Assembly: GCF_001194135.2 (NCBI RefSeq) | Contig: NC_068985.1 | Span: forward strand, 119,523,359 to 119,558,934 | Source of the DNA: Octopus bimaculoides | Taxonomy: Eukaryota | Length of the DNA stretch: 35,576 bases | Direction of reading: 5' to 3' | In this document: positions 1 to 35,576 of the stretch, piece after piece | Numbering within the stretch: position 1 is the stretch's first letter | How the letters are laid out: every line of letters starts with the position of its first letter | The notes under the pieces: model-generated | Told to the model about the DNA's origin: nothing | The model's input: the letters and a program-made list of their open reading frames with translations, nothing else | Databases searched by the model: none | Made by a program: the position numbers and the translations under genes

Positions 1-66
<66 letters not shown>
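1..66. repeat. (TA)21(TG)12 microsatellite
   Basis: Directly visible. Confidence 0.95.
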
Positions 67-290
67 CGGGCGTATTTGTGTAAAAGAGTGCGTACATATA
101 CATGTGTATGTACGTGCTTGAATTGGAATGCGTGTGCAAAATATGTGCATATACGTATCCGCCTTTATTCTTCGTTACTTCAAACCACCAATTGACACCA
201 TTCAAATACCCTGGTTGCTAGGTACATTTTATCACTGTAAATCATACCTGGTCTGCACACTCCACCTACGTCTGTTATTTCCTATGTCAC

Positions 291-368
<78 letters not shown>

Positions 369-387
369 GATTATCATTATTATTATT
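291..387. repeat. (TTA)n microsatellite
   Basis: Directly visible. Confidence 0.95.
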
Positions 388-703
388 TTTGTACAGGAGG
401 TTAATTCAATAAGCACTTCTATCTTGGTTTACAAATGTGTTCAGTTACATTCAAATACCGTCTATACAGATCCATTTTCATAAAAAAAAAAAAATGAATA
501 TTATCAGATAACACATATATCCTTTCATGAAAAGTGGTTTATTTTCAGCAAAATTTTGCTAAAGGCACGATCAGACACTTGACTCCTTTACACGCCTATT
601 TTATGCTAACGATTAATGCAATACACAACTCAACGTTGCATCTTCCCGCCTTTATAACGTTAAAATATCGCCATGTTTTTTCTTCGCTCCATACTTCAAC
701 ATT

Positions 704-934
<231 letters not shown>

Positions 935-1009
935 TGTGCTTTAATCGACCGATTCTTTTCCATATTGTAATCCTTGTGCCAAAATTAGAATCCATTATTA
1001 CTGTCAAAG

Positions 1010-1125
1010 TCAGCGAGCTTGCAAAATTATTAGCATGGCAGTGAAAAAGCTTAGCGGCATTTCCCCTGTCCTTGTGTTTTTAGTTCAAATTCCGTCGAGG
1101 TCGACTTCGCCTTTCATCCTATCCT
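1010..1125 (+). mobile_element. Family A SINE 5' fragment (a 3' remnant of another copy lies at ~940-1000)
   Basis: gcttagcggcatttc...agttcaaattccgtcgaggtcgacttcgcctttcatcc matches other copies. Confidence 0.7.
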
Positions 1126-1212
1126 ACCAGGACTGAGGTCGACGTAATTAATAACCACCCCCACTATTCCACAAAACTTCAGGCCTTCTCACTATAGTAG
1201 ATAGAACTGTGG

Positions 1213-2445
1213 ATAGACGGATCCTTAAGTCGAAATTAAACGGACGGAATAAGATTGAAGCTATCAACAGCTGGGCGGTTTCACTCCTTATATATGGAAT
1301 AGGGGTAGACGAACTAAACAGCTTAGACAGAAAGAAAAGGAAGTTGCTAACTAGATATGAGACACTCCACCCAAAACGTGACACAGAAGACTGTATGTAC
1401 CAAGAAAAAGAGGGGCAAGAGGACTTATTGGATGCGAACACAGCATTAGAGCAGAAGAAAACAACATAGCATGGTATGTAAAAAAGGCCACAGAACCTCT
1501 GTTATTAGAAGTAAGAAGGTCAGGCTTGTGTAGGATGAAAGATTGCAAAGATAAAGCACTGTACAAGCAATTTAAAAAGGATGAAACTGAAAATAGATGG
1601 GTAAAGAAAAGAATGCATTGACAATTTCATAGGGATGTTGAAGATAAGACAGACAGAGAAAAAGATGGCTGTGGATGACTAAAAATGTTTAAAACCAGAA
1701 ACGGAGGCTGTAATCTGTGCTGCACAAAAAGCAAGAACTAAGAACAAATTACATAAAATACAGAATAGACAACACATCAGAAAGTGATAAGTGCAGAATT
1801 TCTGAACAAAATGGTGAAACCGTATGGCATATTCCCAGTCGATGTACGCCACTAGCCCAGAATGAATATAAGAGATGCCACGACAATATAGCAAGGCTTG
1901 TCCATTGGACACTTTGCAACAAATATGGACTTGACAGAGCAAAAAATATGACCATAAACCCGAAGGCATCATCAAAAAGGATAATGCAAAAATCCTATGA
2001 GATTTTATGATTCAGTGCGACCATGAGATAGAGAACAGGAAGTCAGACATAGTCTTAGTTGAGAAAGAAACCAAGCTATGCTGGATCATAGATATAGAAT
2101 GCCCAGCTGAAAACAAGGTATGCGATAAGGAAGAAAGAAACGTCGATAGATATGACAGGTTAGCTTGGGAGGCTAAGCATTTGTGGTCGATGAAAAAGGT
2201 GGTAGTAGTACCAATAATCGTCGGAGTCCTGAGAACAGTGAGTAGAAATCTTGAGAAGTACATGGAACAAATAGGGGCTGCAATAAGGGTGGAGCACTTG
2301 CAGAAAACAGCACTGCTCAGAACCCCTCGAATAATCCGGAAGGTGCTCGAAAAATAAGGGGTGCTACCTTAGTTCACTGGTGGTGAACAGCTGACACCGT
2401 TGCACATCTCCAGCGTTAAAAGCTGTGCAAAGGCAATAATAATAA
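1213..2445 (+). mobile_element. 5'-truncated R4/Dong-clade non-LTR retrotransposon (copy 1): RT thumb, Zn knuckle, restriction-like endonuclease, 3' UTR, (AAT)n tail
   Basis: ORF pieces RRILKSKLNGRNKIEAINSWAVSLL, LDRKKRKLL..HPK, CRIS..ETVWHI..C..LAQNEYKRCHDNIARLVHW, RKSDIVLVEKETKLCWIIDIECP..KALLRTPRIIRKVL; ends gcaataataataa at 2435-2445. Frameshifted. Confidence 0.88.
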
Positions 2446-2679
2446 AGCTGAAGTGAGCTAACAAAATAAAAGCATATATGATCAAATCTCATACCAATTT
2501 CAAGCATTATGATAAAATATAAAGGTATAGGAAAAAAATGGAATTATTTACTATGTTTTTCAGTAATCACAATCTTTCCATTTTGTTTGTAAATATGATA
2601 CAAACAAAATGCAATGTTAATGACGTGGCTGTCGTAGTCCATCGGTAACTGGTAACATTGATTTGAAATAAGACCGTCG

Positions 2680-2681
<2 letters not shown>

Positions 2682-2754
<73 letters not shown>

Positions 2755-2845
2755 TGTATGCATGTATGTATGTATGTATGTATGTATGTATGTATGTATG
2801 TATGTATGTATATATACATGTGCATGTGTATGTGTGCGTGTGTGT
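2682..2845. repeat. (CA)n followed by (TATG)n
   Basis: Directly visible. Confidence 0.95.
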
Positions 2846-3062
2846 ATTGTATGTATCTATTCCCAGCCACCGATTGACAAATGGAGCAGCTGTGTTCGAC
2901 AAAAGACACCGAGGGAATAAGTATCAGGATTTACGAAAAAAGAAAAAACAAACTAAAAAAAAAAAAACCCTCATGAGTACTGGGGTCGATTCGTTCGACT
3001 AAAATTCTTCAAGGTTCTGCCCCAACATGACCGCAGTCTAATGATTGAAGCAAGTAAAAGAA
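2840..3062 (+). mobile_element. Family B SINE 3' module following (CA)n/(TATG)n
   Basis: tactggggtcgattcgttcgactaaa..ccaacatgaccgcagtctaatgattgaagcaagtaaaag, the reverse-complement homolog of 3727-3830. Confidence 0.65.
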
Positions 3063-3079
3063 AAAGAAAAAAAGAATAC

Positions 3080-3295
3080 TCGTGTGGAACGATTGGATGA
3101 ATGGTTAATGCATGTGTTGTGGGGGTGGGTTGCAGAGTGTCAGAGAGAAGGAGGTGGTGGTGAGACAGACGTGACGGATGTGCGTGGTGGAGAGGGGGGT
3201 GGTATGAAATAAGTGGCGCTGAAGAGCAGGGGATGTTGTAATAGGGAGAGAAATGCTAGAGTAAGAAGATAGTGTGGGCTGGAGGTCAGAGTCTC
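3080..3295 (-). mobile_element. Short CR1/L2-group LINE 3' fragment
   Basis: Minus translation TETLTSSPH..LAFLSLL..CSS..PPP resembles the LTSSLQPLSHRR..SLSLFYRY..CSSEL C-terminal block of the same group as 5760-6690. Confidence 0.5.
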
Positions 3296-3305
3296 AGTAT
3301 GTCCG

Positions 3306-3327
3306 TCTATTACGCATAAATACACGA

Positions 3328-3360
<33 letters not shown>

Positions 3361-3700
3361 AACACAGACACACACTCTCTATTTAGACAGACACACACTC
3401 ACACTCATGCACGCATACACATACACACACGCACGAACACACTCTGTTTAGATTGACACATACATACGCACACACACTCATGCACGCACGCACGCACGCA
3501 CGAACACGCTTTGTTTACACATATATATACACACACACACAGACACATGCACAAACACATTCTCTAATGACACATGCACACAGGTGCACATAATACACAT
3601 GGCGGCATACACATACAAATCTACACACACTCGCATAAACACAGATGCGCACAAGTACACAAGTACACAAGTACACAAGTACACAAGCACACATGTTTGA
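3306..3700. repeat. CA-rich region containing a ~63-bp degenerate minisatellite and (ACAAGTAC)4-5
   Basis: cacgaacacactctgtttag..cacactcatgcacgc recurs about 3 times; acaagtac repeats at ~3651-3688. Confidence 0.75.
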
Positions 3701-3726
3701 TTCTGCAAACAAGAAGACAACTCCAA

Positions 3727-3932
3727 ATACTTACTCTTTTAATTGTTTCAGTCATTTGACTCTGGCCATGCTGGAGCACCGCCTTTAGTCGAACAAATCG
3801 ACCCCAGGACTTATTCTTTGTAAGCCTAGTTCTTATTCTATCGGTTTCTTTCGCCGAACCGCTGCGTTACGGGAACGTAAACACACCAGCATCGGTTGTC
3901 AAGCGATGTTGGGGGGACAAACACAAACACAT

Positions 3933-3984
<52 letters not shown>

Positions 3985-4230
3985 TTTATTATATGTATTT
4001 ATTTTCTCCTTGTAATAAATAACTCGGATAAAATAAATTGGTTAATAGATACCAGGGTAGCAAAGATCACAAAATAACTGATACATATATACGACGAGCT
4101 TCTTTCAGTTTCCGTCTACCAAATCCACTCACAAGGCTTTGGTCGGCCCGAGGCTATAGCAGAAGACACTTGCCCAAGGTGCCACACAGTGGGACTGAAC
4201 TTGGAACCATGTGGTTCAAAGAAGAGTTCA
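3727..4230 (-). mobile_element. Composite SINE family B: tRNA-like head, CCTTGGGCAAG core-like segment, internal (TG)n, conserved 3' module
   Basis: Minus strand ..ggttccaagttcagtcccactgtgtggcaccttgggcaagtgtcttctgctatagcctcgggccgacc..(TG)n..gacaaccgatgctgg..ggggtcgatttgttcgactaaaggcggtgctccagcatggcc; homologous to the 14470, 18530, 21205 and 2840 segments. Confidence 0.8.
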
Positions 4231-4611
4231 TATAATCTTTATTAACCAAAATTGCTGTACAAGATTGACTCAAGTGCCTAGAGTACGGTGAGGTCTAAGA
4301 TGTGACTGCTATTGCAATTCGGTCGAGTGACCACGCACGTAGAGTCCCCTTCGTTAGTTCGAAATGGCTATCGTCATTTCGCTACTGTTTAATTTCAGCT
4401 GAATTTTGATCGAGTAGATTTATGATCAAAGGCATTATAGCCATGATCATCTCCTCATTTTGAGGGGTATATAAGGCAATATTATCTAATCTGTCATATT
4501 AGCAAAAAATAAAAAATAAAAAAATAAAAAAGTAAAAAAGCAATATAAGATAGCAGTTGGAGCTATCACATACAATAGAGGCTTTCCTTGCTGGCTTGAA
4601 ATAAAATATTA

Positions 4612-4733
4612 TTTTCTACTCTAGGCACAAGGCCCGAAATTTTTTGGGAGGGGACCAGTCGATTAGATCGACCCCAATACATAACAAGTACTTAATTTAT
4701 CGACCTCGAAAGGATGAAAGGCTCGCCGCCTTA
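4612..4733 (-). mobile_element. tRNA-derived SINE family A copy, internally deleted, flanked by a perfect 17-bp TSD
   Basis: cttgaaataaaatatta at 4595-4611 and 4734-4750; the body matches other copies (ttttctactctaggcacaaggcccgaaa...gaaagg|ctcgccgcctt). Confidence 0.85.
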
Positions 4734-5169
4734 CTTGAAATAAAATATTACTGATTTTATGGTCGATCGGCGTTACAAGCGAATCTTGAATCATTATATC
4801 ATTTGCACTTAATTAGACATGTTGGTGGGGTACATTTACATTCATCTTTCTAAATACCGTAAAGAGAAACCGGAAGTTGAAATATTAGCTAATCATCCGG
4901 TCATTCAGTATACCTTTAACCTTATATCTATCTAACTAGTCTTGTTTCGTTCTATTTACAACGTTAATACTCGTCTATGAAATAAAATATCTTTCGTGTC
5001 TACACCTCACCGTGTGAAATAACTTCTTTTGTGTTGTGTCATTGAACAAATGAAGTGTAATAAGGTAACTGCTAAAACTGGGTGTCTATAAGAAATCAGC
5101 ACAATTTTTTTAATGATTAAATATCTAAGACAAGCACAAAGTATGTTTTTAGGGCGAGTCATAGTTAAT

Positions 5170-5642
5170 TCTATTCTTTTCAAATTTTTGTACAAGGCCA
5201 GCAATTTTGGGAGGGGGATAAATCGATCACATCGAGCCCACTATCCAGCTGGTACTTATTTTATCGATCCCAAAATGATAAAAGCAAAGTAGACCTCGGA
5301 GAAATTTAAACTCGGAACGTAAATACGGATGAAATGTCGCTAAGCATTTCTTACGGTGTGCTAACGATTCTACTAGCTCGCCGCCTTAGTAAGAGTCAAT
5401 TATATTAACTCCAATACATTATCAGTACCTTTAATAATCCTTTCTACTATAAGCACAAAGTCTAGAATTTTGTAGGAGATCGTTAATCGATTACATCGAC
5501 CCTAGTGCTCAACTGGTACTTATTTCATCAACCTCGCAAGGATGGAAAGCAAAGTCAGCCTTGGCGGAGTTTGAACTCAGAACGTAAAGACGAGCGAAAT
5601 GTCGCCAAACATTGTGCCCGGCGGGCTAACAATCCTGGCAGT
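5170..5642 (-). mobile_element. Two tandem family A SINE copies (about 5170-5388 and 5438-5642)
   Basis: Each has the A-box-like head (GGCGGCGAGCT..AGAATCGTTAGC), the B-box (GAGTTCAAACTCC / GAGTTTAAATTTC) and the shared 3' module. Confidence 0.8.
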
Positions 5643-5759
5643 TAATAAGGAATGACAAAGTTGATATGGAATGAATTTCAATTCAGAAAGTAAAGGGACT
5701 GAATTTTCATTTTTTAGTTTGGTCAGCGGAAAGGGGTTATGCCCTAAGCTTTTACGCGC

Positions 5760-6690
5760 CTTCATAGATTGATGGGACGAACGTGGTTAATGATTTTTAT
5801 GAATACCAGCATGTCTATGGTTGCAGAAGAAAGAAAGAAACATGAGCTGGGAAGGAATTCCAGGAAGCCGACGTTGTGGAAAGGAAGAACTAGGTGTGGT
5901 ACTTCTTGAGGGTCTGGTGGATGGATACAATAGAAATGTCAAGAGAAGAGAAAACTGAGTCGGGAGTGTCCGAGTGAAAGTGACACGGCATCAGTTTTTA
6001 GGAGGAAAGGACTCTGTAATGCGGTGGAAAACTGGAGGCAAAGAGAAGTGTCAGAATGTCTGTGGTAGGGGAGAGGCTAGAGTGTGATGGTGAGTGATTT
6101 CATGCTAACCATTTGGATAATCTTTTGCATGTGGTCAAAATATCAGTGTGTATAGTAGCATCACTGTCCTAGATCTGGAGATAGTAGTGCCTTGTGGCTC
6201 TTGTTTGTAGTGAGTTAATACTTGTTGAGGACTGAAGTATTTCCTGGTTGTGAAGTAAAAAAAAAAACAAACTAGTATTTGTGATGCAATGTTTGTTATG
6301 TGAAGGATGTATATGTGCCGACGTTGTTCGTGGTGGGGAATTATTAATGATGGTGAGATCCACAATTTGTAGAGACCTCGAGGGTTTATATTTTCGGGAT
6401 CTTTATAGGTGACTGGATTCAATAAACACCATTCGGTTACGGCATGAACGTACACATGCATGGCATAAGCTTTGAGACAAGCATATGACTACTGGCAGGA
6501 TCAGCCAGGTAGGAAAGATAAGTTTGTCATGACCCCAATGGAGGATGCTGCCGAGGTCTGAGGTCTTTCTTCATGAGGTTAGTGTAAATTTGGAGTAATG
6601 TGTCGAGGTGATATATGGGAGTAATGAAGAGTGGTATCAGCTGCAGAGACTGGGCATTGGGGGAGATGAATTTACTACTGAGAATAGCTG
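5760..6690 (-). mobile_element. Decayed CR1/L2-group (Zenon-like) LINE, RT C-terminal part, interrupted by the 18S fragment
   Basis: Minus-strand translations with frameshifts: KKDL..SILHWGHDKLIF, SLQIVDLTIINN, ASQILV..TRKYFSPQQVLTHYKQ, then ..SWNSFPAHV-like 3' motifs, all in the order expected for CR1/L2 RT domains. Confidence 0.7.
6448..6511 (-). rRNA. Non-functional fragment of the 18S rRNA 5' end (nt 1 to ~64)
   Basis: Minus strand reads TACCTGGCTGATCCTGCCAGTAGTCATATGCTTGTCTCAAAGCTTATGCCATGCATGTGTACGT vs the canonical eukaryotic TACCTGGTTGATCCTGCCAGTAGTCATATGCTTGTCTCAAAGATTAAGCCATGCATGTCTAAGT: 59/64 identical by manual alignment, starting at nt 1. Confidence 0.92.
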
Positions 6691-7247
6691 TTTAATATAT
6701 CAAATAATTATTCTATCTATGCATTGAATATAAACGCGACTAATGGACATATCAAGGATATAAATAGTAAGAAGAAATAAAGCCAGTGGCTAGTGGGAAT
6801 CCAAACCACATCGTCTGATAAGTAATACTTACATTTACACACAAGAGGGACAGAAAGCACCATGTTGAGTTTAATTATATCCTTCTACTTTGAGTACAAA
6901 GCTCCCTGAAGTCGATGTGTTTTATGTATCGCGTGTAGATATATATATACCAGCTATATTTTGAGGTTATTTCGGTTCTTTATACACTGTTTTAATAAAC
7001 TATTGTCGTTATGACTTGTTTCGGATCGCCAGTACAAAAGAACCTAAGCTATACATTTCTGACTGACCATGTCTGATGAGTATGTAATTATTTTTTTGTA
7101 GGGAATATTGATTACTTATGATACCGTCCCATAGCAGAATTTATAATACAGTATAAATAGCATGCCTATTCTACTAGATTATGAGTGTCCTTTTTTTATA
7201 TCTGACTTAGAAACTTGATTGAATAACTCTTTCTCTTCTCTGTATGA

Positions 7248-7248
<1 letters not shown>

Positions 7249-7300
<52 letters not shown>
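7249..7300. repeat. (TG)26 abutting candidate acceptor 1
   Basis: Directly visible. Confidence 0.95.
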
Positions 7301-7303
<3 letters not shown>

Positions 7304-7322
7304 ACTATTCTTTTTCCTGCAG
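7301..7322 (+). promoter_or_regulatory. Candidate 3' splice acceptor 1 upstream of RASSF
   Basis: ttaactattctttttcctgcAG directly after (TG)26; branch-like TTAAC, pyrimidine tract, CAG. Confidence 0.5.
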
Positions 7323-7530
7323 ATAGTGCCTCGGAGTATTTGATTTTCGAAAGAATTCTGTTTTTTTACCCAAATCTGTGTACAGTATTGTACATTTAAT
7401 GATACACTTATAGCAAATTTCAGCAAGAATGGTGAAGTCTAGGCTTTGCTGATGACATAAAAATAAACCAAAACATGTCGGAAATTGTCTCCCATATTTG
7501 TAAAAAAATTAAATAAATATTAGTCATTGA

Positions 7531-7569
7531 CTGATATTCTCTCTCTTCACCATTTTTGCATTCTCCCAG
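7531..7569 (+). promoter_or_regulatory. Candidate 3' splice acceptor 2 upstream of RASSF
   Basis: ctgatattctctctcttcaccatttttgcattctcccAG; branch-like CTGAT, long pyrimidine tract. Confidence 0.45.
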
Positions 7570-7651
7570 AATGAAATATACTGACACAAACTGGGCTGTT
7601 TATTTCCTTATTCAGACTATATTTTCATGTTTTCTCAACAATTGTATTTAA

Positions 7652-7679
7652 TTTAGTTCTGCTTTGTTGTATGTTTCAG
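7652..7679 (+). promoter_or_regulatory. Candidate 3' splice acceptor 3 immediately before ATG 7686
   Basis: tttagttctgctttgttgtatgtttcAG|GAAAAAATG. The ORF-track ATG 7671 lies inside this acceptor-like tract. Confidence 0.5.
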
Positions 7680-9777
7680 GAAAAAATGTGTGACAAGAAA
7701 TTCGAGATTCCTGTATGGGTGAATGGAACCGAAAAATGGTTGTCAGGGATTTCTAAAAGAACTACTTGTGATGACATTATTTACGCTTTGCTAAACCATG
7801 AACATCTTCACGAAACAGAAAATACTGATTCATTCGCTATTTACGAATGCTGGAAAGGCACGGAGAAATACTTGCAAGGACGTACAAAAATTCTCCGTGT
7901 TTGGAAGAACAGGGCCGCTGATCGAAGCAACGTAAAGTTTATAATGCGTGAACTGGACGACATTGCTCAATCAAGTGAATATTCAGCAACGAAGCGTCGG
8001 TATCGGAGATGGCGCCATCAAAGGCGCTATGAACATAACTTCGATAGAAGTCTGTGCAATGAAGAAACACATGGAAGCTGTTGCTCTTACAAACAAAGGT
8101 TTGACAGTCACGACAGCCATAACAGTTATTTTAACGGCGAGCTTCGGTGTGATTTTATGAGTAGTAACACGCTGGACCACAATAAATTGCGACGCCTGCA
8201 TAAAATCATTAAACTTGTCATGAATCAGGAGAAGAAAATCAAATCATTAGCTAATCGTATCGAAGAAACAGAATTGTTAATAGAAAAATACGAAGATAAA
8301 ATCCATTTCCACCGCATGCAAAAGAAAGGCGTCAACTATGTTCAAAGATCTTTGCTTCTAGACAGTACCAGTACCAGTGAGGATTCTTTGGACGATTTTC
8401 TGTCTAAAGCTAATTTACACTTGCTAGAAGATTACGTTGAATTGCGTGACAGATTGATTGCAGTTTGTGAATTACTAGCAGCAGAAGAAGACACGATAGA
8501 CCAACTATCATCACTCATAAAAAAGCATGGTGTCCATGTGAACGAGGTTCTCTCAGATTTAAATAGAAAAGAATTTAATTCGTCATCTTCTGAAACGGGG
8601 ATTACAGAAAAAGCAAAACAAGATAAAATATCTTTTAATAATATTTTTGAAACTTCTCCGAATGGAAGCGAATGTCATTTATTATCACACGATGGTGAAA
8701 ATGTTGGGGTAATTCCTGACAGTTTGTCTTCTACAGAGGGACTTGATGAAGGTGAAAAATCGGAATTAGAGGCTCTTAGGATTCAGTTTAACCGAGTAAT
8801 GACTGTAAGCGTAATCCAGAATATAACTATGGATCAACTGAACCGGGAATTACAAAGGTATAATAAATTGCAAAATGAGAAATCAGATTTGATTCATAGT
8901 CTTGAAAAAGAAGTGTTAACAGCTGAATTGGGTTCAGTTAATAACCAAAACTGTGAAATGTCAAAATGTATTACAAATGAGGAGTCAAAACACAGGATCG
9001 ACAATATCTATTCTAACGAAAACAATTTTTCTCAACAAATAGATGATGACGGTTTTATAATTTCTGATGTTAATACACAAAACACATCCGAATTACCTAA
9101 AATTTCAAAAATTATACCAACTTCTAATAAAAAATTGATACCGACTACTAATAACAATTTGAAAGACGTTAATAAAATAGATTCAAAAAATATTGCTAAT
9201 AATCGGGAATGTGGTGTTAATATTGAAAGTTCCAGTACCCCTGATTCAAGCCCTAATTCTGTGTTAAAAGACTCAAATATAAAGAACTTAGATAATCCCA
9301 AGGTCGGTATTGCTGGAGGAGCTCCGAAATCCCAATTTGTACGAACAAAAAGTATGCGTGATTGGACAAGGTTACCGAAAGAGAATGTCTATCAACAAAT
9401 AAAGAATGTTTGTAGCAAGAAGTTTAATGATGAAGAAACGGATAACAATAAACTTCTCACACAACAACAGCAGCAGCAACAACAATTGGCCCAACAACAT
9501 CATCATTTTTACCAACATCAGCAATATAAAAAACAGCAACATCAACAACAGGAAAATAAACAGCAGCAGCAACACCAGCAGCAGCTGCAGCAACAACCAG
9601 AAGAGCAGCAACAACAGCAAAAGCAGCAAGAAAATACACACATTTCATATCCACAAACGCAGTCACCACTGCCATCACCGTCACCACCATCATTGACATC
9701 TACGCCACCATCTCCCTTACTGAAACAGCATCAACACCACCAACAAAAGCAACATCATCATCATAATCATCAGCAAC

Positions 9778-9830
<53 letters not shown>

Positions 9831-10265
9831 CTGCAGCAGCAGCAACAACAACTTCAACAAAAACCACCATCTCCACTACCAACACAACAATCGTCACAAC
9901 AACAACAACAACAATTACAACAAAAACCACCGTCACCACGACCAGCAGCACCACCACAACCATCTCAACAACAACTACAACCACAAAGACTGCAAGAAAA
10001 ACCACCGTTGCCAGGACCTGCTCCAAAACTATCACCACAGCAAAAACCACAACACCACCTACAACAACAATTGGTCACTTTAGAGCAATCTAAGCAGCAA
10101 AGCAAGCTGCAGATGATAACAAACAGTCTGAAGGGAGCCATTAAAAACAGAAGTCCAATACTGAAATTGGATAAATCAGACGACACTGATTCTACATCCG
10201 ATACAGGTCTAGGTTCGATAACCAGTGACGACTTCTCAAACACCCATATCGAAACACTCGTATGA
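7671..10265 (+). CDS. RASSF10: N-terminal Ras-association domain family protein (RASSF9/RASSF10-like; Drosophila Meru group), uninterrupted CDS; true start may be ATG 7686
   Basis: 864-aa ORF. The N-terminus EIPVWVNGTEKWLSGISKRTTCDDIIYALL...FAIYECWKGTEKYLQGRTKILRVWK matches the RA-domain pattern of N-terminal RASSFs. It is followed by coiled-coil segments (IIKLVMNQEKKIKSL; LRDRLIAVCELLAAEEDTIDQL) and a C-terminal D-S-x-S-D-T-G-L-G-S...ETLV tail that resembles, from memory, vertebrate RASSF10 tails. Tandem stops TGA TAA. RASSF9 vs RASSF10 orthology cannot be resolved by eye; probably a co-ortholog. Confidence 0.88.
9460..10080 (+). repeat. Coding (CAA/CAG)n polyglutamine and Pro-rich low-complexity region within the RASSF CDS
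   Basis: Multiple CAA-rich runs in frame, e.g. 9772-9830, plus repeated LQQKPPSP units. Confidence 0.95.
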
Positions 10266-10610
10266 TAAAAATTTCTTTCTTAAGTAAAAGATCTAAGAGT
10301 TTGTACCGGGCAGTGATCAAGTACAGTGTCCTTCGAGAAAATATGAGCTCCTTACTTCCAAGAGAATATGAGGGAAGCAAGCAAACCAATTCGGCTTATA
10401 ACTGGGCATTAAAATTCTGTTATGTATTGCGCTTAACTTACCGAGAACTTTTAATCCCATTTAAAGTATCATATATATATATATATGTAACGTACTCATT
10501 TTAAGTACTTATGCTGCTGTTGCATAAGCCTCAGTGTCATTTGCAAAACAGGAAGTGTACATAATCTGTTATATCGATAATATGGTGTTGATGCACCTTC
10601 GGAAGGAGAG

Positions 10611-11195
10611 AATAAAATTTAATGCAAGCCCTACAATGAATTAAAGTGTGTCGAATGGTGCAGTTAGGCATAGAAGCTGATACGCTGCTTTGCTGTGCCA
10701 AAGCCATCACCAAAGTAAAAGATACGTGAAAATCTTAACTTGTGTCTCAATCTTGTTATTCTTTTTCTTACTGTGATATAATCATTGTTTACCTGTGTTA
10801 ATTATGTAATTTTTTTAAATGGCTGAGTTGCAAAGGCAAAAAAGTTTCATTGATTTTGTTTCAAGAAAGCATAGTTGTTAGAGTAACCGCCTTTGTTTGA
10901 GATTTAAGAGGTTTCGAATATCCCCACATCAGTGAGCTTGAAGCAGCCGTTTAAAAACAGGTATAACTCGCACAATCTTTTGAAGAAAATAAAAAAAAAC
11001 CGTAATTTTCTTTATAACTTTTGGTTTTGTTCCGGAGCTTTGTTCCGACTATATGCTTGGCGGTACATCGCAACTACTCGAAAAGGTCAAAATATTTCGC
11101 CGCAACCGAAACAGTCTTCCCATGCAGGTACAACGGATGTGAATGGTATTTATTGCCGTGTTTTACAATAATTTATTACACTATTCAGAAATAAA
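10611..11195 (+). terminator. Candidate polyadenylation signals for RASSF (AATAAA at 10611 and 11190) in a TE-free putative 3' UTR
   Basis: Hexamers are present downstream of the stop in unique-looking sequence, but AATAAA is common in AT-rich DNA. Confidence 0.25.
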
Positions 11196-12744
11196 ATATA
11201 GTAAAACCGTTAAGTTTGATAACTATTTTGTACTTTGTATGATTTCTGCAGAAAACTGTTAAAAAAACGGCTCAAATCCATAATTGCATTAATGTATTCT
11301 CGTGTTAATGCAATTATTACAACTACATAAATATCAAAGAAATGGTATGTGATATTGAATATCTATACATAAAATAATAGTTTCAACGATGAGCATTATA
11401 CAAAAAAATTATCTGTCAAGTAACTAATTAAGCAAGTATAGTTTTCATTTTAAAATGACATCATTCATCATTTGTTTAACTCATTTCAATACATGTATTT
11501 TTATTCATAAAAATATTGACTACAATTTTACTTGACCATCGTTTATTAATGAGAATGCTAGTTACCGAGAAAATTATCTTTAATGTAGCAGATATAGAAA
11601 GGTATTTTCAGTAGTTCTAACAATTGTGGCATCTCTTCCATTACTTTGTACCCATCACTACAATGCTTCTACGTCATATGGTACATTTTCAACAAGATAC
11701 CAACTTAATTCTTCACCATCTTTATGAATAGATTTAAAATTCAGATAATTAAATCCACAACGGTTACTTTGGAAATAAAGCTGATCTGTGCTACAATCTT
11801 CTCATTAAGTAAGTTATGTGTGATGTTTCTAGTAAGGTTTTCAGTAATTCGTTGGTTATAATCTTTTGATCATCATTCAAATATGAAAGTTGTTTATCAC
11901 AAGGATCTAATAACAAGATTATTATTGGCACTGAATGTCTCATCCACGTTTCTATTGGTTGAAATATGAAATTCAGTTGATGGCTAATGATCCTGAATTG
12001 ATGTCACCAGTTTTCAGGCAGTTATTGAACAGGACAAACTACAATTAGATAAATTTCTGAAGAAGATTCTTCTTGTTCTCAGTAAATGTGAGCTGTCGTG
12101 TCACTCAAGAGAACGAGCACACTACAGGTTATTGTATCCTATTATTTGTATTTACGAATATTTGAATCGGTTTTGTTGCATCTGTTAATCCACTATGATG
12201 TCAGCGTTAATTTGTCACTGCTGAGGCAGAATATGTAAGTTCCATATGCTGAATTAATCTTCGTTCTCTTCATCAGGTTCTTCTCTTTTCTCTTGTCGGT
12301 TTGGCCGTGTGCTTAAAATCACCAATACGTCTCTGTAATTTGGTCACAAATGTTGATAAAACGGCGACTAAAAAAAACAAAAAAAACGAAAGAAGTGTAA
12401 AACAAAGAAACCGTCAGAGTTCAAAAGTGTGATCGGTTCACTGGTTTCATTTTCAGTACCCTTCATTTTTCGGGCATAGGCAAAAGACGCAGGCCAAATT
12501 CTTTGACAAATTCTATCAGTTTGGGACCTTGTTTTATCCAGTGTGTCACTCTGGCATCGATCCCATAATTGGTGTTTTAGCTTTCATGTGCAAAGAATCG
12601 TTAGTATGATGCCCAGTTAAAATGATGTAACTATTATGCGTCAGTTGTGATTGCAATAAAAGGTACAGAAGATAACACTTCTATCAACCCCAGTTTCACT
12701 TCCATATTTCGTAGCAATCACACTAGATGGTGTGAGATAATAAG

Positions 12745-12945
12745 AATCGTTAGCACGTCGGGCGAAATGAATAACGGCATTTCATCTGTCTTCGTGTTCT
12801 GAATTCAAATTCCGTCAAGGCCGACATTACCTTTCATCCATTCGGGATCAATAATATAACTTACCAGTTGATTACTGGGGTCGATGTAATCGACTTACGC
12901 CTTACCCCAAAATTACTGGCCATGTGCCAACATTAAAAATCAATA
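12745..12945 (+). mobile_element. Family A SINE
   Basis: agaatcgttagcacgtcgggcgaaatg...gaattcaaattcc...tactggggtcgatgtaatcgac...gccatgtgcc. Confidence 0.8.
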
Positions 12946-13730
12946 TAGCATACATACTATGATGTAATAACACTGGCAAAAATACTGTCAAATATGTAAG
13001 ACTGGTGTTCAGTTGTATCGAACAGACCGCTAGCCAATGATTATTCACAGGCGCGATTCCGCTACTGCTTGACACGGGGTTTTTAGCCTGCTGCGTTTCT
13101 GCCTTGGATCAAATCGACTCTCTTTAGACAACCTGGTCCTAATGAGCTCCCTCGCCAGGGAGACATCCGATCGTTTAGCGTAGACATCTGATCGCCGCAG
13201 AAAACCGATTCCTATCTTCAAACCAGCCAAGCCTCCGAGTGGCTAGATTATAGGAGCACGTCACAGATCCCAGTGATTTTAAATTATTCTATGTCTACTC
13301 TGGCCTAACATTAGTTAGGTTGGTCCACATTGTTTCACGTTACTCGTTTACCTTTTTATTACGTCGTGTCAATTAATTTCATGTCAAATGTTTATAAAAA
13401 TAACCAAACGGATGACAGGAGGCCGCAACTCCAGACATTTAAATGTAGTTTCTTAACCATAATATCGCAATATTAACGTTATCTCATTTACACTATTATT
13501 TTGTTTTATACAAGCAGCGAACACTAATACAAAGAGAAAGAAATCTTACAATTATAAATTATCTTTAACCGTAATTACAAAAAAAATAAAAAAAGAAACA
13601 AATTCGCTAATTGCTGATTGTGTTGAATCTCTCACATAACAAATTACATTTACATTTAATCACAGGCAAAACAAATTCATACACATGATATAAAAAATGT
13701 CAAAAAAGAATGTGGTACAAAGTAAAAAGA

Positions 13731-13773
<43 letters not shown>

Positions 13774-13879
13774 ATATTGAGGTCATTTATCGATGTTAAT
13801 TTATTACATTTAAAAAACAGAAATGGGGAGTCAATTCTATGGCAAAAGACTGGAGAAGATGTTAGCGGTTCCTATCTCG

Positions 13880-14395
13880 TTTCCAGTATTGTGCTGTGAT
13901 CATCGCCAAGACATTTAACACTTAACAGCCTACCAACTCCACTTAATTGAATTTCTTGTAGTTTACCTTCCTAACTGAGTAGATCTATGATCTATGATCT
14001 ATGATCTATGATCTATGATCTATGATCTATGATCTATGATCTATGATCAAAAACATTCCAATCGTGATCATCCTCTCGTTTACTCTAATATATTGTGACC
14101 CGAAGCACATTATCCAAAGTCTTCCATTTTTTAGTCAGTAGAGAGTGATATTAGAAAGAGTTAACTTCTATTTTTAGCAAGTTGAGCAACCACACTCACG
14201 CTCCCTTGTTGGTTCTGGAATTCTACGTTATTGTTTAACTCTGGAATATAGCTCTGATCACCATTTAATCTTCCAGCGACTACATTGTTTAATGTGTCCT
14301 CCTTTAGTCAAGACGGTAGGGTGTCGCTAAGGGAAATTTAGCTGCTATTCCTAACAAGTCTAATGACCACCAGAGGCTCACTCGTTGGCACCTCT
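13880..14395. repeat. Interspersed repeat family C (related segments at ~4270-4500, ~27390-27460, ~29390-29640, ~30330-30440)
   Basis: Shared words gctgctatt(t/c)cta.ca.gtc.a..gacca..agagg.tc and agat.tatgatcaaa..cattc...atgatcatc recur at these positions. Confidence 0.55.
13982..14048. repeat. Heptamer tandem repeat (GATCTAT)9 + GATC
   Basis: Directly visible. Confidence 0.95.
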
Positions 14396-14469
14396 GAATT
14401 GTAAGCAGGTATAATTCGTGACTGTAATCAGTGCTAGAAATATGGGATTGAGTGGCAGGGACGTTTTTA

Positions 14470-14658
14470 TCTTTTTCCTTATCTTTTTTTACCTGTTTCA
14501 GTTATTACACTGCAGCCATGGTAGGGCACCGGCAGTACTTATTCTTTTTTAAGCCTGGTAATTATTCTATCGGTGTCAATTATTCTATCGGTTGTCAAGC
14601 TGTGGTGATGGTGGTCGGGGGGAACAAACACAGACACAAAGACACACACATACAAACG

Positions 14659-14689
<31 letters not shown>

Positions 14690-14843
14690 CGGGGCTTGTT
14701 TTAGTTTTCGTCTATCAAATTTGCTCACCAGGCTTTGGTTTTCCGAGGCTATAAAAAAATTCACTAGCCCATGGTACCACACAGTGGGATTAAACCCAAA
14801 ACTGTGTAGTTGGGATGCAAGCTTCTTACCACTCAGCTACGCC
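14470..14843 (-). mobile_element. Composite SINE family B copy with internal (TA)n
   Basis: Head GGCGTAGCTGAGTGGTAAGAAGCTTGC..GGGTTTAATCCCACTG (A/B boxes) and the same 3' module. Confidence 0.75.
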
Positions 14844-16549
14844 TTGTTAGCATTCTGTCATTCTGTGCAAGAGACACCGAACTAAGGAGTGCTTTGGTTT
14901 GCAGGCGTAGGAATACAGAATTGGGAGGAAACATTCGTTAGCGTGCAATATTGAATTTAACTCTTTCAATATAAGATTTATTTCTCGTCTTTAACGCTAC
15001 GGAAATCAGCCGCAAGAAGTAGGTCCTTGTAACTGGGAAAACATTCTAAAAATGTTATCGAATCTCGCTGATATCCTGAAGCGAAGTTTTTAATTTAGTT
15101 TATAAATCTAACAGATCATCGACACTGTCTTTCTATCGCACTTTTTGTAATAAACTGTCAACTTGTTGTCTTTAATAGGAAAACGAGGGGAAAAAATAAA
15201 ATGAACTTTTTTTGAAATATGAATTTTAATTATGAAATGTTATGAAATTTATTTTGAGAAATATTCATTTTGATTTTTATTGCAAAGTTTGTCACGAACT
15301 GACTCTGATGAAACTTCATGCTAAAACATTAAAGAAACTTCATGCTAAAACATTAAAGAAAAGGACAAAATATATTCTTGGAAAAAATTGTGGAAATTAT
15401 GGAACTCAACAACGTCGATGCTAAAAGGTTATGCTTAAGTAATCAGTTTAATCACCGTTTGTCGCTGGGAGTTGTGGAGTTCTCCTGTGATCCAGGTGGT
15501 AGCAGGATTGGTTGGTTGGCTGGTTTCAGAATGGGAGTTCTAGTAGTCGATCTTTTATTATGATGGGGTGTCTATTAATATGTTACTGGTGAGTTCACCT
15601 GGGTCGATGCCACACTCCGAGTGGAAATGTAGCAGAATTGCAGTCGATATAATCGACTGTACCTTTCTTTCAAATTTCAGGCCTTATGCTTTTGTTAGAT
15701 GCTATTATACATTGTACAGTGATAAATACTAATACAATTTATGAAACTACGTTTCTTTATTGATTGCAAACAAATGTAAAAAGTAATTTTAACTACAATG
15801 GATTTGGAAACTAAATGTTATATCATATAAATTTGTCATTGGTTTTCTTTAAATGTTAGTTCGCAACTGACATCTACTATGAAACTTTGTTGAAAAAAAA
15901 AAAACGAAAAGAAAAAAATGTGTAGATAGGAAGCTTATTGACCAGTACATTTCACGATATATTTCAGATAGTCATTATCACAGTCGCTTCTGGATTTGTA
16001 CACAATAATGTCGGCCTTCGAGTCCAGGCCGTCGTATTCAGACCATAACTTGTTGGCAACTTGTAACAGTCACGTATTAGCATGAGTACAGTTTTCATAC
16101 CTCAATAATTGAAGAGTTACAAACGGGACTAAATCTGAAACAGCAGCAGTTTTCTTTTGTCAAATATTAATTTGTGATCGCTTTTACATATGAAAAACGA
16201 TCCCAGACAAGGCTAACGGTCGGACATATCACGTACTATATTTTAAAGGGAAAAATGTTGAAAAATATCTAGTATCAGCGCAAAAATTTCAGATGTGGAA
16301 GAATGGAATAGGTGGTCAGTTATACTGACCCCAGTACTCGAATGCTGGTTTATTTAATCCATCATGGCGAGATATGAACTCACAACATGAAGAGACGTTA
16401 ATAAATGTTGCTATTATACACTGTATACATTACCTCCTGTACTTCGCCATTTTGCAATATATAACTTGTTTAACAAAGCATTGGTATTTGTGCAAATAAA
16501 TGACATCATACAACAATATGCTATATTATACAACAAAATCAAGGAAGCG

Positions 16550-16762
16550 AGATGGAGGAAGCGTTTATATGCCGGCAAAAATGCTTCGCGGTATTTCGTC
16601 CGTCTCTACATTCTGAGTTCAAAATCCACCGAGGTCGACTTTTCCTTTCATCTAATTTGGTGTCGATAAAGTAAATACCAGTTCAGCACTGGGTCGATGT
16701 GATCGACATAACACCTTCCCCGAAATTGCTGAACTTGTGTCAAACTTTGAAGGCAATATTAT
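16550..16762 (+). mobile_element. Family A SINE
   Basis: aaatgcttcgcggtatttcgtccgtc...gagttcaaaatcc...gggtcgatgtgatcgac...cttgtgtcaaactttgaaggcaatatt. Confidence 0.8.
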
Positions 16763-16849
16763 ACTAAACAATATAGCCATAGATTTTTAGTCAACATTCT
16801 ATGTAAGACAGGTACAAACAAATTGTCTTTAGTATTGTAGTATAGTATT

Positions 16850-17090
16850 GTTGGCACTCCGTCGCTTACGACGTCGAAGGTTCCAGTTGATCCGATCAAC
16901 GAAACAGCCTGCTCGTGAAATTAACGTGCAAGTGGCTGAGCACTCCACAGACACGTGTGCCCTTAACGTAGTTCTCGGGGATATTCAGCGTGACACAGTG
17001 TGACAAGGCTGACCCTTTGAACTACAGGCACAACAGAAACAGGAAGTAAGAGAAAGTTGTGGTGTAAGAGTACAGCAGATTGCTGTGCAT
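16850..17090. mobile_element. Interspersed repeat resembling a high-copy octopus element
   Basis: ttggcactccgtcgcttacgacgtcga..gcaagtggctgagcactccacagacacgtg..ggaagtaagagaaagttgtgg is recognised from memory of Octopus repeats; only one copy is in this window. Confidence 0.5.
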
Positions 17091-17257
17091 AAAATGCAAA
17101 ATATTTTATTTTTTTGTAGATTAGGTAGGCATAATTCGCCGCTGCCTTTCAATCTCAGTTTTTAAGCTATGCATAGTACTGCTGTAGTATATGTGCTGCG
17201 TACGCTCCTACAACTCCGTTTTCTTTACGTGCTGCATAGGCAGAAGTAAATCTGCCT

Positions 17258-17910
17258 TCATCGGTAGAGTGGGAAAACCTGGAATTTGGGAGACGTATTT
17301 TTTGCACATATGTCTATGTGACCACGCAGTGGGATCCGTCTAGTACTGGGGTCTCGTATTTGTTGTCGGTGAATGGTCAGTCTATTTCTTAGAATAAGCT
17401 TTGTTTGCCCCATGTAATCTTCATTACATCCTTGACTTTTGATAGCATATATCAAGTTCCTTGGAGAACATGTAAAGTGATTTTTTACGGTAAAAGTCTG
17501 CCCTGATTTGAATTTGTATGTTGTGTCTTCAATAAGGTTGATGCAGGAACCGCAACTGGGGCGGCCACATGTTTTGACTGTTGGTGTAGGAATTGTGGAT
17601 GGTAATTTAGCACTTGTGAAGAATTTTTTGAGGGATTTTGATTGCCATTTACTTTTGATTATTTTGTGTATTTCGAATGCGTGTTTCATTCTTGGGTCTT
17701 GTTTTAGTAATGGGATGTTCTGGTGGATAATATTGTAAACCCTGTGTTTCTTGGGTTGGGTATTGTAATAAAGGGTAGATTATTGGGTGTATCTGGAGCG
17801 TTTTTCGTAGCTCTTCGATATTTATTGCTTTGGCACGCTCTATTCCGTTGATTGTTAGCATTAATAAACTGTCTTGATTATAACTAAACATGTTCACTCA
17901 ACCGTGTCGG
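17258..17910 (-). mobile_element. Penelope-like element fragment (Neptune-type linker): RT C-terminus plus GIY-YIG endonuclease
   Basis: INGIERAKAI..., MKHAFEIHKIIKSK.QSKSLKKFFTSAKL, CGRPSCGSC, FTCSPRNLIYAIKSQGCNEDYMGQT..LRNRLTIHRQQI..H: a GIY-YIG bipartite motif (LIY...YMG) with Cys/His ligands. Confidence 0.88.
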
Positions 17911-18403
17911 CCTTCTTTTTAGGCGCAAAATATACTGTCATTTGAAACTAATGCATAGACGTAGCGGTAAACGTGCAAAAAGTTATAAAACATAACCATG
18001 TGTTTATTCTCTACAAGCACTTGACAGAAAACATTCAGAGCATTGGTTTCTTGGATTTGTCCAGTCACCCGTGTCAACCTTAACTTATACGACGCCAAAC
18101 ATCGTCACTTGATACTAACACACGGACGTAGCGGGGAGCCTACAAAAATTTCTAAGACCAGTCATGTGACTATCCTCTAATAATCAAATCCTATTCAAAA
18201 CATATACTAATTTGAGCCATGAACTTCCCATAAAAACAGGGCAAATTTCAAACACTAGTCAGAAGCAAGACAGCTGCGACATAAGCCACGTCTTTCTATT
18301 TGAACTTTTTGAAAATCAGTGTAAACTGTGAAACCGGTTGAAGCTTCAGATATTTTAGTAAAATGTATTTTAACTATTCTCATTGCATTTTCCTCTATTT
18401 TCC

Positions 18404-18404
<1 letters not shown>

Positions 18405-18434
<30 letters not shown>

Positions 18435-18709
18435 NNNNNNNNNNNNNNNNNNNNNNNNNNNNCACACACAAACACACACACACACACACACACACATATG
18501 TATATATACACACACACACACAAGCACACATGTAAACGACATCTTTGTACAGTTCTTCTCTATCAAATCCACTCACAAGGGTTTGGTTGGCCCGGTGCTG
18601 TAGTAGAAGACACTTTCTTAAGGTGCCACGTAGCAGCACTGAATCCAAGACCACATGAATCGCACACACGCAGGCAGGCAGGCACGAACGAACGCCCAGA
18701 TGCGTGCAT

Positions 18710-18797
<88 letters not shown>
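18405..18797. repeat. (CA)n tracts, the first spanning an assembly gap (N 18435-18462)
   Basis: Directly visible. Confidence 0.9.
18530..18660 (-). mobile_element. Family B SINE head/core fragment
   Basis: caaatccactcacaagggtttggttggcccgg..agaagacactt..aaggtgccac, matching 4118-4190. Confidence 0.7.
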
Positions 18798-18799
<2 letters not shown>

Positions 18800-19388
18800 G
18801 CATTAATAATAAGAGAAAGCTAACGAGGAATATCTAGCAAAAACGACGAAATACTTTAACTTGTCATGGAAAATGGTGGTTGTATATGGAAAGACTACTA
18901 TAAGATGGATGTTATTACATATTTAAGAGAAAAAGGACACATTCTTAGAGTTTAACAACTCTTAAGAATGGTACTATCACAGAACTTGCTAACAATTAAA
19001 AGAGATTTTGCTTGGATCGAGATAGGAAGAGAAAGCGGGAAATGGATATGTGCAATGTAACTATCAATGAAAAATTTCGAGTAGAGAACATTTATGAGGA
19101 CGAATCGCACGGAAAGATAAGAATTCCTGTAAAACATAAAAGAGGAAAAATATTGCCTCAGGTACCGTTTAGATAGTAAATAGCATCAGCACTGAAGTTC
19201 TGGAGGTATTAGTATTCTAGAAAGTCCTTCGGTTGGATAGAGTTTCTGAGTTGATAGGAGAGAAATTGTATGTAAAATTCCCATGGATCTCTCAAAAGTC
19301 TGTAACTATGTTTAAGAAAACAAACAAAAACATAAATATTTTACGAAGAAAACCAGAAGACAAATGGGAGATGGCCTCATTATAAATG

Positions 19389-19401
19389 TGTGTGTGTTTG
19401 T

Positions 19402-19480
<79 letters not shown>
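19389..19480. repeat. (TG)n microsatellite
   Basis: Directly visible. Confidence 0.95.
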
Positions 19481-19483
<3 letters not shown>

Positions 19484-19539
19484 AAAAAAACTCCAAAGAA
19501 ACAAACAAAAGAACCCAAAACAGAAAGACTGAAAGTGGG

Positions 19540-20100
19540 AAAAATAATCAGCTCACTCAATTCAATAAAGGATGTGGGGAATAGCGAACGTAGAATCTTG
19601 TAAATTATTGAAAAGATAGGCATTTACAAGGCTGCTAAAAATTAGAAGTCATATAATGGTATGAGAAGAACAAGAGAATCTGTCATACATACTGCGTGGG
19701 TGGCAAGAAATAGAAGCCATTATTTACATTTTAAAGAAATATAGAAAACTAGCACAGCTAGATTATAACCAGAAAGAACGTGCGAAGTTGGCCAACGTTT
19801 TTCTTAGCAAGTTCTGTAATAAATATTGTATCCTCGTAATGACAAATAATGCGATTGCAAAGTAAGGTCAGCAGATAAAAATGATGCAGTTAAGTTGCTA
19901 AGTTGCTATGGAACACCTTTTCACTGAGAGACAAAGAAAGTAACATAAACCAGGTGATGAGATAAAATGTCAATAGAAAATGAGATAAGACAGGACTGAG
20001 TAACTGATGTTCTACAGCATGGTATGATTTCAAGGAGAAGGCGTATCAGGAAAAAATAAAATATAGAATACCACGAATTGCGTGAAGAATTCATGAAATT
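19540..20100 (+). mobile_element. Possible very old CR1/L2 LINE remnant
   Basis: KERAKLANVFLSKF at ~19773-19814 resembles the EKA..LN.FF.SVF inter-domain motif; little other support. Confidence 0.3.
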
Positions 20101-20962
20101 CAGCTAAATAAATAAGAACATATAAAACATTTCTCCAGTACCGATGGCAATATTGATGGAAATATTGTGGATATCGGCAATATTTATATAAGAATAGAGA
20201 TGATAGTTAATTTAGAATTTGCATATGCATTTGTGTGTAGTTGGATATCTTTGCAAAAATTTGAAGCAGAATATCAATCATAACTATAGAAATCTTAATG
20301 TACAGTGAAGTGCAGTCAGTTAGTTGTTACTCGCGATCAGGTATTGTTTGGTTACGTTAACTATGCTTTTGCTATTAGTTTTAAGCGTCTATGTTGTCAC
20401 GAGCAGTTATAGACATCCTCTCGGCTATCCCATCCTTGACTCACTTAAGCTTTCGGAATGTGATAGTTGAAAGGAAAAGAGGACTGCAACAGCACCCGGA
20501 TAGTATTTATTTACAGCTGCGTAACCTGGAGCAACGTTAAGTGCCTTCCTGAAGAGCACAAGGGAAACGCAGCAGGTAAAATACTTCGTGTCTTGCAATA
20601 GTTGAATTGCACCCACGAGTAGTAGTCGTGGAGCAACACACTTGTTGAGACAGAAGCATCAACCTCTCCCTCCCTCATTCTTACATAATCTTTCGCTTTT
20701 ATATTTTCGTTACTGTTGATTCAAGGACTTAATAATCTTTATTTATTTTACAGATTTTAAAAATCCTCATTATTAAGATAAATATTTGTCTTTCAACTGA
20801 AGAGAAGTGAAAAATAAATTAAAGAAAAAACTGGGTTCGAAAATGAGTTGCATGTAGGAAAAACAACATTATTCAATAAAGAATGATGAATGAGAGTGTG
20901 CAGGATTATAAATTTACTGCTGGCACAGATTACTAGTTGCTGAAAACACTTAAGCATGTATT

Positions 20963-20965
<3 letters not shown>

Positions 20966-21017
<52 letters not shown>
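20966..21017. repeat. (CT)n microsatellite
   Basis: Directly visible. Confidence 0.95.
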
Positions 21018-21019
<2 letters not shown>

Positions 21020-21204
21020 CTCTTGTTTCAGCTTACCCTTTTTCTATGGTAATCCTCAAAGGATTTCAAAAAGAAGAGATTGAGAGAAGTACGATTTATC
21101 TTAGATTATTGATTAACATTATTCGAAAAAACAACAACAACAAAAAAGCAACAAAAACAAAACAAAAATAAAACACCAATGGTTTTTTAATATATTATAT
21201 TTTA

Positions 21205-21609
21205 TCATTTTCTATGCTGGAGAACTGCCTTGAAGAGTTTAATAGAACAAATCGACCCCAGTACTTATTTTTGCTTAAAGTCTGCTCCTTATTCTATTGA
21301 TCTCTTTTGCCGAGTCACCAAGTTATAGAGATATAACCAAACCAACACTGGTTGTCAAGTGCTGTGTGTAGGGAAAAATATACATATATACACGAAAGAC
21401 AAACATGCTCTCCCTTATACAAAGATAATTTACAAGCTTCCACATAATTTTCTTCCCTTAAATTCACTCACATGCGAATTGTGGAAGACAGTCGTTCAAA
21501 GTACCGTGCATTGGGACCGAACACCAAAGTACCGTGCATTGGGATCGAACCCGAAACTATGCGGCAGCAAAGCGAGCTTCTAGCTTCTTAACCACACATC
21601 CATGCCTAC
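21205..21609 (-). mobile_element. Composite SINE family B copy with a duplicated B-box segment
   Basis: GGTTCGATCCC box; ttgacaacc..gatagaataag..ggggtcgatttg module. Confidence 0.7.
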
Positions 21610-21899
21610 GTCTATAAAAAAAACACATAGACAAATACATAACCAAAACACCAGGTCTAACGTATACCGAAAATAACACTAACACGCTTCACACACATAC
21701 TACGTAAAGCACTTTAAATACAGTGAAAATAACAATACCAAAAGAAACCACAGCACATACCCAAGGCCAGCAGAGCTGTGCTCGCCAGTGCAGTGAAAGC
21801 ACAGTGGCTGGACGTGTTCTTCGCTGCTCTAACCTGCCAGCAGCCGAAGACACAGAAACATTAATACGACGCAGCAGGACAACTGAAAAATAACTCTCA

Positions 21900-22890
21900 A
21901 AGACTGGAACATCTACAATTTCTTGTGAGTATTTTGAACTTCCCTCAAAATAAGTTAAGAAACTTACATACAGTTTTCGAACACATAAACGATCAACTTT
22001 AAAACCTTTAATATCTACAACTTCTGTGAGTACCTGTCCTTTCCTTTCCTCCTGAGTATTCAGAAATGTAAACATCCCCTTTATTCCATTAACACTACAC
22101 TTTTCCCCGTTCGAACCGACAAAAGATCATCACCAGTAAATTTTAAAAACTTAAATCTACAAATCTCTGTAAAAATTTTACTATCTTTTTCTTTCCGTCC
22201 CTCTCTTCCTAAGTATTCGAAAATGTAAACATCTTTTTTATTGCAAAAAGACTACAGTCTTCTTTGAACGGACATACAAACGAACATCTCTAAAAAAAAT
22301 TAGAAACGTTAATATTTCCAATTTTGTGTGAACATTTTATCTTTCCTTTTTTCCTGACTACCCGAATATGTAAACATACCTTTTATTGTAATAAAACAAT
22401 TAAATGCACGAAAAAACTCCTAAAATTAGGGAGGTACCTGCCAATGTATACATACTGCACAACTATAAAAACTGTAAACCACAGCAAAACGTTTAAAAAG
22501 AAAAGAAAAATTCCAAAAGAAGAAGAACTTCAGAAATTCAAAAATTCAACAATGTGAACATCTCTTCCTCCTACTATTCCCAGAGGCTGGAATATCTACA
22601 ATTTCCTGTGAATATTTCAAATCTCTCTCAAAAAACGATCAGTTAAAAAAAACTCTAATATCTACAACTTCTGTGAATACCTATCCTTTCCTTTCTACCT
22701 TAGTATTTGAAAATGTAAACATCCCTTTCATAGCAACAACACTACTGTATTCTCTAACTGGATAGACAAACTAACATATCAAGAAAACTTAAAAACTTTA
22801 ATATATTAAATTTTGTATGAAATTTATCCCCGATAAATATGTAAACAACTTTTATTGCAAATATGTAAACAACTTTTATTGCAAAAACAC
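21900..22890. repeat. Degenerate tandem array, period about 125-185 bp
   Basis: Recurring unit atctacaa.tt.tgtga..cctttcc...agtatt.gaaaATGTAAACAtc..tttattgcaaaaa; TGTAAACA at 22067, 22224, 22369, (22553 variant), 22714, 22840, 22864. Confidence 0.85.
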
Positions 22891-22909
22891 AATTGAATTC
22901 AGAAACTAA

Positions 22910-22917
22910 AACACACA

Positions 22918-22994
<77 letters not shown>

Positions 22995-23012
22995 ACACAC
23001 AAACACACACAC
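22910..23012. repeat. (CA)n microsatellite closing the ~150-bp array
   Basis: Directly visible. Confidence 0.95.
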
Positions 23013-23499
23013 ACTATTGTTTTCTCTACCAGTAATTACAAATAGAACAGGTTAAATTGCTTCTTCTCAAGGGTAAGGTCAGCTCTCCCAGTGGTCGCTG
23101 GTAGTAGTAAACAGATATGACTTCTGCTGACCCAAAGGGTGCAAAGATTCTTTTGTCTCTATAGCTGACCTCCCCACCAACAGCCGAATCTATTTATAGA
23201 CCTGTAGAATTTGATCCATTCCCCAAGCTGCTACTTCACCGCCATTTCTTTCAAAAATCACATATTTATGATTAGCTCAAGTACAAAACAAAAGTTGAAA
23301 ATAAACAACATTTAACAAAATCTCTTAATAATAAATAGAAATAGTAACGAGGATAATAACAGCGGTAGTGGTGGTGATGGCGATGATGATGAAAATAAAA
23401 TTAATAATAATATGCTGCAACTGCTAATGCTACAAATACTACAACTACTACTATTCTGAGAGCACAGGAATCTGAGCCCCGAACAATAATACTAGTGAT

Positions 23500-23518
23500 A
23501 TGAGTGATGATGATGATA

Positions 23519-23553
<35 letters not shown>

Positions 23554-23588
23554 AATAATAATAATGATAATAGTAATAATAATAATAA
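23500..23588. repeat. (GAT)n(AAT)n compound microsatellite
   Basis: Directly visible. Confidence 0.95.
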
Positions 23589-23933
23589 TCTTTTCTACTC
23601 TAGGCACAAGGCCCGAAATTTTGGGGAAGTGGAGCCAGTCGATCAGATCGTCTCCAGTACGCAACTGGTACTTAATTTATCGACCCCGAAAGGATGAAAG
23701 GCAAAGTTGACCTCGGCGGAATTTGAACCCAGAACGTTAAGACAGACGAAATACCGCTAAGCATTTCGCCCAGCTTGTTAATGTTTCTGCCAAATAATGA
23801 TTTCTTTGATAATAATAGTGTCAAACTTTGGCACAGAGCAAGTAATGTTTGAAAGCAGGGGCTAGTCGATTACATCGAATCCACTACTTGACTGCTACTT
23901 ATTTTATCGACTTCGAAAGGATGAAAGTCAACC

Positions 23934-23935
<2 letters not shown>
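23589..23935 (-). mobile_element. Family A SINE (23589-23792) plus a partial second copy (23820-23935), between (AAT)n tracts
   Basis: cttttctactctaggcacaaggcccgaaattttgggg...gctaagcatttcgccc; homologous to the 24708 and 34182 copies. Confidence 0.85.
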
Positions 23936-23991
<56 letters not shown>

Positions 23992-24011
23992 TGATAATAA
24001 TGATGATGATG

Positions 24012-24063
<52 letters not shown>

Positions 24064-24066
24064 CAA
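23936..24066. repeat. (AAT)n(GAT)n(AAT)n(AAC)n tract at the 5' junction of R4 copy 2
   Basis: Directly visible. Confidence 0.95.
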
Positions 24067-26030
24067 CGGAGCCGGGGAACGAAGGATCGCCTCTTAATTA
24101 ATAATCTAATTATCAGGAACTGCAAGAGATGACATACAAACCTGAGCCTGGCATGGGTTGACTATCGCGAAGCATACGATATGATACCACACTCCTGGAT
24201 AATAAGAACAATGGAAATGTATGGAGTAGCAGAAAACATGAGAAGCCTTATATGGAATAGCATGAAATGCTGGAGAACGGAATTGACAGCAGAGAAGCAA
24301 GTACTAAGAGAGGGGTGAAAATCAAGAGAGGAATCTTCCAGGGAGACAGTGTGTCCCCACTGATATTTGTGCTGGGAATGATTCCCTTGAGTGAAATACT
24401 ACTGAAAACAAATTAGGTGTATGATCTAGGAAGAGGTAAAGGAAAACTGAACCCCTTGCTAATCCTGTACGACCTGAAGCTATTCACAATGATACTAAGA
24501 TGGAGTTTGGACTGCTACGATGGTGATGAGACGAGGAAAGCTTGCCAGGACAGAAGGCATTTGGTTGCTAAGTGGTGAAATGATGAAGGTAATTCAACCT
24601 CAATCCAGCTATAAATATCTGGGAATACTTGAGGCATATGAAATAAAACACCACGACATGCAGGAAAAGACAAAAAGTGAATACTTGTGGCGAGTGAGAA
24701 AAATATTCTTTCCTGCTCTAGGCACAAGGCCAGAAATTTTGGAGGAGGGGCCAGTCGATTAGATCGACTCCAGTACGCAACTGAAACTTAATTTCTCGAC
24801 CCCGAAAGGATGAAAGGCAAAGTCGACCTCGACAGAATTTGAACTCAACATAAAGGTAGACGAAATACCGCTAAGCATTTCGCCCGGCGTCGAGTGAGAA
24901 AAATATTGAATACCAGAAACAATTTCGGCAATAAACTCGTATGAAGTGGCAGCAGTTCGGTATAGCGCTGGAACCCTGAAGTTGACAGAAGAGGAGCTAA
25001 ATGAGATGGACAGGAAGTCAAGAAAGCTCCTAACGATGCATGGATCCCTCATCCATCTGCAGACACTGATCTCCTACACATGAAGAAAGCACATGGAAGA
25101 AGGAGACTGATAAGTGTGGAAGACTGCGTGCGTATCGAACTGAAGAGCTTAATGAGATACCTAACCCAAAGTAAGGAAACCTTGCTAGTGACAGTTAGGA
25201 AAGGGGGAGTATTGAGAGCAGAGTAGAAAAAGGGGAAAACAAGGGAAGAAGTACTAAAAGAACATAAAAATGATTACGCAAGAAGGAACTACGCAATCAA
25301 TTCCATGTAGCCACAATAGACGTGGCTGGAAAAAATAGGTGGGATTGGCTGACGAGATGACCCCCCCCCCCCAGAAAAGGAGACCGAGAGTACTATACTG
25401 GCAGAGCAAGACCAAGCTTTGGCCACGAACTGGAGGGAGGGTCAACCTTAGGAATGAGCAAGTGTCTCCGCTGTGCCGCGTCTGCAATAGAGTGGATGAA
25501 ACCATTGCCCATATCACGAACGAATGCCTTAGACTTGCCCAAAACCACTACAATGTGTGGTGACACGACCATGTAGCGAAAGTGCTCTTCTGGTAACTGT
25601 GCGAAAAGTGGGGGATAGAGAGAGGCAAGAGGTGGTATAAGCTCAAACTGCAGAGAGTGGCAGAATCTGAGACTAGCAAAATCCTCTGGCATTTCTCAAT
25701 CCAGGCAAATCAGGTGCTAGAACATAACAGACCGGACCTAGTGGTGGTGGACAGAATGCACCGCATATGCTGTTGCATGTCCCTTTGACCCACGAATAGT
25801 CAAGAAGGAAAGCAAAAAGATAGATAGATACAACCCTCTTAAGTACAAAATAGCCCGGCTATGGAAAATGAAGGTGAAGATAGTGCCAATTATTGTTGGG
25901 CCCTTGAGAACAGTATCAGAAGCCATCAAGAGGAATATAAAGGAAATTGGTATAGAGTGCCAGTAGAACTATTACGAAAGGTTTGCCTCCTTAGTACGGC
26001 CAGAATAATCAGAAAAGTATTAGATAGCTG
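24067..26030 (+). mobile_element. R4/Dong-clade non-LTR retrotransposon (copy 2), RT through RLE, degraded, with an internal SINE insertion
   Basis: WVDYREAYDMIPHSWI (24154), RGIFQGDSVSPL (~24330), YKYLGILE, CRVCNRVDETIAHITNEC (CCHC), RPDLVVVD (25729). Starts directly after a long (AAT)n/(GAT)n tract. Confidence 0.88.
24708..24890 (-). mobile_element. 5'-truncated family A SINE inserted into R4 copy 2, with a 17-bp TSD
   Basis: cgagtgagaaaaatatt at 24691-24707 and 24891-24907. Confidence 0.9.
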
Positions 26031-26039
26031 AAAAGAACG

Positions 26040-26910
26040 AATAACATGCATATAAGACTCCAAGGTCTCCAACAAACCTAACCTGTGATAAAGAGATAAA
26101 AACAAGAAAATATCATATTCAGTAACAAAACGAGAAGACGTCATACTCACTAACAAAACAGGCAAAAGGAATATCTAAGTGAATTTCAAATACAAGTCCC
26201 AGAATTAGACGTACTGGAAACAAGCACAAAAAAAAGCTAAGGGTATGAAAACGCGTACTAAAACTGCTGCCTTTGATACTTTTACTGATAAATGGCAAGA
26301 AAACCTCTCAATGCCAATTACCCAAAGAGAGCTAATAATGCCGATGTTGATAAAGCCCTTACCTATCAATGATTAGTGTATTCTGGCTTAAGGTCAGAGA
26401 CAGAAGGGTTTATCATGGCAGTCTTCTTGCACCTACATAGTATCTCAACAAGCATGATAGAGCACTGGGTAATTTGCAAAGAATTGAACCTGCCTCATGA
26501 GAAATAAATGGTGGGAACACAAACCACCTTCAAAAAAAAAACACTGACAGAAAAATAAAGGCAAATAGCCCAGACATTATACCGAAGGACTTCGGACAAA
26601 AATCATGCCTCTTCATCGACATAACTGCTCCAAAGGACATAAATATATGACTTCCCCAATCGACATAAATGTATTTGTCAAGACACACCAAAAACTGAGC
26701 AAGTATAGAGATCTTGAAATAGAAATTGGCAAACTGTGAAACCGCAAGACAAACAATATCTGTTGTCATAGGTACCTTAGGGATGATAGCAAAAGGGGTT
26801 GATTGCTATCTAGCACAGATACCAGGAGATCCAAAAATGTAAGAAATTAAAAAAAAATAGTGCTCATGGGAACTGCCCATATCCTACGTAAAATATTGTA
26901 CTGTCTATGT
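26040..26910 (+). mobile_element. R4/Dong-clade fragment (copy 3, different subfamily), C-terminal RLE part
   Basis: DKWQE.., DVDKALTYQ*L..SGLRSETEGFIMA, KHDRALG, PDII..DF..KSCLFIDITAP, SKYRDLEIEIGKL, VIGTLGMIAKG, IVLMGTAHILRKIL. The Zn-knuckle segment appears deleted. Confidence 0.8.
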
Positions 26911-27689
26911 AATCCCCCAAATATTCTAATCTGTAAACTGTGTCAAAATACTTTTAAATGTACATATTAGCAAACACCTTTTACTGCTACCTTAAGATCA
27001 CACTATCATCTTATCATCAAATTATTTCTAAAACAAACTTCAAATTTTCTTGTATTTCTCTAGAATTGGGATTTGAGCTGGAAACCAAGACTAGAGAGTC
27101 TGTGACCGATGCAATAAGGGTTCAGGAAGCTTCAACCGCGCCAGAATGAAGGTAAGGTTGTTCAAGGGGACAGAGGACGCTTCAAAGTACGCAGCGCACT
27201 CGCAGTTCTACCAGGATCCTCGCAGTAACAGCAACATCAGAAACAGCAGTAGTAACAACAACAACAATAACAATGTTCCGTTGGCATAAGTTTCATGATC
27301 ACTGAAGCACATAATACATCATACCATATCAAGGACTGAACCTTGTGGTGGACAACTGTGTCAACTACATTAAGCCAAATGCCCTTTTATTTCTAAGACC
27401 ACAGGGTAAGATTTGAGGATGATTTGGCTGCTATTTCTAGTAGGTTGAATGATGCATATTCTCCATAATTTGGTCTTTACTGTCCATAGAATTTATAGGT
27501 ATTGATAGTCTGATGCAAATGATGTTTGAACGAAGTTAGTCAGAAGGATAGCGAGGATAAGTAATCTCCTTTAAAAATTCCCTTCTCTGATGTTTCCATT
27601 TTGACTTGATGTAATTGATACATACGCGCGCGCGCACACACACATGCGCGCACACACAACACAGACACATACATATATATACTGGTTTA

Positions 27690-28005
27690 GTATTGGAGTT
27701 GCTTTATTCATCAATGTCCACTATCTCCAATATTCACTCGTGTGGTAGGTTGTCAAAGGCTTTTCAGTTATCAATTTTTGCCATATTTAGATTTTCGTTT
27801 CTTTTTTTTGTTTCGTTGTCAGTTACACCAAAAATTAAATATTCATCAATGCAAAGAGACTTCCGGGTGGTGTCAGCCATTAGATTGTTAGTAAATTCCT
27901 CACCATTTATACTGGATCAACCTTGGGGATGTTTTTTTGTTGCTCTTATCGCTTTGACCTCTTCTGACATTTTTTTCTACTCTGCTAGTTTGAAATAATT
28001 ATCTT

Positions 28006-28047
<42 letters not shown>

Positions 28048-28155
28048 NNNNNNNNNNNNNNNNNNNNNNNNNNNNNNNNNNNNNNNNNNNNNNNNNNNNN
28101 NNNNNNNNNNNNNNNNNNNNNGAGAGAGAGAGAGAGAGAGAGAGATAGAGAGAGA

Positions 28156-28187
<32 letters not shown>

Positions 28188-29250
28188 AAAACAAAAAACA
28201 AAACAAAACAACCATTCTGTTAGAGAATAAAGGCATATTGTTGGTAAATAAATTATTAAATTATTACTTTATATATTTTGGAGATGTCTTTTGCATTTCT
28301 GACTACTGTTGCTATAGTTTCATGTATGTTGTTGTGTAGGTTTACGATGTAATCAATTGCAAGAGGAGACCTGTTTCTGCGATCATTATTCTGTTAATAA
28401 ATTCAACGCTAGTTTTGCTGAAACATGCATACTGCTGCTGTTATCGCATTTCTCTTTTCTTTCTTTTTTAGAATTTGGATAGCTTTATATGTCTTATATA
28501 TCTTGGTACCTTATGTACTCGCCGTAAGCTTGGATGTTTTGTAGCTGCTGTATCTTCCGTTACAATGGTTTTCTTTTCTGATATATGGCTGAAATTTTTA
28601 GTATCTGTTTGAAACACATGATTTCGTTAGGCATATTAACGTTTTCAAAGTTACATATGCTACCAGTCATTATTAGAATCCGTTGCTTGATTTTTCTTTT
28701 ACATCCAAATTTTACATAATCTATATCTTTCATATACTTCCTTTCATTTTCATTTTAGATACCCAATTTTTCTATTTTAATAATCAAAAATGGGTTTTTT
28801 CTTTCAACTGGATATCGATAGGTTTAGATGAATAATATTTATTGTATCTGAGACCGAAATTATTTTGACTCTATACTCACATAGTTATAAGTTTATTTAA
28901 CTTCAATGTTTGGATTTAGTTGCGTGTAAATAACTTCTTGGGAGGTTTGATGCTTTTGGTCATTATATTTTGGCGGTTTTGTGAATTCTTAGCCGTGGGG
29001 AGTTATTTCCACTGGAGTCATATTATCCATTTTGCGAATTGTCGTTATGGTTAGTTTATCATATTTACCTCTGCGTTTTAAATTATGTTGTGATGAGTAT
29101 TGTTGTTCTGCTTTTCATTATGTGATGTCTTTGTACGAGCATTTTCGTAGGGGTTATGCACTGAGACAACATCTCTTGTCTTGACTTGACAATATTGGGT
29201 AAAGGATACACCAAGAATTGAATTGGAGTTTGACCTCCAGAGTGTTGTAA
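27690..29250 (-). mobile_element. Old R4/Dong-clade fragment (copy 4), pre-RT and RT N-terminal region, split by (GA)n and a gap
   Basis: Minus strand NLNMAKIDN*KAFDNLPHE*ILEI (27724-27793, cf. NLSMAWIDYKKAFD.VPH.WI) and RNHVFQTDTKNF (28588-28626, cf. QNR.FQTDQK.FY). The outer boundary is approximate. Confidence 0.6.
28006..28187. repeat. (GA)n spanning an assembly gap (N 28048-28121)
   Basis: Directly visible. Confidence 0.9.
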
Positions 29251-31329
29251 GATGATTGCAGTGTTTCACGGGCTGGATAGTGTTATTTGTGATAAAATGA
29301 CCTTAAAGAGGGTAATTTTAACAAAAGTTACACTATTCAACCGCCTGTTATAAAAAAAATCGTTAGAAGATTGAACTAATTCTATAAACTATAGCTAGCA
29401 TGATGTCCACTTTCAGGAACTGTGTCATTATTGAGAGATCCTTTTGAGAAGAAAAAAATGTCTTCGTGGTTCTTCGATCTGTTAAAAACAGTAACCAATT
29501 TTTTCTAAACTGGTAGCTCGACCAGTTAAAGAAGAAAGAACAAACTAGATAATGTAGCCCTAGATATACACTCTCTAAATAAAATTATGGATGGTCACGG
29601 TCAGAACACCCTTGATCATAGATCATAGTTACTCGACAGTTAAACAACAGCAACAATCTATTTATTCGCTGAAAGGCACGTTTCATTGCTGGGACCTCCG
29701 CACAGATTAACCGATGAACTACAAATAGTATCTTTTTAATCCATTCGGACGTTAAATATGAGCTTGAAATATAAAATAAAATAAACCTGAAAACATTGGT
29801 GATTATTAACCGTCGTATTGCTTTAAGGAAAATATAGAGAATCGAGATAGATTTTAAAATATTACGAACAGTACCTTCATAGCTATATCGATATATTTGA
29901 TCGTGATATCAGTTTTCCAATGCTTTATTAAAATCTCCCAAGATACCTTATAAGTTGTTTAACAACCGATTGCTGTCGTTTGTTCAAAGATCGTTTGTTG
30001 TTATTAAATATAGCGACATGACATTTTGACTGGTGTCAAAGATGAACTTTCATACAAATAAGACAGGATTTCATCAATAAATTTCATATATTTTAAGACA
30101 GAAAATTATTTTGAATCATATGGACTATAAAACAATTTTTCGTGTAGAATCTGTAAATTTAATCTAAATCTAGAAATATATTTCTGGACTTGTAATATAC
30201 ACATACGCACATTGACATCAGAGTTTTCCTGGTAGGAGAAAGTCAGCTTCAATAATCAGTCTTAAAGTTCAGACTGAAGGAGACATATTCGTGGGCGAAT
30301 CTCTTTTAAACTACAATCTATCATATTAAAATATGGGATGATATTGGACCATGTAGTCGTAGATGAGCGATGTATAGAAATAAGATGGAATGATCATAAT
30401 TGGAATGACTTTTATCGTAGCTCTGTTTGACCTAAGGCTAATAACAACTACAACTAAATTTTATACTTGATTTTCTTTTTGAGATTCACGAGACATTTTC
30501 GAACCATTGAATCCCAAATAGCTTGAGATATGAAATATATTAACGAAGAAGATTCTGTTGATGTAAGCAATATATTTTAAATAAAAATTGTCATTTTTAA
30601 ATAGAAATTGTTCAGAATGCTGCCACACGTTTACAGATGAACAAATCTGATTAATTTTCTCTTCTAAAATTATAATTACTCCTGAATTTAGAAGTGAATT
30701 ATTATAACGATTTCTGATATTACCATGCCTAGGGATATAAACCTTGCAGAAAAGAAAATAACTAAAACAAATAAAAATACAACAACAGAAACATCAAAAA
30801 CCAAACAAAAAAAAAAAAAGAAAAAAAAAAAAAGAGAAAAACAGAGTAATCTTTGAAGAAAAACCCTTAAGTCAATATAACGAAAGCATTATCTTAACAA
30901 GAATTTTCCGATTGAAAAAAAATGAGAAAGCAAGTGTAAATCTTAAGTAGATAGTCAAAATGAGTTAGTGAAAAATAAATTTGAAGACCTTCTTTTTGGT
31001 TTTAAATTCATAGCTAATTACAATGTAAATATATTTTGTTTGAATTGAATGTCCTTTCCAGCAAGAAAAAAGAAAAGAAAAGAAAGAAAAGTAAAATGGA
31101 AACAGAAAACTGCGTTGGTGTTAATATGAAATGGCTTCTTCTTTAACGCTAGGTAATCAAAACGAGAAGTTATTCAGTAACTGTAAGAGGTAAATTGATG
31201 AAATAAAAACTCTAACAAAATAAATACATAGCTATTAATTTATCTTATTTATTTACTCGACAGTGTGTGTAATAACGATACTCGACAGTGTGTGTAGCCC
31301 AGAGATTAAGGAGTTATTTCGGGTCAAGT

Positions 31330-31635
31330 CACTACTTCTCTGCATTGAGAGGTCACATCTCTGATCCCATGGCTATGTGATTAGAATGTCGCAATGTCGC
31401 AGGAAAGAATCGCATGATGGATTCTTCAAGTCGAATTAACCGATAGGAGACCTAGAGGTGCATCATGAATAAGATAATTGGATATATCCTTATACTCAGT
31501 TGGTCACGTTTGGGAATCTAACCAGAGAATGTTATGACGGTTTCTTCTGATAGGAACCAATGGAGGCGGTGCATGTGGATTCCACCCACATGACTGTCTC
31601 AGGAATAGTGGATGGAGCAGACGGGTGGATGGCAA
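31330..31635 (+). mobile_element. RTE-clade LINE 3' fragment (Expander/Rex3-like end)
   Basis: HGYVIRM, ERIA*WILQVELTDRRPRG, SDRNQWRR, then a short 3' UTR ending ..gggtggatgg. Confidence 0.65.
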
Positions 31636-32254
31636 TTTGTTCATCCGTTTGAATATCTTTTTGTTCTTGACGTCTTCCATTTAAGTGCATTTAAGTTGGT
31701 GTGTTATTTTTGTGAGGAGTTTTGGCTGATTATACCACTCTTTGAACTTTGTGTTGTACCTACTTCATCTACTTTGGAATAGGACGAAAAAATAAGTTGA
31801 TAAAGTGCAACGGGAGCTAGTCAAGACGGATTTAAAAATCATAAGGTATTTACATTCGACGTGTCGATTATGTTGTATTGTCAAAAGAAGTCGTGAGTCA
31901 ATTACCAGCAACTTACCTCTGAAATGGAACATCATAAACGCTCGAAGTTTGCGAGTGCATGATCTATTCTATCCAGAAGTTTACTCAAGCATGGGACACT
32001 CCAAGAACATTCAAATTAGTAGACAAATTCATCATGTATTTTAGCCGCAGTGTAAATGCAAAGCTAAATATCTAAATACGTCGCTTTTCATTGAAAATGA
32101 AAAATAAATTCAGCGACAGAATTATAGACATCAAATTGTTTCAATATATACAAGAAAAACAAATCAAATTTATTTGTAAAAATAGAATTAGAAAAATGTT
32201 GCAAGAAGATAACATTATTTCAATTTTTAAATTAGAGAAAGGAAGAAACGTTCT

Positions 32255-32715
32255 GAAAACATTTACGAGCAATGTTTCTTAAATAATTTAGTATTTTATG
32301 ATTTTGATATTCATAGTTAATACGTTGAATTCTTTGAGCATGCTCTTAAATTTCTTTTTCATGATGTATGATATTTCTTTAGCGACGACATATTGTTCGA
32401 GTATTACTTCCGTTTTTTATTGTTATGATGATGGCTCGATTATTCAGCTGACTGATCGATTGCAAAACGTTCACAAGACTTGTTTGTATTTGAGGCACCT
32501 TCTTTAGTGCCAACAAAACAATTCCATAGTGTGTGATCAAAGTGAAGATGTCGGTGTCTAAGTTTGGGCATCTGGGAACAAATTCTCTCTCTATACAATC
32601 TACGATTAGCTGGGGTTCTTCAGACAACGCACTATTGATCCATAAATATTCGAAAGAATGAACTACATCTGAGACAGGCACGAATGCAATGGTTGTAATC
32701 AAATGCATCTTCAAC
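32255..32715 (-). mobile_element. Mutator/MULE-type DNA transposase C-terminal remnant
   Basis: ITTIAFVPVSDVVHSFEYL..LSEEPQLIVDCIE (cf. ALAFVP..DV..AFE.L..PL.DYFE) and terminal EHAQRIQRINYEYQNHKILNYLRNIARK (cf. RI..IV..Y..R..L.YLR.IA). Frameshifted. Confidence 0.6.
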
Positions 32716-33479
32716 GTAAATTCTGCGTTATTTTTGTAAAGTTGCTCAAAATAATTTATTAGAACGGATTAAATCACACATTGAAAGAAACTGGAAAAAA
32801 ACAACCTAGAGTTTAGAAATCTCTCTTAACGCATTAATCATTGCTTGTTCAAAATCTGTCACAACTACATGTTGGATAAAAAAGCTGGTGCTTATAATTT
32901 CAATCCTGAGAAAACCTGTTTTAACTCTATTCAGTTATATTGTCTCAAGTTAGAGGCAGGATATAAAAACTAATGATTTCGTGTGTCGAGTAAAGCTGAA
33001 TGAATAAAGTTGAAACCGTCTTGCAAGTCTCATCTGCATCCCATGTTCTTTGCAATAGATAAAAACAGAAGATTTCTTTTCATGTTGAAAATATCATAAT
33101 ACTACCCGGCTCATAGTGTGTAATTCGATTGTGATTTTTTAATACTATATTCATGAAGTATCCCATATATGAGTGAAATTTCTGGAATGAGTGGATCATG
33201 TATTCTCAAACATTGAACGTTTTGGTTGTTCCTTTTCATGGAGAGGATTGCAGATAGCTGATTCATGACTGATTGAGATAATTCAACACAGGTTTGAATT
33301 ACATTCTAATAAAGTTTTTTTGTGAATTGTAGATGATTTTGCAGTTGTTTATTTGATCAGTTTAATGGTTTTATTAAAAATATTTACCGAACAAACTTCT
33401 TTAGGGAAATATAACGATTATTAGGCGGCGAATCGATTAATAGAATAATTAGACTGTCGTAAAGAATGCTTCATAGTAC

Positions 33480-33705
33480 TTTTTCACTTGTTCTGATTCT
33501 GTCTGCTTTGAATTCAAATTCTGCCGATGTTAACTTTGCTTATCATACGTTGGAACGTGTGTGTGTGTGTGTGTGTGATGTGAGGGTTGTCGATAAGATA
33601 GTATTAAATTAGGGCGGTGAATTGACAGTACTGTAAGACGCCGGATAGGAGACCTTGCGTTATTTGATCGCCTCCTTGTATTCTGAGTTAAAATTTCACC
33701 ATGGC
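33480..33705 (+). mobile_element. Two diverged family A SINE head fragments
   Basis: gaattcaaattctgccgatgttaactttgc (33510-33540) and gggcggtgaattgacag...ctgagttaaaatttcacc (33612-33705). Confidence 0.55.
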
Positions 33706-33779
33706 CTGCTTGGATTGCGAGACGTAATCCGTCGTTCAGTTTACGACCAGCACCTTGTATCTTTAGCGGAGTTCACTCT

Positions 33780-34087
33780 ATCGGAAGCATTTGGGCCTAA
33801 CCATCGGTTTGAGAGTACTTTCTTCCATCCCTCCCAACAATTTCGGAGGCCTTGTAATAGGTCATATGCATGGACGTTTGCTTTCTCTCCAGACTATGAA
33901 AGAAAAAAACCCCAGAAAAATGAAAAAAGCTGTGCGTCAGCTTTTACTAAAGGAACCAGAATATAGTAAAAGAAGAAGAGGTAGATCGTGTCGAAAATAT
34001 GTACAGAATTTACTAATGGACACAAACCTTGAGATAAAACAATTGTGTTGCGGAGATGACAGAGGGCAGGAAAACGTAAAGGAGACT
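33780..34087 (+). mobile_element. RTE-clade LINE 3' fragment
   Basis: GHMHGR..AVRQLLLKEPEYSKRRRGRSCRKYVQNLLMDTNLEIKQL...DDR matches the RTE C-terminal GH..R....LLLWEP..GKR.RGRP...Y.D.L..DT pattern. Confidence 0.65.
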
Positions 34088-34600
34088 GGATGAAAGGCAA
34101 AGTCGACCTCGGCGGAATTTAAACTTAGCCATTAAGGACAGATTAAATACTGCTAAGAGTTTTTCCCGTGCTAACAATATTCTTTTCTACTCTAGGCAGA
34201 AGGCCCGAATTTTTTTTTTTGTGGGGGGGGCAGTCAATTAGTAACTGGTACTTAATTTATCGACCCCGAAAGGATGAAAGGCAAAGTCGACCACGGCGAA
34301 ATTTGAACTCAGAACGTAAAGATAGACGAAATACCGCTAAGCATTTCGTCCGGGGTGTTAACATTTCCTATTTCTTTACTGCCCACAAGGGGCTACACAC
34401 AGAGGGGACAAACAAGGACAGACAAACGGATTAAACCGATCACATCGACCCCAGTGCGTAACCGGTACTTATTTTATCGACCCCGAAAGGATGAAAGGCA
34501 CAGTCGACCTCAGCGGAATTTGAACTCAGAACGTAGCGGCAGACGAAATCCCGCTAAGCATTTCGCCCGGCGTGCTAACGTTTCTGCCAGCTCGCCATCT
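34088..34600 (-). mobile_element. Three head-to-tail SINE copies (34088-34175, 34182-34362, 34363-34600)
   Basis: The block gaaaggatgaaaggca(a/c)agtcgacc(t/a)c.gcg.aattt.aact occurs three times; the third copy has an alternative 3' module (tatttctttactgcccacaagggg...). Confidence 0.85.
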
Positions 34601-35174
34601 TCTTCAATGATGTAATTAACAGGAATTTAGAGCGAATGCAATATACTCGCTCCTCCACGAATTCATTCTTTTCTGCCAAAAGTTGAAGCAATTATGATTA
34701 TGGACTTGGTTAAGTTTTCTATGTTCTGATTTCATATCTTTTCAGGTTTGACTTCACCTTTAATCTACTAGACGTCTATGAGATAAATACAATCCAAGAA
34801 GATGTGTTAATTAAATCGACTGTATTTTCGCTAAACACACATTTATCAATATCTGATTTGAGTTAGCATTAATTATGTACGAGGTATGTAACAATAAAAT
34901 TTTCATTTTCTGAAGTTCAAGTATTAATTAATCTAGGGCGAGTAGGTGAGAGGAAGGAGGAGGAGGGAGAAGAGACTAGCGAGAGGGAAAGAATGAGTGA
35001 GTCAAAGTATGAGGGAGGAGAAAAATAAATAGCGACAGAGAGAGAGAGAAATATAAAGAGAGAGAGAGAGAAAGATAGAGGGAATCAAAGAAGGAGAAAA
35101 CTTTAGACAAGTCAACAAATTATGCTCATAGTAAAACCTGGAGTAGTTTGTCTCTTGAAAGAGCCTCGCCAGTC

Positions 35175-35400
35175 TAGTGGTTATGGTGTTCGGCTCATTA
35201 TTAAAAGACCGTGTGCTGGATTCCTGGACCACACTACACATCGTGTTCTTGAGCAAGGTACTTCATTTCACATTGCTCCAGCCTCTTCGGCAATTATGAT
35301 GAGCATCAGCTGATAACTGGTGGTGCCTTCTCACCTTCTATGTTCTGCAGTATCAAGAATAAGAAGACCGAGTGAGTGTCTATGTCCGCTTTGCAACTAC
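35175..35400 (+). mobile_element. tRNA-derived SINE (third family); a related decayed copy lies on - at ~20500-20620
   Basis: tctagtggttatggtgttcggctc (A-box-like), ggattcc (B-box remnant), cttgagcaaggtacttcatttcacattgctccag. Confidence 0.55.
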
Positions 35401-35576
35401 ATGGTTACGTGAAATAATTAGCACGAATATGGTACATGCTACCAGCTCATACTAGCTTGCAAGTGACTATGATTGGTTATAACACACACACAAACACACA
35501 CACATCTATTTAACTTTTACTTTAAAAGAAAAACAGAAATAATGCTATAGCTGAAATTATATATATATATATATAT

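What the first reader, a model, noticed from the sequence alone, without database searches (positions are those of the whole stretch)
6400..6560. The exact 5' end of 18S rRNA sits co-directionally inside a LINE reverse-transcriptase sequence (LINE-18S-LINE chimera)
Seen: 6511->6448 is 18S nt 1-64 (59/64 to the eukaryotic consensus), starting precisely at the mature 5' end. Upstream on the same strand the LINE reads ..KKDL..SILHWGHDKLIF. Downstream it resumes TTCATGCCGTAACCGAATGGTGTTTATTG, interpretable as decayed F-N-A-x-K-T-x-C-L-L, and continues to RKYFSPQQVLTHYKQ. Little or no LINE sequence appears lost. Established: LINE RTs template-switch onto cellular RNAs (e.g. U6/L1 chimeras), but those are usually two-part 5'-RNA/3'-LINE fusions. 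Inference: this three-part structure means either a double template jump (LINE to 18S, run-off at the rRNA 5' end, back to LINE) or later capture of an 18S 5'-terminal small RNA into an old LINE copy. If the insert is shared across many copies, it would be a LINE subfamily that propagates an rRNA segment, which would be new.
Basis: partly seen in the sequence, partly recalled or inferred. Interest (0 to 1): 0.78.

Follow-up and report, generated by a model that had tools for sequence, protein, structure and literature searches.

The report
18S rRNA start inside LINE relic
A decayed, single-copy LINE retrotransposon fragment carries an 85-base patch copied from the first 83 bases of 18S ribosomal RNA; it is a real one-off scar of reverse transcription, not a LINE family that spreads an rRNA segment.

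Summary
The three-part structure is real, but its anatomy differs from the finding. On the minus strand a 5'-truncated, decayed LINE copy (about 6699 to 5650) is interrupted by 'CC' plus 18S rRNA nt 1-83 (6513 to 6429, possibly to 6427).

The species' own rDNA reads match this stretch at 78 of 83 positions with no indels, and they diverge from the window exactly at nt 1. The LINE actually resumes at 'CLL' (6428), and about seven codons (NASKTQx, roughly 21 nt) are missing.

Both flanks align to the same non-LTR reverse transcriptases, in the same order and orientation. Both junctions appear in independent runs at single-copy depth. No other locus shares either junction at 80% identity or more, so no rRNA-carrying LINE subfamily is supported.

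The patch has no target-site duplication and no poly(A). It has a small target deletion and two extra bases. This fits an RNA-templated patch at a DNA break in an older LINE copy (about 0.5). A double template switch during the LINE's own reverse transcription remains possible (about 0.27). The age comparison and the sister-species test were both inconclusive. Interest is low to moderate.

The parts
6514..6699 (-). LINE part A: a decayed RT fragment running from just upstream of the YxDD box to '...DLGSILHWGHDKLIF'. The F codon is 6516-6514. The 5'-truncated start of the copy is near 6699.
   Evidence: Frameshift-aware alignments of real RT proteins to this flank alone score 62-70, against a shuffled null of 37-40 +/- 4-5. 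At least 8 proteins end at 6517. No LINE homology lies further upstream.
6636..6647 (-). Remnant of the RT catalytic box YADD, now 'SAAD'.
   Evidence: Column mapping against 45 relatives gives A>A at 6644, D>A at 6641 and D>D at 6638. The frame-2 translation reads 'PVSAADTTLH'.
6512..6513 (-). Two extra bases, 'CC', between the LINE F codon and 18S nt 1. They are not LINE (relatives continue with Asn, AAY) and not the major ETS.
   Evidence: Sequence. The major ETS in rDNA reads ends ...CGACGA. Four reads of a minor 18S-bearing sequence also have CC before nt 1 (loose end at 6513). The CC is therefore either untemplated or copied from that variant.
6429..6511 (-). Copy of 18S rRNA nt 1-83, in sense orientation relative to the LINE. 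Positions 6428-6427 may also be 18S, which would give a 2-nt overlap with the LINE Cys codon.
   Evidence: Rfam match from model position 1. Own rDNA reads agree at 78/83 with no indels and diverge at 6511/6512. There is no 18S similarity beyond 6428: 883 of 1000 shuffles score as high.
5790..6428 (-). LINE part B: the decayed C-terminal part of ORF2. Recognisable stretches are 'CLLNPVTYKDP...', 'HITNIASQ..', 'RKYFSPQQVLTHYKQ', 'QTRATRHYYLQI*', 'DHMQKII..L*PLPYHRH' and 'SWNSFP/LEFLPSSCF..MLVFIKIINHV'.
   Evidence: Frameshift-aware scores are 94-115, against a null of 43-47 +/- 5-6. tblastn gives high-scoring segment pairs (HSPs) at 6302-6198 with E 0.001. The order matches part A in the same proteins. 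There are 3-4 stops and 3-8 frameshifts per roughly 150 codons.
5653..5789 (-). Presumed 3' untranslated remnant of the LINE copy. Its true 3' end and any tail are obscured.
   Evidence: This is inference. ORF2 homology ends near 5790-5840. A SINE-like repeat starts at about 5652.
5433..5652 (-). SINE-like repeat abutting the LINE 3' end. It is one of three copies in 4605-5652. It is context, not part of the chimera.
   Evidence: Direct-repeat families D2-D6 at 71-77% identity; sequence.

Best explanation
An old, already inserted and 5'-truncated LINE copy suffered a DNA break inside its RT-coding region. The break was sealed with a short cDNA patch copied by a reverse transcriptase from the 5'-terminal 83 nt of mature, or nearly mature, 18S rRNA.

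Synthesis ran from about nt 83 to the 5' end of the rRNA and stopped there. Two bases (CC in the sense strand) were added or carried along. About 21 bp of the LINE (codons NASKTQx) were lost at the break.

The result is a functionless, fixed, single-locus scar. Its position inside a LINE, and its orientation relative to that LINE, are coincidental.

Shown: the anatomy, the RNA-like 5' boundary, the deletion, the lack of TSD and poly(A), and the single-copy status. Inferred: that the patch came after the LINE insertion, and which enzyme made it.
For: (1) The insert's homology to rDNA ends exactly at 18S nt 1, while rDNA reads continue into the ETS. This points to a processed RNA template, not rDNA.
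(2) There is no poly(A) or LINE tail after nt 83 and no duplicated target. Instead the LINE order shows a net loss of about 7 codons, and there are 2 extra nt at the 5' junction. These are the published hallmarks of class-2 templated insertions and endonuclease-independent (ENi), RNA-templated break repair: no TSD, no poly(A), microdeletion, non-templated nucleotides, RNA-derived (PMC5110952).
(3) The locus is unique. Flanks and junctions are at single-copy depth in 4-7 runs at 80% identity or more.
(4) The 18S piece has 5/83 differences and no indel, while the LINE has 3-4 stops and 3-8 frameshifts per roughly 150 codons. This is in the direction expected if the patch is younger: P(5 or fewer differences) is 0.03 if LINE divergence is 13%, and 0.01 if it is 15%.
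(5) rRNA is the most abundant cellular RNA, and other 18S-derived pieces are dispersed in this genome.
(6) Prior from the literature: known LINE template-switch chimeras place the foreign RNA at the 5' end of the insertion (A-B or A-B-C), never inside the LINE.
Against: If the patch landed at random, falling inside a LINE and in the sense orientation is a coincidence of perhaps 3-10%. That figure is my estimate and was not measured here.

The age difference is not significant if the LINE is only 8-10% diverged (P = 0.15-0.34). The upstream LINE flank looks little decayed, at 40-47% identity to relatives, which are 44-47% identical to one another.

No allele or sister-species locus with the intact LINE could be found. 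The enzyme and the break are inferred, not observed.
Confidence: 0.5

Rival explanations
1. Double template switch within one retrotransposition event. While copying its own RNA during target-primed reverse transcription, the LINE RT left the LINE RNA at the Cys codon (6428) and continued on 18S rRNA from about nt 83 to its 5' end. It added two bases, re-engaged the same LINE RNA about 21 nt upstream of where it had left, copied another 186 nt or so, and then terminated.
For: The position inside a LINE, the sense orientation and the near-preserved order all follow naturally from this model. Run-off at the rRNA 5' end plus extra nucleotides is typical of non-LTR RT template jumping (review PMC2881922). 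Double switches giving tripartite chimeras are documented (PMC2104539). Sense-oriented 28S rRNA/L1 chimeras exist (bioRxiv 10.1101/2025.02.02.635956). The 18S divergence (5/83; 95% CI 2-13.5%) overlaps plausible LINE divergence.
Against: No A-B-A LINE chimera turned up in the papers read. The known chimeras have the foreign RNA at the 5' end, and the whole unit is flanked by a TSD.

Re-entry at an internal site of the same RNA within 21 nt needs an extra assumption. The 'CC' does not give a sensible annealing register on the expected LINE sequence (F-N-A = TTY AAY GCN).

The event is not recurrent: no second locus shares the junctions. A TSD for the LINE as a whole could not be examined because a SINE abuts the 3' end.
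Confidence: 0.27
2. The chimera is a member of a LINE (or SINE-like) subfamily that carries an 18S module and has propagated it.
For: The genome, and a related species, hold several single-copy-depth contigs with 18S 5'-like pieces.
Against: Windows 6380-6426 and 6513-6580 are covered only by the locus's own contig in 4 runs at 80% identity or more. The 3' junction stretch 6396-6464 is hit by exactly one contig per run. The other 18S-bearing contigs are 86-93% like the window's 18S piece, yet their flanks do not align to the LINE flanks. Those alignments are in any case capped by the extent of 18S in the window, so the other loci may simply be longer rDNA pseudogenes.
Confidence: 0.03
3. DNA-level origin: a piece of rDNA, or of an rDNA pseudogene, was captured or converted into the LINE with no RNA intermediate.
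For: Filler DNA at breaks can come from anywhere. A minor 18S-bearing sequence in the genome also has 'CC' immediately before nt 1 (4 reads). So the boundary could lie 2 nt upstream of the mature end.
Against: Homology to the major rDNA stops exactly at the mature 5' end (64 reads; Rfam model position 1). A random DNA breakpoint would rarely fall there.
Confidence: 0.06
4. Assembly chimera joining two loci through the 38-nt stretch that is identical to rDNA (6466-6503).
For: No single short-read contig spans the whole insert. Logan contigs break at 6474-6495.
Against: The two contigs overlap by 22 nt. Each carries the insert's private variants joined to a unique flank at equal single-copy depth in runs from several studies and years. 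The LINE reading continues in order across the insert. Raw 150-nt reads run from the downstream flank through the insert to about 6516.
Confidence: 0.02

Closest known systems
Class 2 templated sequence insertions / endonuclease-independent RNA-templated break repair (Onozawa & Aplan, PMC5110952; Morrish et al. 2002 as cited there)
   Same: A short insert derived from an RNA. No TSD, no poly(A), a microdeletion of the target and extra nucleotides at a junction. A single, non-propagating event.
   Different: These were described in human cells and human polymorphisms. Here the donor is the 5' end of 18S rRNA and the host is an invertebrate-type genome. The break, the enzyme and the timing are inferred, and no empty allele is available.
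28S rRNA/LINE-1 and U6/LINE-1 chimeric insertions (bioRxiv 10.1101/2025.02.02.635956)
   Same: An rRNA fragment fused in sense orientation directly to a 5'-truncated LINE body, attributed to template switching or RNA ligation during TPRT.
   Different: Those are two-part, with the RNA at the 5' end, then the LINE, and a TSD around the whole unit. 18S is not among the donors reported there. Here LINE sequence continues in order on the far side of the rRNA piece, and the LINE is not an L1.
Tripartite chimeric retrogenes (WEIRD/Mg-SINE/MGL; B2/U6/L1; Gogvadze et al. 2007, PMC2104539)
   Same: Three segments joined head to tail in one orientation, explained by two template switches of a LINE RT.
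   Different: Those join three different RNAs (A-B-C) and are flanked by 14-16-bp direct repeats. Here the third segment is the first template again (A-B-A), with a 21-nt skip, and no TSD can be assigned.
rRNA-derived SINEs (5S-derived SINE3, 28S-derived SINE28; cited)
   Same: rRNA-derived sequence associated with LINE machinery.
   Different: Those are multi-copy families that propagate. This is one locus, and its junctions occur nowhere else at 80% identity or more.

Membership tests
LINE (non-LTR retrotransposon) copy | Reverse-transcriptase homology including the YxDD box | tested here: met
   Frameshift-aware alignments to RT proteins carrying PF00078 score 94-115 against a null of 43-47. 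The upstream flank alone scores 62-70 against 37-40. The YADD box survives as 'SAAD'. Pfam on the stitched translation alone found nothing.
LINE (non-LTR retrotransposon) copy | Relatives are non-LTR elements rather than other RT classes | tested here: met
   Relative P0099, which aligns to both flanks, hits LINE-1 ORF2p (E 1e-16) and R2 proteins (E 1e-14) in the PDB. A group II intron RT scores only E 4e-4.
LINE (non-LTR retrotransposon) copy | 3' tail and target-site duplication of the copy | tested here: inconclusive
   A SINE-like repeat abuts the 3' end at about 5652, and the 5' end near 6699 is not sharp.
Eukaryotic 18S rRNA (Rfam RF01960) fragment | Match to the SSU model and to the species' own rDNA, starting at position 1 | tested here: met
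   41.8 bits, E 5.6e-10, from model position 1. 78/83 identity to own rDNA reads. It is below the gathering score (50), so it is a fragment and not a gene.
LINE template-switch chimeric retrogene (Buzdin type) | Cellular RNA copy fused in sense to a 5'-truncated LINE 3' part | tested here: met
   18S nt 1-83 is followed directly by the LINE from 'CLL' to the ORF2 end.
LINE template-switch chimeric retrogene (Buzdin type) | The foreign RNA forms the 5' end of the insertion, and the whole unit is flanked by a TSD | tested here: not met
   The sequence upstream of 18S nt 1 is the same LINE in order (186 nt), not target DNA. No direct repeat flanks the insert.
Class 2 templated insertion / ENi-type RNA patch | No TSD and no poly(A) at the insert | tested here: met
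   The junction sequences are ...ATCTTTCC|TACCTGG and ...GAATGG|TGTTTATTG. The repeat finder shows no flanking duplication.
Class 2 templated insertion / ENi-type RNA patch | Microdeletion of the target, with non-templated bases or microhomology | tested here: met
   About 7 +/- 2 LINE codons are missing, judged by order against at least 8 relatives. There is an extra 'CC', and a possible 2-nt 'TG' overlap at 6428-6427.
Class 2 templated insertion / ENi-type RNA patch | The target existed before the insertion (an empty allele or ortholog) | tested here: inconclusive
   All runs of the species carry the insert. The related species (organism B) shows no alignable ortholog of 5900-7200 at 80% identity or more.
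rRNA-carrying LINE/SINE subfamily | Several copies sharing the same LINE-rRNA junctions | tested here: not met
   The junction-flank windows are single-copy in 4 runs at 80% identity or more. Raw-read depth of the flanks is about single-copy.

The most novel reading that the evidence does not exclude
The structure records a LINE reverse transcriptase that hopped from its own RNA onto 18S rRNA, ran off the rRNA's 5' end, and hopped back onto the same LINE RNA about 21 nt further on, all within one integration event. This would be an A-B-A 'copy-choice' product. Such products are known for RNA viruses (my own knowledge), but none was found described for LINEs in the papers read.
Probability: 0.25. 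Interest if true: 0.5.

Novelty: new member of a known kind. Interest (0 to 1): 0.22.

Why it matters
This is a clean natural example of a reverse-transcribed piece of ribosomal RNA sealed into chromosomal DNA. It has base-level junctions: a start at 18S nt 1, two extra bases, and a 21-bp target loss.

One locus does not change what is known about LINEs. It carries no sign of function or spread.

It would matter more if a genome-wide survey showed that rRNA pieces sit inside LINE bodies, in the sense orientation, more often than chance allows. That would point to intra-template hopping by non-L1 LINE reverse transcriptases, and to physical proximity of LINE particles and ribosomes.

For annotation, it is a caution. 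A short 18S-like hit inside a repeat is a relic, not an rRNA gene, and a chance 108-codon ORF (6135-6461) runs through it.

Tried and rejected
1. Pfam on a stitched translation of the flanks found no family. A word-indexed homolog search with the same translation gave 192 candidates, none significant. The copy is too decayed.
2. An exhaustive phmmer of the 97 residues after the insert against 1.84 billion representatives gave one hit (P0121, E 2e-5). It is a repetitive 'PGHEQRRHFFGLHL' protein matching by chance, not a LINE.
3. I tested whether 18S extends to about nt 100 ('ATTGAATCCAGT' versus 'ATTAAATCAGT'). It is not better than shuffles, so I rejected it. This also removes my idea of a homology-guided switch at that spot.
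4. I tested nested insertion, meaning a two-part 18S/LINE chimera landing in an older LINE. No remainder of a LINE lies beyond the 3' end or upstream of 6700, and there are no other hits to this clade in the window. I rejected it.
5. I tried a relative-age test using conserved-column loss (36 of 60 changed), identities, stops and frameshifts and a stop-codon simulation. The LINE divergence could be anywhere from about 8% to 20%, so it cannot be separated from 5/83.
6. I tried an empty-site test in a related species. Nothing orthologous was alignable.
7. Two attempts to read the species' own 18S beyond nt 85 from loose read ends failed because of seeding and threshold effects. No PacBio run was available. 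The host ORF is not on record in the contig index.
8. A whole-window frameshift-aware scan timed out. I replaced it with tblastn.

Full report
OBSERVATION. On the minus strand, 6511 to 6448 reads TACCTGGCTGATCCTGCCAGTAGTCATATGC.... Rfam's eukaryotic SSU model aligns from model position 1 at 6511 (41.8 bits, E 5.6e-10). The score is below the gathering score because only a fragment is present. A plain local alignment to the Rfam consensus scores 49, against 8.7 +/- 1.5 for 1000 shuffles. The 18S start is real and far beyond chance.

EXTENT OF THE 18S PIECE. I laid raw genomic reads of the same species on the locus. The high-depth rDNA reads match from 6511 down to about 6427-6429. They show only five differences (6504, 6465, 6456, 6450, 6436) and no indels.
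- On the other side, 64 reads leave the window exactly at 6511/6512 and continue into a (TCG)n spacer.
- The piece is therefore 18S nt 1-83 (possibly 85), with 78/83 identity to the species' rDNA. It is not nt 1-64.
- Beyond 6428 there is no similarity to 18S: 883 of 1000 shuffles score as well.

THE FLANKS.
- A stitched translation alone gave nothing in Pfam or in a word-indexed protein search.
The search returned 373 real proteins, many carrying PF00078 and named reverse transcriptase.
- One of them (P0099) hits LINE-1 ORF2p and R2 proteins in the PDB.
- tblastn of these proteins on the window gives weak HSPs that lie in consistent order.
- A frameshift-tolerant protein-to-DNA alignment that I wrote gives 94-115 over 6699 to 5839, against 43-47 +/- 5-6 for shuffled DNA. 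The upstream flank alone gives 62-70, against 37-40 +/- 4-5.
- The upstream flank holds the YADD box (now SAAD, 6647-6636) and ends '...DLGSILHWGHDKLIF' (F = 6516-6514). In 45 relatives this motif reads 'DL..IS.WG..NLV.FNASKTQ.C..S.K'.
- The downstream flank starts 'CLLNPVTYKDP', and relative P0085 reads 'KTQCCLLSHKRAADP'. It runs through 'RKYFSPQQVLTHYKQ', 'QIRP.LEY'-like, 'LSHRR'-like and 'LWNSLP'-like stretches to about 5790.
- In at least eight proteins the two flanks map in order. The relatives have 50-53 residues between the F and the 'HI' motif, where the window has 211 nt. Subtracting the 85-nt insert leaves 42 codons, so about seven codons (NASKTQx, roughly 21 nt) are missing.
- Two bases, CC (6513-6512), belong neither to the LINE (the next codon should be Asn) nor to the major ETS. 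Four reads of a minor 18S-bearing sequence also have CC before nt 1. The CC may therefore be templated by a variant or untemplated.
- No LINE homology continues upstream of about 6700 or downstream of about 5650. No other hit to this LINE clade exists in the window. This excludes a nested-insertion layout.
- A SINE-like repeat, one of three copies, abuts the 3' end. The TSD of the LINE copy cannot be read.

IS IT REAL, AND IS IT REPEATED?
- In Logan contigs of runs from several studies, a 924-bp contig covers 5600-6495 and a 795-bp contig covers 6474-7268. Both have zero mismatches and equal single-copy depth (13.6 and 16.6; 12 and 14; 58 and 60).
- The contigs break only inside the 38-nt stretch that is identical to rDNA.
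- Raw reads at 99% identity or more cross the 3' junction.
- At 80% identity or more, the flank windows 6380-6426 and 6513-6580, and the junction stretch 6396-6464, are hit only by the locus's own contig. Raw-read depth over the LINE flanks is about single-copy.
- Other contigs at single-copy depth carry 18S 5'-like pieces with 4-12 mismatches to the window's piece, but their flanks do not match the LINE flanks.
- Because the window holds only 83 nt of 18S, those alignments are capped. The other loci may be longer rDNA pseudogenes.
- I conclude that the locus is genuine, fixed in the species and unique. The idea of a LINE subfamily that propagates an rRNA segment is not supported.

MECHANISM. 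The sharp end at nt 1 argues for an RNA template copied to its 5' end. Two routes remain.

(B) A later, RNA-templated patch at a DNA break in the old LINE copy.
- It predicts no TSD, no poly(A), a small target deletion and stray bases. This is what is seen, and it matches published class-2 templated insertions and endonuclease-independent events (PMC5110952).
- It requires that landing in a LINE, in the sense orientation, be a coincidence.

(A) A double template switch during the LINE's own reverse transcription.
- It explains the location and orientation naturally. It has precedents in template jumping and in tripartite chimeras (PMC2881922; PMC2104539), and in sense-oriented 28S/L1 chimeras.
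- However, all described chimeras put the foreign RNA at the 5' end with a TSD around the whole unit. None of the papers I read describes a return to the same template.
- The CC gives no sensible annealing register on the expected LINE sequence.

I tried to separate the two routes by age.
- The 18S piece has 5/83 differences (95% CI 2-13.5%) and no indel. The LINE has 3-4 stops and 3-8 frameshifts per roughly 150 codons, and 36 of 60 conserved columns are changed.
- Simulation puts LINE divergence anywhere between about 8% and 20%. P(5 or fewer differences) then ranges from 0.34 to 0.0003. This leans towards a younger patch but is not decisive.
- A related species (39% of 31-mers shared in the neighbouring ORF) shows no alignable ortholog of the region. 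It shows only short multi-copy patches at conserved LINE motifs. No empty-site test was possible.
- On structural fit and on the rarity of A-B-A products in the literature, I put (B) at about 0.5 and (A) at about 0.27.

COMPARISON AND VERDICT. The element works like a templated patch insertion or an rRNA retro-fragment. It resembles LINE template-switch chimeras but fails their defining layout (foreign RNA at the 5' end, TSD around the whole unit). It is a new instance of known kinds of event, with no sign of function, expression (no junction or flank reads in the RNA run) or spread. Interest is low to moderate. The one reading that would raise it, an intra-template A-B-A hop by a LINE RT, is not excluded.

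CONTEXT. The window is from an animal genome rich in CA/TA microsatellites. Other features are:
- an RA-domain (RASSF8-like) ORF at 7671-10265;
- an SRP RNA match;
- a weak GIY-YIG ORF;
- tRNA-type SINE-like repeats that I recall, from memory only, as typical of octopus genomes. The organism was not identified with tools.

Noticed in passing
window 12997-13274 (-): Full-length match to metazoan SRP (7SL) RNA, model positions 1-299, at 77 bits (gathering score 70). It has no poly(A), and a T-run lies about 25 nt downstream. It could be a genuine gene or a decayed copy. No LINE of the clade studied here flanks it.
   Followed up: partly
reads laid at window 6483-6485 and 6513 (runs X14-X16): About 8 reads per run, at roughly 1x sampling, join 18S from about nt 27-29 to a perfect palindrome, (CATA)GGTTCGTCCATCGATCGATGGACGAACC(TATG). 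Four further reads place the same sequence, ending in ...GACGAACC, directly before 18S nt 1. This is a minor rDNA or 18S-bearing variant, or a fold-back structure. Its 'CC' before nt 1 matches the two extra bases of the insert.
   Followed up: partly
contigs laid on window 6427-6511 (runs X1-X4, X8; related species X25-X27): At least 7-8 contigs at single-copy depth carry 18S 5'-like sequence, 86-93% like the insert, with unrelated flanks. Contigs with the same alignment boundaries and similar mismatch counts occur in the related species. This suggests old, shared, dispersed 18S-derived loci or low-copy divergent rDNA.
   Followed up: partly
RNA run X17 laid on window 6430-6511: The 18S-like RNA reads differ from the DNA runs' major rDNA at three more positions (6481, 6496, 6499). 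They continue beyond nt 1 into a different sequence (TCAGAAAAGCATGTGG... on the + strand). This indicates a second rDNA type, another organism in the sample, or a library effect.
   Followed up: no
window 4605-4748, 5172-5403, 5433-5652 (-): Three diverged copies (71-77% identity) of a SINE-like repeat about 200-230 nt long, with a tRNA-like head. The last copy is 5'-truncated and abuts the LINE 3' end.
   Followed up: partly
window 17258-17689 (-): A 143-codon ORF with a weak GIY-YIG nuclease match (E 0.003, below Pfam's cut-off). It could be the endonuclease end of a Penelope-like element.
   Followed up: partly
window 7671-10265 (+): An uninterrupted 864-codon ORF with an N-terminal Ras-association domain (RA, RASSF8-10-type) and a long Gln/His/Pro-rich tail. 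The LINE-18S relic lies about 1 kb upstream of it on the opposite strand.
   Followed up: partly
window 18435-18462 and 28048-28121: Two runs of N (assembly gaps), each sitting inside a dinucleotide microsatellite tract.
   Followed up: no
window 6135-6461 (-): A 108-codon open frame runs from inside the 18S piece through decayed LINE sequence. It arose by chance and should not be annotated as a gene.
   Followed up: yes
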